DNA of 64,000 bases from an uncultured Pelagibacteraceae bacterium (lineage in GTDB: Bacteria; Pseudomonadota; Alphaproteobacteria; Pelagibacterales; AG-422-B15). Each line of letters opens with the position of its first letter. Position 1 is the first letter of the stretch. A program made the translations under genes and the position numbers. The notes beneath the pieces are model-generated. The model was given only the letters and a program-made list of their open reading frames with translations. It was not told where the DNA came from and ran no database searches. Where the stretch lies: contig CACCAS010000001.1 of assembly GCA_902544065.1 (NCBI GenBank), positions 66,458 to 130,457 of the forward strand, in the 5' to 3' direction. Shown piece by piece: positions 1-64,000 of the stretch.

Positions 1-141
1 CCACTGCCAGCAAAAATATATGCAAATGAAGGAGGCTGTCAGTTCCTATTCTATAAGGGTGAGGCACCACCTGAGATTTCCTACAAGGATAGAAAAGGAA
101 AATACATGAAACAAACCGGCGTTACTCTTCCCAAGCTATAA
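1..141 (+). CDS. 3' end of an unidentified CDS truncated by the window edge (46 codons + TAA)
   Basis: Frame 1 is open from base 1 to TAA at 139-141 (...[46 protein letters not shown]). Composition looks protein-like. It ends 6 nt before murA. No family recognised. Confidence 0.35.
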
Positions 142-147
142 AATTCA

Positions 148-1407
148 ATGCAGAAAATTGTTATAAATGGAGGACAACCTCTAAGGGGTGTGATTCCTGT
201 CAGTGGATCAAAAAATGCCGCTTTACCAATCATGGCTGCTAGTATTTTAACAAATGAGAAACTACAACTTTCAAATGTTCCAGATCTAGTTGATGTTAAA
301 ACTATGAGTATGGTCTTATCATCTCTCGGAGTTGATATCACAAAAAGTGTATCTAATAAAAATTCTATTGGGCTTCAATTTACAGATATAGAGAAAACTA
401 TCGCTGAATATGATTTAGTGAGAAAGATGCGAGCGAGCATATTAGTGCTCGGGCCATTACTTGCAAGAAAGCGTGAAGCCAGCGTATCTCTCCCAGGAGG
501 ATGTGCCATAGGTGCTCGGCCAATCGACATTCATATAGATGCACTCACAAAACTTGGTGCAACTTTTGAATTGGAAAAAGGATATATTCAATGTAGTGCA
601 CCAAAAGGACTGACTGGAAATAAGATTGAATTTCCTAAGGTATCTGTTGGGGCTACTGAAAATATCGTAATGGCGGCGTCATTAGCTAAAGGTGAGTCAA
701 AAATTTCTAACATCGCTTTAGAACCTGAGGTGATTGATTTGATTAACTGTTTAAATACCATGGGTGCAAAAATTGAACTTGGTGATAACAGGTCTCTCGT
801 AATCCAAGGGGTAACAACTTTGAATGGCTCAAATTATTCTATTATTCCTGATCGTATCGAGGCTATAACCTATATTATTGCAGGAGCACTAGCAGGAGAT
901 GGACTCAAAATAGAAAATTTAAATATTGAACACATTAGTAATGTTCTAGAAACTTTAAAGACATTGCCTGTAGATATAATTTTCGATGAAAGTACTGTGA
1001 CAGTAAATAAATCTAATATTAGTGAAGGTATTGAAATTAAAACAAAGGAATATCCTGGCTTTCCCACAGACGTTCAAGCTCAAATGATGGTTTTAATGTC
1101 CATGGCTAAAACAAAGTCAGTTATTGACGAGAACATATTTGAAAATAGATTCATGCATGTACCTGAATTGAATAGAATGGGAGCAAATATTGAAATTCTT
1201 GGCAAAAGAGCAATTATTAATCCTTGCTCAGGTTTCAGAGGAGCTCCAGTGATGGCAACTGATCTAAGAGCCTCAGTAAGTTTAATTTTAGCAGGTTTAG
1301 CAGCTGAAGGTGAAACCACGCTAAATCGCATCTATCACTTGGACAGAGGGTATGAACAAATTGAGGTAAAATTAGAAGCATGTGGCGCCGAGATTAAGCG
1401 GGTATAA
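148..1407 (+). CDS. murA: UDP-N-acetylglucosamine 1-carboxyvinyltransferase
   Basis: 419 aa. N-terminal 'GSKNAALPIMAASIL' and the catalytic Cys loop 'LPGGCAIGARPIDIH' are typical of MurA along the full length. Confidence 0.95.
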   Translation: MQKIVINGGQPLRGVIPVSGSKNAALPIMAASILTNEKLQLSNVPDLVDVKTMSMVLSSLGVDITKSVSNKNSIGLQFTDIEKTIAEYDLVRKMRASILVLGPLLARKREASVSLPGGCAIGARPIDIHIDALTKLGATFELEKGYIQCSAPKGLTGNKIEFPKVSVGATENIVMAASLAKGESKISNIALEPEVIDLINCLNTMGAKIELGDNRSLVIQGVTTLNGSNYSIIPDRIEAITYIIAGALAGDGLKIENLNIEHISNVLETLKTLPVDIIFDESTVTVNKSNISEGIEIKTKEYPGFPTDVQAQMMVLMSMAKTKSVIDENIFENRFMHVPELNRMGANIEILGKRAIINPCSGFRGAPVMATDLRASVSLILAGLAAEGETTLNRIYHLDRGYEQIEVKLEACGAEIKRV

Positions 1408-1412
1408 AAATT

Positions 1413-1835
1413 ATGAATTTGAATGCAATTGATACTGATGAATTAAAAATTATTGGGACAATATTGCAGGACGGACTCATTGAAGTAAGTGATATTAAAT
1501 ACCTACCTTCAATAAGATCATTTTTTCTAATGATTACACGATTTATGTGGGAAGAAAAAATAGTAAATAAAGTCAATCAGCGTATTAAGGCCGTCCTATG
1601 CTTTGAGGACGTCATATCAGTTTATTCAAAAAATATTGATCAATTGAATAAATCAAAGAAATTAGAACTTTTGACTTTTAACTATTATCCCAATAAGTCA
1701 AAAAATATTGAAATTGAATTGCTTTTCAAAAATGATGCAATTATAAAACTCGAAACTGAAATTATTCGGTGCAAATTAGATGATCAAGGAAATCCTTGGG
1801 ATACAGAAAAAAAAGTTAATGAACAAAATAATTAA
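1413..1835 (+). CDS. conserved hypothetical protein, DUF2948-like
   Basis: 140 aa. The 'LQDGLIEVSDIKYLPSIRSFFLMITRFMWEE' pattern and the position between murA and hisD match my recollection of alphaproteobacterial DUF2948. Not verified. Confidence 0.6.
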   Translation: MNLNAIDTDELKIIGTILQDGLIEVSDIKYLPSIRSFFLMITRFMWEEKIVNKVNQRIKAVLCFEDVISVYSKNIDQLNKSKKLELLTFNYYPNKSKNIEIELLFKNDAIIKLETEIIRCKLDDQGNPWDTEKKVNEQNN

Positions 1836-3114
1836 TACAAGCAATTCAGACTTTTCACAGGAATTTGAAAATTTAGTAAATACTAATAGGTCAGATGACG
1901 AAGATGTAAAAGATGTTGTAGCTAATATAATTAATGATGTAAAAACCAAAGGTGATGGCGCTTTAATAAAGTATACCAATGAACTTGATCGCAATGAACT
2001 TTCAAAATCAAACTTCATTTTAGATGAAACTGCAATCAACAATCAGACAGATGAATTACCTGAACAGATATGCAAGGCTATTCAAATAGCAGCAGATCGA
2101 GTCAGAGTTTACCATGAAAAACAATTACCACAGGATCTAAGTTTTAATGATGGTCTAAAATCTACACTTGGATACATGTGGAGGCCTTTGGAAACGGCAG
2201 GAATTTATGTGCCAGGTGGAACAGCTAGCTACCCTAGTACAGTTCTTATGAATGCAATACCGGCCATGGTTGCAGGAGTAAAAGAAACAGTAATGGCCAC
2301 ACCATTAACTGACGGACAGATAAATCCATCAGTTTTATATGCTGCAAAAATTGTGGGTATTAAAAAAATATATTGCATGGGTGGCTCTCAGGCAGTCGCT
2401 GCTATGGCATATGGAACTGAAAGCGTGGTTCCAGTAAATAAAATCGTTGGACCTGGCAATGTTTACGTTGCTGAAGCAAAACGGCAAGTCTCAGGACTTG
2501 TCGGGATTGATATGTTTGCGGGCCCTTCTGAAGTAGTTGTAATTTCTGACCAGAATAGTGATCCAAAAATTATCTCTGCTGATCTCATAGCCCAATCTGA
2601 GCATGATAAAAGCGCTCAAAGCATTTTGATTACCACTGATCAAGCATTAGCTGAAGCAGTTGAAAAAGAAGTACTTAGTCAGTTAAAGTCACTTCCGCGA
2701 AAAGAAATTGCGTCAGTGAGCTGGGATAAAAACGGCAAAATCATTGTTGTACGTGATCTCAAAGAGGCTTTTGATATCTCAAATCAATTAGCCCCTGAAC
2801 ACCTCGAGCTTGCCATTGATAATGCGAGAGATTTTCTTAAATATATTGTCAATGCAGGTGCAGTATTTATCGGTAGGAATACACCCGAAGCATTAGGTGA
2901 CTATGTTGCTGGTCCAAGCCATGTATTGCCTACATCAAGAAGTGCAAAATTTTCATCAGGACTATCAGTATTTGACTTCCTAAAGAAAATATCGCTTGTT
3001 GAGTTTACAAAAGAAGGTATTGAAGAAATTGGAAATAGTGCTATGACAATCGCTGATAATGAAGGTCTTGACGGACATTCAAGGTCAATAGAATATAGGC
3101 TTACAAAAAAATAA
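1819..3114 (+). CDS. hisD: histidinol dehydrogenase
   Basis: Motifs 'GPGNVYVAEAKR', 'AGPSEVVVI', 'QSEHD', 'APEHLEL'. The ORF opens at 1780, but the ATG at 1819 (MNKIINTSNSDF...) gives a typical HisD N-terminus and a shorter overlap with the upstream gene. Confidence 0.92.
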   Translation: MNKIINTSNSDFSQEFENLVNTNRSDDEDVKDVVANIINDVKTKGDGALIKYTNELDRNELSKSNFILDETAINNQTDELPEQICKAIQIAADRVRVYHEKQLPQDLSFNDGLKSTLGYMWRPLETAGIYVPGGTASYPSTVLMNAIPAMVAGVKETVMATPLTDGQINPSVLYAAKIVGIKKIYCMGGSQAVAAMAYGTESVVPVNKIVGPGNVYVAEAKRQVSGLVGIDMFAGPSEVVVISDQNSDPKIISADLIAQSEHDKSAQSILITTDQALAEAVEKEVLSQLKSLPRKEIASVSWDKNGKIIVVRDLKEAFDISNQLAPEHLELAIDNARDFLKYIVNAGAVFIGRNTPEALGDYVAGPSHVLPTSRSAKFSSGLSVFDFLKKISLVEFTKEGIEEIGNSAMTIADNEGLDGHSRSIEYRLTKK

Positions 3115-3117
3115 TAT

Positions 3118-3336
3118 ATGTCAAAAGAAGAGATTTTAGAATTTAAGGGTAAAGTTACTGATATACTTCCGAATGCAATGTTTAAAGTTGCACTAGAAAA
3201 TGGCCATGAAGTTCTGGCACATACAGCTGGTAGAATGAGAAAAAATAGAATTAGAGTCTTAGCGGGTGACGAAGTTCTTGTTCAGATCACACCTTATGAC
3301 CTTACTAAAGGTAGAATCATATTTAGATATAAATAA
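3118..3336 (+). CDS. infA: translation initiation factor IF-1
   Basis: 72 aa, canonical IF-1 sequence (...[35 protein letters not shown]). Confidence 0.97.
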
Positions 3337-3349
3337 CTAAGAGAATATA

Positions 3350-3922
3350 TTGAAATTTATTTTAGGCAGCTCATCTCCTAGAAGATTGGAATTGCTATCA
3401 ATTCTTGGGATCAAACCCGATGAAATAATCGCACCAAATATTGACGAGACGATCAACGAAAAGGAATTGCCCTTAGATTACTGTAAACGAATAGCCACTC
3501 AAAAGATGAAGTACTTTGATGGGAAGCATGAAAATATTGTTATTCTTACGGCAGATACTATTGCCTATAGTGGAAGAAGAATAATTGATAAAACAAATGA
3601 TGAAGTTATTGCTAGGAAAAATCTCAATAAATTATCGGGTCGAAGACATCGCGTTTCAACCGTATTGTGCCTAAGAGATACTAAGAATAAAGTCATAAGT
3701 AGGAGTGTCACAACTACAGTCAATTTTAAACTGCTTAATAAAAAAGATATTGATAATTACATCAAAACAAATGAATGGAAAAATGTTTCAGGATCATACA
3801 AAATTCAGGGATTTGCTGAAGTTTTTATCAAGTCAATAAACGGCTCGTATTCAAATGTAGTTGGGTTACCATTGTTTCAAACTAATAACTTACTGGGTTC
3901 GATTGGTTTAATTAAATCATGA
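3350..3922 (+). CDS. maf: Maf-like nucleoside triphosphate pyrophosphatase / septum formation protein
   Basis: 190 aa, TTG start. 'ILGSSSPRRLELL' N-terminus, 'GSYKIQG' and 'NVVGLPL' motifs of the Maf family. Confidence 0.88.
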   Translation: MKFILGSSSPRRLELLSILGIKPDEIIAPNIDETINEKELPLDYCKRIATQKMKYFDGKHENIVILTADTIAYSGRRIIDKTNDEVIARKNLNKLSGRRHRVSTVLCLRDTKNKVISRSVTTTVNFKLLNKKDIDNYIKTNEWKNVSGSYKIQGFAEVFIKSINGSYSNVVGLPLFQTNNLLGSIGLIKS

Positions 3923-4275
3923 GAGAATTAATTTTTATTTACAATGCAAAAAGTGGCATTTTTAATGCCCTCATAGATTGGGGTCATAAAATAATTTCAC
4001 CAAGTACGTATGAATGTCATTTGTGCTCTATCACATATAACAATCGCGGTAAGGAAAAGATTTGGGGTAATTATCTTAAGTCGCTAAAAATAAAGTGCAG
4101 ATTTTATTACATTGACCAACTCGAAGACTTAGAGTTTGTACCTAAGCAAATCAACTTACCATGCGTTTATATTAAAAATGACGATAATTATCAGCTTATG
4201 ATTGATGCTCATGAATTAAATTCATTTAAAAGTGTGCAGGATTTGATAAGCAGACTAAATGAAAAGCTTAATTAA
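3919..4275 (+). CDS. small conserved hypothetical protein with a CxxC motif
   Basis: 118 aa. Start overlaps the maf stop (ATGA). Contains 'YECHLCSITYN'. No family recognised with confidence. Confidence 0.6.
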   Translation: MRELIFIYNAKSGIFNALIDWGHKIISPSTYECHLCSITYNNRGKEKIWGNYLKSLKIKCRFYYIDQLEDLEFVPKQINLPCVYIKNDDNYQLMIDAHELNSFKSVQDLISRLNEKLN

Positions 4276-4344
4276 TTAGCAATAAGAATATTTTCTTTGC
4301 ACGAATACTTCTTATAGAATAAAAGACTTACATTACTAACGTGA

Positions 4345-4420
4345 GGCTCGATAGCTCAGTTGGTAGAGCAAAGGACTGAAAATCCTTGTGTCGGTGGTTC
4401 AAATCCACCTCGAGCCACCA
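4345..4420 (+). tRNA. tRNA-Phe (anticodon GAA), CCA encoded
   Basis: 76-nt cloverleaf read by hand: acceptor GGCTCGA/TCGAGCC, D arm GCTC-AGTTGGTA-GAGC, anticodon arm AAGGA-CTGAAAA-TCCTT, T arm GGTGG-TTCAAAT-CCACC, discriminator A, then CCA. Confidence 0.93.
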
Positions 4421-4425
4421 CTTAT

Positions 4426-4502
4426 GCAGCTGTAGCTCAGTTGGTTAGAGCGCCTGGTTGTGGACCAGGAGGTCGGTAGTTCAAGTCTACCCAGCTGTAC
4501 CA
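4426..4502 (+). tRNA. tRNA-His (anticodon GUG), no encoded G-1, discriminator A73, CCA encoded
   Basis: 77-nt cloverleaf: acceptor GCAGCTG/CAGCTGT (G1:U72), D arm GCTC-AGTTGGTTA-GAGC, anticodon arm CCTGG-TTGTGGA-CCAGG, T arm GGTAG-TTCAAGT-CTACC, A73, CCA. The base at -1 (4425) is T. Confidence 0.9.
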
Positions 4503-5686
4503 ACTAATGTTTTTTTTACGGGAAGAGTTAGTACGATTATAAAGAGCAGGATCATTACAAATCCAAAAACTAAATAAAGAAATCCAAACTCACCGCTTAT
4601 TTCATAGCTTCTAGAAATTAGAATTAGGGCTATTGGCCCTACAGAGAATGAAACAATGAATTTTATACCATATACAAGACTTTGATATTTTTCTGGCGAG
4701 AATTTAGCCAGTAATAGATTTTCTGCTGGAAGTATACTTGAATTAAAAGCAACAATCATAAGACTGATAACAATTAACCAATAATTTGATAGACTAACAA
4801 TGAATAAAAGAAGTGTGCCTTGTCCGATGATGCCAATAGCATAAATTACTTTTTCAGAATATTTATCTGTTAAAATACCACCTATGTAGTTCATTAAGCC
4901 GCTTACAATATAAATGGCGGCTACAATATATCCAATCTCAGACGTTGAGAGGTTTAAGCTGTTTGACAGTCTGATATCAATTATTTTAGGCAAACTTGTT
5001 TGAAGAATTTGATATACAAAACTCAAGCATGTAATACTTACAAGCATAATAATTGCAATTTTTAGCATTTGATTTTTTTCTGGATTATCTCGAAATTGTT
5101 CTGATTTAATATTAGTCAATGAAATTTTTCCTGATTTCAAATGATATGAGAGACATAAGCCTGTTAGAATAGAAATTATTCCAGGCAATATAAACGCTGC
5201 TTGCCAATTAATCTGATCAATTAAAATACCAGCAAAAAAAGCTCCCAATCCAATTCCTACGCCTCCAAATATATTATTGAAACCAAGTGCACGTCCTGTT
5301 TCTTTTGATGTATTAACTATCCATGATATTCCTGCAGGGTGATATATTGAGCAAAATAAGCCAAGCAAGGATAGACTAATAAAAAGAGATAATTTATTCC
5401 CACTCAGCCCACAAAGAACCGAACTAATACCTAGACCTAAAAACATTATTGCAATCATTCCTGAACGGCTCCATCGATCACTAATCCATCCAGCTGGTAA
5501 AGATCCTATGCCAACAAGAAGAGACCCAAGAAACCATAGATTTAAAAGCTCGTCATATGAAAATTTCCACTCATCTTCAATCGCAAGTACAATTACAAAG
5601 TAAAATGCAGCAAACATGTGCATCAATAGATGGCCAAGCGCAGCATAAATAACAGTTAATTTTCTAACGTTTTCAGTGATAACCAT
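4487..5686 (-). CDS. MFS-type transporter
   Basis: 399 aa with about 12 hydrophobic segments. 'GWISDRWSRSGM' resembles the MFS loop 2-3 motif. Substrate unknown. Confidence 0.85.
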   Translation of the reverse strand: MVITENVRKLTVIYAALGHLLMHMFAAFYFVIVLAIEDEWKFSYDELLNLWFLGSLLVGIGSLPAGWISDRWSRSGMIAIMFLGLGISSVLCGLSGNKLSLFISLSLLGLFCSIYHPAGISWIVNTSKETGRALGFNNIFGGVGIGLGAFFAGILIDQINWQAAFILPGIISILTGLCLSYHLKSGKISLTNIKSEQFRDNPEKNQMLKIAIIMLVSITCLSFVYQILQTSLPKIIDIRLSNSLNLSTSEIGYIVAAIYIVSGLMNYIGGILTDKYSEKVIYAIGIIGQGTLLLFIVSLSNYWLIVISLMIVAFNSSILPAENLLLAKFSPEKYQSLVYGIKFIVSFSVGPIALILISRSYEISGEFGFLYLVFGFVMILLFIIVLTLPVKKTLVGTAG

Positions 5687-5774
5687 TTAATAAAAATAGA
5701 GTATTTCTACTTCACTTAATAATAAAAATTATAAAAATTTGACTTTTTTGAATAAATAAGGCATTTCACTGTTC

Positions 5775-5852
5775 ATGATTGTTTTTACACATCATCATAT
5801 TCATATTTAAGTTTGCTGAACAAAAAGCGTCAGCGAACAACGACCCCTTTTT
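5775..5852 (+). promoter_or_regulatory. candidate histidine leader peptide (MIVFTHHHIHI*, 5775-5810) plus alternative hairpins (candidate attenuator)
   Basis: ATG at 5775, four His codons (CAT) at 5790-5798 and 5802-5804, TAA at 5808-5810. A 9-bp hairpin (5811-5819 / 5830-5838) overlaps an A-tract/GC-stem/T-tract element (5822-5852). It lies 49 nt upstream of hisS. Confidence 0.45.
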
Positions 5853-5900
5853 ATATTAAATAAATTAACTTTGTAGTATCGTACTAACGATTGGAATCGT

Positions 5901-7292
5901 ATGACTAAAAATAACAATAACCCCAAGGCCATTTTACCTAGAGGGTTTAAAGATAGTGAGAAACAACTCCTGACTCTCAGAAAAATAGTTACTGAGGTAA
6001 TAGAGGAAGAGTGTCAAAAATTTGGATTTGTTGAATTAGAAACTTCATCCATTGAATATACTGATAGTCTAGGCAAGTTTTTGCCTGATATAGATCGACC
6101 AAGCGGAGGAGTTTTTTCGTTACAAGATGAAGATGGTCAATGGCTATCATTGCGATATGACCTTACAGCTCCTTTAGCACGATATGTTGCACAGAATTAT
6201 CAGAATTTAGTGAAGCCATTTAAAAGATATCAATCCGGAATAGTATGGAGAAATGAAAAGCCAGGACCTGGACGATTCAGAGAATTCTTACAATTTGATG
6301 CAGATGTTATCGGAATTCAGTCAAATCTAATCGATGCTGAATTATGTGTCATGGTTGTAAATATTTTAAGAAGACTTGGTTTAAATGATTCTCAATTTAA
6401 AATTAAATATTCAAATAGAAAAATTTGGACAAATCTTTTTGAGAAAATAAATGCTTCGAAAGAAGTTGAGTCAAAAATTCTTAGAGCAGTAGATAAAAAG
6501 GATCGTCTAGGTGATGAAGGTGTTAAAGACTTATTATGTGAGGGTAGAAAAGATAAATCTGGTGATTTTATGGAAGGTGTAGGTCTTAATAATGAACAAG
6601 CATCAATGATTTTAGACTTCATGAACGACCAGAAGCAAACGAGTGATGATATTGATGAGTTTAACTCTTATCTAGGGAATTTTGCCGATTATCCAATTTC
6701 ATTTGATCCATCTATTGTAAGAGGATTGGATTACTATACAGGCATGATTTTTGAAGCTGAACTATTAATTGATGTAAAAAATACAAAAGGTGAAACTATA
6801 GTTTTTGGATCAGTGGCTGGAGGAGGAAGATATGACAAACTGATATCAAGATTTGGAAAAGAAGACGTTCCCGCTACTGGCATTTCTGTTGGTGTTGACA
6901 GGCTTATTGTCGCTCTAGAGCAGTTGGATCTCATTAAAGTCAAATCGAGACCTTTAGTAATTGTAGCAAATTTAGGAGATAATAATTTATCCGAGTATAT
7001 TCGAATGGCATCTGAAATTAGAGATGCAGGCATGGCCTGCGAGATTTCTTTTGGCTCAAAAAATTTAGCTAAGCAACTTAAATATTGCGATCGCAAGCAA
7101 GCTGATGCAGTTGTAATTGCAGGTGATGATGAAATTAAAAATAATAAAATATCACTTAAAGATTTAAAAGAGGGAAGTGAGATTTCAAAAAATATAACTG
7201 GACGTGAAAAATGGAAAGAAACTAAAGCAGGTCAAAAAGAAGTAATTAGAGAGAATTTAGTAAGCACTCTAAAGGAAATACTAAAAATTTGA
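5901..7292 (+). CDS. hisS: histidyl-tRNA synthetase
   Basis: 463 aa. Class II motifs 'RYDLTAPLAR', 'FREFLQFDADVIG', 'GGGRYDKL', 'GISVGVDRL', plus a C-terminal anticodon-binding domain. Confidence 0.93.
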   Translation: MTKNNNNPKAILPRGFKDSEKQLLTLRKIVTEVIEEECQKFGFVELETSSIEYTDSLGKFLPDIDRPSGGVFSLQDEDGQWLSLRYDLTAPLARYVAQNYQNLVKPFKRYQSGIVWRNEKPGPGRFREFLQFDADVIGIQSNLIDAELCVMVVNILRRLGLNDSQFKIKYSNRKIWTNLFEKINASKEVESKILRAVDKKDRLGDEGVKDLLCEGRKDKSGDFMEGVGLNNEQASMILDFMNDQKQTSDDIDEFNSYLGNFADYPISFDPSIVRGLDYYTGMIFEAELLIDVKNTKGETIVFGSVAGGGRYDKLISRFGKEDVPATGISVGVDRLIVALEQLDLIKVKSRPLVIVANLGDNNLSEYIRMASEIRDAGMACEISFGSKNLAKQLKYCDRKQADAVVIAGDDEIKNNKISLKDLKEGSEISKNITGREKWKETKAGQKEVIRENLVSTLKEILKI

Positions 7293-7295
7293 GCT

Positions 7296-8423
7296 ATGTC
7301 ACTACAGGAATTAAATATTAGATTAAAAGATTATTTTATTGAGTTAGGATTTCAATATGTAGAGCTTCCTTTAGTACATGACTCTGACATTTTTTATGAA
7401 ACATCGGGAGAAGAAATCAGAAGTCAGATGTATTCTTTTATAGACGGTTCAGGGAAGGAAAAATGTCTGAGACCAGATATGACGATCCCTACGTGTCAAA
7501 GTTTTATTAAAAGTGATGATAAAATAAATGAAGCTAATTTATGCTATAGTGGACCCGTATTTAGGTCAACCAATGGAATAAACGATGCATCAATTGAATT
7601 AAACCAATCAGGGGTTGAAATTATTTTTACAGAAAAAAAGCTAAAAACCATTTATGAAAAAGATATATATACGCTTAAAACGGCAGTCAAAATTCTAGAA
7701 AAATTAAATATTAATGAATACCAAATTAAAATAGGCAGTCTAAACCTCTTTAATAGTTTTATAAGTTATTTAGATTTACCGATTAGGTGGAAACAAAGAA
7801 TTGTCAGGCATTTTTTTAGAAGAACATATTTTGATAGTTTGTTAAATCGATTAGGGCAAGGTGTCGGCTATGACATTTTGAAAAAAGATGAAATTATCAA
7901 TGAAAAACTAGGTTTGAATGCCAATTCAAGTGGAAATTTGGCTGATCTAATTAATTCTAATAGCAATTCTGATTCAGGCTCAAGAACAGTTGAAGAAATC
8001 GTCAAACGATTTCAGGAGAAAAGTGAAAACATCGTCTCTGAAAGCAACGGAAAACAAATTGTAAATCTGATAAAAAATTTTTTAGGTTTAAACGCTTCTC
8101 TTGATACTTTTCCGAACATTCTAAGAGAGTTTGTAAGTGATCAAAGGCTTGAGTTTTTTAAAAAAGAGATTGATGGCGTTGAAGAATTCAAGAACGCTGT
8201 CTCATCTGAAATGGATATATCTAAAATTAATTTTAACAATGACTTTGGACATTCAATTGAATTTTATGATGGTGTTATGTTCGAAATCTATGATCAATCA
8301 GGCAATTTAAAGTTAATAACTGGTGGAAGATACGATAAGTTACTTAATATTTTAGGGTCCAGAAACAATCTGTCAGCTATAGGGTTTGCAACAAATAATA
8401 ATAACTTAAGTAAAATTATATAA
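7296..8423 (+). CDS. hisZ: ATP phosphoribosyltransferase regulatory subunit (HisRS paralogue)
   Basis: 375 aa. HisRS-like catalytic core ('LRPDMTIP', 'GGRYDKLL') without an anticodon-binding domain. Sits immediately upstream of a short-form hisG. Confidence 0.85.
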   Translation: MSLQELNIRLKDYFIELGFQYVELPLVHDSDIFYETSGEEIRSQMYSFIDGSGKEKCLRPDMTIPTCQSFIKSDDKINEANLCYSGPVFRSTNGINDASIELNQSGVEIIFTEKKLKTIYEKDIYTLKTAVKILEKLNINEYQIKIGSLNLFNSFISYLDLPIRWKQRIVRHFFRRTYFDSLLNRLGQGVGYDILKKDEIINEKLGLNANSSGNLADLINSNSNSDSGSRTVEEIVKRFQEKSENIVSESNGKQIVNLIKNFLGLNASLDTFPNILREFVSDQRLEFFKKEIDGVEEFKNAVSSEMDISKINFNNDFGHSIEFYDGVMFEIYDQSGNLKLITGGRYDKLLNILGSRNNLSAIGFATNNNNLSKII

Positions 8424-8425
8424 TC

Positions 8426-9127
8426 ATGAAATTCAAAAATAAATTAAGGATAGGATTACCAAGTAAAGGCAGATTAAGAAAAGACATGGAGAAACTATTT
8501 CTACATAAAAATATTACTTTTGAAAATCTTGTAAATGATAGAGATTATATTGGTACAATAAAGGGACTAAGAGATACAGTTCTCTATTTTTTAAGTGCTA
8601 AAGAAATTACCAATAGACTTGATGAGGGATCAATCCATGCAGGCTTAACTGGTGATGACCTAATACAAGAAAAAATTTTCAATTTTAATTCAAAAATAAC
8701 AAAGGATCTGGAGTTAAGTTTTGGAAAAGCGGATCTGGTTGTTGCTGTACCGGATATCTGGATTGATGTAATGACGATGGCTGATTTGGAAGAAGTGAGC
8801 AATAATCACAGAGATAAATATTCAAAAAGGTTGCGTGTAGCAACTAAATATAAGAATTTAACAAATAATTTCTTTTCTAAATGTGGAGTTGTTGATTACA
8901 GAACTGTTGAAAGTGATGGCTCTACTGAAAGTGCGCCTTTCAATGGTTTTTCAGAAATCATCACTGATATAACATCAACAGGTGAAACACTTAGGGCTAA
9001 CAATTTAAGAGTTCTTGATGATGGCATAATCCTGAAATCATCAGCAAATATCTTTTCTTCAAAAGTTGCAGAGTGGGATAACGAAATAGAAAGTAATTAT
9101 AAAAACTTTATTAATAAGTTTGAATAA
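8426..9127 (+). CDS. hisG: ATP phosphoribosyltransferase, short (HisZ-dependent) form
   Basis: 233 aa. 'LRIGLPSKGRL' N-terminus and 'DITSTGETLRANNL'. Lacks the long-form C-terminal regulatory domain. Confidence 0.9.
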   Translation: MKFKNKLRIGLPSKGRLRKDMEKLFLHKNITFENLVNDRDYIGTIKGLRDTVLYFLSAKEITNRLDEGSIHAGLTGDDLIQEKIFNFNSKITKDLELSFGKADLVVAVPDIWIDVMTMADLEEVSNNHRDKYSKRLRVATKYKNLTNNFFSKCGVVDYRTVESDGSTESAPFNGFSEIITDITSTGETLRANNLRVLDDGIILKSSANIFSSKVAEWDNEIESNYKNFINKFE

Positions 9128-9155
9128 AAAAACCCGGCTAGGCCGGGTTTTTTTT
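9125..9155. terminator. bidirectional Rho-independent terminator between convergent hisG and groEL
   Basis: A-tract (9125-9132), stem CCCGGC (9133-9138), loop TAG, stem GCCGGG (9142-9147), T-tract (9148-9155). Confidence 0.8.
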
Positions 9156-9176
9156 ATAGTTTATCGTGAACGATTA

Positions 9177-10829
<1,653 letters not shown>

Positions 10830-10850
10830 TTATTCTCCTTGATTTAAGAT

Positions 10851-11171
10851 TTATTTTTTCTTTTTTGATTTTGATTTTGATTTTTTCTCAATGACACCCA
10901 TGATGTCAGACTCTTTCATGATACATAGCTCTTCCCCATCAACTTTGACTTCAGTGCCTGACCATTTTCCAAATAGGACAATATCTCCTGCTTTTAAATC
11001 TAATGGTGTAACTTTTCCATCTTCAGATTTTGTTCCTGACCCAACAGCAACAATTTGTCCTTCTTGTGGTTTTTCTTGAGCTGTATCAGGAATGATAATT
11101 CCTCCAGCAGTTTTTTCTTCAGTGTCTAATCTCCTTACGAGAACACGATCATGTAAAGGTCGAAAATCCAT
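10851..11171 (-). CDS. groS: co-chaperonin GroES (Cpn10) with a Lys/Ser-rich C-terminal extension
   Basis: 106 aa. '[12 protein letters not shown]' N-terminus with a full Cpn10 core. The tail is '[12 protein letters not shown]'. Confidence 0.95.
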
Positions 11172-11217
11172 TTTTAATCTCCTAAATATTTAATATCTTT
11201 CGCTTAATTACCTAGGC

Positions 11218-11246
11218 ATATAGTGATCCAGTGCGTATGTGTCAAG
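11218..11246 (-). promoter_or_regulatory. candidate sigma-32 (RpoH)-type heat-shock promoter of groES-groEL
   Basis: The minus strand reads CTTGAC-N15-CACTATAT, compared with the remembered consensus CTTGAA-N13-17-CCCCATAT. It lies about 47 nt upstream of the groES ATG. No CIRCE inverted repeat was seen. Confidence 0.35.
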
Positions 11247-11309
11247 AGGGGCTTCAAAAACGAATAATTATAAAAGATGACAAAAAATGCTTATTTTACA
11301 ACACTTTGA

Positions 11310-12080
11310 CTACTGTTCAGACTCTCCACCGTCTATAACTATATTTTGTCCAGTCATAAACGAGCCTGCTTCAGACGCAAGGTAGACGGCGGCTCCGGCA
11401 ATTTCATCAGGCATGCCAATTCTTTTGAGCGCCGATTTTGCTGTTGTTGCTCTCAAAATGTCTTCGTTCTCCCAAAGTGCACGTGCAAAATCAGTCTTAA
11501 TTAGTCCGGGAGATATACAATTTGCTCTTATATTATTTCTGCCATACTCCACAGAAATATTTCTTGCTAACTGAGAGTCAGCGGCCTTACTAATAGCATA
11601 AGCGCCTAACATGCTGCTTCCATGCAGACCTGCTATTGATGAAATTATAATAATAGAACCATTTCTTATTTTTACCAAATCGGGCAATATTTCATTACAG
11701 AGCCAAAAATTACTTTGTACATTTGATTTCATTATTTTTTCAAATGCCTCATCTGGTATGTTATTGGACGGTCCAAAATATGGATTTACAGCCGCGTTGC
11801 ATACTAAAGTTGTTATACTTCCACAAAACTCCTTTGATTTAGCATACAAGTTTTTTAATTGTTCTTTGTCAGAAATATTGCATGATATTGCTGCTGCCGT
11901 ATCCTTACCAAACGTACTATTAATTTCTTCTGCTACGTTCTCGCATGCATCAATTTTACGACTTGTAATTATCACTTTTGCGCCATGCTCAGCCATTCGA
12001 TATGCTATAGCCCTACCTATGCCACGTGAGGATCCAGTGATTATTGCATTTTTATCTTTTAGATTAAAAAGTGATGTCAT
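11310..12080 (-). CDS. short-chain dehydrogenase/reductase (FabG-like)
   Basis: 256 aa. Cofactor motif 'TGSSRGIGRAIA', 'NAAV', and catalytic 'YAISKAA' (YxxxK). Confidence 0.88.
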   Translation of the reverse strand: MTSLFNLKDKNAIITGSSRGIGRAIAYRMAEHGAKVIITSRKIDACENVAEEINSTFGKDTAAAISCNISDKEQLKNLYAKSKEFCGSITTLVCNAAVNPYFGPSNNIPDEAFEKIMKSNVQSNFWLCNEILPDLVKIRNGSIIIISSIAGLHGSSMLGAYAISKAADSQLARNISVEYGRNNIRANCISPGLIKTDFARALWENEDILRATTAKSALKRIGMPDEIAGAAVYLASEAGSFMTGQNIVIDGGESEQ

Positions 12081-12140
12081 TTAATTAATAACTGATTTAA
12101 AAAAAGATTATAAGTTAATAAAATAATTTCAATATAAAAT

Positions 12141-13007
12141 ATGAATATTAATAAAATTGAGAGTGTTGAGAGTTATTCACTATCCTATAAAGCAATTTTA
12201 TGCGATCTCTGGGGAGTAATCCATAATGGTGTTGAAATTTATACTAGCGCTCTTGCTTATCTTGAGCGCATGAAGAAGCATGGAATTGAAGTCTATTTAA
12301 TTTCAAATGCTCCGCGTCCTAACTATGTTGTCCAGCAGGGTTTGACAAATAAACTTGGACTTAATCCTGATCTTTATAAACATATTTATACCTCTGGAGA
12401 TATAGGAACAAAGTTTATTAACAAAAAAATACATGGTGAAAGTTATTTTCATCTAGGTCCAGCTAAGGACTATGATCTATTAGAAAATATAAATATTAGT
12501 AAAGTAGATAATTTTAATGAAGCAGATTTCATTTTAACAACAGGACTTTACGATGACAGTTTTGAAACTCCTAAAGATTATAATGATTTATTTACTGACT
12601 TTATTGAGAGCGAAAAACCTGTCGTATGCGTAAATCCTGATGAAATTGTTTATCGAGGAGTAAACTCTATTTTTTGTGCTGGAGCTTTAGGCAAATATTA
12701 TGAAAAACTTGGTGGCAAAGTAGTATACTATGGAAAACCATACGTTGAAATTTATGACCAAGCTTTTCAAGATTTGAGAAATATGAATAATATTGAAAAT
12801 AAGTCAGATATCCTTGCAATCGGCGACAGCATCAGAACCGACTGTCTTGGTGCACAAAGCTTTAATTTAGATTTTGTATTTATTATGAATGGTATACATA
12901 AAGATCAAATATCAGGTAAAAAAAACAATGAAGATATTAGCAATCTTGTGAAAAATATTCTTTCAAGAGATACAAAAGAAATTATAGTTTCTGATTTTCT
13001 AAAGTGA
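12141..13007 (+). CDS. HAD-superfamily hydrolase, subfamily IIA-like
   Basis: 288 aa. N-terminal 'LCDLWGVIHNG' (DxxG nucleophile motif) and C-terminal 'GDSIRTD'. Confidence 0.8.
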   Translation: MNINKIESVESYSLSYKAILCDLWGVIHNGVEIYTSALAYLERMKKHGIEVYLISNAPRPNYVVQQGLTNKLGLNPDLYKHIYTSGDIGTKFINKKIHGESYFHLGPAKDYDLLENINISKVDNFNEADFILTTGLYDDSFETPKDYNDLFTDFIESEKPVVCVNPDEIVYRGVNSIFCAGALGKYYEKLGGKVVYYGKPYVEIYDQAFQDLRNMNNIENKSDILAIGDSIRTDCLGAQSFNLDFVFIMNGIHKDQISGKKNNEDISNLVKNILSRDTKEIIVSDFLK

Positions 13008-13013
13008 ATTAAA

Positions 13014-13973
13014 GTGAAAATATTTAAAGATCTTAAAAAGACGTATAATTTTACGAAAGACTCTATCCTAATAATAGGTAACCTTGATGGTGTTCATAAA
13101 GGTCACCAATCAATAATATCGTTAGCCAAGAAACTTAATAAAAAAAAAGATGCAAAAGTTGGAGTATTGCTTTTTGATCCTCATCCCAGGAGGTATTTTG
13201 AAAAGCATAATAAAGGTTTTTTATTAACACAAGTTGATACGCGTCTAGAAATTTTAAAATCCCATAAAATTGATTATGCGATTGTCTTAAAGTTCAATAA
13301 GAGTATTGCAACAATGACGCCTAAATTATTTTGTAAAAAAATTCTTTTTTCAGGCATAGCTATGAAGAATATTTTTGTTGGTAAAAATTTTAGGTTTGGC
13401 AATAAAAGATCTGGCGACTATCGGTTTCTATCAAATTTTGGAAAAGAACATTCATTTAATGTGACACCCATAAATTTAGTGAAAACCAATAAAATCCTTC
13501 ACAAAAAAACAAAAATGAAAATTTACTCTTCATCAAACATAAGAGCTTTAATTCAAAAAGGGGAGGTGAAACTTGCCAACAAATTTCTTGGGTCGCCGTT
13601 TACAATTGTCTCTAGAGTAATGAAAGGTGATCAAAGGGGGCGAACAATAGGAGTTCCAACAGCAAACCTTAAAATTGATGAATATATTCAGCCTAACCAT
13701 GGCGTTTATGCTATTCGTGCAAGAGTAATGAATAAGAGTGTAAAAGGAAAGAATTATAAGGGAATTGCCAATTTTGGAGTCAGACCGACTTTTGATAAGA
13801 ATAAGCCCTTATTAGAGGTTCACTTGTTTAATTTTAATTTGAATATTTATAATTCTTCATTAAAAGTAGAATTTATTGACTTCATTAGGAAAGAAAAAAA
13901 GTTTTCTGGAATAGATTCATTAAAAAATCAATTGAAAATAGATATATCCAAAGCTAAGAAAATCTTAAATTAA
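13014..13973 (+). CDS. ribF: bifunctional riboflavin kinase / FMN adenylyltransferase
   Basis: 319 aa, GTG start. 'GNLDGVHKGHQ' (FAD synthetase) and 'GRTIGVPTANL' (riboflavin kinase). Confidence 0.92.
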   Translation: MKIFKDLKKTYNFTKDSILIIGNLDGVHKGHQSIISLAKKLNKKKDAKVGVLLFDPHPRRYFEKHNKGFLLTQVDTRLEILKSHKIDYAIVLKFNKSIATMTPKLFCKKILFSGIAMKNIFVGKNFRFGNKRSGDYRFLSNFGKEHSFNVTPINLVKTNKILHKKTKMKIYSSSNIRALIQKGEVKLANKFLGSPFTIVSRVMKGDQRGRTIGVPTANLKIDEYIQPNHGVYAIRARVMNKSVKGKNYKGIANFGVRPTFDKNKPLLEVHLFNFNLNIYNSSLKVEFIDFIRKEKKFSGIDSLKNQLKIDISKAKKILN

Positions 13974-13977
13974 TAAA

Positions 13978-16788
13978 ATGACCGCTAAAGATGATAAAAT
14001 AGATTTTAGTGAAACTTTGTTTTTGCCTAAAACTTCTTTTGCTATGCGTGCGGGGCTGCCTGAACAAGAGCCAAGCATATTAGAGGATTGGGATAAAAAT
14101 AATCTTTACTATAAATTAAGAAACAAATCGAAAGACCGAAAGAAATTTGTACTTCATGATGGCCCACCATACGCAAATGGCCATCTTCATATGGGGCATG
14201 CTTTAAATAAAGTTTTAAAAGATTTTGTTGTTCGGTCACAGCAAATGCTTGGCCACAATAGCTCATATATTCCTGGCTGGGACTGTCATGGCCTCCCGAT
14301 AGAGTGGAAGATTGAAGAACAATATCGAGAGAAAGGAAAAGATAAAGACGAAGTAGATATCATTCAGTTTAGAAAAGAATGTAGGGAATTTGCTAAAAAG
14401 TGGATTGATATCCAGAGATCGGAATTTATTAGGCTAGGAGTAACTGGAGATTGGTTCAATCCCTATACTACAATGTCTTACGAAGCTGAGTCTACAATTG
14501 TGAAGGAGTTTTTCAAATTTTTGGAAAATGAGAGTTTATATCGTGGCTCTAAACCAGTTATGTGGTCAACAGTTGAAAAGACTGCATTAGCTGAGGCTGA
14601 GATAGAATATAAAGAACATAAATCGATAACAATTTTTGTAAAATTTCCTGTTATTTCTTCACTGGAAAATAATGAAGTAAATACGTCGGTTATTATTTGG
14701 ACTACGACTCCATGGACTATACCAGCAAATCGAGCCATAGCTTTCAGTAAAGATATAAGTTATTCAATTTATTCTGTTAATGGATTAGAAGAAAACAGTC
14801 TACTAAATGAAGGAGATCAAATTATTATCGCTGATGAATTGGTTGACAATGTAAGAACTCAGTGCAAAGTAAAAGAGCTTGCAAAAATTAGAGCAATTAA
14901 AGACTTAGATCAAATAATTTGTGGGCATCCTTTTAGAGTTTCAGGGTATGATTTTGAAGTTAAATTATTTGATGCTGATTTTGTAACTTTAGAACAAGGA
15001 AGTGGATTTGTTCATATAGCCCCAGGTCATGGAGCAGACGATTATAATTTGGGCATTACAAATAACGTGGAAGTTCCGGAAACAGTGGATGAGAATGGTC
15101 AATATTTTGACCATGTTCCCCTTTTTAAAGGCAAAAAAGTATTTAATGATGACGGCTCTGATGCAGATGCAAATGTAGCAGTAATCGTTGAGCTTAAAAA
15201 TCATAATAACCTTGCAGGCAAAGGATCACTCAGGCACAGCTATCCTCATTCATGGAGATCTAAAGCTCCTGTCATATTCAGAAATACTCCTCAGTGGTTT
15301 ATTAGTATGGAAAAGAATGGATTAAGGTCAACGGCACTTAATGAAATAGATAAAGTCAATTGGTTCCCTAAACAAGGTAAGAATAGAATATATTCGATGA
15401 TTGAAGATAGACCTGATTGGGTTGTTTCAAGGCAAAGAGCTTGGGGTGTTCCTCTATCTATATTTTACCATATAGAAACAGGACAACCTTTAATGGATAA
15501 AGAAATTAATCAAAAAATAATCGATTTGTATAGAGAAGAAGGATCAGACGCTTGGTTTAAATACTCTAAAGAAGAATTGTTGGGAAATAAGTACGATCCA
15601 AATGATTATAAAAAAGTTGATGATATTCTTGATGTTTGGTTTGATTCTGGCTGTACCCATTCCTTTGTTTTAGATGAAAAGGAAGATCAAATGTGGCCCG
15701 CATCTCTTTATTTAGAAGGCACTGATCAACATAGAGGATGGTTTCACTCCTCACTTTTGGAGTCATGTGGCACTAGAGGGATTGCCCCTTATGAGTCGGT
15801 CTTGACGCATGGTTTTGTTCTTCACGAAGATGGACTAAAAATGAGTAAGTCTTCAGCTAATATAGTTTCACCTGATGAAATTATTAATAAATCTGGAGCA
15901 GATATTTTGAGGCTATGGGTTGCAAGCAGCGATTATTCAGAGGATTTAAAGATAGGGCCTGAAATCATGAAGAGCAATGTTGATAGCTACAGAAGGCTAA
16001 GGAATACATTACGTTTCATTCTTGGAAACTTATCTGAATTTAATGATAATGAAAAAATTTCATATGCAGAACTCAGTGAGCTTGATCAATATATATTATC
16101 TCAGTTAGAGGAGCTAAAAAAAGAAGTAATAGAAAATTATAAAATATTTGAATATCAAAAAGTTTTTTCTGCAATATTTAATTTTTGTACTAATGATTTA
16201 TCCTCATTTTATTTTGATATTAAAAAGGATATTCTTTACTGCGAATCTAAGAATAGTCATATTAGAATGTCTACTCGAACAGTATTAGATAAGCTATTCT
16301 ATAATTTACTTACCTTACTCGCACCTATTTTATGTTTTACATCTGAAGAGGCTTGGCAAAGCAGACTTGGAAAAGAATCAAGTGTCCATGAAGTTGATTT
16401 TCCAGTTTTAGAAAGTAATGTTATTAATAAAGAGCTCACAAAAAAATGGGATTTATATAAGCAGTTGCGTAAAGTAATAAATGGTGCAATTGAGGTAAAG
16501 AGAAAAGAAAAAGTCATTGGCTCAAGTCTTGAAGCATCTGTAACACTCTTTTCAACAAAAAATATTAATGAAATTGATAGTGATACTCTTGAAAATATTT
16601 CAATAATAAGTGAATTAACAATATTAAACGAAAAGCCACCAGAAGGCTCATATATTTCTGAGTCAGATAAAGATGTAGGTATTGTAGTTAAGAAAGTTGA
16701 TGGCAATAAATGTGAGAGATGTTGGAAATATTATCCTAATCTAGAAAAAGATATTTGTTCACGTTGCGAGCAAGTTATAAATCAATAA
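13978..16788 (+). CDS. ileS: isoleucyl-tRNA synthetase
   Basis: 936 aa. HIGH-type 'HMGHALNK', 'KMSKS', and a C-terminal zinc motif 'CERCW...CSRC'. Confidence 0.97.
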   Translation: MTAKDDKIDFSETLFLPKTSFAMRAGLPEQEPSILEDWDKNNLYYKLRNKSKDRKKFVLHDGPPYANGHLHMGHALNKVLKDFVVRSQQMLGHNSSYIPGWDCHGLPIEWKIEEQYREKGKDKDEVDIIQFRKECREFAKKWIDIQRSEFIRLGVTGDWFNPYTTMSYEAESTIVKEFFKFLENESLYRGSKPVMWSTVEKTALAEAEIEYKEHKSITIFVKFPVISSLENNEVNTSVIIWTTTPWTIPANRAIAFSKDISYSIYSVNGLEENSLLNEGDQIIIADELVDNVRTQCKVKELAKIRAIKDLDQIICGHPFRVSGYDFEVKLFDADFVTLEQGSGFVHIAPGHGADDYNLGITNNVEVPETVDENGQYFDHVPLFKGKKVFNDDGSDADANVAVIVELKNHNNLAGKGSLRHSYPHSWRSKAPVIFRNTPQWFISMEKNGLRSTALNEIDKVNWFPKQGKNRIYSMIEDRPDWVVSRQRAWGVPLSIFYHIETGQPLMDKEINQKIIDLYREEGSDAWFKYSKEELLGNKYDPNDYKKVDDILDVWFDSGCTHSFVLDEKEDQMWPASLYLEGTDQHRGWFHSSLLESCGTRGIAPYESVLTHGFVLHEDGLKMSKSSANIVSPDEIINKSGADILRLWVASSDYSEDLKIGPEIMKSNVDSYRRLRNTLRFILGNLSEFNDNEKISYAELSELDQYILSQLEELKKEVIENYKIFEYQKVFSAIFNFCTNDLSSFYFDIKKDILYCESKNSHIRMSTRTVLDKLFYNLLTLLAPILCFTSEEAWQSRLGKESSVHEVDFPVLESNVINKELTKKWDLYKQLRKVINGAIEVKRKEKVIGSSLEASVTLFSTKNINEIDSDTLENISIISELTILNEKPPEGSYISESDKDVGIVVKKVDGNKCERCWKYYPNLEKDICSRCEQVINQ

Positions 16789-17291
16789 TGGTATATAGGC
16801 TTTCTAAATTTTTTTTACTAATATTATTTTTTTTCGCTTTAGATCAAATAAGTAAAAATATAATTATACAACTTTACAACATCGATGTTGAAAATTTAAG
16901 TTCTCAGTTTTTAACCTCAATTAATGAATACGTAAATTTATATTTAATTTGGAATAAAGGCTTCGCCTTTGGATTATTTCAAAATGACATAAGGACTGTA
17001 AATAATATTTATATGATTTTAATGGCTGTAATTATTGTTGTGGTGTTCATTTACGCCTTAACCATTAATAGCAAAGTTTATTATTATGGATTTAGTTTAA
17101 TAATCGGAGGTGCATTAGGCAATCTTTTTGATCGTTATCAGTATGCAGCAGTATTAGATTTTATTGACGTGCATTATAATAATTTCCATTGGTATGTATT
17201 TAATATTGCTGATATAAATATAACTCTTGGATGTATCCTAATAATAATTTTAGAATTGTTTTCAAATAAAAAGAAAAAAAATGAAATATAA
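16788..17291 (+). CDS. lspA: lipoprotein signal peptidase (signal peptidase II)
   Basis: 'GGALGNLFDR' and 'FNIAD' motifs with 4 TM segments. The ATG at 16788 shares one base with the ileS TAA (TAATG). The track's TTG at 16755 would lie inside ileS. Confidence 0.88.
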   Translation: MVYRLSKFFLLILFFFALDQISKNIIIQLYNIDVENLSSQFLTSINEYVNLYLIWNKGFAFGLFQNDIRTVNNIYMILMAVIIVVVFIYALTINSKVYYYGFSLIIGGALGNLFDRYQYAAVLDFIDVHYNNFHWYVFNIADINITLGCILIIILELFSNKKKKNEI

Positions 17292-17943
17292 AATAATCAG
17301 TCATTACTTTCTATTGATAGTTTTTTTTATATTTATTTCTTGTTCTAATAATACAGTAAGAGATTATACTTCACTTAAGCAAAAAGCATTAGAAATACCC
17401 CCTGACTTTGAGTTATCACCCCCAGTTGTAAATGACGACTCTGCAAGTGAAGAGCTACCAAATGAAGAAGTGGTAGAAGAAATTGAAGAAATACTAACAA
17501 GTAATAATAGTGCAATAACTAGCAAAAAGACTGAGAGTTCATCTTTAGAAGATTTCATTGACAGTAATTTTGTTAATGATGAAAAAGAAGAAGTACCAAA
17601 TGAAGTAAACACAAATGACGATACTGAATCCCTAGATGTTTTGGTAAATGACGACTTAGCTGATCAGGCTACTGATGTCGAAAATACAAATGATACAGAA
17701 GAGATGGCTCAAGATGATCAAACCCAAAATAATGACACTCAAGAAACCAATTTTACTGAAGAAAAGTTGCTAGATGAGTTATCAAATATAGATGATATAA
17801 CATCGCTTTCAGAAGAAGAGCAGTTGAAGCCTGAAATTATTGAAGAAGAAGTTTATGACGATCCTACAGTTTACAATGATGACCAAGATTTAAATGATCT
17901 ATTGAACAGAGTGGATGATTTACTCAACTCATATTCAAATTAA
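17281..17943 (+). CDS. acidic lipoprotein (possibly DUF3035-like)
   Basis: 220 aa. Signal peptide plus lipobox 'FISC'. 'LEIPPDFELSPP' recalls the alphaproteobacterial lipoprotein family found after lspA. The remainder is extremely D/E/N-rich. Confidence 0.7.
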   Translation: MKYKIISHYFLLIVFFIFISCSNNTVRDYTSLKQKALEIPPDFELSPPVVNDDSASEELPNEEVVEEIEEILTSNNSAITSKKTESSSLEDFIDSNFVNDEKEEVPNEVNTNDDTESLDVLVNDDLADQATDVENTNDTEEMAQDDQTQNNDTQETNFTEEKLLDELSNIDDITSLSEEEQLKPEIIEEEVYDDPTVYNDDQDLNDLLNRVDDLLNSYSN

Positions 17944-17954
17944 ATATTCTATAA

Positions 17955-18950
17955 ATGTTTAAGTTTTTTAAAGATCCAAAATGGTTTTACTGGGCATATA
18001 TTGGTTCAGCAATTATTTTATCGTCATTATGGATTCAGGTACAAATTGACGTAAAAATTAATGAATGGTTTGGTGAATTTTATGACATGATACAAGAGGC
18101 GTTGTCAGCTCCTAACGTAATTACTATAGAGGAATATTGGGCAAGTCTTTTATCATTTATAACGTTAGCTGGCATGTATGTGGCTGTTGCAGTTCTTGTA
18201 AGTTATTTTACTAATCATTTTCTATTCAGGTGGAGAACCGCAATGGTAGAATGGTATCATTCCGTTTATGACAAAGCCCGCAAAATTGAAGGGGCCTCGC
18301 AGAGAGTTCAAGAAGACACAATTAAATTCTCAAGAATCATGGAGTCCCTTGGAACGAGTTTGATTGAAGCATTAATGATACTAGTTGAATTTATGCCAAT
18401 TTTATTTGGCCTCAGCATTGGAATTCCAATATTTTTCTTTGGCGAATGGGAATATGGTTTAGTTGTAGGGGCGTTGGTGTGGTCAATTGGTGGTACGTTA
18501 TTTTTAATTATTCTTGGTTTAATTTTAAGACTAGTTGGAATTGAATATGATCTTCAAAAACAGGAAGCTGCATATAGAAAAATGTTGGTAATTGCTGAGG
18601 ATGATGAGACTGTAAGGCCAAAAACTCTTGAGGAATTGTTTGATGATGTAAGGCAGATACATTTTTTAAGTTACATAAGATACCTTTACTTTGACATTGG
18701 CCGTGTTGCATTTTTGCAGGCAAACGTTTTATCAGCATATGTATTTTTAGCACCCGCAATCGTTGCAGGTGTTGTTACTCTTGGTGTTATGCAGCAGATA
18801 ATCAGGGCATTTGGCCGAGTAGAGGGATCAATGCAGTATCTTCTAAAAGCATGGCCTACAATAATTGAGCTCGCAAGTGTTTATAAGAGACTAAGAGAGT
18901 TTGAAAGACAAATTGATGAAGTTTTAATTGAAGAGGAAACTCCAGTATAA
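17955..18950 (+). CDS. SbmA/BacA-family inner-membrane peptide transporter
   Basis: 331 aa. Colinear with E. coli SbmA as remembered ('EWFGEFYDMIQEAL', 'FRWRTAMVEWY', 'IEGASQRVQEDTIKFS', 'EAAYRK', 'VYKRLREFE'). Confidence 0.85.
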   Translation: MFKFFKDPKWFYWAYIGSAIILSSLWIQVQIDVKINEWFGEFYDMIQEALSAPNVITIEEYWASLLSFITLAGMYVAVAVLVSYFTNHFLFRWRTAMVEWYHSVYDKARKIEGASQRVQEDTIKFSRIMESLGTSLIEALMILVEFMPILFGLSIGIPIFFFGEWEYGLVVGALVWSIGGTLFLIILGLILRLVGIEYDLQKQEAAYRKMLVIAEDDETVRPKTLEELFDDVRQIHFLSYIRYLYFDIGRVAFLQANVLSAYVFLAPAIVAGVVTLGVMQQIIRAFGRVEGSMQYLLKAWPTIIELASVYKRLREFERQIDEVLIEEETPV

Positions 18951-18952
18951 AG

Positions 18953-19975
18953 ATGAATTATCCATTCTTAGATTTTGAGAAACTTGAAAAAAAATTTCTT
19001 TTATCTCGCGAAATTATTTCTCAAAAATTTGAAAATATTGTCGTAATTGGCTTTGGAGGATCAACGCAAGGCTCAAAAGCTATTAATTCCTTTTTAAATG
19101 AAATACGAGTAATTTATATTGATCATTTGCATTCCGAAATTATTGATAAATTAGTCGTAACTTTGAATTTAGAAAAAACAGGGTTCATTTTTATTTCTAA
19201 ATCTGGCAAAACTTCAGAAACATTATCTATTTTTGAGTACTTGATAGACCAATGCAAAAATAAAATAAATATCTCAACTCACTTTTTTTCTTTAACTGAA
19301 GATAAACAATCTCAACTTCACGACTTTTCGTTGCAGCACTCAATGAAACTTATTGAGCATGATCCAGATATAGGAGGAAGATTTTCTATATTCAGTAATA
19401 CATCTCTTGTTCCAGGGTTTTATTTTAATTCTGATTTGTGCAAAAATTTTCTTGAGGGCGGCAGAGAAGCTATGGAAGAAAAAGATTTGGCTGAAGATTT
19501 GGCTGATCAGTTAAATCAGTCTATGAAAAATAATAAAAATATCGCAGCATATCTTATTTATGGACATGAATTACTAGAAGTAGGTAATTGGAAAAAGCAA
19601 CTTTTTGCTGAATCGCTAGGCAAAAATGGAAATGGATTTATGCCAGTTGTTTCGGAGATGACTAAAGACCAGCATAGTATTCTTCAATTATTTCTAGACG
19701 GGCCAAAAAATGTATTCTTTGAAATCATGAGTATGGAGAGTGATAAAGTGAATTTAATAAATATGACGCTTTCTAACCATATGAGCGCAATGAACGAGAC
19801 ACTTATAAAACAAGGTCTTAAACCAAGAATTTCAATATTTAAGGAAAATGATGTTAAGGAGTTGGGTTTTTATTTTTGTATCGAAATATTAACAGTTATT
19901 TTCCTAGCAAAGCTTCTTAATGTAGACCCTTTTGTTCAGGAAGCCATCGAACTTCAAAAAAACAATTTAAGTTAG
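18953..19975 (+). CDS. pgi: glucose-6-phosphate isomerase, short form
   Basis: 340 aa. SIS-type 'GFGGSTQGSKA' and 'ISKSGKTSET', plus the PGI signature 'DIGGRFSIFS'. Shorter than the 450-550 aa of canonical bacterial PGI. Confidence 0.7.
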   Translation: MNYPFLDFEKLEKKFLLSREIISQKFENIVVIGFGGSTQGSKAINSFLNEIRVIYIDHLHSEIIDKLVVTLNLEKTGFIFISKSGKTSETLSIFEYLIDQCKNKINISTHFFSLTEDKQSQLHDFSLQHSMKLIEHDPDIGGRFSIFSNTSLVPGFYFNSDLCKNFLEGGREAMEEKDLAEDLADQLNQSMKNNKNIAAYLIYGHELLEVGNWKKQLFAESLGKNGNGFMPVVSEMTKDQHSILQLFLDGPKNVFFEIMSMESDKVNLINMTLSNHMSAMNETLIKQGLKPRISIFKENDVKELGFYFCIEILTVIFLAKLLNVDPFVQEAIELQKNNLS

Positions 19976-20536
19976 TTTATAGAAAGAAAATTTTGATATA
20001 CCCAACTCTTTAACTCTTTCTATTTTTAGCTCTGGAATTAATATATCTTTTGATTTTCTTTCCTCTTCAATAACCAGTACAGAGTTTTTATTTATAAGAT
20101 TTTTCTTTAGGATATTTTTTATAGACCTAACAACTAAGTTTTTATTATAGGGGGGATCTATATACACCAAGTTAAACTTTGGCTTATCAGAAATAGATTC
20201 AAATGAGCATGCATTTTCGTTCAGAACAGATATTTGATTAGTCAAACCTAATTTATTTGCACTCTTATAAATTAGATTAATTATTTGATCATTGTTTTCA
20301 ACCATTGTTGCACTGTTGGCGCCTCTTGATAAAGCTTCAAAACTAAATGAACCCGTTCCTGCAAATAAATCTAGAACATTTGATTTTTCAATTTGAAATC
20401 CAGAATTAATTATTTCTTTACCATGTGTAAGAATATTAAATATCGTTTCTCTATTTTTATCAGATAATGGTCGAACATCTTTATCTTTGTGACTAAAAAT
20501 AGAATGTCCTTTTTTTGACCCGCTAATAATTCTCAT
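19967..20536 (-). CDS. rsmD: 16S rRNA (guanine966-N2)-methyltransferase
   Basis: 189 aa. 'MRIISGSKKG', SAM motif 'LDLFAGTGSFSFEALSRGA', and 'DPPY'. Confidence 0.85.
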   Translation of the reverse strand: MRIISGSKKGHSIFSHKDKDVRPLSDKNRETIFNILTHGKEIINSGFQIEKSNVLDLFAGTGSFSFEALSRGANSATMVENNDQIINLIYKSANKLGLTNQISVLNENACSFESISDKPKFNLVYIDPPYNKNLVVRSIKNILKKNLINKNSVLVIEEERKSKDILIPELKIERVKELGISKFSFYKLT

Positions 20537-21224
20537 ATATTTTGACTTTTTTTAATTTACTTCTTTCTAACGATCCTAATTTATAAGCCCCATAAGATAT
20601 CCGGATGAGCCGAGTCACAGTTATATTTAATGACTCGAAGATATTTCTTATTTCTCTGTTCTTGCCCTCGAGTAATGACATTTTAATCCAAGAGTAAGTC
20701 TTAGTCTTGCTAATGAGGTTTACTTTTATAGGCTTATACTTAATATGCTTTATTCTCAGTCCTTTTGATAATCTATCTACGAAATTTTTATCAATAAATC
20801 CTTGTACTCTTACTTTGTATACTCTTTCAAAATTATTTTTGGGTAATTCCATTTTTCGTTTAAATTCTCCGTTATCTGTAAATAGTAATAAACCCTCAGT
20901 GTTATAATCTAATCTTCCAATTGATAATAAATTTTTTTGTTTAGGTCCTAAAAAATCATAAACCGTTTTTCTATTTTTATTATCAGACTTAGTAACTAAG
21001 CATCCTTTAGGTTTATGAAAAATATAAAGTGAATTTAGTTCAGTAATTTTCTTAATTTTAATTATAGTTTCATCAATACTAATTTTATTACTTGAAGAAA
21101 CTTTTATACCTTGTGTAGATAGTAATTTCCCATCTACTTTAATACGACCTTCCATAATGAATTTATCAATCTCTCTTCGAGAAAAATCAGTTGATCTTGC
21201 GAGAACTTTATTTATTCTTTCCAT
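20523..21224 (-). CDS. rRNA pseudouridine synthase, RsuA/RluB family
   Basis: 233 aa. N-terminal S4 domain and the catalytic motif 'GRLDYNTEGLLLFTDNG'. Confidence 0.88.
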   Translation of the reverse strand: MERINKVLARSTDFSRREIDKFIMEGRIKVDGKLLSTQGIKVSSSNKISIDETIIKIKKITELNSLYIFHKPKGCLVTKSDNKNRKTVYDFLGPKQKNLLSIGRLDYNTEGLLLFTDNGEFKRKMELPKNNFERVYKVRVQGFIDKNFVDRLSKGLRIKHIKYKPIKVNLISKTKTYSWIKMSLLEGKNREIRNIFESLNITVTRLIRISYGAYKLGSLERSKLKKVKIYENY

Positions 21225-21273
21225 TATTATTGTTTATTTTTTTGAGCAATATTTAAGTTACAATTAAATATTT

Positions 21274-21726
21274 ATGACACAAAATACATTTATGGAACAG
21301 GCAATAATGAATGCTTTTAAAGGACTAGATTTGGGAGAGGTACCAGTCGGTTGTGTGATCGTGAATCAAGATAATAAGATAATCTCCCAATCATATAATA
21401 AAGTTACAGCGGATAACGATCCCACTGCTCATGCTGAGATTAACGCCATAAGGCAAGCATGCGTTTCCTTAAAATCTGAGCGTTTAATCGATTGTAGTAT
21501 TTATGTTACTTTAGAGCCTTGTATGATGTGTGCCGCCGCAATATCGAAATCTAAGTTAAAAAGACTATATTATGGAGCAGATGATATGAATTTTGGTTCT
21601 ATCAACGGTGGATTTAATTTTTTTCAAACAAAAAATTGCAATCATGTGCCAGAGATTTATGATAGTATTTCAAAAATTCAATGTGAGAATTTAATAAACG
21701 ATTTTTTTAAGGGTAAAAGACCATGA
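21274..21726 (+). CDS. tadA: tRNA-specific adenosine deaminase
   Basis: 150 aa. Zinc motifs 'HAEINAI' and 'PCMMCAAA'. Confidence 0.9.
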
Positions 21727-22928
21727 CAATTTCAGCTAAGGCACAGCAAACAACAGATCGACTAAACACATTTATGGAAAAAAATGTGTATCCAAATAAT
21801 GATACATACCATAAGCAAATTGAAGACTTTGGAAATGATCGTTGGCAGGTTGTCCCTATTGTTGAAGATTTAAAAAAAGAAGCAAAAAAAGAGGATCTCT
21901 GGAATTTGTTTTTACCAGACAGCGATTTAGGGCATGGACTTTCAAATGCTGAATATGCTCCTATGTGTGAAATAATGGGAAGAGCTATGTGGTCTGCAGA
22001 AGTATTTAACTGCTCTGCGCCTGATACAGGTAACATGGAGGTTCTAGTTAGATACGGAACTGATGAACAGAAAGATAAATATCTTAAACCACTTCTTAAT
22101 GGCGAAATTCGATCTGCATTTGCAATGACAGAACCAGCCGTTGCATCTTCAGATGCAACTAATATTGAAAGTGAGATAAAAAAAGAGGGTAATCAATATG
22201 TCTTAAATGGGACAAAATGGTGGACGTCGGGAGCAATGGATCCAAGATGCCAGTTTTACATTTTTATGGGCAAAACTGATCCTGAGAATGAAAATATTCA
22301 TAAACAACAGTCCATGATTTTAGTTGATAAGGATACACCAGGTATTAAAATAAAAAGACATTTGCCAGTTTTTGGATTTGACGATGCTCCACACGGGCAT
22401 GCGGAGGTAGAGTTCAAGGACGTAAAGGTGCCACCTGAAAATATGCTTTTGGGAGAGGGTAGAGGATTTGAAATCGCTCAAGGCAGACTTGGTCCGGGAC
22501 GAATTCATCATTGCATGAGAACAATTGGACTTGCGGAAGTTGCGCTGGAGGCCATGTGCAAACGATTGATGAGCCGTAAAGCTTTTGGAAAAGAGGTAGT
22601 TAGGCATTCTGTGTGGCAAGAGAGAATTGCTGATGCTCGAATTAATATAGAGATGACAAGACTTTTGACCCTAAAAGCAGCATCAATGATGGATGAGGTA
22701 GGCAATAAAGTTGCTAAAAATGAGATAGCTATGATTAAGGTTGCAGCACCGAATATGGCACTTAAGATAATAGATGATGCGATTCAAGCCTTTGGAGGCG
22801 CAGGAGTCACTACTGATCCAAGATTAGCCCAAGCTTATGCCGGCATGAGAACGCTACGTTTAGCAGACGGGCCAGATGAAGTTCATAGACTCTCAATTGC
22901 TAGAAATGAATTAAAAAAATATCTCTAA
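21723..22928 (+). CDS. acyl-CoA dehydrogenase, ACAD10/ACAD11-type
   Basis: 401 aa. Strong resemblance to the ACAD domain of eukaryotic ACAD10/11 ('[16 protein letters not shown]', 'KWWTSGA', '[13 protein letters not shown]'). Asp replaces the usual catalytic Glu in the YEGT-equivalent motif. Confidence 0.88.
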
Positions 22929-22930
22929 CA

Positions 22931-23098
22931 TTGATAAAAAAAAAGAAAACATTCCAAAAAGACAAGTATGGACGTTACATAAAGTCTAAAGAGTTCGATG
23001 TATACTGGGATGAATACCATGAGCTTGAGGATATCTCGATGAAAGAGTCAGTCAGACAAAAGATTGAAAGAACAAAAAAAATTCAAACTAAAGAATAG
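22931..23098 (+). CDS. possible small ORF (55 aa, TTG start), absent from the ORF track
   Basis: Open frame TTG 22931 to TAG 23096-23098: (M)IKKKKTFQKDKYGRYIKSKEFDVYWDEYHELEDISMKESVRQKIERTKKIQTKE. It fills an otherwise empty 159-nt gap. No SD or family recognised. Confidence 0.25.
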   Translation: MIKKKKTFQKDKYGRYIKSKEFDVYWDEYHELEDISMKESVRQKIERTKKIQTKE

Positions 23099-24332
23099 TA
23101 TCTAAAAAATTTATTAGTCGATTTACTTCCTCAATATTATTATAATGAACCATTGAAACTCTAACCACACCATCATTTGGTTCAATTCCCAATCCCATCA
23201 AACACCTCCATGCATAAAACTCACCATTGCGAATTCCAATTTGATTTTTACCTGCAGCTTTTGCAATTTCTAGTGAACTTTTGTCTTTCACAGTAAATGA
23301 GACAGTAGGCATTCGTTCACTTCTAGAGTGAGCAGTTTTGCCAATTAATCTTACATTTTTTTTGATCTTTAAAAATTCGATAAGTGTTTTGATTAGTGTT
23401 TCTTCGTGGTTATAAATTAGCTCAAAAACTCTTTTTCCTTTTTCATGAAGGTTCAATCCTTGTTCTGTAAAATGATGACTGTAAAGTGTTTCATAGTAGT
23501 CAGTGACTCCCGACATGCATGCCAATTCCTCATGGTTTGGGCCGCCTGGGTTCATTGTGTATGGTATCTCTGATGCTAGAAATTCGTGATTCAAGTTTTT
23601 AGTTTGATCAAGAAGTTCTTTTTTCCCATATAAGAGGGCTAAATGTGGACCATAAGTTTTGTATAGACTGAATCCATAGAAATCTATGTCTAATTCTTTT
23701 AGATCAATAATATCATGTGCCATGTACGCTACTCCATCACCAACTACTTTTATGTCATGACTATGAGCTATTGAAATTATTTCTTTTAAGTTATTTATTG
23801 AAGCCACAACATTTGATGTATGACAGACACAAATAAATTTAGTTCTATTTGTTATTAAATTTTTTAAATCTTCAACTTCAAGTTCAGCACTTTTTGGATT
23901 AAACTTCCATTCCTTAATGTTAATTCCTTTTTCCACAAGTTTTCTCCACGAACCAATATTTGCCTCATGGTCTTGATTGGTTACAATTATTTCATCTTCA
24001 GTTTTAAGCCAATCTTTGATTGCATTAGACAGCAAAAACATATTCATGGTCGTTGATGGACCTATAATAAATTCATTTTTTGAAATATTTAATAGTTCTG
24101 CAATTTTCTCTAAGCTGTTATCCATTTCATTTCCTGCTTCAATTGATGGACCAAAGTCACCATAAGGTTGAACTTTCTTAGTAATCATAAAATCATTAAG
24201 TTTTTCAATTACATGTTTAGGAACATATGTGCCCCCTGCATTCTCAAAAAATGCAAAATCAGCAGTTTTTGGATTTTGAAAAACAGGAAATTGTTTTCTG
24301 ACAAATTCTATATCTAGTATATTTCTACTCAA
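23088..24332 (-). CDS. class V aminotransferase-fold PLP-dependent enzyme (cysteine desulfurase-like family)
   Basis: 414 aa. 'NQDHEANIGSW', 'HTSNVV', and a likely PLP-lysine in 'FSLYKTYGPH'. The C-terminal 'IRNGEFYAWRC' aligns with SufS 'VRTGHHCA', placing Tyr at the SufS catalytic Cys position. Confidence 0.8.
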   Translation of the reverse strand: MSRNILDIEFVRKQFPVFQNPKTADFAFFENAGGTYVPKHVIEKLNDFMITKKVQPYGDFGPSIEAGNEMDNSLEKIAELLNISKNEFIIGPSTTMNMFLLSNAIKDWLKTEDEIIVTNQDHEANIGSWRKLVEKGINIKEWKFNPKSAELEVEDLKNLITNRTKFICVCHTSNVVASINNLKEIISIAHSHDIKVVGDGVAYMAHDIIDLKELDIDFYGFSLYKTYGPHLALLYGKKELLDQTKNLNHEFLASEIPYTMNPGGPNHEELACMSGVTDYYETLYSHHFTEQGLNLHEKGKRVFELIYNHEETLIKTLIEFLKIKKNVRLIGKTAHSRSERMPTVSFTVKDKSSLEIAKAAGKNQIGIRNGEFYAWRCLMGLGIEPNDGVVRVSMVHYNNIEEVNRLINFLDTIL

Positions 24333-24333
24333 A

Positions 24334-25398
24334 TTATTTAATTCCTTCTACAATACTCCAACCGAGCTTACCTAATATTGGAACAAAAGCTTCATAATTT
24401 TTAGCTTCTGAGCTTGAAGCAGTTCCATCTCTTACGCGACCCACTATGCCTTGCGCTATTCCTGCAAGTCTAAATATATTATATGCCATATAGAAATCCC
24501 AATTATCAATTTTTTCTCTTCCTGTTTTTTTGTAATAAAGTTCAGCATACTCACTTTCTGATGGAATATTAAGTGACTTAAGATCCGATCCCATCATTCC
24601 TAATCCTTTTGCGCCCGCTGGTAATCTCCATGACATCATATGATATGTAAAATCTGCTATTGGGTTTCCTAAAGTAGATAATTCCCAGTCTAATATTGCT
24701 TTTACTTCATGAGTTATAGGGTCAAATATCATATTGTCTAATCTGAAATCCCCATGAACGATCGATGTCTCTTGATCAGAAGGTATATTTTTAGGTAACC
24801 ATTCTATCAATTCATTAATCTCAGGTATCATTTGTGTTTCAGAATCTTTGTACTGTTTTGTCCATCTATGAATTTGTCTGCCCATGTAGTTTTCGTGTTT
24901 ACCATAATCAGCTAAATTAACTTTATTAAAATCAACGTTATGTAACTTTGCAATAGTATCATTCATAGATAAGTAAATTTCCCTTCTTTGATTTGGATCA
25001 CATCCTGGTAAAAGAAGTTCCCAATAAATGTTACCAACGACATGGTCCATAACAAAAAAAGGTGTACCAATTACTGTTTCATCATCACAATAACCAAATG
25101 TCTTGGGAACAGGAACATCGGTATCATGAAGAGCTGTCATTACCCTGCATTCTCTATCCACTGCATGAGCTGATTTAAGAAGTTTACCTGGTGGCTTCCT
25201 TCTAAGAACAAAATTATTAATATTTGCTTCAACTAGATAAGTTGGATTTGACTGTCCACCCTTAAATTGTGTTATCTGACTTATCTGAATATTATTACCT
25301 ATAAGCTTTTTTAGATAATCATTTAAAGATTCTTTATTAATTTTGAGTTTATCATCAACTTGCTTTGTGCCTGAAAAAATTTCATTTCTATCAGTCAT
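24334..25398 (-). CDS. phosphotransferase (APH/choline-kinase fold), ACAD10/11 N-terminal kinase-domain type
   Basis: 354 aa. 'FKGGQSNPTYLV', 'VLRRKPPGKLLKSAHAVDRE', 'GTPFFVMDHV', and the catalytic loop 'HGDFRLDNMIF' / 'ILDWE'. Confidence 0.85.
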   Translation of the reverse strand: MTDRNEIFSGTKQVDDKLKINKESLNDYLKKLIGNNIQISQITQFKGGQSNPTYLVEANINNFVLRRKPPGKLLKSAHAVDRECRVMTALHDTDVPVPKTFGYCDDETVIGTPFFVMDHVVGNIYWELLLPGCDPNQRREIYLSMNDTIAKLHNVDFNKVNLADYGKHENYMGRQIHRWTKQYKDSETQMIPEINELIEWLPKNIPSDQETSIVHGDFRLDNMIFDPITHEVKAILDWELSTLGNPIADFTYHMMSWRLPAGAKGLGMMGSDLKSLNIPSESEYAELYYKKTGREKIDNWDFYMAYNIFRLAGIAQGIVGRVRDGTASSSEAKNYEAFVPILGKLGWSIVEGIK

Positions 25399-26657
25399 GT
25401 TAAAGCTTTTTTTCCAATATCTTTTCTATAGTACCCCTCGGGCCAGTCTATCAAGTGAATTGAATCATAAATTTTACTTAAAGCTTTACCAAGCGATGCA
25501 TTTTTTGACGTTACAGAGAGGACTCTTCCACCAGTAGCAATAATTTTTTTATCTTTAATAGCTGTTGCAGCGTGAAATACCTGAAAAGTGTCTGTATTTT
25601 CTAAATTATTTATTCCATTAATCACTGTTTCTTTCTCAAATGATCCTGGGTATCCATTCGATGCCATTACAACTGTTGCACAATGATCATCTTCCCACTT
25701 TAATTCATAGTTTTGTAAATCCTTATCAATACAGCTCAGCATAAGTTGAACTATATCACTTTTCATTCTTAACATTAAAACTTGGCATTCAGGATCTCCA
25801 AATCTAATATTATATTCAACAAGTTTTGCCTTCCCATTTTTAATCATCAGTCCTGCATACAGAATACCTTGATATGGGTGACCTAACTCTCTCATAGCAT
25901 TTAGTGTGGGATATATAATCTCATCATCAACTTGTTTTTTAATTTCGTCTGTAAAGATAGGAGCGGGTGAGTAGGCTCCCATCCCACCTGTGTTAGGGCC
26001 AGTATCATTTTCTCCTATGCGTTTATGGTCCTGCGCACTTTCAAGAGAAATAAACTCAGTACCATCAGTGCATACAAAGTAACTTGCTTCTTCACCTTCC
26101 ATAAATTCTTCAATGACTGCAGTCATATTTGTTCCAAATTTATTTTCAAAAATTTCCTTTAGTGCTTTTTCAGCCATTTCAAAACTATCTGCGACAGTCA
26201 CTCCTTTGCCAGCAGCTAATCCATTTGCTTTTACTACAATTGGCAAACTTTGTTTTTTTAGGTATTTCACTGCCTCTTCGTAGCTATCAAAAGTAGAATA
26301 GGCAGCTGTTGGAATTGAATAAGTATCGCAAAGATCTTTCATAAAGCTCTTTGATCCTTCAAGTTGGGATGCATATTTATTTGGACCAAATATTTTAATA
26401 CCTTTTGATACAAAATAATCCACTATTCCTGCAACTAATGGAACCTCAGGTCCAACTACAATTAAATCAATAGATTTTTCGACACAATATGAATGAATAG
26501 AGTTAAAATTGTTAAGGTGTAAATCTTTACATTCAGCTAGTAGACTTATTCCATAATTTCCAGGAATACAAAATAGTGATGTAGTCAAAGGACTTCTTGA
26601 TATTGCATAGCATAGAGAATGCTCCCTAGCTCCATTTCCAAGTACAAGAATTTTCAT
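25395..26657 (-). CDS. purD: phosphoribosylamine-glycine ligase
   Basis: 420 aa. 'MKILVLGNGAREHSL', ATP-grasp core, and 'GPNTGGMGAYSP'. Confidence 0.95.
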   Translation of the reverse strand: MKILVLGNGAREHSLCYAISRSPLTTSLFCIPGNYGISLLAECKDLHLNNFNSIHSYCVEKSIDLIVVGPEVPLVAGIVDYFVSKGIKIFGPNKYASQLEGSKSFMKDLCDTYSIPTAAYSTFDSYEEAVKYLKKQSLPIVVKANGLAAGKGVTVADSFEMAEKALKEIFENKFGTNMTAVIEEFMEGEEASYFVCTDGTEFISLESAQDHKRIGENDTGPNTGGMGAYSPAPIFTDEIKKQVDDEIIYPTLNAMRELGHPYQGILYAGLMIKNGKAKLVEYNIRFGDPECQVLMLRMKSDIVQLMLSCIDKDLQNYELKWEDDHCATVVMASNGYPGSFEKETVINGINNLENTDTFQVFHAATAIKDKKIIATGGRVLSVTSKNASLGKALSKIYDSIHLIDWPEGYYRKDIGKKALT

Positions 26658-26708
26658 AAAGTAAAATTTAAATTAATTGATATATTAGCATATAAGGAAT
26701 TAAATTAA

Positions 26709-28010
26709 ATGGTTAGACAAAATATCCAAGAGTACTCAGTTTCGGAAATTTCAGACTCTATCAAGGGAACTCTTGAAAATAGTTTTGGCTACGTAAAAGT
26801 TAGAGGGGAAGTCTCGGGTTTAAGTAGGCCAGCATCAGGTCACATATACTTAAATTTAAAAGATGATAAGGCCGTTATAAAAGCAATAATCTGGCGAAGT
26901 TCAGCAGCAAGAATTAGTTTTGTACCCGAAGATGGATTAGAAGTTATTTGTTCGGGCAAGCTCACAACGGGATATTCTGATCGATACCCGGGAAGGTCAG
27001 ATTATTCAATTATAGTTGATGCAATAGCTCCTGCAGGAGAGGGAGCTTTAATGGCTCTTTTAGAGCAACGTAAGAAGAAGCTTGCTGCAGAGGGTTTATT
27101 TGATGAGCAAAATAAGAAAAGCCTACCAAAGTATCCTGAAACGATTGGCATAGTCACGTCTCCAACTGGTGCAGTTATAAAGGATATACTTCATAGATTA
27201 GATGAGAGGTTTCCATGTAATGTCATTCTATGGCCTGTTCCAGTTCAGGGCCAAGATGCCGCTCAGTTAATTTCTGATGCAGTAGATGGACTTAATAATT
27301 TATCTAGTAAAGACGAAGTAAATATACCAGACCTTATTATCATAGCACGTGGTGGGGGCAGTATAGAAGACCTTTGGCCTTTCAATGAAGAAATTGTAAT
27401 CAGGTCTGTCTTCAAAAGTAATATTCCTATTGTATCTGCAATTGGTCATGAAACAGATATCACACTAATTGATTTTGTTTCTGACTTAAGAGCTCCAACG
27501 CCTACGGCTGCAGCAGAAATTTCTACCCCAGATAAAGAAGAACTTTTGAGAGGCATCAATGAAGAACATAATCGTTTAAATTATTCAATAAATCTGTACC
27601 TTGACAATCTTAAAGATAATTTCATTTCAATAAAAGATAAATTGCCTGTTTCACTAAAACTTTTTCTAAATAACCTTACTTCTTATTTTCAAAATATTTC
27701 TCAATTACTAAATTTTCGTGTTCTCGGTGAGCAATTAAAGAGTAGTAAAGTAGAACTTATTTCTTTAGAGGAGTCTATATTGAAAGCTAAAAATATTTTG
27801 GTAGAGAGACTTCAAAAAGAATTAGATAATAAAAGTATGCTCCTTGAAAGCTTGAGTTATAAATCTGTTTTAAAAAGAGGGTACTCAGTTACTAGGAGTT
27901 CAAACAAAATAATCAAATCAAAACAAGATTTAAAAGATGAAAGTGAGTTGATCATAGAAACTAATTTTGCTACTTTAAAAGCCAAACTTAGAGAAATTAA
28001 TGACAAATAG
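26709..28010 (+). CDS. xseA: exodeoxyribonuclease VII large subunit
   Basis: 433 aa. N-terminal OB fold ('VKVRGEVSGLSRPASGHIYLNLKD'), 'GIVTSPTGAVIKDI', 'ARGGGSIEDLW'. Confidence 0.92.
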   Translation: MVRQNIQEYSVSEISDSIKGTLENSFGYVKVRGEVSGLSRPASGHIYLNLKDDKAVIKAIIWRSSAARISFVPEDGLEVICSGKLTTGYSDRYPGRSDYSIIVDAIAPAGEGALMALLEQRKKKLAAEGLFDEQNKKSLPKYPETIGIVTSPTGAVIKDILHRLDERFPCNVILWPVPVQGQDAAQLISDAVDGLNNLSSKDEVNIPDLIIIARGGGSIEDLWPFNEEIVIRSVFKSNIPIVSAIGHETDITLIDFVSDLRAPTPTAAAEISTPDKEELLRGINEEHNRLNYSINLYLDNLKDNFISIKDKLPVSLKLFLNNLTSYFQNISQLLNFRVLGEQLKSSKVELISLEESILKAKNILVERLQKELDNKSMLLESLSYKSVLKRGYSVTRSSNKIIKSKQDLKDESELIIETNFATLKAKLREINDK

Positions 28011-28212
28011 TTTTACTACGAAGGCAGAAATAAGATTGCATCATGGCCAGTTTCAAATAATAAAGTCTGGGGATTATGTAGAATGTTCAATCACAAAAGA
28101 GAAGATATCACTAGATAATTTGAAGTATTGGAATGTTGATTTTCAGGAAATTTATGCAAATCCAGAAGTTGCACTAAGGAGATATAAAGAGATAAATGAA
28201 AATAAAGATTAA
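28000..28212 (+). CDS. small conserved protein, DUF2093-like
   Basis: 70 aa. 'AEIRLHHGQFQIIKSGDYVECSITKEKISLDNLKYWNVDFQEIYANPEVAL' matches my recollection of the alphaproteobacterial DUF2093 found after xseA. Overlaps both neighbours. Confidence 0.6.
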   Translation: MTNSFTTKAEIRLHHGQFQIIKSGDYVECSITKEKISLDNLKYWNVDFQEIYANPEVALRRYKEINENKD

Positions 28213-28996
28213 ATTAATAGCAATCTTTTTTTTTGTTTTTCAACCAGCTATAGCAGCTGATTTACCAAAAGAAATACCTCAAGGAAGCCTTGTTGTTGGC
28301 CAGTCATTAGATGCAGATGAAGTTATAGTAGATAATAATTCTTTAAAAGTGAGCGAAAAAGGTCACTTTGTATTTGCAGTCGGTAGGGACCATGTGGAAC
28401 CGATAAGTGTGACATATTTAAAAAATGGATCATTAATAAAAATTCATCAGATAAATATAATTATACAAGACTACGACATACAAAGAATTGACGGTTTACC
28501 AGAACAAATGGTTACACCACTTGATGATGAAATAATCGAAAGAATAATTTATGAGAACGATTTGATAAAAGAAAAGAAAAAAATAAATTTAGATCTAACT
28601 TATTTTAAAGATAGTTTTATTCAACCAACAGAAGGAATTATCAGTGGTGTTTTTGGTAGTCAAAGAATATTAAATGGAAAAGCTAAAAGTCCTCATCGTG
28701 GTTTAGATATTGCGGCTGAAACTGGAACCCCAATTTATGCCTGCAACGAAGGACTTGTCATACATGCCGAAGATGATCTTTATTACACAGGCGGAACAAT
28801 AATTCTTGATCATGGGCATGGAGTAAAATCGATTTATGCTCATTTATCTGATGTGAAAGTAAACGTAAATCAAACAGTATCAAAGGATGATATTATTGGT
28901 GAAGTAGGTTCTACAGGTCGATCAACTGGCCCTCACCTTCACTGGGGAGTAATGGTGTTTAATACCTATGTAGACCCACAATTGCTTTTAGATTAA
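28196..28996 (+). CDS. M23 family metallopeptidase (secreted)
   Basis: 266 aa. Signal peptide, then 'HRGLDIAA' and 'TGPHLHWGV' zinc-binding motifs. Confidence 0.88.
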   Translation: MKIKIKLIAIFFFVFQPAIAADLPKEIPQGSLVVGQSLDADEVIVDNNSLKVSEKGHFVFAVGRDHVEPISVTYLKNGSLIKIHQINIIIQDYDIQRIDGLPEQMVTPLDDEIIERIIYENDLIKEKKKINLDLTYFKDSFIQPTEGIISGVFGSQRILNGKAKSPHRGLDIAAETGTPIYACNEGLVIHAEDDLYYTGGTIILDHGHGVKSIYAHLSDVKVNVNQTVSKDDIIGEVGSTGRSTGPHLHWGVMVFNTYVDPQLLLD

Positions 28997-29016
28997 TTTT
29001 TTAAAAAAAAATAGAC

Positions 29017-29892
29017 TTATATTTTCCATCTATTGTGGAACCAAAAATATTGTTCAGGGTACTTAGCAATCATTTTTTGATAAAATGAGGATATTTGAGC
29101 TGAAATTTTATAAATATTTTCTTCATTACTTTCTTTATCTTTTGTATCAATGCACTCAATAACCTCAAATTTAAAATTATTATCATTTGTTCGTATTGCC
29201 CAGGCTAAAAATATTTTACATTTTGCTTTCAAAGCAATTTGAGCAGGAAGTGTCGAGATATTCATTTCCTTATTAAAAAATTTAACCTTTGTTCCTGAAG
29301 ACAATTGTTGATCTGCCAAGAGGGCAATAGAACTTCCTTTATTGAATTGATTTAATAGCTGTCTCGTCCCTGATCTGTTTTTACTATAACATTGAACGCT
29401 ATATTTGCGTCTTAGTTGTTTTACAACAAAATTTATCAGAGGATTATTTGGTTCTCTTACTATCGCTGAGACCCTATTCATCTTACTTCGAAGAGCCATC
29501 CCAGGTATTTCCCAATTTGAACTATGACCTGATACAATTACGCTATGTTTAGTTTCATCAAATACATCATCTGAAAATTCATTATTAATAACTTCAATCT
29601 TACTCTCAAGTACACTATTCATATGGGCATATTCAGAGATCGTATAGCCAAGATTCATCCAAACCCTATTAGCTGTATTATTAATCCACTTTTTATCTTT
29701 ATCTTGAAATGCAATAGATAAATTTTTTATTAAAAGATTATGTATTGGAAGAAATGGTCCAACAGAAGTAGTAACCAATACTCCAAGAGTACGCGAGATT
29801 CTTAGAGGTAGAATTTTAAAAACTGTAAAGAAGATAATAAAAAACAAAAATTCCAGTGGATACTTTACCATGATCTTGAATAATGATTTCAT
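29017..29892 (-). CDS. lipid A biosynthesis (Kdo)2-lipid IVA acyltransferase family (LpxL/HtrB-like)
   Basis: 291 aa. N-terminal TM segment, 'SGHSSNWE' (HX4D/E-type acyltransferase motif), 'PEQYFWFHNRWK' C-terminus. Located in the lpxK-waaA cluster. Confidence 0.8.
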   Translation of the reverse strand: MKSLFKIMVKYPLEFLFFIIFFTVFKILPLRISRTLGVLVTTSVGPFLPIHNLLIKNLSIAFQDKDKKWINNTANRVWMNLGYTISEYAHMNSVLESKIEVINNEFSDDVFDETKHSVIVSGHSSNWEIPGMALRSKMNRVSAIVREPNNPLINFVVKQLRRKYSVQCYSKNRSGTRQLLNQFNKGSSIALLADQQLSSGTKVKFFNKEMNISTLPAQIALKAKCKIFLAWAIRTNDNNFKFEVIECIDTKDKESNEENIYKISAQISSFYQKMIAKYPEQYFWFHNRWKI

Positions 29893-29896
29893 TATT

Positions 29897-30871
29897 TTAA
29901 TTGATTAATTTTCCTATTAGTTTTTCAACATTCGGTATTTCAAGCTTAATCTTAAAACAATCAATGTTCTTCTGATAGTCTTCAGGAATACGAATATAGT
30001 CTTTTTCTGTCGTAATAAGTGATAAATTTTCTTTCTTTGCATTATCTAATAAGCTTTCTAAATCTTTTCTTGTGAACTGATAATGGTCGGGAAAACTTTT
30101 CTTTTTTATAACGTCGTATCCTTTGTTCTTTAGGGTATCAAAAAAGCCATCATTGTTTCCAATACCGCTAAATGCGAAATAACTTTTCTTATCAAAAACA
30201 TCTGCAGCTTTAATGTTAGCATTGTAGAATTCTAAGTTATCAAAATCATATTTTTTTGTAATATGATGTAGGTCATCTCCAACAATGACTACAAATTGTG
30301 CGGATTTTAGAGCAGGTCTTATAAGCTCCCTCAGTGGTCCTGCAGGTAAGCACATTTCATTTCCAAAACCTCTCTTGCCATTAACTGTTAGTAAACTTTT
30401 ATCTTTATGAAATGATCGATCTTGAAATCCATCATCCAACAATAATATGTCTGTTTGCTTTTCATTTATTATTCTCTCAATTGCAAAATTTCTATTTGTG
30501 GTGATGTAAGTTGGGACGTAATCTGCATAGAGCAGAGCTTCATCTCCAACCTTGTTAAACGTATCCGATTTTGAAACCTTATAGAAAAAAGATTTATTTT
30601 TAGATCCATAACCTCTCAACAATACTGATACTCTCTTATCTTTCTTTTTTATCTCCTCAATTAATGTCAGTAACGTTGAAGTTTTACCTGTTCCTCCAAT
30701 ATTTATATTACCAATACATATGATAGGGATACTGAACTTTTTATTTTTATAAAATAACGCTCTTAAGTAAAAAAGGCTTATATATATGCATGATAATGGA
30801 ATAAAAAATAATGAGACAAGATTTGCGTAGTATACTTCCTGGTACCATATTTTCAAAAAAAATTTTTCCAT
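29897..30871 (-). CDS. lpxK: tetraacyldisaccharide 4'-kinase
   Basis: 324 aa. N-terminal TM segment, P-loop 'GNINIGGTGKT', 'LLRGYG', 'LLDDGFQ'. Confidence 0.88.
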   Translation of the reverse strand: MEKFFLKIWYQEVYYANLVSLFFIPLSCIYISLFYLRALFYKNKKFSIPIICIGNINIGGTGKTSTLLTLIEEIKKKDKRVSVLLRGYGSKNKSFFYKVSKSDTFNKVGDEALLYADYVPTYITTNRNFAIERIINEKQTDILLLDDGFQDRSFHKDKSLLTVNGKRGFGNEMCLPAGPLRELIRPALKSAQFVVIVGDDLHHITKKYDFDNLEFYNANIKAADVFDKKSYFAFSGIGNNDGFFDTLKNKGYDVIKKKSFPDHYQFTRKDLESLLDNAKKENLSLITTEKDYIRIPEDYQKNIDCFKIKLEIPNVEKLIGKLIN

Positions 30872-30877
30872 AATGAA

Positions 30878-32164
30878 TCAGAGGTATTGATATATTTCTT
30901 TCAATACTTTTTTTACGGTTTCTTCACCTTCTTTTTTTAACCTGCCGACATCAACTTTTATAACCTTATTGTCTAAATTTTTATACTCTTCATGAATAAA
31001 ATGTTCTAGCTGTCTCTCATTTTTTACAATTTGTGATAATTTCATTTGATCCAAAGTCATATATACATCAGAAAAATTTTCAACGTATTCGCCATGATAT
31101 ACTTTCTTTCCATGGTACGCTGCTTCAATTGGATTTTGCCCCCCATGCATCACTAAGCTGCCACCGATAAAAATTATATCAGCTAACTTATAAAATAAAT
31201 CTAATTCACCTATTGTATCCGCTAAATAAATATGAGTATTTCTTTTAATTTTATTTCCTATTGATCTAATTGCAGTGTTTTTAATAATATTCTGATTGAT
31301 GATGTTATTTCTTTTTGGATGTCTAGGAACAACAATTGTAAGAAGATCTTTACAAGTTTTTTTTAATTTTTGAGTCACTCTACTAATAATTTCTTCTTCT
31401 CCAGGGTGTGTACTAGCTGCAAGAAATATTTTTCTACCGCCAGTCAGAACTTTGAGCTCGTCATATTTTTTAGTATCAGTAGGATCAGGAGTTAGGGCAA
31501 ATTTTAAATTGCCAGTATAATTAGTGTTTTTAATTCCAAGTTTTTCATAAAATAAAGTACTATCTGTATTTTGCGTACTGCAGGAACTAAATTTAGAAAA
31601 TAAATCTTTAGACGATGAATCAAATAAAGACCACCTTTTAAAACTTTTAATTGTCATTCTTCCGTTAATTATAATTTGGGGTATATTTTTATTATTTAGG
31701 TTATGAATAAAGTTAGGCCAAATTTCAGATTCTACAAAAACTGCAAGAGATGGCTTCCAATAATTTAGAAATCTATTTGTAAATACTGGTACATCGAAAG
31801 GAATAAATTGATGTACAACTTTACCTTTAATTCTTTTATTTATTACTTGTGCTGATGTTACAGTTCCAGATGTTATTAATATTTGATTAATAGATTGATC
31901 TTTTTCCAATTTATCTACTATTGGCAGTATTGATTGACACTCACCAATGCTGGCAGCATGAATCCAAATCAGTTTACCTTTTTTTCGCTTATATGTATTT
32001 TTCCCATACCTTTCGTTGGTCCTTTCTTGCAATTCTTTACCATTTCTTTTTCGTATAAAGATAACCAAAGGAATAAAGATGAGAGCTAAATTTGAAAATA
32101 TACGGTAGAGAAAGAATATCACTTTTTTAATTATATCCTTTATTAGCTCTTTTTGTGAGATCAT
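30878..32164 (-). CDS. waaA: 3-deoxy-D-manno-octulosonic acid (Kdo) transferase
   Basis: 428 aa. 'LIWIHAASIGE', 'VPRHPKR', 'GGSLVMHGGQNPIEAA'. Confidence 0.9.
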   Translation of the reverse strand: MISQKELIKDIIKKVIFFLYRIFSNLALIFIPLVIFIRKRNGKELQERTNERYGKNTYKRKKGKLIWIHAASIGECQSILPIVDKLEKDQSINQILITSGTVTSAQVINKRIKGKVVHQFIPFDVPVFTNRFLNYWKPSLAVFVESEIWPNFIHNLNNKNIPQIIINGRMTIKSFKRWSLFDSSSKDLFSKFSSCSTQNTDSTLFYEKLGIKNTNYTGNLKFALTPDPTDTKKYDELKVLTGGRKIFLAASTHPGEEEIISRVTQKLKKTCKDLLTIVVPRHPKRNNIINQNIIKNTAIRSIGNKIKRNTHIYLADTIGELDLFYKLADIIFIGGSLVMHGGQNPIEAAYHGKKVYHGEYVENFSDVYMTLDQMKLSQIVKNERQLEHFIHEEYKNLDNKVIKVDVGRLKKEGEETVKKVLKEIYQYL

Positions 32165-32807
32165 TCATTTGATTCTCAAGCGTTTCTTTTGTTTGCTTAA
32201 CCTTTGTATTTTTTTTACTTACTTTAATTGGTTTGCCCCAAATTATAGTTATTTCATTAAACGGCTTTGGAATAATGAACTGATCCCACGTATTTAATTT
32301 CCATTTATTTTTAAATCCAATGCCCACAGGAACAATCACTGAATTGCTCAGCTTTGCGATACTAATTATACCGTCACTTACTTTATGTCTTGGTCCTTTA
32401 GGCCCATCTGGGGAAATGCCAATACAGATATTTTCTTGAAGCGATTTTATCATTTTTCTAGCTGACAAAATGCCACCCTTATTTTTAGTTTTGTTGGATT
32501 TGTGAGTTGATCCTCGTATCGCGCTAAAGCCTAAATGCGAAATGACTTTAGATATTATATCTCCGTCACGATGCTTTGATATAAGAACTCTTATAGGTTT
32601 TTTATTTTGCCACGTAAGGGGACAAATTAAAAGTTGGTCGTGCCAAAAAGAATAAATAAAAGACTCATTTTTTTTAAACAGCCCGCTAATATTTTTTCGA
32701 TCTTTAAATTTTATTTTCGAGGACTTGTGTACAAATAAAATATATAGAGATCCTAAGTACGATATTATATTTTGCGCAATTACTTTACTTGCAAGATACT
32801 TTATCAT
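32127..32807 (-). CDS. DUF374 domain protein (lysophospholipid-acyltransferase-like fold)
   Basis: 226 aa. 'WHDQLL' and 'ISKHRDGDIISKV...GFSAIRGS' as in DUF374. Overlaps waaA by 38 nt. Confidence 0.75.
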   Translation of the reverse strand: MIKYLASKVIAQNIISYLGSLYILFVHKSSKIKFKDRKNISGLFKKNESFIYSFWHDQLLICPLTWQNKKPIRVLISKHRDGDIISKVISHLGFSAIRGSTHKSNKTKNKGGILSARKMIKSLQENICIGISPDGPKGPRHKVSDGIISIAKLSNSVIVPVGIGFKNKWKLNTWDQFIIPKPFNEITIIWGKPIKVSKKNTKVKQTKETLENQMNDLTKRANKGYN

Positions 32808-32811
32808 TAAA

Positions 32812-34542
32812 TTAAAATTCGCGTTCGTATAATTTCTTATAAATGCCGTTCTTTAATAGCAACTCTTCATGATTGCCGCTTTCAACAATTTTTCCATCAT
32901 CTAGAACTATAATTTGATCTGCATTTATTATGGTACTTAGCCTATGAGCTATTACCAAAGTTGTTCTTTCTTTCATCAGTTTTTTGATCGCTTCCTGGAC
33001 AAGGCTTTCCGACTCGGTATCTAAACTTGAGGTTGCTTCATCCAATAGTAGTATTGGTGCATTTTTTAAAAAAGCTCTTGCAATTGAGATTCTTTGTTTT
33101 TGACCGCCTGAAAGACTATATCCCTTCTCTCCAATTATCGTATCATATCCATTTGGCAGTTCAGAAATAAATGAGTCCGCTGCAGCGGATTTTGCAGCAC
33201 TGATTATTTCTTCGTCAGTAGAGTTGGGTCTGCTGTAGAGAATATTTTCTTTTATGGACATATCAAATAGAATTGGTTCCTGACTAACTAAAGCAATCAC
33301 TGACCTGACTGAAGAAATTGTCAAATCTTTTATATTTTGTCCGTCAATTTTTAGTTCACCTGAGTCGGGATCATAGAATCTTGGTATAAGATTTAAAATA
33401 GACGATTTACCTGATCCACTTGGTCCCACTAAAGCAGTAGTTTTTCCGTGGGGAATATTAAGACTTACTTTCTTTAGCGCTGAATTGGTCTGTCCTTCAT
33501 AAGAGAGAGTAACCTCATGTAAATCAATATTAGATTTATTTAATGATAGATCTCTCGCATCTTTTTTTTCGTTAATCAAGCTTTTTTGGTCTAATAAACC
33601 GAATACTCTTATAGCTGCTGCGAAACCTTCTTGAAGAGTTGTATTTATTGAGGCGAGTCTTCTAAGCGGTTGAAATGCTAACATCATTGCTCCAAGAAAT
33701 GATACGAATTCGTTCAGAGGCAGTTCTCCTTGAAGGCCTCTCAAGCCAGCATAATATAGTGTTCCTGCAATACCAAATCCGGCAAGAAACTCTGCAAACG
33801 GTGAAGCTGCTCCGCGTGCATTTGCCCCTCTAAGAATTTTTTGAACTCTTCTCCAGACTGAGTTGCTGAGTTTCTCAATCTCTTTTTCTTCCTGTTGATA
33901 GGCCTTAACAACTCTAGTTCCATCAAGATTCTCAGAGAGTATTGAGGCAAGCACTCCCGTTTCTTCTTGTGTTTCTGTTGAAGCTTTTTTTACTCGTTTA
34001 CCTAATCTTCTAGTCAATACACCAACTAAAGGAAATGCTATTATAGCGATTGTTGCTAACTGCCAGTCTTGGTAATACATAACGCCAAGTAGGCAAACGA
34101 GTGTCAGTAAATCCTTAACTCCATTAGCAAGACTGCTACTAACTGCATCTTGAAGTAAAGTAACGTCATATAGAAAATTAGAAATTATTTTTGCTGAGTG
34201 TATTTTATGAAGCCAAGATAAGTCAGCATTAATAATTTTTCTAAATAATTTGATTTGTGTATCTGCGATAACATTTTGAGCTACCCCATTTAAAAGTACA
34301 ACCTGGATATAAGTTGCGACACTCTTAATTAGTAATGTAAGAATTATTGCAATTGGTATCAACAGCAACATTGACTCATCTTTATCTAGAAAAATTTTGT
34401 CAATTGCGGGGTCAAGCAGCCATGCAGTCGCGCCTGTTGAAAGGGCTATTATTATCATAAAGAATAATGAACTTGCCAATCTTGAGGTGTAAGGTCTTAT
34501 ACTATCTCTAAATAACCTTGCTAATATCTGCGATCCAGTCAT
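32812..34542 (-). CDS. msbA: ABC transporter permease/ATPase, MsbA-like lipid A exporter
   Basis: 576 aa. Six-TM domain plus Walker A 'GPSGSGKSS', signature 'LSGGQKQR' and Walker B 'ILLLDEATS'. Heads the lipid A/Kdo cluster. Confidence 0.88.
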   Translation of the reverse strand: MTGSQILARLFRDSIRPYTSRLASSLFFMIIIALSTGATAWLLDPAIDKIFLDKDESMLLLIPIAIILTLLIKSVATYIQVVLLNGVAQNVIADTQIKLFRKIINADLSWLHKIHSAKIISNFLYDVTLLQDAVSSSLANGVKDLLTLVCLLGVMYYQDWQLATIAIIAFPLVGVLTRRLGKRVKKASTETQEETGVLASILSENLDGTRVVKAYQQEEKEIEKLSNSVWRRVQKILRGANARGAASPFAEFLAGFGIAGTLYYAGLRGLQGELPLNEFVSFLGAMMLAFQPLRRLASINTTLQEGFAAAIRVFGLLDQKSLINEKKDARDLSLNKSNIDLHEVTLSYEGQTNSALKKVSLNIPHGKTTALVGPSGSGKSSILNLIPRFYDPDSGELKIDGQNIKDLTISSVRSVIALVSQEPILFDMSIKENILYSRPNSTDEEIISAAKSAAADSFISELPNGYDTIIGEKGYSLSGGQKQRISIARAFLKNAPILLLDEATSSLDTESESLVQEAIKKLMKERTTLVIAHRLSTIINADQIIVLDDGKIVESGNHEELLLKNGIYKKLYEREF

Positions 34543-34608
34543 GAGAAAGTATTCATAATACTATTACAAAAAATTTAAATCTAAATATTAGTTTATGGCT
34601 AAAAAAGC

Positions 34609-35940
34609 TTATTTTCCCGCTAGTGTCATATTCTCAATTAGAACTGTAGGAGCATTGGTTCGGTACTTGAACTCAAGATCGTTAGCTGCGGATAAATTCA
34701 AAAACATTTCTGTGAGATTTGAAGCTATCGTTACTTCACTTACAGCATGAGTAATCTCGCCATTTTCTATCAACATACCACTAGCCCCCATACTATAATC
34801 ACCTGTAACTAAGTTAACACCCATTCCAATTAGTTCGGTTGCATAAAAACCATATTTAATAGATTTGATCATATCATCATAGGAAAGTATTCCATTAGTC
34901 ATAAAAAAATTTGATGTCGATACGCCTGGAGGTGTTCCAACAGAACGTGATGCATTTCCTGTTGTTTTAAAGTTAAGTTTCTTTGCTGTTGAGGTATTTA
35001 AAATCCAAGTATTGAGTTTTCCATTGGATACAATTTCTTTTTTACTGACTTGAATTCCTTCTCCATCAAATGGTTTAGAGCCCAATCCCTTTAATATTCC
35101 TGGATCATCGATTATGGTTATATCCTTTTTGAATATTTGTTTTCCTAAACTATCCTTTAGAAAACTCGTTCCTCTTGCGATAGACGGACCTGATATTGCT
35201 CCAGCAAGATATCCAATTAAACCATTACTAATTCTTTTATCAAATATTACTGGAAGTTTTGTTGATTTTATTTTTTTTGGATTTAAACGCTTTAATGTTT
35301 TGTTTGCTGCTGATGTTCCGATTTCTTTTGCTGAACGCAAATCTGAAAAATGTCTAGATACAGAGTAATCATAATCCCTTTCCATACTTTGTCCTTCACC
35401 AGCTAGAACGGAGCAAGATATAGAATTTGTTGATGATTTGTATCCTCCCTCGAAGCCATTACTAGTTGCTAAGTAGAATTCGCCCTGCGAATAAGATGCT
35501 CCGGCCCCTTCTGAATTACTTATACCGGGCACTGAAAGAGCTGCATCTTCACACTCTTTAACAGAGTCTATTAGAACTTCGGTATTAGTCTCTTCACTTT
35601 GATGTAGTTCTAAATTACCTATTTCGTTTTCAAACAACGAACTGTCGCCTAAGACAGCCGTATCATCATTAGGTGCTAATTTTGCCATGGATACACATTT
35701 ATTTACAAGTATTTCTATATTATCATCATCAACCTCAGATGAAGAAACAAAAGCTTGCTTCTGATCAACTAGTGCTCTTATTCCAATAGTGCTATCATTT
35801 GACTCTTCAAGATCTTCTATATTCTGTTTTCTGCAGCTGATTGATTTACCACTTGACTTTGCAAGCACAACATCGCAATCAGTAGCTCCACTTTTGAGAG
35901 TCTTTTCAATAATTTTTTGAGCTGTAATTTCAAAATCCAT
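34609..35940 (-). CDS. pmbA: TldD/PmbA-family metalloprotease
   Basis: 443 aa with family-typical length and C-terminal 'GDYSMGASGMLIENGEI'. The PmbA versus TldD choice is tentative. Confidence 0.8.
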   Translation of the reverse strand: MDFEITAQKIIEKTLKSGATDCDVVLAKSSGKSISCRKQNIEDLEESNDSTIGIRALVDQKQAFVSSSEVDDDNIEILVNKCVSMAKLAPNDDTAVLGDSSLFENEIGNLELHQSEETNTEVLIDSVKECEDAALSVPGISNSEGAGASYSQGEFYLATSNGFEGGYKSSTNSISCSVLAGEGQSMERDYDYSVSRHFSDLRSAKEIGTSAANKTLKRLNPKKIKSTKLPVIFDKRISNGLIGYLAGAISGPSIARGTSFLKDSLGKQIFKKDITIIDDPGILKGLGSKPFDGEGIQVSKKEIVSNGKLNTWILNTSTAKKLNFKTTGNASRSVGTPPGVSTSNFFMTNGILSYDDMIKSIKYGFYATELIGMGVNLVTGDYSMGASGMLIENGEITHAVSEVTIASNLTEMFLNLSAANDLEFKYRTNAPTVLIENMTLAGK

Positions 35941-35943
35941 ATA

Positions 35944-36810
35944 TTAAATTAGTGTCAGTAGTAAAGAGATCATAATCAGGGCGCCAGTATACCGATTACT
36001 TTTGAAAATTTCTAGACATGCATCACTATTATAAATATCTAGTTTGAATAATTGAAATAACAAATGAATTCCTACGAGAACAACTGCAGTATAATATAAG
36101 TATTCAAAACCAGATAATCGGCCAAAGATTAACAGACATATAATCATTAAAGAATAAAAAGCAGAAATCCATAATTTGGAATTATCTCCAAACAAAATAG
36201 CAGTTGATTTTATCCCAATTCTTAAGTCATCTTCTCGGTCCTGGTGCGCATATATTGTATCGTAACCTAAAGTCCAAAATATTCCTGCAACATATAAGAA
36301 GAAAATAGATAAAGAAATATTCCCATTAATGGATACAAATCCAATAATAACACCAATATTAAAAGTTAGACCAAGAAATAACTGTGGCCAGTACGTAATC
36401 CTTTTCATTAAAGGGTACAATATAAAAAGAAAAAATGAAATAAATCCGACAGTAATTGCCATCTTGTTTAATGAAAGTAATATTGCAAGTCCGACTAGAC
36501 ACAAAAAACAAAATATTATGATTGCTTCAAATGAGCTTATGGCTCCGCTTGCTAAAGGCCTTTTTGATGTTCTGCTTACATGCTTATCAAGATCTTTATC
36601 AAATAAATCATTTATAACACACCCTGCAGATCTCATTACGACCGATCCAATGGCAAATAATATAATGGTGTTAAGATTATTATGTATATCTTTAAACGAG
36701 TTAAAAGCTGCAAATATTCCCCAAAAACAGGGTAACATAAGTAATATAAATCCATTCGGCTGATGGAGTCTTAATAAATGAATATACTTCTGCAACTTGT
36801 ATTTCCTCAA
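35944..36810 (-). CDS. ubiA: 4-hydroxybenzoate polyprenyltransferase
   Basis: 288 aa polytopic protein. 'NDLFDKDLDKHVSRTSKRPLASG' and 'YAHQDREDD' Asp-rich motifs. Confidence 0.9.
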   Translation of the reverse strand: MRKYKLQKYIHLLRLHQPNGFILLMLPCFWGIFAAFNSFKDIHNNLNTIILFAIGSVVMRSAGCVINDLFDKDLDKHVSRTSKRPLASGAISSFEAIIIFCFLCLVGLAILLSLNKMAITVGFISFFLFILYPLMKRITYWPQLFLGLTFNIGVIIGFVSINGNISLSIFFLYVAGIFWTLGYDTIYAHQDREDDLRIGIKSTAILFGDNSKLWISAFYSLMIICLLIFGRLSGFEYLYYTAVVLVGIHLLFQLFKLDIYNSDACLEIFKSNRYTGALIMISLLLTLI

Positions 36811-36839
36811 AACTAATATTATGAATTTAATATATATAA

Positions 36840-37559
36840 ATGAATAAGATAAAAAATAGAATTTTTATAACTTCAAACTTAAAGGCGGGAGAGACAGTTT
36901 CTTTAGGTGATGATAAATCTCATTATTTAAACAATGTTCTTAGGTGTAAAATCGGTGACCATATTTCTCTTTTCAATGAAAAATCTGAATGTATAGCTGA
37001 AGTTGTAAGCAATGCTAAAAACGGATGTAAACTTAAATTAATGGAATGTAAGAAAAATGAGATCGATAAACATAAGATAACTCTGTTTTTCTCACCAATA
37101 AAGAGAACTCCCATGGAGTTTATGGTGCAGAAATGTACAGAGATTGGGATCAGTTCTTTCCAGCCAGTATTAATGGAGAGAACTAATAATAAAAAAATTA
37201 ATTTTGAGAGATTAAAGCTTATCTCTATAGAGGCATCGGAGCAGTCTAGTAGGGTAAATTTGCCTTTATTTAATAATTTAATTTCTATTAGAGAAATGAT
37301 TAAAACTATGAGTCATGATAAACTTATCTTTTGCTCACTAGAAAAAAATACCAGTTTAATTAATAAAATAAATTTATCTCTTAATGAAAGTATAGGAATT
37401 ATAATTGGCCCAGAAGGTGACTTTTCTCCAAACGAATTGACAGATTTAGGGAGTATGAAAAATTCTGTGCCAGTAACCCTAGGTAGTAATATTCTTAAAT
37501 CTGAAACAGCTGGGGTTGTGGCTTCCTCGCTTGTAATGAACAGCATATATAATGATTAA
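36840..37559 (+). CDS. rsmE: 16S rRNA (uracil1498-N3)-methyltransferase
   Basis: 239 aa. 'EQSSRVNLP' and 'IIIGPEGDFSPNE', with a SPOUT-fold C-terminus. Confidence 0.85.
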   Translation: MNKIKNRIFITSNLKAGETVSLGDDKSHYLNNVLRCKIGDHISLFNEKSECIAEVVSNAKNGCKLKLMECKKNEIDKHKITLFFSPIKRTPMEFMVQKCTEIGISSFQPVLMERTNNKKINFERLKLISIEASEQSSRVNLPLFNNLISIREMIKTMSHDKLIFCSLEKNTSLINKINLSLNESIGIIIGPEGDFSPNELTDLGSMKNSVPVTLGSNILKSETAGVVASSLVMNSIYND

Positions 37560-38886
37560 TAAAAAAGATTTAATAAATTACTTCAGTAAAGGAATAAAGA
37601 AAGATGACTCTCTAAGAATTGGCACTGAACATGAGAAATTTATCTTCAAGCAAAATGATTTATCTTTGATCCCCTATGATGGCGATGTGAGCATACAAAC
37701 TATCTTTCAGGATTTTGTTAAAGACGGATGGAAAGAAGTGAAAGAAGGTAATAATACAATTGCTCTCACAAAAAATAATGCAAGCATAACTCTTGAACCG
37801 GGAGGTCAATTTGAGTTATCTGGTGCTCCACTTAAATCAGTTCATGAAACATGTAGTGAAATCAACAGTCATTTGGATTTAACTAAAAACTTAGAAAAAA
37901 AATATAACATTGGATTTTTAGGAATTGGCTTCTTGCCCGTAGGAACACTAGAAGAAATACCAATGGTTCCTAAAAAAAGATATGCAGATATTATGACACC
38001 CTATATGAGGTCACTTGGCGGGTTGGGTTTAGAGATGATGTATCAATCTGCAACCGTACAAGCAAATTTTGATTTTACTTCAGAAGAAGATATGGGAAAA
38101 AAAATTAACGTTTCTTCTGTACTTCAACCATTAGTTACAGGCTTATTTGCTAACTCACCTTTTAAAAATAAAGAAATATCAGGCTATGAAAGTTATAGAG
38201 GATATGTGTGGACGAGAACTGACGAAGATCGAACAGGCATACCCAAATTTCTAACTGAGCCAAATATGAGTTTTGAGAAATATACAGACTTTGCTCTAGA
38301 TATACCTGTTTATGCCCTGATAAGAGATGGTAATTATATTAAATGCACAGATTATTCATTTTCAGACTTAATTGAGGGCAAGCATAACGAATTTTCTAAA
38401 GATCAAATTACAATTAAAGATTGGGCTGATCATATTTCTACTATATTCACCGAAGTGAGATTAAAAACATTCATTGAAATGAGAGGAGCTGATGCAGGTG
38501 GGTATGATACATTATGTGCATTGCCTGCTTTTTGGACAGGTTTACTTTATGATGAAACTGCTCTTGAGGAGGCTTTGAGCATCACAAGACAGTTCGATTA
38601 CGGTGATTTAATGAATTTTAGAGCAGACATTTTAAAGAATGGCCTTAACTCAACTATTAATAATATTGAAGGATGGGATTTAGCAGAACAAATAGTAAAA
38701 ATTTCCTCAGAGGGTTTAAACAGACGTGGAAAATTAAATTTATATGGTGATAGTGAAGCAGTTCATCTAGATTTTCTTAAAGAAATTATTAAAAGCAAAG
38801 AGTCAAATTCAAAGCGGATGATTAAAAAATACTATGCCCAAGATACCCTTAATCAGAAAGAGCTTTTTCAAAAGGAGTCTTTTTAG
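37552..38886 (+). CDS. gshA: glutamate-cysteine ligase, plant/alphaproteobacterial type (GCS2)
   Basis: 444 aa. 'GTEHEKF', 'ITLEPGGQFELSGAP', 'TVQANFD', 'FTEVRLKTFIEMRGAD'. Confidence 0.88.
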   Translation: MINKKDLINYFSKGIKKDDSLRIGTEHEKFIFKQNDLSLIPYDGDVSIQTIFQDFVKDGWKEVKEGNNTIALTKNNASITLEPGGQFELSGAPLKSVHETCSEINSHLDLTKNLEKKYNIGFLGIGFLPVGTLEEIPMVPKKRYADIMTPYMRSLGGLGLEMMYQSATVQANFDFTSEEDMGKKINVSSVLQPLVTGLFANSPFKNKEISGYESYRGYVWTRTDEDRTGIPKFLTEPNMSFEKYTDFALDIPVYALIRDGNYIKCTDYSFSDLIEGKHNEFSKDQITIKDWADHISTIFTEVRLKTFIEMRGADAGGYDTLCALPAFWTGLLYDETALEEALSITRQFDYGDLMNFRADILKNGLNSTINNIEGWDLAEQIVKISSEGLNRRGKLNLYGDSEAVHLDFLKEIIKSKESNSKRMIKKYYAQDTLNQKELFQKESF

Positions 38887-39971
38887 GTTGACCCCTTTTC
38901 TATATATATAGATTGAGAAGGGAAAGCAAAGCCAGCATCATTCTTTTCAACAATACCTTTGATCTCAAACGCTAAATTTTCTTTTATCTCTAACCATTCC
39001 CCCCAATTTGTAGTGGTAGCAAAACAATAAACCAATAAATCAATAGAGCTGTCAGAGAATTTTTCTATCCTAACAAACAACGGTTGTTCTGTTGATTTAA
39101 CAAAGTTTCCATTATCTGTTAAATATTTTTCAATCTCATCTCTTATTTTTCTTAGCTGATCGTGTGTTGTTCGATATTCTAAACCAATGGTCCAGTAAAT
39201 TCGCCGACTTTTCATATTACTAAAGTTCGTTACGGCATTTTCAGCAAAATTAAAGTTAGGTACCATTACCGGCGAGGAGTCAAATCTTCTTACAAGTGTT
39301 GAGCGAAATCCAATCTTCTCTACAGTGCCTTCAACTATATTTTCAACTTTTATCCAATCACCATTTTGAAATCTTTTTTCAAGAAGTATCAGTATTCCTG
39401 AAATTAAGTTTTTAAATAAATCTTGAGCGCCTAAAGCAACAGCAACACTTAATAATCCAAGGCCAGCTAATATGGGTCCTACTTTTATGCCCCATATTTC
39501 AAGTACTGCCGCACCTCCAATAATAAATATAAAGAATTTAAGTATCCTTACACCCCAATCAATTAAATCATACGTTAACAGTTCACCAAATTTGTGAATA
39601 AAAAATGAAAAAGGATCAATTACTTTATAAAGGAACCAGAATATTTGAATTGTGATGAGTGATGTATTTAAATTTGCGGCAATTATTTCAAGTGTACTAT
39701 TCAAATTTAAATACTGAGTGCTGATGTATACTCCGATTACGATTGGAAAAAATCTTAGAGGACCATCAAAAGCTTCTAGAACTTCGTCATCAATTTGAGT
39801 TGCAGATTTTTTTACAATTGCTTTCAATCTTCCAACAACAATCTTTGAAAATAAAGATCTGAATAGGACAAAAAGTATAAGAATCAGAATACCGATTAAT
39901 ACATTATTGAAATCTATTCCAAACACTCCTTGTGACCAAACTGATGAAACTAAGTCTAAAAAATTATCCAT
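38883..39971 (-). CDS. mechanosensitive ion channel, MscS family
   Basis: 362 aa. N-terminal TM helices, pore helix 'LGLLSVAVALGAQDLFKNLISG', and a beta-domain 'GDWIKV...GTVEKIGFRST'. Confidence 0.88.
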   Translation of the reverse strand: MDNFLDLVSSVWSQGVFGIDFNNVLIGILILILFVLFRSLFSKIVVGRLKAIVKKSATQIDDEVLEAFDGPLRFFPIVIGVYISTQYLNLNSTLEIIAANLNTSLITIQIFWFLYKVIDPFSFFIHKFGELLTYDLIDWGVRILKFFIFIIGGAAVLEIWGIKVGPILAGLGLLSVAVALGAQDLFKNLISGILILLEKRFQNGDWIKVENIVEGTVEKIGFRSTLVRRFDSSPVMVPNFNFAENAVTNFSNMKSRRIYWTIGLEYRTTHDQLRKIRDEIEKYLTDNGNFVKSTEQPLFVRIEKFSDSSIDLLVYCFATTTNWGEWLEIKENLAFEIKGIVEKNDAGFAFPSQSIYIEKGST

Positions 39972-40018
39972 TTCATCATTTTAACTGATTTGGCATTCAG
40001 ATAATAGATATAGTTAAT

Positions 40019-40879
40019 TTACAGAAAATTATTGATTTCTCTTGATACTTCAGTGGTTTTTTCTAGAGGAAGCATGTGACTTGTGTCTTCAATAAAGCAT
40101 ATTTCCGTTTGAGGGTTATATTTCTTTATTCTCTTCTGACTCAGCTTATTGCAGACTACACTATTTGGAGTGAGAATTATTTTTAGGGGTATATTTATTC
40201 TTTTTAGATCAAACCAAACTTCATGTGATGTCAACTTGAAGCAAGCTGACTCCCAGCTCGGTTCGCATCTAAGTTTGAGCTCATTGTTTTGATCAGTATA
40301 GGTACAATATTCAACATAATCTCTGATAATTTGTTCATCAATATGTTTAAATAAATTTTTTTTTGAGAAATATTGAAAAGAGTCATCTTTACTTGTCCAT
40401 CCATTTCTTCTTATAGAAGCATTTTTTGCTAGTGGATTTACTAAGTGAGATAGGCCAGCAAATTGTAAAAACTTATAAGTTAAAATATATCTTAAAGGCA
40501 ACATTACTGGATCAACAAGTATTAACTTACTCACGAGATCAGGATTAGATAAAGCCACAAGCAAACTTGCAGTTCCACCCATCGAATGACCTGAGAGCAC
40601 AACAGGTTTATTTTCCATTTTTATAAGCTCTATTAAGTCGTTTCTAAAAGTGTACCAAGACTTCAATTTACTTGGATCAGCTTTTAGAGTGGTATTGCCA
40701 TGACCTCGCATATCATAAGTTATTACTTCGTAATTATCACTTATGTTTGATAATAACTTATTGTAGACTTTGCCACTAAATCCATTTGCATGAGAAAAGT
40801 AAAACTTATCTGCACCGGGATTTTCTTTTCTATATGTAATTATCTTTCCAGATTCTACTTTGAATTCTTTTTCTAACAT
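40019..40879 (-). CDS. alpha/beta-fold hydrolase
   Basis: 286 aa. Nucleophile elbow 'SGHSMGG' and a C-terminal His ('DTSHMLP'). Confidence 0.8.
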   Translation of the reverse strand: MLEKEFKVESGKIITYRKENPGADKFYFSHANGFSGKVYNKLLSNISDNYEVITYDMRGHGNTTLKADPSKLKSWYTFRNDLIELIKMENKPVVLSGHSMGGTASLLVALSNPDLVSKLILVDPVMLPLRYILTYKFLQFAGLSHLVNPLAKNASIRRNGWTSKDDSFQYFSKKNLFKHIDEQIIRDYVEYCTYTDQNNELKLRCEPSWESACFKLTSHEVWFDLKRINIPLKIILTPNSVVCNKLSQKRIKKYNPQTEICFIEDTSHMLPLEKTTEVSREINNFL

Positions 40880-40883
40880 TTAT

Positions 40884-41312
40884 TCAATGGCATGATTCAT
40901 TATACTTTTTAAGTCTATAGTAATTGTAAGGCAGAGGAGTGATAAATCCTGCTAAGAGCATGAATGGAATAATAGTAATGGTTAACACACCTCCTGCAAA
41001 AATAAGATCTGTTAAATTCATCGAAATCTCCATTGCTACCATACTTATGAAGCTCATTTTAAAGGCGATATTCAAAGCTTCAGAAAAAGGAAAACTTTTC
41101 ATTAAAATTAAAGTCTCTAACAATATACTAGTTACAAGACCGTTGAATATGGCAATTAGCATTACAAGATAAATTGATAATGAATGATCTATCATTTGAA
41201 AGTAAAATATTGTACCAAAGTCTCCAATACTACATCCAAGAAGACACCACATGGTATTGTAGCTTGAAGTCTTCCATGTTGCTTTGCAAGTCCAATTAAT
41301 ATCAAGCATCAA
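40884..41312 (-). CDS. DUF4396-like membrane protein
   Basis: 142 aa with 4 hydrophobic segments. 'WCLLGCSIGDFG' resembles the DUF4396 N-terminal Cys motif. Confidence 0.65.
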   Translation of the reverse strand: MMLDINWTCKATWKTSSYNTMWCLLGCSIGDFGTIFYFQMIDHSLSIYLVMLIAIFNGLVTSILLETLILMKSFPFSEALNIAFKMSFISMVAMEISMNLTDLIFAGGVLTITIIPFMLLAGFITPLPYNYYRLKKYNESCH

Positions 41313-41508
41313 ATTTATTAAATTCCTCTCGTCTTTCGTTTGCGTCTTTTAGTACTAAGGCTTTTTCTTCATCGGACATTCTTTGCCAATTGGTGATTTC
41401 AAACTGCTCTCTAAAGCATCCAATACAGACATTGCCGTCCATAAAAGCCTCATTATACTTACATATTTTGATGCATGGACTGTCTACACGTATGTTTTTT
41501 TTAATCAT
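41302..41508 (-). CDS. DUF1289-like small Cys-rich protein
   Basis: 68 aa. 'SPCIKICKYN...VCIGCFR' four-Cys pattern typical of DUF1289. Overlaps the downstream gene by 11 nt. Confidence 0.7.
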   Translation of the reverse strand: MIKKNIRVDSPCIKICKYNEAFMDGNVCIGCFREQFEITNWQRMSDEEKALVLKDANERREEFNKFDA

Positions 41509-41567
41509 ATAAAGCTTGATTTATTTATATATTCCAATAAAAAGCAACATCAATTTCAAATTATTGT

Positions 41568-42263
41568 ATGGCTCGTATTACTGTAGAAGATTGTATTAAG
41601 CTTATTAATAATCAGTATGATCTGGTTATCCTCGCAAAGGAAAGAGCAGTTCAATTGGGAAGAGGCGCTACCCCTGCTGTAGATCCTGAAAATGACAAAA
41701 AACCTGTAATTGCCCTTAGAGAAATAAGCGAGTCCAAGATTACAGCTGAAGAGTTAAAAGACAGTATTGTTTCTAAATTGAGGCAAATTCCTGATTATGA
41801 GGAAGAAGAGGAATTAGAAGAAGTTGATAACGATACTTTTAGACAAATGTTCCAGGGCGGTCTGTCTAAATCTGAAATGGAAAAGTCAGCAACACGTAAA
41901 TTTACAGCTAGATCACCTAGAGTTGAAACGAGAGCTAAGCCAGTTGAAGATACGATGAGTGATGTTGAAGAGACACCTATGAGTTCAGCAGTCATAAATG
42001 AAACTCAAGTTCTTAATGAGACTGAGGAAAAATTAGATACTTCAGAAGTTGAAGTTCCAATCACGGATAGTATTGAAACAGTTCATGAGGAAACAACTGA
42101 TCAAGCTATAGATGACCGAATTAAAGAAAATCCATCTTCTGAAGAGGAAAGTATTTCTGCTAGCGATCATATAGAAGATAATAATGAAAATGACGTCATT
42201 AATGTAGAAGAGCTGTCTGAAGTTACATCCGATATTGAAGAAGAGAATATTCCTAAAGAATAA
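41568..42263 (+). CDS. rpoZ: DNA-directed RNA polymerase omega subunit with a long acidic C-terminal extension
   Basis: 231 aa. The N-terminal ~70 aa are canonical omega ('MARITVEDCI...NQYDLVILAKERAVQL...KPVIALREI'). The remaining ~155 aa are E/D/S/T-rich and low in complexity. Confidence 0.85.
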   Translation: MARITVEDCIKLINNQYDLVILAKERAVQLGRGATPAVDPENDKKPVIALREISESKITAEELKDSIVSKLRQIPDYEEEEELEEVDNDTFRQMFQGGLSKSEMEKSATRKFTARSPRVETRAKPVEDTMSDVEETPMSSAVINETQVLNETEEKLDTSEVEVPITDSIETVHEETTDQAIDDRIKENPSSEEESISASDHIEDNNENDVINVEELSEVTSDIEEENIPKE

Positions 42264-42268
42264 TTATC

Positions 42269-43399
42269 ATGAATTTTGACTTTTCAGATGATCAAAAGCT
42301 TTTACGCGATCAAGCAAGAAAGTTTTTACAAGATAAATGTGACCGTAAGTCAGTAAGGAGTATCCTAGAAAATCATAAGCAGAGCTATAATGCTAAGTTA
42401 TGGTCTCAAATTTCTGAATTAGGTTGGACGGGTACAGCAATACCTGAAGAATATGGCGGACTTGGTTTAGGCATGTTAGAATTGTGCGTAATAGCTGAAG
42501 AGCTAGGTAGAGCTCTTGCACCCACACCATTTTCTTCTTCGATATATATTTTTGCCGAATTTTTAAAATCGTATGGTACGGATGAACAAAAGAAAAAATA
42601 TTTACCACTCATTGCATCTGGCGAAAAAATTGGAACATTTGCTTTATCTGAAACTAATGGGAAACCAAAACCGAATAATATTAAGACGCAATACGTTTTG
42701 GGTAAATTAAATGGATCTAAAAATCCGGTTTCAGATGGGGAGTCAGCAGATTATATCATTGTTGCAGCAAATTCTGACGGTAATTCGAATTATAATTCAC
42801 TCTCTCTTTATATTATTGATAGAAATGATCCAGGTGTAAATATTTCGAATTTAGAAACCATCGATCCTACAAGACCTGCTTGTACAGTAGATTTAGAAAA
42901 TGTTGCCTGTGAAAGACTCGGAGATGAAGGAATTGGATGGGAGATGATTGATAATATTTTTAATAGAGCAGCTGTTTTATTTTCATTCGAGCAAGTGGGT
43001 GGGGCGCAAGTTTCACTTGATGAAGCAAAAAAATATTCACTTGAGCGATTCGCTTTTGGAAAGCAAATAGGTGCATTTCAAGCTCTAAAGCATAAGATGG
43101 CAGATATGTACGTCAAAATTGAATTAGCAAGATCTAACGCTTATTATGGTGCCTGGGCGTTAAGTACAGACTCAAATGAGCTACCAATTGCCGCTGCAGG
43201 CGCAAGGGTTAGTGCCTCTGAAGCATACAATTTCGCATCTCAGGAAAATATTCAAATTCATGGAGGTGTTGGTTTTACTTGGGAATATGATTGCCACTTG
43301 TTTTATCGTAGATCTAAACTACTTTCTTTAAATATTGGCAGTATTCGTCAGTGGAAAGAAAATTTAATTTCAAATCTTGAAAAAAGGAATATAGTTTAA
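42269..43399 (+). CDS. acyl-CoA dehydrogenase family protein lacking both canonical catalytic-Glu positions (putative non-catalytic partner)
   Basis: 376 aa with an ACAD fold ('EEYGGLGLG', 'QIHGGVGFTWEYD'). The IVD-type site reads 'IFNRAAV' (Asn for Glu). The MCAD-type site reads 'LNIGS' (Ile for Glu). Confidence 0.85.
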   Translation: MNFDFSDDQKLLRDQARKFLQDKCDRKSVRSILENHKQSYNAKLWSQISELGWTGTAIPEEYGGLGLGMLELCVIAEELGRALAPTPFSSSIYIFAEFLKSYGTDEQKKKYLPLIASGEKIGTFALSETNGKPKPNNIKTQYVLGKLNGSKNPVSDGESADYIIVAANSDGNSNYNSLSLYIIDRNDPGVNISNLETIDPTRPACTVDLENVACERLGDEGIGWEMIDNIFNRAAVLFSFEQVGGAQVSLDEAKKYSLERFAFGKQIGAFQALKHKMADMYVKIELARSNAYYGAWALSTDSNELPIAAAGARVSASEAYNFASQENIQIHGGVGFTWEYDCHLFYRRSKLLSLNIGSIRQWKENLISNLEKRNIV

Positions 43400-43401
43400 A
43401 T

Positions 43402-44685
43402 ATGGACTTTAATGACACACCTCAAGAAGCTGAATTTAGAAAAAAAGTAAGAGCTTTTCTAGAAGCGAATGCGGAAAAAAGATCTACTCTATCTTCAAAG
43501 CCAAATGGCGACTCGGGATCGTCTATTTCAAGCGCTGGTGCACCAGAAACTGTAAAAGGTGAAGATGCGGCAAAGGTAGCGCTAGATAATGCTAAAGAAT
43601 GGCAAAGAAAAAAAGCTGATGCAGGATTTGCTGCTATTTTATGGCCAAAGGAATTCGGAGGCTACGGAGGAACTCCTATAGAGCAAGTTATATATGCTCA
43701 AGAAGAACATGACTATTTTGTTCATTCAGGATATTTTGAAATTGGTATAGGTATGCTTGGACCAACTATGATGGCTTGGGGTAAAGACGAGGATAAAAAA
43801 AGATACCTTCCAAAAATGATCACCGGTGAAGAAATATGGTGCCAATTATTTTCTGAACCCTCAGCAGGATCAGATTTAGCTGGTATAAGAATGAAGGCTG
43901 AAAAAGATGGTGACGAATGGGTACTAAATGGTCAAAAGGTATGGACTTCAGGAGCTCATTTTGCTGATTATGGAATGATTGTAGCACGATCTGACCCTAC
44001 TGCTCTAAAACATAAAGGGCTTACATATTTCTATGTTGATATGAAAACACCAGGAATTGAGGCTAAACCTATTAAACAGATTTCTGGATCAGCTAATTTC
44101 AATGAAGTATTCTTCAATGACGTCCGCATACCTGATAGTCAAAGAATTGGTGCGGAGGGTGATGGGTGGAAAGTATCACTTACTACTCTTATGAATGAAA
44201 GATTAGCGGTAGGAGATCCTCCTGGTTTAGATTTTGATCAAATTTTTGAAGCCTCTAAAGAGATAGAAGTTGAAGATGGTCTTGCTGTAAAAAATAGTGA
44301 AGTAAGACAAAAAATGGCTGACTGGTACATTCAGTCGAGGGGATTGCAATATACGAAATACAGGAGTATGACTGCTTTATCAAAAGGCCAAACACCTGGA
44401 CCAGAGCTCTCAATAAGCAAGTTAGTCACAGCATCGAAGATGCAAGATGTATCATCTTATGCACTGGATTTGATGGACATGTCAGGTATGGTTCATCAAG
44501 ATAAAAATCCGGTTCTTAAAAACTTATTCCAAAACGGTTATTTTTTCTCAGCTGCCATGAGAATTGCTGGTGGCACCGATGAAGTTTTAAGAAATATTAT
44601 TGCAGAGAGAGTCTTAGGTTTACCGCAAGATGAAAGATCAGATAAAAAACTGCCTTTCAATGAGTTGCCCTCAGGTAAAAACTAA
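43402..44685 (+). CDS. acyl-CoA dehydrogenase (IVD/LCAD-type catalytic Glu)
   Basis: 427 aa. 'WCQLFSEPSAGSDLAG', 'NGQKVWTSGA', 'LMNERLAVG' (Glu at the IVD position), 'IAGGTDEVLRNIIAE' (Gly at the MCAD position). Starts 2 nt after the upstream ACAD. Confidence 0.88.
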   Translation: MDFNDTPQEAEFRKKVRAFLEANAEKRSTLSSKPNGDSGSSISSAGAPETVKGEDAAKVALDNAKEWQRKKADAGFAAILWPKEFGGYGGTPIEQVIYAQEEHDYFVHSGYFEIGIGMLGPTMMAWGKDEDKKRYLPKMITGEEIWCQLFSEPSAGSDLAGIRMKAEKDGDEWVLNGQKVWTSGAHFADYGMIVARSDPTALKHKGLTYFYVDMKTPGIEAKPIKQISGSANFNEVFFNDVRIPDSQRIGAEGDGWKVSLTTLMNERLAVGDPPGLDFDQIFEASKEIEVEDGLAVKNSEVRQKMADWYIQSRGLQYTKYRSMTALSKGQTPGPELSISKLVTASKMQDVSSYALDLMDMSGMVHQDKNPVLKNLFQNGYFFSAAMRIAGGTDEVLRNIIAERVLGLPQDERSDKKLPFNELPSGKN

Positions 44686-44695
44686 CATCAGCTAA

Positions 44696-45547
44696 GTGTT
44701 CAGTACAATTTTTAGCAATGTTGCCTCAGGCGACTTGCTTTTTTCTATTACTTTATTGATCGGTACAGGTATTTTTGCTGGTTTTATAGCAGGTCTTTTT
44801 GGTATAGGAGGCGGTGTCGTCGTTGTGCCCGCGCTATATTATATTTTTACTCTTGCTGAAGTAGATGAAAGTATAAGAATGCACTTAGCAGTTGGAACAT
44901 CGCTTGCAAATATTGTCCCAATATCAATTATTTCTGCAGTAAGCCATGCCAGGAAAAATTCTGTGAATATAGATTTCTTAAAGTTTATATTTGTTTCTAT
45001 AATCGTTGGTGTAACTTGTGGCTCTATTGCTGTGTCTTATCTTGAGGGAAGCACGCTTATTTTGATTTATTCAATAATATTATTATTTGTCGCAGCACAA
45101 TTTTTTTTCTGGAAAGATAAATGGAGACTATCCTCTTCTTTTCCTAAAAATTTCACTGGTCATGGACTCGGTTCGGTGATTGGCTTTCTTTCCGTAATCA
45201 TTGGAGTAGGAGGAGGTTCAATAAGTATTCCTATACTTAAACTATATAATTTTGAAATTCACAAAGCGATTGGAACAGCAGCTGGAATCGGAACCATAGT
45301 GGCTGTACCAGGGACAATAGGCTTTATGATTGCTGGCTTACAAAACAATGTCGATTTACCATTATCCTTTGGCTATGTAAGCCTTGTAGGACTTATATTA
45401 ATTACACCTATTACAATAATTGGCGCACCGATTGGAGTTAAGTTTGCTCACTATTTATCTAAAAGTAAATTAAACTTTCTTTTTGGAATATTTATCTTGT
45501 TTATGTCGATTAGGTTCTATTTCGAATGGCTATCATTAACGAATTAA
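44696..45547 (+). CDS. TauE/SafE-family anion (sulfite/sulfonate) exporter-like membrane protein
   Basis: 283 aa, GTG start, about 8 TM segments with duplicated 'G(I/V)GGG..(V/S)(V/I)P' motifs typical of TauE/SafE (DUF81). Confidence 0.8.
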   Translation: MFSTIFSNVASGDLLFSITLLIGTGIFAGFIAGLFGIGGGVVVVPALYYIFTLAEVDESIRMHLAVGTSLANIVPISIISAVSHARKNSVNIDFLKFIFVSIIVGVTCGSIAVSYLEGSTLILIYSIILLFVAAQFFFWKDKWRLSSSFPKNFTGHGLGSVIGFLSVIIGVGGGSISIPILKLYNFEIHKAIGTAAGIGTIVAVPGTIGFMIAGLQNNVDLPLSFGYVSLVGLILITPITIIGAPIGVKFAHYLSKSKLNFLFGIFILFMSIRFYFEWLSLTN

Positions 45548-47050
45548 TGTCTGATCATATTTGCCAACCTTACCTGTCTGATCAAGAAGTTTATTTATGT
45601 AATTAAAGATTAACTCAACTTCATCATGAGACTCATAGCTTTCAATAACAATAACCAATGATGGTTTATTAGAAGATGCTCTTACCAATCCCCAGGAACC
45701 ATTTGAAAGCTCAAAACGAATACCATTTATTGTTATTATCTTTTTAATTGTTTGACTTCCAACTTTTTCACCTTTTTCTTTTATGTCCGTGATTTTTTTT
45801 ATAATCGAATCTACAACCTGATACTTTTCTCTATCTTCACAGAAAGGGGCCATCGTTGGTGACTGAAAAGTCTTTTTAATCTCTAATTTCTTATCTGATA
45901 GTTTTTTACTTATGCCATTACTTAAATATTGAAGCATTAAACATGCAGATTTTAATCCATCATCAAAACCTAGTCCCAATGGTTCATTAATAAAAAAATG
46001 GCCACTTTTTTCGAAACCGCATAGTGCACCAATTTCTTTTACTCTTCTTTTTATATGAGAATGTCCTGTTTTCCACATATCGATTAGACAATTATTCATT
46101 TTTAGAATGGAACTTTCAAAATAAAGTCCTGTAGATTTAACATCGATTACAAATTTTGATTCTGGATAATCGTTTGACAAAAACTCAGATAGTAATAAGC
46201 CTATTTTATCGGAAAAAATTTCTTCCCCTTTATCATCAACTACACCAAGTCTATCTCCATCACCGTCAAAAGCAAAACCTATATCAGCATTATGCTTAAT
46301 GACATTTTCTGATAAGTCTTTTAGCATTACTAAGTCTTCAGGGTTTGGATTATAGTGTGGAAATTTAAAATCTAAATCACAGTGTAACTCAATTACTTCA
46401 CAGCCCAACAGACTCAGTAATTCAGGTGCAAACGCTCCAGTAGTTCCATTACCACATGCAACGACAACTTTAATTCCTTTTTTAATTTTTACATCCGAAG
46501 TGAGGTATTCAATGTATTTATCTTTCACTCCAGGAATAAATTGATACATGCCATTATTTTCTATCTTGGCGTTATGATTGTTATCAATTATTTGTTTAAT
46601 TAGGTTCACTTCTTCAGGCCCAAAGGTGAGTGATTTTTCTATGCCACATTTAATTCCAGTCCAGCCATTTTCATTATGACTGGCAGTTATCATGGCTAAA
46701 CTATCTGTATTTAAATGGTGTTGAGCAAAATAAACCATTGGTGAAACTGAAAGTCCGACATCCATCACTTTTAAACCTGAAGATAACAAACCTTTAACGA
46801 CGTGATATTTTACCTCTTCGCTGTATGATCTATAATCATGACCAACCACGATTGAAGATTCGCTACCTTTTACATTAGATATATATTGGCCTAAACCAAA
46901 ACCAAAAACCTCAAGGCCCTTTTTATTTATCTGATCTGGATAGAGCCACCTGGCATCATATTCTCTAAATCCATAAGGAGAAATACTTGCAGCTTCATGC
47001 TTTTCATTAAAGTCAAAACTGAGGCCAGATTGTGATTTAAATATTTTCAA
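45536..47050 (-). CDS. phosphomannomutase/phosphoglucomutase
   Basis: 504 aa. Active-site Ser loop 'ITASHNENGWTG', metal loop 'GFAFDGDGDRLG', 'GFEKSGH'. Confidence 0.9.
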   Translation of the reverse strand: MKIFKSQSGLSFDFNEKHEAASISPYGFREYDARWLYPDQINKKGLEVFGFGLGQYISNVKGSESSIVVGHDYRSYSEEVKYHVVKGLLSSGLKVMDVGLSVSPMVYFAQHHLNTDSLAMITASHNENGWTGIKCGIEKSLTFGPEEVNLIKQIIDNNHNAKIENNGMYQFIPGVKDKYIEYLTSDVKIKKGIKVVVACGNGTTGAFAPELLSLLGCEVIELHCDLDFKFPHYNPNPEDLVMLKDLSENVIKHNADIGFAFDGDGDRLGVVDDKGEEIFSDKIGLLLSEFLSNDYPESKFVIDVKSTGLYFESSILKMNNCLIDMWKTGHSHIKRRVKEIGALCGFEKSGHFFINEPLGLGFDDGLKSACLMLQYLSNGISKKLSDKKLEIKKTFQSPTMAPFCEDREKYQVVDSIIKKITDIKEKGEKVGSQTIKKIITINGIRFELSNGSWGLVRASSNKPSLVIVIESYESHDEVELIFNYINKLLDQTGKVGKYDQTLIR

Positions 47051-47090
47051 TTTAAGTGTTGCGTGTTTTTAAAGAATATAACATATTAAT

Positions 47091-47248
47091 CTTGTTGGTT
47101 CACGTAAAGTGAATAACAGGGAATGAGGTTAAAATCCTCAGCTGTACCCGCAACTGTAACTCAGGAGTTTGAATACAGATGCCACTGATTTAATCGGGAA
47201 GGCGTATTTGAATTTAGACGGAGAAGTCAGGAGACCTACCAACAAAGA
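47091..47248 (+). promoter_or_regulatory. cobalamin (B12) riboswitch
   Basis: Conserved blocks read directly: 'AACAGGGAA' (47115-47123), 'GGTTAAAATCC' (47127-47137), 'GCTGTACCCGCAACTGTAA' (47141-47159), 'GCCACTG' (47181-47187), 'CGGGAAGGC' (47195-47203), and the B12 box 'AGTCAGGAGACCTACC' (47225-47240). P1 closes with TTGTTGGT (47092-47099) / ACCAACAA (47238-47245). It is 126 nt upstream of the TonB-dependent receptor. Confidence 0.88.
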
Positions 47249-47373
47249 CGCAGTCATCCTCAGGTAATCGGGATAATTATTTGGACTTATAACTCAAGAG
47301 TAGTGGTGGCTTAATTATAACCGCTACGAATCAATATGATCGTTGCATATTTTGATTGAAAGGGTGACTTCAT

Positions 47374-49611
47374 ATGCCTAAATTTTCTATAATACTATTT
47401 TTTTACTTTTCAATTTTGATGCATTCATTTGCTGATGAACAAACAATCTGGATTACACCAAATGAAACTGACTATTCAAGATTATCAACTGGTTTAGCTG
47501 GTTCAAATATTACAATAATAAGTGAGAATGAAATCAAAAACTTCAAGAATTTAACTCTTCCAGAAATAGTTGCAACACACTCAGGTGTTCAACTAAGGAA
47601 TCTATTTTCAAACGTAAACTCTACACAAACAACGTTAGATCTAAGAGGATTTGGAGAGTCAGCAAAAAACAATAATTTAATTTTACTTAATGGCCGTCGA
47701 CTGAACGACATAGATATGGCAGGAGTAAATTTCTCAATGGTTCCAATAAAATCCATAAAAAGAATAGAATTAATTCGCGGTGGATCAGCTTCTACAATTT
47801 ATGGTGATGGAGCAACTGGTGGGGCAATCAACATTGTTACAAAAAACGTTTTAGACACATCAATGATTCTTGAGTTTGGAACAAGATCTCATAACACCTA
47901 TTCTACTAATCTCTCGCTTCCAATCAAAATTGACAATACTTCAGGCATACTATTCTCTGCATCTATTAATGAAAGTGACACATATAGGCAGCGTTCAGAT
48001 TTTGAAAGCGAAAGTTATTTAATGAGATATAATATTAAAAAAGAAAATTATGACTTTCATCTAGATATTAATAACAGTTTATATGAACAATTACTTCCTG
48101 GGTCTAGGTATAAAGCAAATTTGAATGGATATACACCATCAGATCCTGTTGCCTGTAATCTATTGTCTGATAGCAGAACAGCTTTTCAAAAAGGAACATG
48201 GTATACTCTGACAGGACAATGTTTAACTAGGGACCCTGATTATGCGAAGTTTGATATCACAGCAATTACTGCTGGTACAAATATCGAATTAGATGATTTA
48301 ACTAATATTTTCATTAGTATTTCAAATAGAGATAAAGAACAGAAAGCCTTTGTTGCAAGTGGAACATCAACTTTAGGGAATCCAACCTCAGAGGATACCT
48401 TTAACCTTTACGAGTTAGAAACAGATTATTTATCACTTAGAACTGATCATAAAACATTTTTAGCTGATCAATTGACAACTTTAAGTATTGGGGTTGATTT
48501 TCAAGAAACTGATTACTCAAAAAAATCAAGTCAAAGTTCTTCACTTCAATTTGGAGGATTTGTTAACGCATCACAAGAAAGTAGAGCAATATATTCACAG
48601 AATTCTATAAATTTCAATGAAGGAAACTCAATTATGTCATTTGGAGCTAGGCTCGAAAATGCTGATTATAAAGTGAGAGAGTCATTTGATAAATCCGTGA
48701 GTAAGTATGCATCTAGTTCAGCGCGTGATCCGTATCAAACAAAAATGTCAAATCACGCTGTCAATATAGGCATTGAACACATTTTAGATAATCAAAATAG
48801 ATTATTTGCAAAATATGCTGAAGCTTTCCGAACTCCAGATTTAGACTCGAGAAATGAAACGTGTGTTAAAAGTTACAGTTACCCCTGTAGTCATCCGGCT
48901 TTTTTTCTTAAAGATCAAAAATCTGACGAGACTGAGATTGGCATTCGTCACAAACAAAATAATTTTAGTTTAAATGCAAGTATATTTGAGATGAATACAG
49001 TAAATGAAATAAGGTATATACCTGAAAAAAATAATACTAATCTAGATCCCATTAAGCGTAAGGGTCTTAATCTAGATTTTAATTATAATTTAAACAAAGA
49101 TATAAATATCGTTGGATCGTTTACGTATATTGATGCACATTTCACCTCTGGCTCACTTACTAGAGGATATTTTGAGGGAACCTATGCGGCTAATTCTCAA
49201 ACTGCGATTAGCAAAATGGACAGTAGTAGAAACTTAAATGACGGAACTTATAATATTGCCGGACTAAAAGTACCCCTGGTATCTGAATATATTTATAACT
49301 TAGGTTTAAATTATAATATGCCACGAGAAATATTATTTAAAATAAATATGTCATTTGTTGACGATATGTTTGTTTCAAATGATCAAGAAAATATAGAGCC
49401 TACCATACCAAGTTACTATTTATTTGATTTAAGCCTTAGTTCTGAAAATGAATATGGAACGTGGTCTTTTGGTATAGACAATATATTTAATACTAGTTAT
49501 TACAATTTTGCAGTTGCAAGTACTGACCATGTAGATCAGAGCTATGGGAGACAAAACATGTACCCAATGGAAAGAAGAAGTATCTTTTTAGATTATTCCT
49601 ATGAATTCTAG
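47374..49611 (+). CDS. TonB-dependent outer-membrane receptor (BtuB-like by context)
   Basis: 745 aa. Signal peptide, TonB-box-like 'EQTIWITP', plug domain ('RGFGESAKNNNLILLNGRRLND', 'IELIRGGSASTIYGDGATGGAINIVTK'), and a C-terminal '...YSYEF' terminal Phe. Lies downstream of the B12 riboswitch. Confidence 0.9.
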   Translation: MPKFSIILFFYFSILMHSFADEQTIWITPNETDYSRLSTGLAGSNITIISENEIKNFKNLTLPEIVATHSGVQLRNLFSNVNSTQTTLDLRGFGESAKNNNLILLNGRRLNDIDMAGVNFSMVPIKSIKRIELIRGGSASTIYGDGATGGAINIVTKNVLDTSMILEFGTRSHNTYSTNLSLPIKIDNTSGILFSASINESDTYRQRSDFESESYLMRYNIKKENYDFHLDINNSLYEQLLPGSRYKANLNGYTPSDPVACNLLSDSRTAFQKGTWYTLTGQCLTRDPDYAKFDITAITAGTNIELDDLTNIFISISNRDKEQKAFVASGTSTLGNPTSEDTFNLYELETDYLSLRTDHKTFLADQLTTLSIGVDFQETDYSKKSSQSSSLQFGGFVNASQESRAIYSQNSINFNEGNSIMSFGARLENADYKVRESFDKSVSKYASSSARDPYQTKMSNHAVNIGIEHILDNQNRLFAKYAEAFRTPDLDSRNETCVKSYSYPCSHPAFFLKDQKSDETEIGIRHKQNNFSLNASIFEMNTVNEIRYIPEKNNTNLDPIKRKGLNLDFNYNLNKDINIVGSFTYIDAHFTSGSLTRGYFEGTYAANSQTAISKMDSSRNLNDGTYNIAGLKVPLVSEYIYNLGLNYNMPREILFKINMSFVDDMFVSNDQENIEPTIPSYYLFDLSLSSENEYGTWSFGIDNIFNTSYYNFAVASTDHVDQSYGRQNMYPMERRSIFLDYSYEF

Positions 49612-49666
49612 AATAGGTTTTGTCATAAATGCGTTGATATTAATAAATTGTTGAGTATCTTTAAGT

Positions 49667-50188
49667 ATGATGAAATTAAATAAAAATAATTACTATGTCA
49701 TCATAGGCATTATCGTATTACTCGCCATGGCTAGATTGCTTCCACATCCACCAAACTTCACTCCAATTCTTGGTATGGCTGTATTTTCTGGAGCAATAAT
49801 AAGTAGAAGATTGATTGCCTATTTAATTCCTCTAGCTGCTATGTTTCTTAGTGACTTATATTTAGGCTTACATTCCAGCATGCCTATTATTTATTTCTCT
49901 TTAGCAGTCTGTGTTTTGATTGGAACATTCATTAAGGCAAGAGTAACTATTTTGAATTCTTTTTTAAGTATCAGTTTAGGGGTATTAGTATTCTTCTTAA
50001 TCACAAATTTTATGGTTTGGTATGGATCAGGAATGTATGAGTATAGTATTTCAGGTCTTATGACTTGTTACTTTATGGGACTGCCTTTTGTGCAAAATAC
50101 ATTTATTTCAAGTATTTTGTATGGAATGGGAGCTTTCTTAATCTACGATATAATCAATAAACGTATGATTTTTGGCAATAATGCTTAA
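49667..50188 (+). CDS. small polytopic membrane protein, candidate ECF-S/BtuM-like corrinoid transporter
   Basis: 173 aa with 5-6 hydrophobic helices. Contains 'LLPHPPNFTPILGMAVF'. Sits 55 nt downstream of the riboswitch-controlled receptor on the same strand. The function is a context-based hypothesis. Confidence 0.6.
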   Translation: MMKLNKNNYYVIIGIIVLLAMARLLPHPPNFTPILGMAVFSGAIISRRLIAYLIPLAAMFLSDLYLGLHSSMPIIYFSLAVCVLIGTFIKARVTILNSFLSISLGVLVFFLITNFMVWYGSGMYEYSISGLMTCYFMGLPFVQNTFISSILYGMGAFLIYDIINKRMIFGNNA

Positions 50189-50254
50189 AAAATAGAGTTG
50201 AAATCAGGTTTTTAAGGCATTATATATTTTTAAATTTAAATATTAGGTGATTCC

Positions 50255-51457
50255 ATGGATACAGCATTTTCAAATGAAGATTTAAAATTTCAATCAGACG
50301 TAAGAGAATTTATCTCAAACAATTATCCAAAAGAGCTGAAAGATTCAATTGGTACTAAAAGGAAAACTGGCAAAGAGTTGTCCCGTGATGACTTAATGTC
50401 ATGGCATAAAATTCTAGGCAAACACAATGGATGGTCAGCCCCGGGATGGCCTAAACAATATGGAGGAGCAGAATTTTCTCCAACACAAAAATATATTTTT
50501 GAGCAAGAATGTGCTCGAGCTGAATGCCAATACATCATGCCTTTTGGCGTAAACATGGTTGGCCCGGTTATTTATACATTTGGCAATGACGAACAAAAAG
50601 CAAAACATCTTCCAGGAATTCTTAGTGGAGATGTATTTTGGTGCCAGGGATATTCAGAGCCAGGGTCAGGATCTGATTTAGCATCTCTTAAAACAAGCGC
50701 AGTCAAAGAAGGTGACCATTATATCGTTAACGGTCAAAAAACTTGGACTACTTTAGCACAGCACGCAGACTGGATTTTTTGTCTAGTAAGAACAAACCCA
50801 GATGCGGAAAAACCTCAACAGGGAATCTCATTTCTTTTGATTGATATGAAAACTCCAGGCATTACTGTTCGTCCAATTAAGCTTATGGACGGATCTCACG
50901 AAGTTAATGAAACATGGTTTGACAATGTAAAAGTTCCGGTTGAGAATCTGATTGGGCAAGAAAACATGGGTTGGACCTACGCAAAATTTTTACTAGCCCA
51001 TGAAAGATCAGGTATTGCTGGTGTCGCGAGGTCCAAAAAAGCCTTAGAAAGAATAAAGCAAATTGCGAGCGCTGAAATGTCTTATGGTGAACCGTTAATA
51101 CAAGATCCTGCATTTAAATCTAAAATAGCAAACGCTGAACTTGAATTAAATTCTTTAGAATATACTGAGCTTAGAACTTTAGCGAAAGATTCAGCGGGAA
51201 AAGGTCCTGGTCCAGAGTCTTCACTCTTGAAAATTAAGGGTACTGATATTCAACAAATGGTTACTGAACTTGCGATGGAAGCAGTTGGATATTATGCAAA
51301 CCCGCACTTGGGCACTACATTAAGTAATGAATATGTAGGACCAGATTATGCAACTAATTTATCAGGATCATACTTCAATTTCAGAAAAGCATCTATTTAT
51401 GGTGGTTCTAATGAAATTCAGAGAAATATTATCGCTAAGATGGTTCTTGGATTATAA
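50255..51457 (+). CDS. acyl-CoA dehydrogenase (IVD/LCAD-type catalytic Glu)
   Basis: 400 aa. 'WCQGYSEPGSGSDLAS', 'NGQKTWTT', 'LLAHERSGIAG' (Glu at the IVD position), 'IYGGSNEIQRNIIAK' (Gly at the MCAD position). Confidence 0.88.
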   Translation: MDTAFSNEDLKFQSDVREFISNNYPKELKDSIGTKRKTGKELSRDDLMSWHKILGKHNGWSAPGWPKQYGGAEFSPTQKYIFEQECARAECQYIMPFGVNMVGPVIYTFGNDEQKAKHLPGILSGDVFWCQGYSEPGSGSDLASLKTSAVKEGDHYIVNGQKTWTTLAQHADWIFCLVRTNPDAEKPQQGISFLLIDMKTPGITVRPIKLMDGSHEVNETWFDNVKVPVENLIGQENMGWTYAKFLLAHERSGIAGVARSKKALERIKQIASAEMSYGEPLIQDPAFKSKIANAELELNSLEYTELRTLAKDSAGKGPGPESSLLKIKGTDIQQMVTELAMEAVGYYANPHLGTTLSNEYVGPDYATNLSGSYFNFRKASIYGGSNEIQRNIIAKMVLGL

Positions 51458-51499
51458 AATTTTTTGACAATCTAGCTGTCAATATATAGGACTATCTCC

Positions 51500-52678
51500 A
51501 TGAATTTTGATTATACAGAAGAACAAACTCTTCTTGAAAACATGGTTACTTCATTTGTAAGAGATGACTATGACTGGGATACAAGATGCTCAATTGTTAA
51601 AACTGAAGAAGGATGGAAAGAAGAGAACTGGAAGAAGTTTGCTGAACTAGGTCTTTTGGGAGTTCCCTTTGAAGAGGATCATGGTGGATTGGGTGGTGAA
51701 GCCACTGACATAATGATTGTAATGGAGCAATTTGGAAAAGGCCTTGTTGTAGAGCCTTACATGCCTTCAATAATTCTAGCTGGAGGTCTCATCTCTAAAC
51801 TGGGGTCAGCAGATCAAAAAAATTCAATTATTCCAGAAATTATTTCAGGTAATAAACGTTATGTTTTTGCATACGCAGAACCTCAAAGTAGGTTTGATTT
51901 ATTTGATGTCAAATGTTCAGCAAATCTTGATGGTGATAATTATATTATTAATGGATTTAAGTCAGTAGTCTTTGGTGCTGGCATGGCAACTCACTTAATT
52001 ATTTCAGCAAGGACTGAAGGAGATCAAAGGTCAAAGTCGGGAATTACATTATTTCTGGTTGATATAAAATCTGACGGTATTACTTTACAGAATTATCCTA
52101 CAATAGATGAGTACAGAGCATCAGAAGTTGTTATTGAAAACTTAAGTGTGTCAAAAGAAAATATTTTAGGCGAGTTGGGCAACTCTTATGAAGCAATTGA
52201 AGAACAAGTAGATTTATCTACAATTGCAATATGCTCGGAAGCTGTGGGAATTTTACAAGTACTTAAAGACTCTACGAATGATTATTGTAAAAATAGAAAA
52301 CAGTTTGGACAGCCAATTAGTGCAAATCAAGCGATACAGCACCGTCTTGTCGATATGATGATTGAATATGAGCAAGCAAAATCAATTCTCTATATGGCAA
52401 TTACAGCTGACCTTAGCAATCCAAACGAAAGAAGAAAAGCAGCATCTGCTGCAAAAGCTCGTATCGGAAAAGCTATTAAATTTGTTGGAGAAAATGCTAT
52501 TCAATTACACGGTGGTATGGGTGTTGTTGACGAGTATATGATTAGTCATTTTTTTAAAAGAGCAACAATGATCGGTATTCTGTTCGGCAATGTTGATTTC
52601 CACATGAAAAGATATATTGATTTGACACAATCTGATATTCAGTCAATAAACGAAGACGACGGAATTAATCTTTCTTAG
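51500..52678 (+). CDS. acyl-CoA dehydrogenase family protein lacking both canonical catalytic-Glu positions (putative non-catalytic partner)
   Basis: 392 aa with an ACAD fold ('EEDHGGLGG', 'QLHGGMGVVDEY'). The IVD site reads 'VDLSTIA' (Ser for Glu). The MCAD site reads 'ILFGNVD' (Phe for Glu). Confidence 0.85.
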   Translation: MNFDYTEEQTLLENMVTSFVRDDYDWDTRCSIVKTEEGWKEENWKKFAELGLLGVPFEEDHGGLGGEATDIMIVMEQFGKGLVVEPYMPSIILAGGLISKLGSADQKNSIIPEIISGNKRYVFAYAEPQSRFDLFDVKCSANLDGDNYIINGFKSVVFGAGMATHLIISARTEGDQRSKSGITLFLVDIKSDGITLQNYPTIDEYRASEVVIENLSVSKENILGELGNSYEAIEEQVDLSTIAICSEAVGILQVLKDSTNDYCKNRKQFGQPISANQAIQHRLVDMMIEYEQAKSILYMAITADLSNPNERRKAASAAKARIGKAIKFVGENAIQLHGGMGVVDEYMISHFFKRATMIGILFGNVDFHMKRYIDLTQSDIQSINEDDGINLS

Positions 52679-52690
52679 ATAAATAATTAC

Positions 52691-53593
52691 CTATTCCGAT
52701 AGCTTTTTAAATATATGGGCAGTATGTTCTGCTCCACTTCTAAGAGCTTTACTGCTTGTCATATCTGAAGCTTCTGACCATTTTTCGGCAAGCATATCAG
52801 CATTTAGATCATCCCCTTTAAGAGCAATTCCTTCAGAATGAACGATTTCAGCCATTGCAAAAACACCAGCTCCAGCAGAAATCATTACACCATCAGGCGC
52901 ATTTTCAGAAGCCATGAATATTACCGCAGGAGATACAGATTCAGGCTTTAGGCTATCAAATACTGCATCGGGCATTCCAAGATTTTCCGTCATTCTTGTA
53001 GCTGCGACGGGTACGAGTGAATTTACTTTGATATTATTCTTTTGTCCTTCAATTCTGAGCGTATTCATTAAACCAATAACTCCCATTTTAGCTGATCCAT
53101 AGTTAGACTGTCCAAAATTACCAAATATTCCTGAAGAAGAAGATGTCATAACTATGCGTCCATATTTTTGCTCTACCATAATTGGCCATACAGCTTTCGT
53201 ACAATAGACTGATCCCATCATATGTACATCAACTACAAATTCAAAATCATCTAAGGTTACTTTTGCAAAAGATTTATCTCTCAAGACACCGGCATTATTG
53301 ACCAAGACATCTATTCTGCCGTAAGCTGCCATTGCATCATCTACAAGTTTTTTTACACCAGCTTTATCAGTTACACTTGATCCATTTGAGATAGCGTCAC
53401 CACCTATAGACTTGATTTCATCGACAACCTTATCAGCTGCTTCACTTGATCCACCTGATCCATCTACGGCACCTCCTAAATCATTAACAATAACTTTTGC
53501 ACCTCTTTCAGCAAATTGAAGAGCATGGCATCTACCTAATCCACCCCCAGCTCCTGTTACTATTGCTACTTTATCCTTAAAACTTATTGTCAT
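52691..53593 (-). CDS. SDR, MFE-2 / 17-beta-HSD4-type (3R)-3-hydroxyacyl-CoA dehydrogenase
   Basis: 300 aa, colinear with the N-terminal dehydrogenase domain of peroxisomal multifunctional enzyme 2: 'VTGAGGGLGRCHALQFAERGAKVIVNDLGG', 'VNNAGVLRDKSF', 'YGRIVMTSSSSGIFGNFGQSNYGSAK'. Confidence 0.88.
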   Translation of the reverse strand: MTISFKDKVAIVTGAGGGLGRCHALQFAERGAKVIVNDLGGAVDGSGGSSEAADKVVDEIKSIGGDAISNGSSVTDKAGVKKLVDDAMAAYGRIDVLVNNAGVLRDKSFAKVTLDDFEFVVDVHMMGSVYCTKAVWPIMVEQKYGRIVMTSSSSGIFGNFGQSNYGSAKMGVIGLMNTLRIEGQKNNIKVNSLVPVAATRMTENLGMPDAVFDSLKPESVSPAVIFMASENAPDGVMISAGAGVFAMAEIVHSEGIALKGDDLNADMLAEKWSEASDMTSSKALRSGAEHTAHIFKKLSE

Positions 53594-53602
53594 TTTAAAC
53601 TC

Positions 53603-54262
53603 CTATACAATCAAATCTTTTAATTGAGTAAAATTATTTATCACCATATCAGCCTCTTTGTAAATATTTTTATTATCAGTATATCCATACTCAACTAGAA
53701 CAACTGGCATATTTGCGTTATGACCTGCATTTAAATCTGTTGCACTATCTCCAATCATTATTGAATCAGACCGATTGATTTTGAGTTGGTTACAGATTTC
53801 AATTAAAGGGAAAGGATCTGGTTTACTTTTAATGTATGTATCTCCTCCAGCCAAGAAATCAAAGTACTTTAATACATCTAACTTCTCTAAAAGCATGACA
53901 CTTAATTTTTCCATTTTATTTGTACATACCGCCAATTTAATTTCTTTAGATTTAAGATACTCTAAAACTTCCCTTACATTATTAAAAAGTATACTGTCAT
54001 CATCAATATTATGCGTATAATGAAGTAAAAATATTTTTAACATCTCATTTAATTTTGCATCATCGTGTTCAATATTTTTTGAAACAGCAGTTCGTCTTAT
54101 CAATTCACGCGCACCATAGCCCACCAAATTTCGTATTTCCTCAAGCGAAATTAATGGATAGTTGAGTTCAGAAAGCATATAGTTTAGAGAATTTTTAAAG
54201 TCTGGAGCTGTATCTACAAGTGTTCCATCGAGATCAAAAATAAATAATTTTTTGTTTTTCAT
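53603..54262 (-). CDS. HAD-superfamily hydrolase, phosphoglycolate phosphatase-like
   Basis: 219 aa. 'FIFDLDGTLVDT', 'CTNK', 'GDSATDLNAG'. Confidence 0.8.
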   Translation of the reverse strand: MKNKKLFIFDLDGTLVDTAPDFKNSLNYMLSELNYPLISLEEIRNLVGYGARELIRRTAVSKNIEHDDAKLNEMLKIFLLHYTHNIDDDSILFNNVREVLEYLKSKEIKLAVCTNKMEKLSVMLLEKLDVLKYFDFLAGGDTYIKSKPDPFPLIEICNQLKINRSDSIMIGDSATDLNAGHNANMPVVLVEYGYTDNKNIYKEADMVINNFTQLKDLIV

Positions 54263-54342
54263 AGTTAAATTAAAGTAAGCCTCTGAAATAAATCTTTACG
54301 ATACAATTAATAACATATTGTTTATTTTTCATTCAAAATCCA

Positions 54343-55644
54343 ATGAATAATTTAGAAATTATAATACTTGCTGCTGGGAAGGGAACTAGAATGAAATCCA
54401 GTATACCAAAAGTACTGAACCCCATGGGAGGGAAACCCATAATTGATCATGTTTTAGATACGGCAAGGTCTCTAAAGCCAAAGAAAATTCATTTAGTCAT
54501 AAATAAAGAAATAAAGAATGAATTCGTTCACTTAAAAAATAAAATAAATTTAATAATACAAAAAAAACAGTTAGGAACTGGCGATGCAATCAACGTAGCT
54601 ATAAAAAATTTTCAAAAAAATTCAAATATTCTTGTCCTTTATGGAGATGTTCCGCTCACGCATTCATCCACTTTAAAAGAAATAATTAAGTTTAAAAAAA
54701 ATGAAATCAATATTCTTTGTTTCAATAAAGAAGAGCCAAATAATTATGGGAAAGTTGTATTGGGAACCAATGGTTTCGTTAATGAGATAATTGAACAAAA
54801 AGAACTCAAAAGAAATGAGAACTTCTACTTATGTAATTCGGGTATTTTCTCAATACACTCATCACTTCTTAAAAAATTAATGCCAAAAATAAATAATAAA
54901 AATATGAAGAAAGAATATTATTTAACAGATATATTCAAAATGGCATCAAATAGTGATATCAAAATTAAGTCAGTTGTTACATCTGAGAGAGAAGTGCAGG
55001 GTATCAATGATAAGAAGGATTTAGCCATGGCAGAAAATGAGTTTCAGGAAAATTTAAGAGCTAAACATCTTAAAGCTGGTGTGACAATGCATGACCCCAG
55101 TACTGTATATTTCTCAGAAGACACAAAAATAGGAAAAGATGTAACTATTCATCCTTTTGTTGTGATTGGTAAAAATGTAAAAATCTTAAATGGTGCTGAA
55201 ATTTATTCTTTTTCACATTTAGAAGATTGTAAGATCGGAAGGAAAACTAGCATAGGACCTTACGCCCGTATAAGGCCAGGTACACAGATTAATGAGCAAG
55301 CAAAAATTGGAAATTTTGTTGAAGTTAAGAATTCATCAATTGACACAAATTCAAAAATTAACCACCTATCTTATGTTGGAGACTCAATCATTGGAAAAAA
55401 TGTTAATGTTGGAGCTGGAACAATAACATGTAATTACGACGGGAAAGCGAAATATAAAACAGTCATCAAAGACAATGCCTTTATCGGATCAAACTCTTCA
55501 CTTGTTGCACCATTAGAAGTCGGCAAGAATTCATATATTGGCTCTGGCTCAACGATAACAAAGAAAGTTAAACAAGATAGTTTGGCTGTTGAAAGATCTG
55601 TCCAAATGGAAGTAAAAAATTGGGCTAAGAGGAAAAATAAATAG
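54343..55644 (+). CDS. glmU: bifunctional UDP-GlcNAc pyrophosphorylase / GlcN-1-P acetyltransferase
   Basis: 433 aa. 'ILAAGKGTRMKS', 'YGDVPL', and C-terminal left-handed beta-helix hexapeptide repeats ('NVGAGTITCNYDG'). Confidence 0.93.
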   Translation: MNNLEIIILAAGKGTRMKSSIPKVLNPMGGKPIIDHVLDTARSLKPKKIHLVINKEIKNEFVHLKNKINLIIQKKQLGTGDAINVAIKNFQKNSNILVLYGDVPLTHSSTLKEIIKFKKNEINILCFNKEEPNNYGKVVLGTNGFVNEIIEQKELKRNENFYLCNSGIFSIHSSLLKKLMPKINNKNMKKEYYLTDIFKMASNSDIKIKSVVTSEREVQGINDKKDLAMAENEFQENLRAKHLKAGVTMHDPSTVYFSEDTKIGKDVTIHPFVVIGKNVKILNGAEIYSFSHLEDCKIGRKTSIGPYARIRPGTQINEQAKIGNFVEVKNSSIDTNSKINHLSYVGDSIIGKNVNVGAGTITCNYDGKAKYKTVIKDNAFIGSNSSLVAPLEVGKNSYIGSGSTITKKVKQDSLAVERSVQMEVKNWAKRKNK

Positions 55645-55652
55645 TAATTATT

Positions 55653-57476
55653 ATGTGTGGAATAGTAGGTATTACAGCAAATGAGTCTGTTTCTTCAAAC
55701 ATAATTGGAGCCTTGAAGAAACTTGAGTACAGAGGTTACGATTCAGCCGGTATAGCTATTAATACTAAAAGCCAAATTCACCAAAAAAAAGCAAAAGGTA
55801 AGCTTGATAACTTAATACTGTCCCTTCAAAAAGATGGTTTTGATGGAAAGGTTGGAATTGGTCACACGAGGTGGGCTACACATGGCGAACCATCAGAAAG
55901 AAATGCCCATCCTCACTCGTCACGAAAAGTTTCGCTCGTCCATAATGGAATTATTGAAAATGCATCAGAGCTTAAAAGTAGAGCAGAATTAAAAAACTAT
56001 AATTTTGAGTCTGATACTGACTCTGAAGTTATAACAGCCCTGATTACTCATTATCTCAATGAAGGTCATGATCATATGGAGTCGGTTAAACAAACAATAT
56101 CACTTTTAGAGGGTTCTTATGCGTTAGCTATCATCTTTAGTGACCTTAAGGATAAAATAGTAGGTGCGAGGAATGGAAGCCCTTTGGTAGCGGGAACTGA
56201 CGGCAACTCCAGCTCGTTAGGATCTGATTCAATAGCATTAAGTTCAATTGCAAAAAAAGTATGTTATTTGGAAGATGGTGACATTGTCGTGCTAAGTAGA
56301 GAAAATATTGAGATCTACAATTCATCAGGAGATAAAGCCAATAGAGAATTTGTTGATATTGGTATTATGGATACAGAAGTTAGTAAGGGATCATACAATC
56401 ATTTTATGGAAAAAGAGATTCATGAGCATCCTAAGGCTGTTGGTGAAACATTTAGACAATTCATTGATCATGATCAGGGGATAATTTCAGTTGATGATAT
56501 AGGACTAAATTTCAATGATATTTCGAAGGTACATTTAATTGCTTGTGGCACAGCATACTACTCTTGCTTGGTTGCAAAATATTATTTTGAAAAATATGCA
56601 AGACTGCCTGTAGAGTGTGATATGGCATCAGAGTTTAGATACCGCGATCCTGTTCTTGATAATAAGGCATTATACATATTTGTTTCTCAATCAGGAGAAA
56701 CCGCAGATACAAAAGCAGCCTTAGACTACTGTAAAGATGCTAAGGTTAGAACTCTTAGTATTGTAAATGTTATGAACAGCTCAATTGCAAGAGAAAGTGA
56801 TTACTGTTTATATACAAAAGCAGGCGCAGAAATTGGTGTAGCTTCCACAAAAGCGTTTACAGCACAATTATCAGTTCTGTTATCAATGGCGCTACATTGT
56901 GGCACCAAAAATAACAATGTTACAATCGAGCAGAATAGGAAGATTTGCAAAGAAATTATGCAGGCTCCACAAATTCTAGAAAGGACAATTAAAAGATCTT
57001 ATGAATTAAAAGAAACTGCAAAATCCATCATAGATTCAAAAGGTGTAATGTATTTAGGAAGAGGTACAGCTTTTCCTCTCGCCTTAGAAGGTGCGCTAAA
57101 ATTCAAAGAAATCTCATATATACACGCGGAAGGTTATCCAGCTGGAGAAATGAAACACGGTCCACTTGCCTTGATTGAAAAAGATTTGCCAGTAGTATGC
57201 ATTGTTCCACCAGGTCCTCTATTTCATAAAACAGTGTCCAATATTCAAGAAGTCATTGCTCGGGGAGGTAGAATATTGATGATCACTGATGACGATAGTC
57301 TTGAGTCTAGTTCTGAAAATATATGGAAGATTTTTAGATTGCCAAAAACACCAAAATCAATTGAAGCAATTGTATATTCTGTTCCAATACACATGTTGGC
57401 GTACTATACAGCTGTTGAACTAGGTAATGATGTAGATCAACCCCGCAATCTTGCTAAATCAGTTACAGTTGAATAG
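55653..57476 (+). CDS. glmS: glutamine-fructose-6-phosphate aminotransferase (isomerising)
   Basis: 607 aa. N-terminal 'MCGIVG', 'HTRWATHG', two SIS domains, and the C-terminal 'LAKSVTVE'. Confidence 0.97.
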   Translation: MCGIVGITANESVSSNIIGALKKLEYRGYDSAGIAINTKSQIHQKKAKGKLDNLILSLQKDGFDGKVGIGHTRWATHGEPSERNAHPHSSRKVSLVHNGIIENASELKSRAELKNYNFESDTDSEVITALITHYLNEGHDHMESVKQTISLLEGSYALAIIFSDLKDKIVGARNGSPLVAGTDGNSSSLGSDSIALSSIAKKVCYLEDGDIVVLSRENIEIYNSSGDKANREFVDIGIMDTEVSKGSYNHFMEKEIHEHPKAVGETFRQFIDHDQGIISVDDIGLNFNDISKVHLIACGTAYYSCLVAKYYFEKYARLPVECDMASEFRYRDPVLDNKALYIFVSQSGETADTKAALDYCKDAKVRTLSIVNVMNSSIARESDYCLYTKAGAEIGVASTKAFTAQLSVLLSMALHCGTKNNNVTIEQNRKICKEIMQAPQILERTIKRSYELKETAKSIIDSKGVMYLGRGTAFPLALEGALKFKEISYIHAEGYPAGEMKHGPLALIEKDLPVVCIVPPGPLFHKTVSNIQEVIARGGRILMITDDDSLESSSENIWKIFRLPKTPKSIEAIVYSVPIHMLAYYTAVELGNDVDQPRNLAKSVTVE

Positions 57477-57494
57477 TTAATTAATTAAATTTTA

Positions 57495-58019
57495 ATGAGT
57501 GAGTTTAAAAATTTAATAGTACTTGGACCATTAATATACGTTATCCATCACTTTGAAGAACATATCATTTTTAATTTTAGGGAATGGAGAGTCAAATATT
57601 TTTCTGACAATAATTCAATTCCAACCGAAGTCATCTTAATAATATTGTCATCATTATTGTTGCTTTTTATTTTTTTTCACCTAATTCAAAAAAATCGAGC
57701 AAGTGCTCATCTTGTATTATTTTTTTTAATGACCACTCAAGTTGTAAATGCTTTTTTTCACATATTTTTTAGTTTTTATTATAATGATTTTAGTCCAGGA
57801 ACAATTACGGGTATAATTCTCTATCTGCCAATCAATATTTTAATTATTTCAGCCGCATTCAAAGAGAGCTTTCTTAAAAGTTATATTGAATTAGCAATAA
57901 TAGGACTATTTGGAATTGCAACTTTTTCTTTATTTGAATTATTTGGTCCAATTGTTATTGGCCTATCAATAATAGTCTCTTTTTTATACTATACGTTTTT
58001 TAAAAATAAATTAGTATAA
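57495..58019 (+). CDS. HXXEE-domain membrane protein
   Basis: 174 aa with 5 hydrophobic segments. Has the 'HHFEEH' motif near the N-terminus. Confidence 0.6.
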   Translation: MSEFKNLIVLGPLIYVIHHFEEHIIFNFREWRVKYFSDNNSIPTEVILIILSSLLLLFIFFHLIQKNRASAHLVLFFLMTTQVVNAFFHIFFSFYYNDFSPGTITGIILYLPINILIISAAFKESFLKSYIELAIIGLFGIATFSLFELFGPIVIGLSIIVSFLYYTFFKNKLV

Positions 58020-58024
58020 GTCCC

Positions 58025-58708
58025 ATGACAGTAACTCTCAAAGAAGAAGGTGATGTATCAATCATTCATATGGATGATGGTAAAGTAAATGTTTTTTCAC
58101 CAGAGATGATTCAGAATTTTGAAAAAATTATGGATAAAATTCCAACCAATAAGGGTTCAGTTTTAATCACAGGAAGACCTGGCATGTTTTCAGCTGGATT
58201 TGATTTAAAGGTTATGATGTCGAGTCCTGAAAATGCTGCCGCTATGGTAAAATCTGGATTCTTAATGTTGAAAAGAGTTTTCTCATTTCCTCGTCCTGTA
58301 GTTGCTGCATGTAGTGGACACGCTATTGCCCTTGGGGCTTTTCTTTTATGCAGCAGTGATTACCGCGTTGGCTGTGAAGGTGATTTTAAGGTTGGGGCAA
58401 ATGAATTAAGAAACAATATGATTGTGCCAACACCTATTTTAGAAATTGCAAAATTTAAATTAACAAAATCACACAAGCAAAGGGCACTTCTCAACGCTGA
58501 AATGTATTCAATAAAAGATTCTATCGAACCAGGATATATTGATGAAGTTGCAAGTCCTGAAAGTTTTTATGATGTCGCCCTAGCCAAAGCTAAAGATTTA
58601 GCAACTTTGGCACACCCTCAATATGATCAAACTAAAAAACTCGATCAGGAAGATGTGTTACCTAAAATTAGCAAAGGTATAGAACAAATCACCTCACCTG
58701 TTGGGTAA
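58025..58708 (+). CDS. enoyl-CoA hydratase/isomerase (crotonase) family protein
   Basis: 227 aa. 'FSAGFDLK' oxyanion-hole region and 'VVAACSGHAIALGAFLL'. Confidence 0.8.
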   Translation: MTVTLKEEGDVSIIHMDDGKVNVFSPEMIQNFEKIMDKIPTNKGSVLITGRPGMFSAGFDLKVMMSSPENAAAMVKSGFLMLKRVFSFPRPVVAACSGHAIALGAFLLCSSDYRVGCEGDFKVGANELRNNMIVPTPILEIAKFKLTKSHKQRALLNAEMYSIKDSIEPGYIDEVASPESFYDVALAKAKDLATLAHPQYDQTKKLDQEDVLPKISKGIEQITSPVG

Positions 58709-58804
58709 ATCAAATTTATCTAATAATATCAATATATTTAGCTAAGACTCTAGCAATTTAGATTATTTGGTACTATAAGGCTGAAAAATATTGAGTTTTT
58801 AAAA

Positions 58805-60184
58805 ATGAGTAAATGGACCGTAAATAGTTGGAGAGGATACAAAGCAAAACATATTCCTGAATATCCGGTTAAATCAGAGTTAGAAAAAACTGAAAGCCAA
58901 CTTAAAACATATCCCCCTCTAGTTTTTGCAGGGGAAGCAAGAGATTTAAAAAGACATCTCGCTAAAGTCTCAGAAGGTAAAGCGTTTCTATTACAAGGCG
59001 GAGATTGCGCAGAAAGTTTTGACGACTTCAATGCTGATTATATACGAGATACTTTCAAAGTTCTTTTACAAATGTCAGTGACACTTACAGCAGCAGGTAA
59101 TTGTCCTGTTGTAAAAGTTGGAAGAATGGCGGGACAATTTGCTAAACCAAGAAGTTCACCTAAAGAAGAAATTAATGGAGTTGAGTTAGAAAGTTATAAA
59201 GGTGATATCATTAATGGTATGGAGTTTACTAAGTCTTCAAGAGCGCCTGACCCTCAAAGAATGATCAGAGCATACACTCAATCAGCAGCTACTCTTAATT
59301 TACTTCGAGCTTTTGCAAAGGGAGGTTTTTCTGATTTAAATAAAGTTCACCAATGGAATATGGGCTTTGTTGATGAAAGTCCGCAAGGAAAAAAATTCAG
59401 AGATCTAGCTGACAAAATTTCAGATACATTATCTTTCATGGATGCCATAGGCATCTCATCTGGCAATACAAAAAGATTAAGAAATGTTGATTTTTTTACA
59501 AGTCATGAAGCACTCCTTTTGCCGTATGAGGAATGTTTAACACGTACAGATAGTACAACTGGCGAAGTTTACGATACATCCGCTCACATGGTGTGGATTG
59601 GTGATAGAACAAGACAACTTGACGGAGCCCACGTAGAATTTTGTAGAGGCATAAAAAATCCTATTGGAATTAAGTGCGGTCCAACTTTAGATCCTGATGA
59701 ATTAAAGAAGTTGATCGATGTATTAAACCCAGAGAATGAAGCAGGTAAAATTACCTTAATCTGTAGATTTGGGGTTGATAACATTGAAGAGAAGTTGCCC
59801 AAATTAGTTGGCCCTTTTGCTAACTCAGATTACAACCTTGTTTGGTCATGCGACCCTATGCACGGTAATACTATGAAAGCTAATTCTGGCTTTAAGACCA
59901 GACCTTTCGAGAGAGTTATTAAAGAAGTTGAGTCATTTTTTGATATTCATCACTCTTTAGGAACATATCCTGGTGGAGTGCATTTAGAGATGACAGGGCA
60001 AAATGTTACTGAGTGCATTGGCGGTGCCCAGGCAATAAAAGATGAAGATTTATCTGCCAGATACCATACTCATTGTGACCCCAGACTTAATGCAAACCAA
60101 GCATTAGAACTTGCTTTCTTAATATCTGATAAGCTCAGAGAATCTCAAGAACCTCTAAAGTCAAAAATTATAATTGCCAAGTAA
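58805..60184 (+). CDS. 3-deoxy-7-phosphoheptulonate (DAHP) synthase, class II (plant-like)
   Basis: 459 aa. 'WTVNSWR...AKHIPEYP', 'LLQGGDCAESF', 'GRMAGQFAKPRS', 'WSCDPMHGNT'. Confidence 0.93.
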   Translation: MSKWTVNSWRGYKAKHIPEYPVKSELEKTESQLKTYPPLVFAGEARDLKRHLAKVSEGKAFLLQGGDCAESFDDFNADYIRDTFKVLLQMSVTLTAAGNCPVVKVGRMAGQFAKPRSSPKEEINGVELESYKGDIINGMEFTKSSRAPDPQRMIRAYTQSAATLNLLRAFAKGGFSDLNKVHQWNMGFVDESPQGKKFRDLADKISDTLSFMDAIGISSGNTKRLRNVDFFTSHEALLLPYEECLTRTDSTTGEVYDTSAHMVWIGDRTRQLDGAHVEFCRGIKNPIGIKCGPTLDPDELKKLIDVLNPENEAGKITLICRFGVDNIEEKLPKLVGPFANSDYNLVWSCDPMHGNTMKANSGFKTRPFERVIKEVESFFDIHHSLGTYPGGVHLEMTGQNVTECIGGAQAIKDEDLSARYHTHCDPRLNANQALELAFLISDKLRESQEPLKSKIIIAK

Positions 60185-60219
60185 TTGCGACTAAATTAAT
60201 TAGTTGTAATATCAGTCAA

Positions 60220-61866
60220 ATGACAGAAAAAATTTCAGTATTAGTAGTCCAATCAAACCCAGTTGTTGGGAATATTGCATTCAACAAACAGATTGTAATT
60301 GATCACATGAAAAATAATAATTCTGATCTAATTTTATTTTCAGAGCTAATGTTAACTGGTTACCCACCAGAGGATTTAATTCTTAAGCCTGCTTTTATGA
60401 AAAAAGTTCACGAAGCGGTTGATGAGATTGTCAATCTATCAAGAGGTAAGAACTCAACTGTTGTACTAGGTACACCTTGGTTAGATAAAGATAATTTATT
60501 TAATGCTGCAGTAGTCATTCATGATGGAAAAATCTTACATAAACATTACAAGATGGCTCTTCCAAACTATGGGGTATTTGATGAAAAGAGAATATTTTCT
60601 AATGGAGAAACAGTAAGCGTTATAGATTTTAAAGGTCTTAATCTGGGGATATTTATTTGTGAAGATATTTGGGTAAATCAAACCATCACTGAAATTGGTG
60701 AACAACAAATCGATCTTGCTGTTTCTCTAAATGCATCTCCTTTTGACATCAATAAAATCAACGAGAGAGAAAAGAAAGCTATCGAATTTTCAAAATCTAT
60801 TGCTGCACCTCTCATCTATGTTAATCAAGTAGGAGGTCAAGATGAAATAGTCTTTGATGGAAGTTCATTCCTGAATGATCAAGAAAAAGTTATCTACAAA
60901 CTTAAGCACTGCCAGTCAGAATCTAAAGAATTCGAATTTAATGAAGATCACAAATTTGTAATTGAAGATGCATTCTCTTATCATACTGATATGGATGACG
61001 TCATTTACTCCAGTTTAATCCTGGGTCTGAGGGATTATGTTGAAAAGAATAATTTTCCAGGCGTTGTTTTAGGAATATCAGGAGGTATTGATAGTGCTTT
61101 TAGTGCAGCCGTAGCCACTGATGCACTTGGCCCCTCAAGAGTAAAAGGTATCTTAATGCCCTCAAAATATACAAGTATTGAGAGCAATACAGATGCATCA
61201 GAATTAGGAAACAATTTAGGCATTGAACTTATGAACATATCTATCAATGAAATTGTTAACTCATACGACAACACACTTAATGATTTATTTTCTGGAACAG
61301 AAAAAGACATTACTGAGGAAAACATTCAATCGCGAACCAGAGGTGCGATTTTGATGGCCTATTCAAACAAATTTGGCCACATGGTTATCACTAATGGTAA
61401 TAAATCAGAGGTATCTGTTGGTTATTCGACTCTTTATGGGGATATGTGTGGAGGGTTCTCAGTAGTTAAAGACATTTATAAAACTGATTTATTTAAATTG
61501 TCGGAATGGAGAAACAAAAATAAACCCTCTTTATCGTTGTTAGATAAGAATGAGATTATACCAAACAATATTATAACCAAGGAACCTACAGCTGAATTAA
61601 AAGAAGATCAGAAAGACAGTGATTCACTCCCACCCTATGATGTATTGGATAAAGTATTATACCATCTTGTTGAAAAAGAAAGTTCAGTTAAAGAGATTGT
61701 AGATCAAGGATTTGATAAAGAATTAGTTAAAAGAATTCAAAATCTACTCTACAATTCAGAATATAAAAGAAGACAAGCGGCACCAGGCGTGAAAATTTCT
61801 GAGAGAAATTTTGGCTATGACAGAAGATATCCGATCACGAATGCATTTAGAGATATGGAAAATTAA
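60220..61866 (+). CDS. nadE: glutamine-dependent NAD+ synthetase
   Basis: 548 aa. N-terminal nitrilase-like domain ('FSELMLTGYPPEDL', 'GIFICEDIW') plus a synthetase domain ('GISGGIDSA', 'TNGNKSEVSVGYSTLYGDM'). Confidence 0.92.
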   Translation: MTEKISVLVVQSNPVVGNIAFNKQIVIDHMKNNNSDLILFSELMLTGYPPEDLILKPAFMKKVHEAVDEIVNLSRGKNSTVVLGTPWLDKDNLFNAAVVIHDGKILHKHYKMALPNYGVFDEKRIFSNGETVSVIDFKGLNLGIFICEDIWVNQTITEIGEQQIDLAVSLNASPFDINKINEREKKAIEFSKSIAAPLIYVNQVGGQDEIVFDGSSFLNDQEKVIYKLKHCQSESKEFEFNEDHKFVIEDAFSYHTDMDDVIYSSLILGLRDYVEKNNFPGVVLGISGGIDSAFSAAVATDALGPSRVKGILMPSKYTSIESNTDASELGNNLGIELMNISINEIVNSYDNTLNDLFSGTEKDITEENIQSRTRGAILMAYSNKFGHMVITNGNKSEVSVGYSTLYGDMCGGFSVVKDIYKTDLFKLSEWRNKNKPSLSLLDKNEIIPNNIITKEPTAELKEDQKDSDSLPPYDVLDKVLYHLVEKESSVKEIVDQGFDKELVKRIQNLLYNSEYKRRQAAPGVKISERNFGYDRRYPITNAFRDMEN

Positions 61867-63195
61867 ATGACAACAGTAACAAGGTTTGCACCAAGTCCAA
61901 CAGGTTTATTGCATCTTGGAAACATTAGAACAGCATTAATTAATTGGTTATATGCACGTACCAATAATGGAAAATTCATTTTAAGGATTGATGATACTGA
62001 TTTAGAAAGATCAAAAGATGAGTATATTTCTCAGATCAAATATGATCTTGATTGGCTGGGGATTGATTTTGATGAAACGTTCAATCAATCGTCTCGTTTT
62101 GACAGATACAAAGAGCAATTTGAGAAATTAAAAGCGGATGGCAGAATTTACCCTTGCTATGAAACACCCGAAGAACTTGAGAGAAAAAGAAAGTTACTCA
62201 TCGCAGCTGGTGGCAAGCAAGTGTACGACCGGTCTGCAATGGAATTAACAGATCAACAAAAAAAAGATTATGAAGCAGAAGGAAGAAAACCCCACTGGAG
62301 ATTCTTATTAAAAACTGAACGTATGAAATGGGATGATTTACTTAAAGGAGAAATAGATATAGACCTCACCAGTTTGTCTGACCCTGTCTTGTTTAGAGAG
62401 GATGGCGTTCCTTTATATACTTTTAGTTCAGCTGTAGATGATATTGATTATGATATAACCAACGTCATCAGAGGAGATGATCATACGAGCAATACGGCGG
62501 TTCAAGTAGAAATTATCAACGCGTTGGATCAAAATAAAATAACTTTTGCCCATCACGCTTTACTAAAAGCATCAAGTGGCGATAAATTGTCAAAAAGAGA
62601 CAATGTCATATCCATTACTAGTTTCAGGGAAGCAAATATGGAGCCCATATCAATATTAAGTTTATTGTCGACCATCGGCACATCTAATTCTATCGAATTA
62701 AAAGACGACATGGATCAAATAAAAAGAGAATTCAAATTGAGTACAATTTCAACTTCACCTGGTCGAATTGAAATTGATGTATTGAATGCTCTTAATAAAA
62801 AACAGGTTCAAAAATACAATTTTAATGAGATCGAAGAGAGATTAAAAAAGATTGATAAAAAAATTGATCAAAAGTTTTGGGAAACAATCAGAGGCAATCT
62901 GAATGTTGTTGAAGATATAAAACAATGGACGGAGATTGTATTTAATAGTGAGACCATCAAGCCCTCTGATAAAGACTATATAAAGATTGCAATGGAATTG
63001 ATTCCTGATGATCCATGGAATGATGAAACATGGGGACAATGGACTTCAGCCATAAAAGAGAAAACTGGTAGAAAAGGAAAAGAGTTATTCTTGCCTCTTA
63101 GAGAAGCCTTTACCGGACTTAATCATGGTCCAGAAATGAAACTACTTATTCAATTACTGGGTAGAGAAAAGATCATAGAAAGAGTTGAGTTATAA
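61867..63195 (+). CDS. gltX: glutamyl-tRNA synthetase
   Basis: 442 aa. 'RFAPSPTGLLHLGNIRTAL' (HIGH region), 'RIDDTD', 'KLSKR' (KMSKS variant). The ATG is directly adjacent to the nadE stop. Confidence 0.93.
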   Translation: MTTVTRFAPSPTGLLHLGNIRTALINWLYARTNNGKFILRIDDTDLERSKDEYISQIKYDLDWLGIDFDETFNQSSRFDRYKEQFEKLKADGRIYPCYETPEELERKRKLLIAAGGKQVYDRSAMELTDQQKKDYEAEGRKPHWRFLLKTERMKWDDLLKGEIDIDLTSLSDPVLFREDGVPLYTFSSAVDDIDYDITNVIRGDDHTSNTAVQVEIINALDQNKITFAHHALLKASSGDKLSKRDNVISITSFREANMEPISILSLLSTIGTSNSIELKDDMDQIKREFKLSTISTSPGRIEIDVLNALNKKQVQKYNFNEIEERLKKIDKKIDQKFWETIRGNLNVVEDIKQWTEIVFNSETIKPSDKDYIKIAMELIPDDPWNDETWGQWTSAIKEKTGRKGKELFLPLREAFTGLNHGPEMKLLIQLLGREKIIERVEL

Positions 63196-64000
63196 ATGTC
63201 ACTGAATTTATACGACACATTCTCAAACTCAAAAAAAAAGTTTGAACCAATTGATCCAAAAAATATCAGAATGTATGTTTGTGGTCCCACAGTGTACGAC
63301 TATCCACATGTAGGAAACGCAAGACCTGTTATAGTTTTTGATATTTTATTTCGAATTCTTCAAAATATATACGGTGCCGAGCATGTAACATACGTGAGAA
63401 ATATAACTGACGTTGATGATAAGATTATAAATGCCTCTCAAGAAAATAATGAAGATATCAATGAATTAACTTCAAGAACCATTAATTATTTTCACGCTGA
63501 TGCGAAATATATAGGAGCAATGGAACCCTCCTATGAGCCCAGAGCAACGGATCACATAGCTGAAATGATTAATATTATTGAGACTTTAATTGAAAAAAAT
63601 TATGCCTATGTTGCAGAGAATAACGTTCTTTTTTCATCTACTAAATTTTCTAAATATGGATCATTATCAGGAAAAAACCTTGAAGAAATGATTGCTGGAT
63701 CAAGAGTTGATGTTGAAAGCTATAAGCAAGAAGCATCAGATTTTATACTATGGAAGCCTTCTAAAGATAACGAGCCTGGATGGGACAGTCCATGGGGCAA
63801 GGGAAGACCTGGATGGCATATAGAGTGTTCAGCAATGAGTGAAAAATTATTAGGTAAAACTTTTGATATTCATGGTGGTGGGCAAGATTTAATTTTCCCA
63901 CATCACGAAAATGAAATCGCTCAAAGTGAGTGTGCGAACGGAAAAAAATTTGCAAATTACTGGGTTCATAATGGCTTTGTCACAGTCGAAGGAAATAAAA
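63196..64000 (+). CDS. cysS: cysteinyl-tRNA synthetase, 5' part (runs off the window end)
   Basis: Translated by hand: '[44 protein letters not shown]...', later '[20 protein letters not shown]' and '[20 protein letters not shown]'. There is no stop before 64000, which is why the ORF track omits it. Confidence 0.93.

What the first reader, a model, noticed from the sequence alone, without database searches (positions are those of the whole stretch)
47091..49611. Cobalamin riboswitch controlling a TonB-dependent receptor in an otherwise streamlined genome region
All core B12-riboswitch blocks, including the B12 box, are readable at 47091-47248. They are followed by a 745-aa TonB-dependent receptor with a plug domain and a terminal Phe. 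If the organism is Pelagibacterales-like, as its composition and synteny suggest, this is unusual. From memory, such genomes are described as poor in TonB-dependent transporters and B12-dependent enzymes. Between the aptamer and the ATG (47249-47373) I see a hairpin, GTAGTGG (47311-47317) / CCGCTAC (47332-47338), but no T-tract. Control is therefore more likely translational, through sequestration of the AGGGTG Shine-Dalgarno at 47361-47366.
Basis: partly seen in the sequence, partly recalled or inferred. Interest (0 to 1): 0.55.

Follow-up and report, generated by a model that had tools for sequence, protein, structure and literature searches.

The report
SAR11 vitamin B12 uptake operon
A genuine vitamin-B12-sensing RNA switch controls an outer-membrane receptor and a small uncharacterised membrane protein in an uncultured SAR11-type marine bacterium, which suggests that part of this very abundant group, usually described as not needing B12, scavenges it with a partly new kind of transporter.

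Summary
Rfam finds a full-length cobalamin riboswitch at 47079-47257 (114 bits; threshold 31.5). It is followed by a 745-aa TonB-dependent receptor with a plug domain, a TonB-box-like motif and a terminal Phe.

- **A second gene.** The next gene (49667-50188) encodes a DUF6580 membrane protein. It always accompanies the receptor in 7 genome loci and about 24 metagenome loci labelled or resembling Pelagibacterales.
- **A wider B12 link.** DUF6580 genes in 4 of 5 unrelated lineages also sit behind cobalamin riboswitches. The predicted fold is that of ECF S-components, the fold of the B12 carriers CbrT and BtuM.
- **The receptor type.** It is not a BtuB-family member by sequence. Some sister loci carry a BtuB-type receptor in the same slot.

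Control is probably translational. A conserved two-part P13 hairpin (42 leaders, compensatory changes) competes with structures that bury the Shine-Dalgarno and start codon. Whether B12 switches expression off or on cannot be computed.

No TonB system or B12-dependent enzyme lies in the 64 kb, and the rest of the genome was out of reach.

The riboswitch-receptor pair is ordinary. The SAR11 setting and the candidate transporter family are new.

The parts
47079..47257 (+). Cobalamin riboswitch aptamer (RF00174), full length, with the peripheral P6 extension. P1 is 47092-98 / 47239-45.
   Evidence: 114.3 bits, E = 6.8e-28; compensatory changes in P1, P4 and the P6-extension helices across 7 orthologous leaders; coordinates.
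47145..47150 (+). Aptamer loop L5 (UACCCG). CCCG is invariant in the 7 orthologous leaders of A1 and is complementary to the L13 loop CGGG, so it is the presumed kissing-loop partner.
   Evidence: Structure line; invariant columns. The complementarity is read directly from the sequence. There is no covariation because both sides are invariant.
47224..47237 (+). B12 box (AAGTCAGGAGACCT).
   Evidence: (invariant in all orthologues).
47246..47251 (+). J1/13 linker (AGACGC) between P1 and the platform hairpin.
47252..47260 (+). 5' strand of the outer helix of the two-part P13 (AGUCAUCCU). In this window it is also complementary to the SD region, so it can act as an anti-SD.
   Evidence: pairs with 47302-11 in 42 of 42 leaders, with compensatory changes (GC to AU in 8 leaders; UA to AU in 11); the MFE structure pairs it with AGGGUGAC.
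47261..47283 (+). Inner P13 hairpin: stem CAGGUAAU (47261-68) / AUUAUUUG (47276-83), loop L13 CGGGAUA (47269-75).
   Evidence: 91.7% of cells paired; compensatory GC to AU in 13 leaders at one pair and 10 cells at another.
47302..47311 (+). 3' strand of the outer helix (AGUGGUGGCU, U47304 bulged). It mimics the SD and acts as a decoy or anti-sequestor strand.
   Evidence: forcing this helix raises SD/AUG accessibility in 42 of 42 leaders.
47300..47327 (+). It overlaps the outer-helix 3' strand, so the two are mutually exclusive. It forms in the SD-sequestered fold.
   Evidence: 94-95% of cells paired, but present only in the 23 long leaders, with a single compensatory cell; it appears in the structures with the SD sequestered; coordinates.
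47361..47376 (+). Shine-Dalgarno AGGGUG(AC) 47361-68 and start codon 47374-76.
   Evidence: mean unpaired probability over -14..+3 is 0.63 with the outer helix forced, 0.45 with only inner P13 forced and 0.26 with the outer 5' strand held unpaired.
47374..49611 (+). TonB-dependent outer-membrane receptor, 745 aa. It has a signal peptide, a TonB-box-like QTIWITP, a plug, a barrel and a C-terminal Phe. It is not of the BtuB sequence family.
   Evidence: 100% identical to P0262 on a 295-kb NCBI contig.
49667..50188 (+). DUF6580 (PF20221) membrane protein, 173 aa, with an ECF S-component-like fold. It is the candidate inner-membrane corrinoid carrier. It lies 55 nt after the receptor, with no terminator-like site in the spacer.
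   Evidence: 4e-43; always follows the receptor; riboswitch-linked in other phyla; fold; weak link to CbrT; no terminator-like site in the 49612-49666 spacer.

Best explanation
Window 47079-50188 (+) is a two-gene corrinoid (vitamin B12) uptake operon of an uncultured Pelagibacterales (SAR11-type) bacterium. SHOWN: (1) A full-length cobalamin riboswitch precedes a 745-aa TonB-dependent receptor and a 173-aa DUF6580 membrane protein. (2) This trio is conserved in synteny across divergent SAR11-type lineages. (3) DUF6580 genes in unrelated phyla are also riboswitch-linked and sit next to BtuB-type receptors. (4) The DUF6580 model has the ECF S-component fold. INFERRED: (1) The receptor brings a corrinoid across the outer membrane with energy from a TonB system encoded elsewhere. 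(2) DUF6580 carries it across the inner membrane as a small S-component-like carrier. In that role it would be a functional analogue of BtuM or CbrT and would stand in for BtuCDF, which accompanies the homologous receptor in Bradyrhizobium-type genomes. REGULATION: Control acts on translation initiation. The aptamer is followed by a conserved two-part P13 hairpin. Its loop (CGGG) can kiss aptamer loop L5 (CCCG). Its outer helix (47252-60 with 47302-11) holds the leader in a form that leaves the SD and AUG exposed. When that helix is open, the SD and AUG are buried. In short-leader relatives, the freed internal-loop segment pairs with the spacer between the SD and the AUG. I infer that B12 binding and loop-loop docking favour the buried form, giving an OFF switch as in other B12 uptake genes. 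The direction of the switch is not shown.
For: Riboswitch: (114.3 bits). Orthologues: (26 of 26 loci, 104-125 bits). Receptor: (plug, barrel, conserved TonB-box-like motif, terminal Phe). Synteny PGM <- | -> riboswitch, TBDR, DUF6580, pimC/D-like in L003, L005, L006, L007 at 37-52% receptor identity. Metagenome loci: every locus with at least 3 kb downstream carries a receptor and then DUF6580. Receptor slot filled by a BtuB-type 592-aa protein in four sister loci (L025, L048, L052, L059); L052's scores TIGR01779 at 236 bits, full length. Bradyrhizobium-type homologues (about 30% identity) have the riboswitch plus a divergent FecCD/ABC/PBP cassette and no DUF6580. DUF6580 in other lineages: RF00174 heads the same-strand cluster in 4 of 5 independent lineages, two of them with BtuB-like receptors. 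Fold: AF2 pLDDT 88.6, pTM 0.83. Seven of the eight top Foldseek hits are ECF S-components, with probability up to 0.98 and TM up to 0.68. The only PDB sequence hit of the family profile is the CbrT chain of 6FNP (E = 0.054; hhalign 51%; the chain fragment scores as PF12822). Platform: the two-part P13 is 93.7% paired in 42 leaders with 42 compensatory cells; 0 of 500 shuffles reach this and slid controls give 28-54%. SD/AUG accessibility is higher with the outer helix formed in 42 of 42 leaders (short 0.74 against 0.25; long 0.54 against 0.35). No terminator.
Against: No tonB/exbBD, btuCDF, adenosyltransferase or B12-dependent enzyme lies in the 64 kb. Published surveys say SAR11 lack MetH, MetE and MtgBCDE (PMC12478193) and neither need nor make B12 (PMC8552899), so the cellular use of the imported corrinoid is unknown. 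The receptor fails the BtuB equivalog models (67.9 bits against a 599.7 cut-off; only the plug aligns), and its barrel scores best against haem/haemoglobin-type receptor models. The link from DUF6580 to S-components is weak by sequence, and Foldseek E-values are only 0.09-1. DUF6580 lacks BtuM's invariant cysteine. Neither BtuM nor CbrT appears among the 50 Foldseek matches listed. There are no functional data. By simple thermodynamics the buried form is more stable with or without ligand. The usual logic, in which the kissing loop stabilises P13, would predict an ON switch rather than an OFF switch.
Confidence: 0.7

Rival explanations
1. Same parts, opposite sign. B12 binding stabilises the whole two-part P13 hairpin through the L5-L13 kissing loop, which keeps the anti-sequestor helix closed and the SD exposed. 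This would be a B12-activated (ON) uptake operon.
For: In characterised cobalamin riboswitches the ligand stabilises P13 through the kissing loop (established knowledge). Here the state with P13 fully formed is the one with an accessible SD/AUG in 42 of 42 leaders. The 3' strand of P13 does not contain the SD.
Against: Nutrient-uptake genes behind cobalamin riboswitches are, as far as is known, repressed by the ligand. The kissing loop needs only the inner hairpin, which survives in both states. A 17-bp coaxial P13 attached to P1 by a 6-nt linker may be too long to place L13 on L5 unless the outer helix opens; this is a geometric inference and was not modelled.
Confidence: 0.2
2. DUF6580 is not the inner-membrane carrier. 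It could be a corrinoid-processing or accessory membrane protein (for example decyanation, remodelling, or docking for a binding protein), with transport done by another system such as the SbmA/BacA-like protein at 17955-18950 or an ABC transporter elsewhere in the genome.
For: In other phyla DUF6580 is flanked by a Dph6-like ATP pyrophosphatase and a BtuF-like periplasmic binding protein, which suggests a multi-protein salvage pathway. BtuM itself has decyanase activity (PMC6072759). Mycobacterial BacA imports cobalamin (PMC10960864), and a SbmA/BacA homologue lies in the window.
Against: In the SAR11 loci the riboswitch is directly followed by only the receptor and DUF6580. A streamlined genome is unlikely to keep an accessory without a carrier. 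The S-component fold is a substrate-binding and translocating fold. The SbmA/BacA gene is not linked to the riboswitch.
Confidence: 0.25
3. The cargo is not cobalamin itself but another tetrapyrrole or an incomplete corrinoid (cobinamide, pseudocobalamin, alpha-ribazole-lacking forms, or haem). The riboswitch would then report only the cell's B12 status.
For: The receptor barrel scores best with the haem/haemoglobin/transferrin receptor models (TIGR01786 86.7 bits, TIGR01785 71.2 bits), and BtuB models align only to the plug. Known B12 carriers also accept cobinamide (PMC5997447).
Against: The homologous receptor clade in Bradyrhizobium-type genomes is also riboswitch-controlled. Sister SAR11-type loci carry a BtuB-type receptor in the same slot behind the same platform. 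No corrinoid salvage genes (cobS/T/U) are seen nearby.
Confidence: 0.2
4. The locus is a decaying relic or a recent horizontal acquisition with no function in this lineage.
For: No B12-dependent function lies in the window, and cultured P. ubique strains have no TBDTs (PMC3400609).
Against: Both ORFs are intact in every locus. DUF6580 is 72-99% identical across lineages whose receptors have diverged to 35-38%. The genomic position is constant. The aptamer and platform are under strong constraint, with compensatory changes. GC content matches the surroundings.
Confidence: 0.03

Closest known systems
E. coli btuB leader (AdoCbl riboswitch) with BtuB-TonB and BtuCDF
   Same: A cobalamin riboswitch in the 5' leader of a TonB-dependent outer-membrane receptor gene. 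Control acts on translation through sequestration of the ribosome-binding site. The receptor has a plug, a barrel and a TonB box.
   Different: The receptor is 745 aa, not about 600, and fails the BtuB equivalog HMMs. No BtuCDF is present; a DUF6580 gene follows instead. The platform is a two-part P13 with an anti-sequestor helix, not a hairpin that contains the RBS.
BtuM of Thiobacillus denitrificans (solitary S-component B12 transporter/decyanase, PDB 6FFV; PMC6072759)
   Same: A small (about 20 kDa) six-helix membrane protein of the S-component fold. It is found in Gram-negative bacteria that have an outer-membrane B12 receptor but no BtuCDF, and was identified through co-localisation with btuB.
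   Different: No detectable sequence similarity. BtuM's invariant cobalt-ligating cysteine has no counterpart: DUF6580 invariant residues are R23, D63, Y76, Y124 and F141, with near-invariant H27. It is a different Pfam family. Function is untested.
CbrT, the B12-specific S-component of ECF-CbrT (Lactobacillus delbrueckii, PDB 6FNP; PMC5997447)
   Same: It is the only solved structure that the DUF6580 profile touches by sequence. The alignment pairs the motifs PHPPNFTP / IDIPNVQP and FLSDLxLGF / VISNIFLGF. It has the same fold class and binds cobalamin and cobinamide.
   Different: The similarity is marginal (E = 0.054; hhalign 51%). CbrT needs an ECF module (EcfT, EcfA, EcfA'), and none is seen next to DUF6580 in any locus examined.
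Riboswitch-btuB pair of OM43 (Methylophilaceae H5P1; PMC9004378)
   Same: Another streamlined, low-GC marine bacterioplankter. Its only cobalamin riboswitch lies upstream of a B12 receptor gene.
   Different: It belongs to a different class of bacteria. The paper describes a btuB gene, and no DUF6580 partner is reported there.
Kissing-loop cobalamin riboswitches (env8 HyCbl and Thermoanaerobacter AdoCbl structures; recalled from memory, not read here)
   Same: An L5-L13 loop-loop interaction couples the aptamer to a 3' regulatory hairpin, P13.
   Different: In those RNAs the 3' strand of P13 carries the RBS. Here P13 is extended by a second helix, with a 16-18 nt one-sided internal loop in the long leaders such as this window and about 11-13 nt in the short ones. 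The RBS lies 8-60 nt further downstream, so a relay of alternative pairings is needed.

Membership tests
Cobalamin riboswitch (Rfam RF00174) | Covariance-model score at or above the curated gathering score, over the full model | tested here: met
   114.3 bits against 31.5; model positions 1-189 of 189; E = 6.8e-28.
Cobalamin riboswitch (Rfam RF00174) | Conserved core sequence blocks, including the B12 box | tested here: met
   GCCACTG 47181-87 and AAGTCAGGAGACCT 47224-37. Both are invariant in 7 orthologues.
Cobalamin riboswitch (Rfam RF00174) | Helices maintained by compensatory change in relatives | tested here: met
   RNAalifold on 7 leaders gives 17 pairs with changes on both sides in P1, P4 and the P6 extension.
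Cobalamin riboswitch (Rfam RF00174) | L5-L13 kissing loop linking the aptamer to the expression platform | tested here: inconclusive
   L5 CCCG (47147-50) and L13 CGGG (47269-72) are complementary. However, L5 is invariant in the 7 leaders of A1 and L13 is nearly so in all 42, so there is no covariation. In the L005-type lineage L13 is CGGU, leaving only 3 pairs.
Cobalamin riboswitch (Rfam RF00174) | Binds a cobamide and changes gene expression | not testable with these tools
   Needs in-line probing or ITC and a reporter assay.
BtuB (TonB-dependent vitamin B12 receptor; TIGR01779 / NF007926) | Plug domain plus TonB-dependent beta-barrel, TonB box and C-terminal aromatic residue | tested here: met
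   Pfam Plug and barrel. QTIWITP after the signal peptide is conserved as xIWITP / EILINP in 20 orthologues, and the terminal F is present in all.
BtuB (TonB-dependent vitamin B12 receptor; TIGR01779 / NF007926) | Full-length match to the BtuB equivalog model above its cut-off | tested here: not met
   TIGR01779 67.9 bits (cut-off 599.7) and NF007926 54 bits (cut-off 836). Both align only to residues 22-181, the plug. The best PDB hits are also plug-only. By contrast, the L052-type receptor aligns full-length at 236 bits.
BtuB (TonB-dependent vitamin B12 receptor; TIGR01779 / NF007926) | Under cobalamin-riboswitch control | tested here: met
ECF S-component superfamily, including solitary BtuM and CbrT (for DUF6580) | Six-helix S-component fold | tested here: met
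   AF2 model pLDDT 88.6, pTM 0.83. Seven of the eight top Foldseek PDB hits are S-components (PanT, FolT, RibU, ThiT, 4huq_S) with probability 0.82-0.98 and TM 0.43-0.68. The E-values are weak, at 0.09-0.6.
ECF S-component superfamily, including solitary BtuM and CbrT (for DUF6580) | Sequence membership in a described S-component family (PF12822, PF07155, BtuM family) | tested here: not met
   At E <= 10, Pfam reports only PF20221. NCBIfam reports nothing. The profile against PDB gives only 6fnp_A at E = 0.054, and hhalign gives 51%.
ECF S-component superfamily, including solitary BtuM and CbrT (for DUF6580) | BtuM's invariant cobalt-ligating cysteine | tested here: not met
   No invariant Cys among 54 diverse DUF6580 members. 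C134 is about 90% conserved in one alignment only.
ECF S-component superfamily, including solitary BtuM and CbrT (for DUF6580) | Genomic association with an outer-membrane B12 receptor and B12 regulon, in the absence of BtuCDF | tested here: met
   All SAR11-type loci. Four of five distant lineages. No FecCD or ABC cassette in the SAR11 flanks, unlike L008 and L010. Absence genome-wide was not tested.
ECF S-component superfamily, including solitary BtuM and CbrT (for DUF6580) | Works without an ECF module (solitary) and transports cobalamin | not testable with these tools
   Needs the whole genome (ecfT, ecfA) and transport or complementation assays.
Pelagibacterales (SAR11) as source organism | Closest genomic relatives belong to the order | tested here: met
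   L001 is the Pelagibacteraceae SAG AG-918-D16 (77% receptor identity) and L002 is AG-333-C14 (71%). All named homologues above 34% identity are Pelagibacterales or Pelagibacteraceae. This rests on labels only. No marker-gene phylogeny was run and the subclade is undetermined.

The most novel reading that the evidence does not exclude
DUF6580 defines a large, so far uncharacterised family of inner-membrane corrinoid carriers: 4,472 clusters at 50% identity, present in many phyla. It would be a third kind of small S-component-type B12 importer beside CbrT and BtuM. Its conserved, riboswitch-controlled pairing with a receptor in many uncultured Pelagibacterales lineages would mean that a substantial part of SAR11 consumes B12 or a related cobamide. 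That contradicts the working assumption that SAR11 neither needs nor takes up B12, and it would change marine B12 budgets.
Probability: 0.45. Interest if true: 0.75.

Novelty: new variant of a known kind. Interest (0 to 1): 0.6.

Why it matters
B12 is a scarce, traded vitamin that shapes marine plankton communities. SAR11 is the most abundant heterotroph lineage and is usually left out of the B12 demand side. A 2022 field study stated that it is unknown whether SAR11 btuB is regulated by B12 (PMC9296465). This locus answers that at the sequence level: the receptor gene carries a strongly conserved cobalamin riboswitch.

The finding also makes two questions directly testable. The first is which SAR11 lineages use B12 and for what. 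The second is whether DUF6580, a widespread family with no assigned function, is the missing inner-membrane B12 carrier in the many Gram-negative bacteria that have an outer-membrane receptor but no BtuCDF. The E. coli complementation assay already used for BtuM and CbrT could test DUF6580.

The two-part P13 platform is a compact natural example of a relay-type translational switch, and 42 sequence variants are available for analysis.

Tried and rejected
1. My first guess was that a 33% GC window rich in acyl-CoA dehydrogenases and carrying a TBDR came from SAR86 rather than SAR11. I rejected this because the nearest contigs and all named homologues are Pelagibacteraceae or Pelagibacterales.
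2. DUF6580 = BtuM: rejected. There is no sequence hit to any BtuM chain and no invariant Cys.
5. Platform AUCCUCAG (47256-63) competing with the identical 3' strand of aptamer helix P4 (47134-41): this holds only in this lineage, because P4 differs in the others. It is probably coincidence.
6. The exact-sequence look-up of the receptor initially failed. The cluster listing later showed an identical protein, P0262, on a 295-kb NCBI contig, but no look-ups remained to read more of that contig.
7. Literature: 'DUF6580' gives 0 papers. 'BtuN' is a PATRIC label for a transporter next to btuB in Rhodocyclus, and I could not establish whether it is DUF6580. No paper links SAR11, btuB and a riboswitch for SAR11 itself.
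8. L015, one distant DUF6580 locus, has no riboswitch even at E <= 1.
9. A genome-wide search for tonB/exbBD, metH, nrdJ, mutAB, btuR and ecfT was not possible.
10. The direction of the switch (ON or OFF) cannot be derived from nested-structure thermodynamics, because the kissing loop is not modelled.
11. Negative control: the DUF6580 profile against a TBDR gives hhalign probability 0.2%.


Full report

Yes. An Rfam scan of the whole window gives a single riboswitch hit: RF00174 (Cobalamin) at 47079-47257 on the + strand. It scores 114.3 bits against a gathering score of 31.5 (E = 6.8e-28) and covers the full model.
- P1 is TTGTTGG 47092-98 pairing with CCAACAA 47239-45.
- The conserved GCCACTG lies at 47181-87 and the B12 box AAGTCAGGAGACCT at 47224-37.
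- The downstream ORF 47374-49611 encodes 745 aa with Pfam Plug and TonB-dependent barrel domains. It has a signal peptide followed by DEQTIWITPNE and ends in ...YSYEF.
- No terminator-like site lies in the leader.

**2. Organism and conservation**

GC content is about 33% throughout, with no compositional break at the locus. The window holds densely packed housekeeping genes (hisD/S/Z/G, groES/EL, ileS, lspA, purD, xseA, lpxK, kdtA, msbA, glmU/S, nadE, gltX) and several acyl-CoA dehydrogenase pairs.

The receptor is 100% identical to a protein on a 295,017-nt NCBI contig. Six of ten other window proteins looked up also match that contig exactly.

The nearest genome loci are two single-cell genomes labelled Pelagibacteraceae: AG-918-D16 at 77% receptor identity and AG-333-C14 at 71%. 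Every named homologue down to 34% identity is labelled Pelagibacterales or Pelagibacteraceae. The taxon assignment therefore rests on labels. I did not determine the subclade.

In four further contigs, whose receptors are only 37-52% identical, the gene order is the same: phosphoglucomutase (divergent), then receptor, DUF6580 and a pimC/pimD-like acyl-CoA dehydrogenase pair. All six genome loci with upstream sequence carry the full-length riboswitch at 104-123 bits.

The near-invariant sequence 3' of the aptamer served as a search pattern and recovered 51 marine metagenome contigs.
- Every contig with at least 3 kb downstream encodes a receptor and then DUF6580.
- All 20 of 20 tested with enough upstream sequence carry the aptamer at 105-125 bits.

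The locus is therefore old, widespread and under selection in this group. It is not a relic.

**3. The receptor**

It is a bona fide TonB-dependent transporter but not a BtuB-family member by sequence.
- The BtuB equivalog models align only to the plug (TIGR01779, 67.9 bits against a cut-off of 599.7).
- The whole protein scores best with the haem/haemoglobin/transferrin-type models.
- PDB hits are plug-only.

Three observations still tie it to corrinoids.
- Homologues at about 30% identity in Bradyrhizobium-type genomes are also preceded by RF00174. They sit beside a divergent FecCD/ABC/periplasmic-binding cassette, which is the BtuCDF type of arrangement.
- In four SAR11-type metagenome loci, the same riboswitch platform and the same DUF6580 partner flank a different, 592-aa receptor. 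The one scanned, L052's, aligns full-length to the BtuB model at 236 bits, its best family.
- A TonB-box-like strand (xIWITP / EILINP) and the terminal Phe are conserved in 20 orthologues.

Receptor divergence is decoupled from that of DUF6580. For example, L028 is 38% identical for the receptor but 81% for DUF6580. This suggests receptor replacement or diversifying selection.

**4.

The gene 49667-50188 starts 55 nt after the receptor stop, with no terminator-like site in the spacer. It encodes a 173-aa protein matching PF20221 (4e-43).

An exhaustive search finds 4,472 clusters at 50% identity in this family. The SAR11 form is a separate branch, with its nearest outside relative at 45%. Family-wide conserved residues are R23, D63, Y76, Y124 and F141, plus near-invariant P26, H27, N30, P33, N114 and W118. 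They form the motifs RLxPHPPNFTP and FLSDLxLGFH.

I sampled five independent distant lineages. In four, RF00174 heads the same-strand gene cluster containing DUF6580, and two of these have BtuB-like receptors. The fifth has no riboswitch, even in a permissive search. From general knowledge, genomes hold only a handful of cobalamin riboswitches, so this enrichment is far beyond chance.

An AlphaFold2 model built on 59 sequences is confident (pLDDT 88.6, pTM 0.83). Seven of its eight best Foldseek matches in the PDB are ECF-transporter S-components (PanT, FolT, RibU, ThiT and others), with probability up to 0.98 and TM up to 0.68, although E-values are only 0.09-0.6.

The only solved structure that the family profile touches by sequence is chain A of 6FNP (E = 0.054). 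That chain fragment scores as an ECF S-component (PF12822). 6FNP is the vitamin-B12 transporter ECF-CbrT (PMC5997447). hhalign aligns the two DUF6580 signature motifs to it at 51% probability.

BtuM is the known solitary S-component B12 importer of Gram-negative bacteria that lack BtuCDF (PMC6072759). DUF6580 shows no detectable sequence similarity to it and lacks its invariant cysteine.

My inference is that DUF6580 is an S-component-type inner-membrane corrinoid carrier. It would work like BtuM or CbrT without being a member of either family. No paper in the searchable library mentions DUF6580.

**5. How the switch probably works**

The 35 nt after the aptamer are almost invariant across all leaders. 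They form an inner hairpin: 47261-68 pairing with 47276-83, with the loop CGGGAUA. The loop's CGGG complements the invariant CCCG of aptamer loop L5 (47147-50). This is the canonical L5-L13 kissing-loop arrangement, but it is untestable by covariation because both sides are invariant.

The hairpin is extended by an outer helix, 47252-60 pairing with 47302-11, across a one-sided internal loop. On 42 unique leaders the two-part hairpin is 93.7% paired, with 42 compensatory cells in four pairs. None of 500 shuffles reaches this, and register-shifted controls give 28-54%.

It is present only in the 23 long leaders, with a single compensatory cell.

Constrained folding shows that forcing the outer helix leaves positions -14 to +3 more accessible than letting it open. 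This holds in 42 of 42 leaders: short leaders 0.74 against 0.25, long leaders 0.54 against 0.35.
- In short leaders, the freed internal-loop segment ((A/U)AUUUGUU) pairs with the spacer between the SD and the AUG.

The outer helix is therefore an anti-sequestor. The ligand's effect on it is not computable. I favour an OFF switch because this is an uptake operon and because the kissing loop needs only the inner hairpin. A 17-bp coaxial stack on a 6-nt linker may also have to open for the loops to dock. The opposite reading, in which the ligand stabilises the whole hairpin and turns expression ON, remains possible at about 0.2.

**6. What is missing**

The 64 kb contains none of the following: TonB, ExbB, ExbD, BtuCDF, an ECF module, a corrinoid adenosyltransferase or a B12-dependent enzyme. 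I could not read the rest of the genome.

The literature is split. Some papers say SAR11 neither needs nor makes B12 (PMC8552899) and lacks MetH, MetE and MtgBCDE (PMC12478193), and cultured P. ubique strains have no TBDTs (PMC3400609). Another calls SAR11 B12-auxotrophic and notes that regulation of its btuB by B12 is unknown (PMC9296465). The present locus settles the regulatory point at the sequence level but not the physiological one.

**7. Comparison and verdict**

A riboswitch in front of an outer-membrane B12 receptor is the archetypal arrangement and is ordinary in itself. A comparable pair is reported for the streamlined OM43 clade (PMC9004378). Three things are new:
- its conserved presence across uncultured Pelagibacterales;
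- a receptor outside the BtuB sequence family, interchangeable with a BtuB type in the same slot;
- the constant DUF6580 partner, whose fold, remote similarity to CbrT and riboswitch linkage across phyla make it a strong candidate for a new family of B12 carriers.

The two-part P13 relay is a variant platform. I rate the finding a new variant of a known kind, with interest 0.6.

Noticed in passing
L012-L019 (e.g. L016: 2962-7526; L013: 1879-8686): Outside SAR11, DUF6580 sits in a recurring module: cobalamin riboswitch, then a BtuB-like receptor or an unknown 550-714 aa protein, then a Dph6-like ATP pyrophosphatase (PF01902/PF28410), then DUF6580, then a BtuF-like periplasmic binding protein. 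CobN, CbiM, ExbB and NikR/NicO genes lie nearby in some loci. The role of an ATP pyrophosphatase in a B12 regulon is unexplained.
   Followed up: partly
L020-L070, e.g. L028, L030, L038 (receptor 35-38%, DUF6580 78-81% identity to the window); L025, L048, L052, L059: Receptor and DUF6580 divergence are decoupled, and four loci carry a BtuB-type 592-aa receptor in place of the 745-aa type, behind the same platform. This suggests receptor swapping or strong diversifying selection on the surface protein, possibly from phage pressure.
   Followed up: partly
window 17955-18950 (+): An SbmA/BacA-family inner-membrane protein (PF05992, 3e-140). Mycobacterial BacA imports cobalamin (PMC10960864), so this is a possible alternative inner-membrane route. 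It is not linked to the riboswitch.
   Followed up: no
window 41568-42263 (+); also L003 4274-4891 and L007 4286-4942: The rpoZ-like ORF is 231 aa, but the omega/Rpb6 domain covers only residues 8-59. A long C-terminal extension with no family match is conserved in length (205-218 aa) in relatives.
   Followed up: no
window 42269-44685 and 50255-52678 (+): Pairs of acyl-CoA dehydrogenase genes flank the uptake operon on both sides and are conserved in synteny in all SAR11-type loci. The downstream pair resembles pimeloyl-CoA dehydrogenase PimC/PimD (498 and 376 bits, both below cut-off). No terminator-like site was found between DUF6580 and the first of them (50188-50255), so read-through is possible.
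   Followed up: no
window 17281-17943 (+) and 3919-4275 (+): Two conserved-looking ORFs (220 and 118 aa) have no Pfam family even at E <= 1.
   Followed up: partly
window 47134-47141 and 47256-47263 (+): The octamer ATCCTCAG occurs twice: as the 3' strand of aptamer helix P4 and again in the platform anti-SD strand. The platform copy could in principle invade P4. P4 differs in the other lineages, so this is probably coincidence.
   Followed up: partly
window 4345-4417 and 4426-4499 (+): Two adjacent tRNA genes (75.6 and 71.9 bits). The second overlaps the 3' end of the MFS transporter ORF called on the opposite strand (4487-5686).
   Followed up: no
L005 10496-11425 and L006 5786-6715 (-): Some sister lineages have a 309-aa S-methyltransferase-domain gene (PF02574) inserted after the acyl-CoA dehydrogenase pair. 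It is likely the B12-independent betaine-homocysteine methyltransferase discussed for SAR11 in PMC12478193. It is absent from the window.
   Followed up: no
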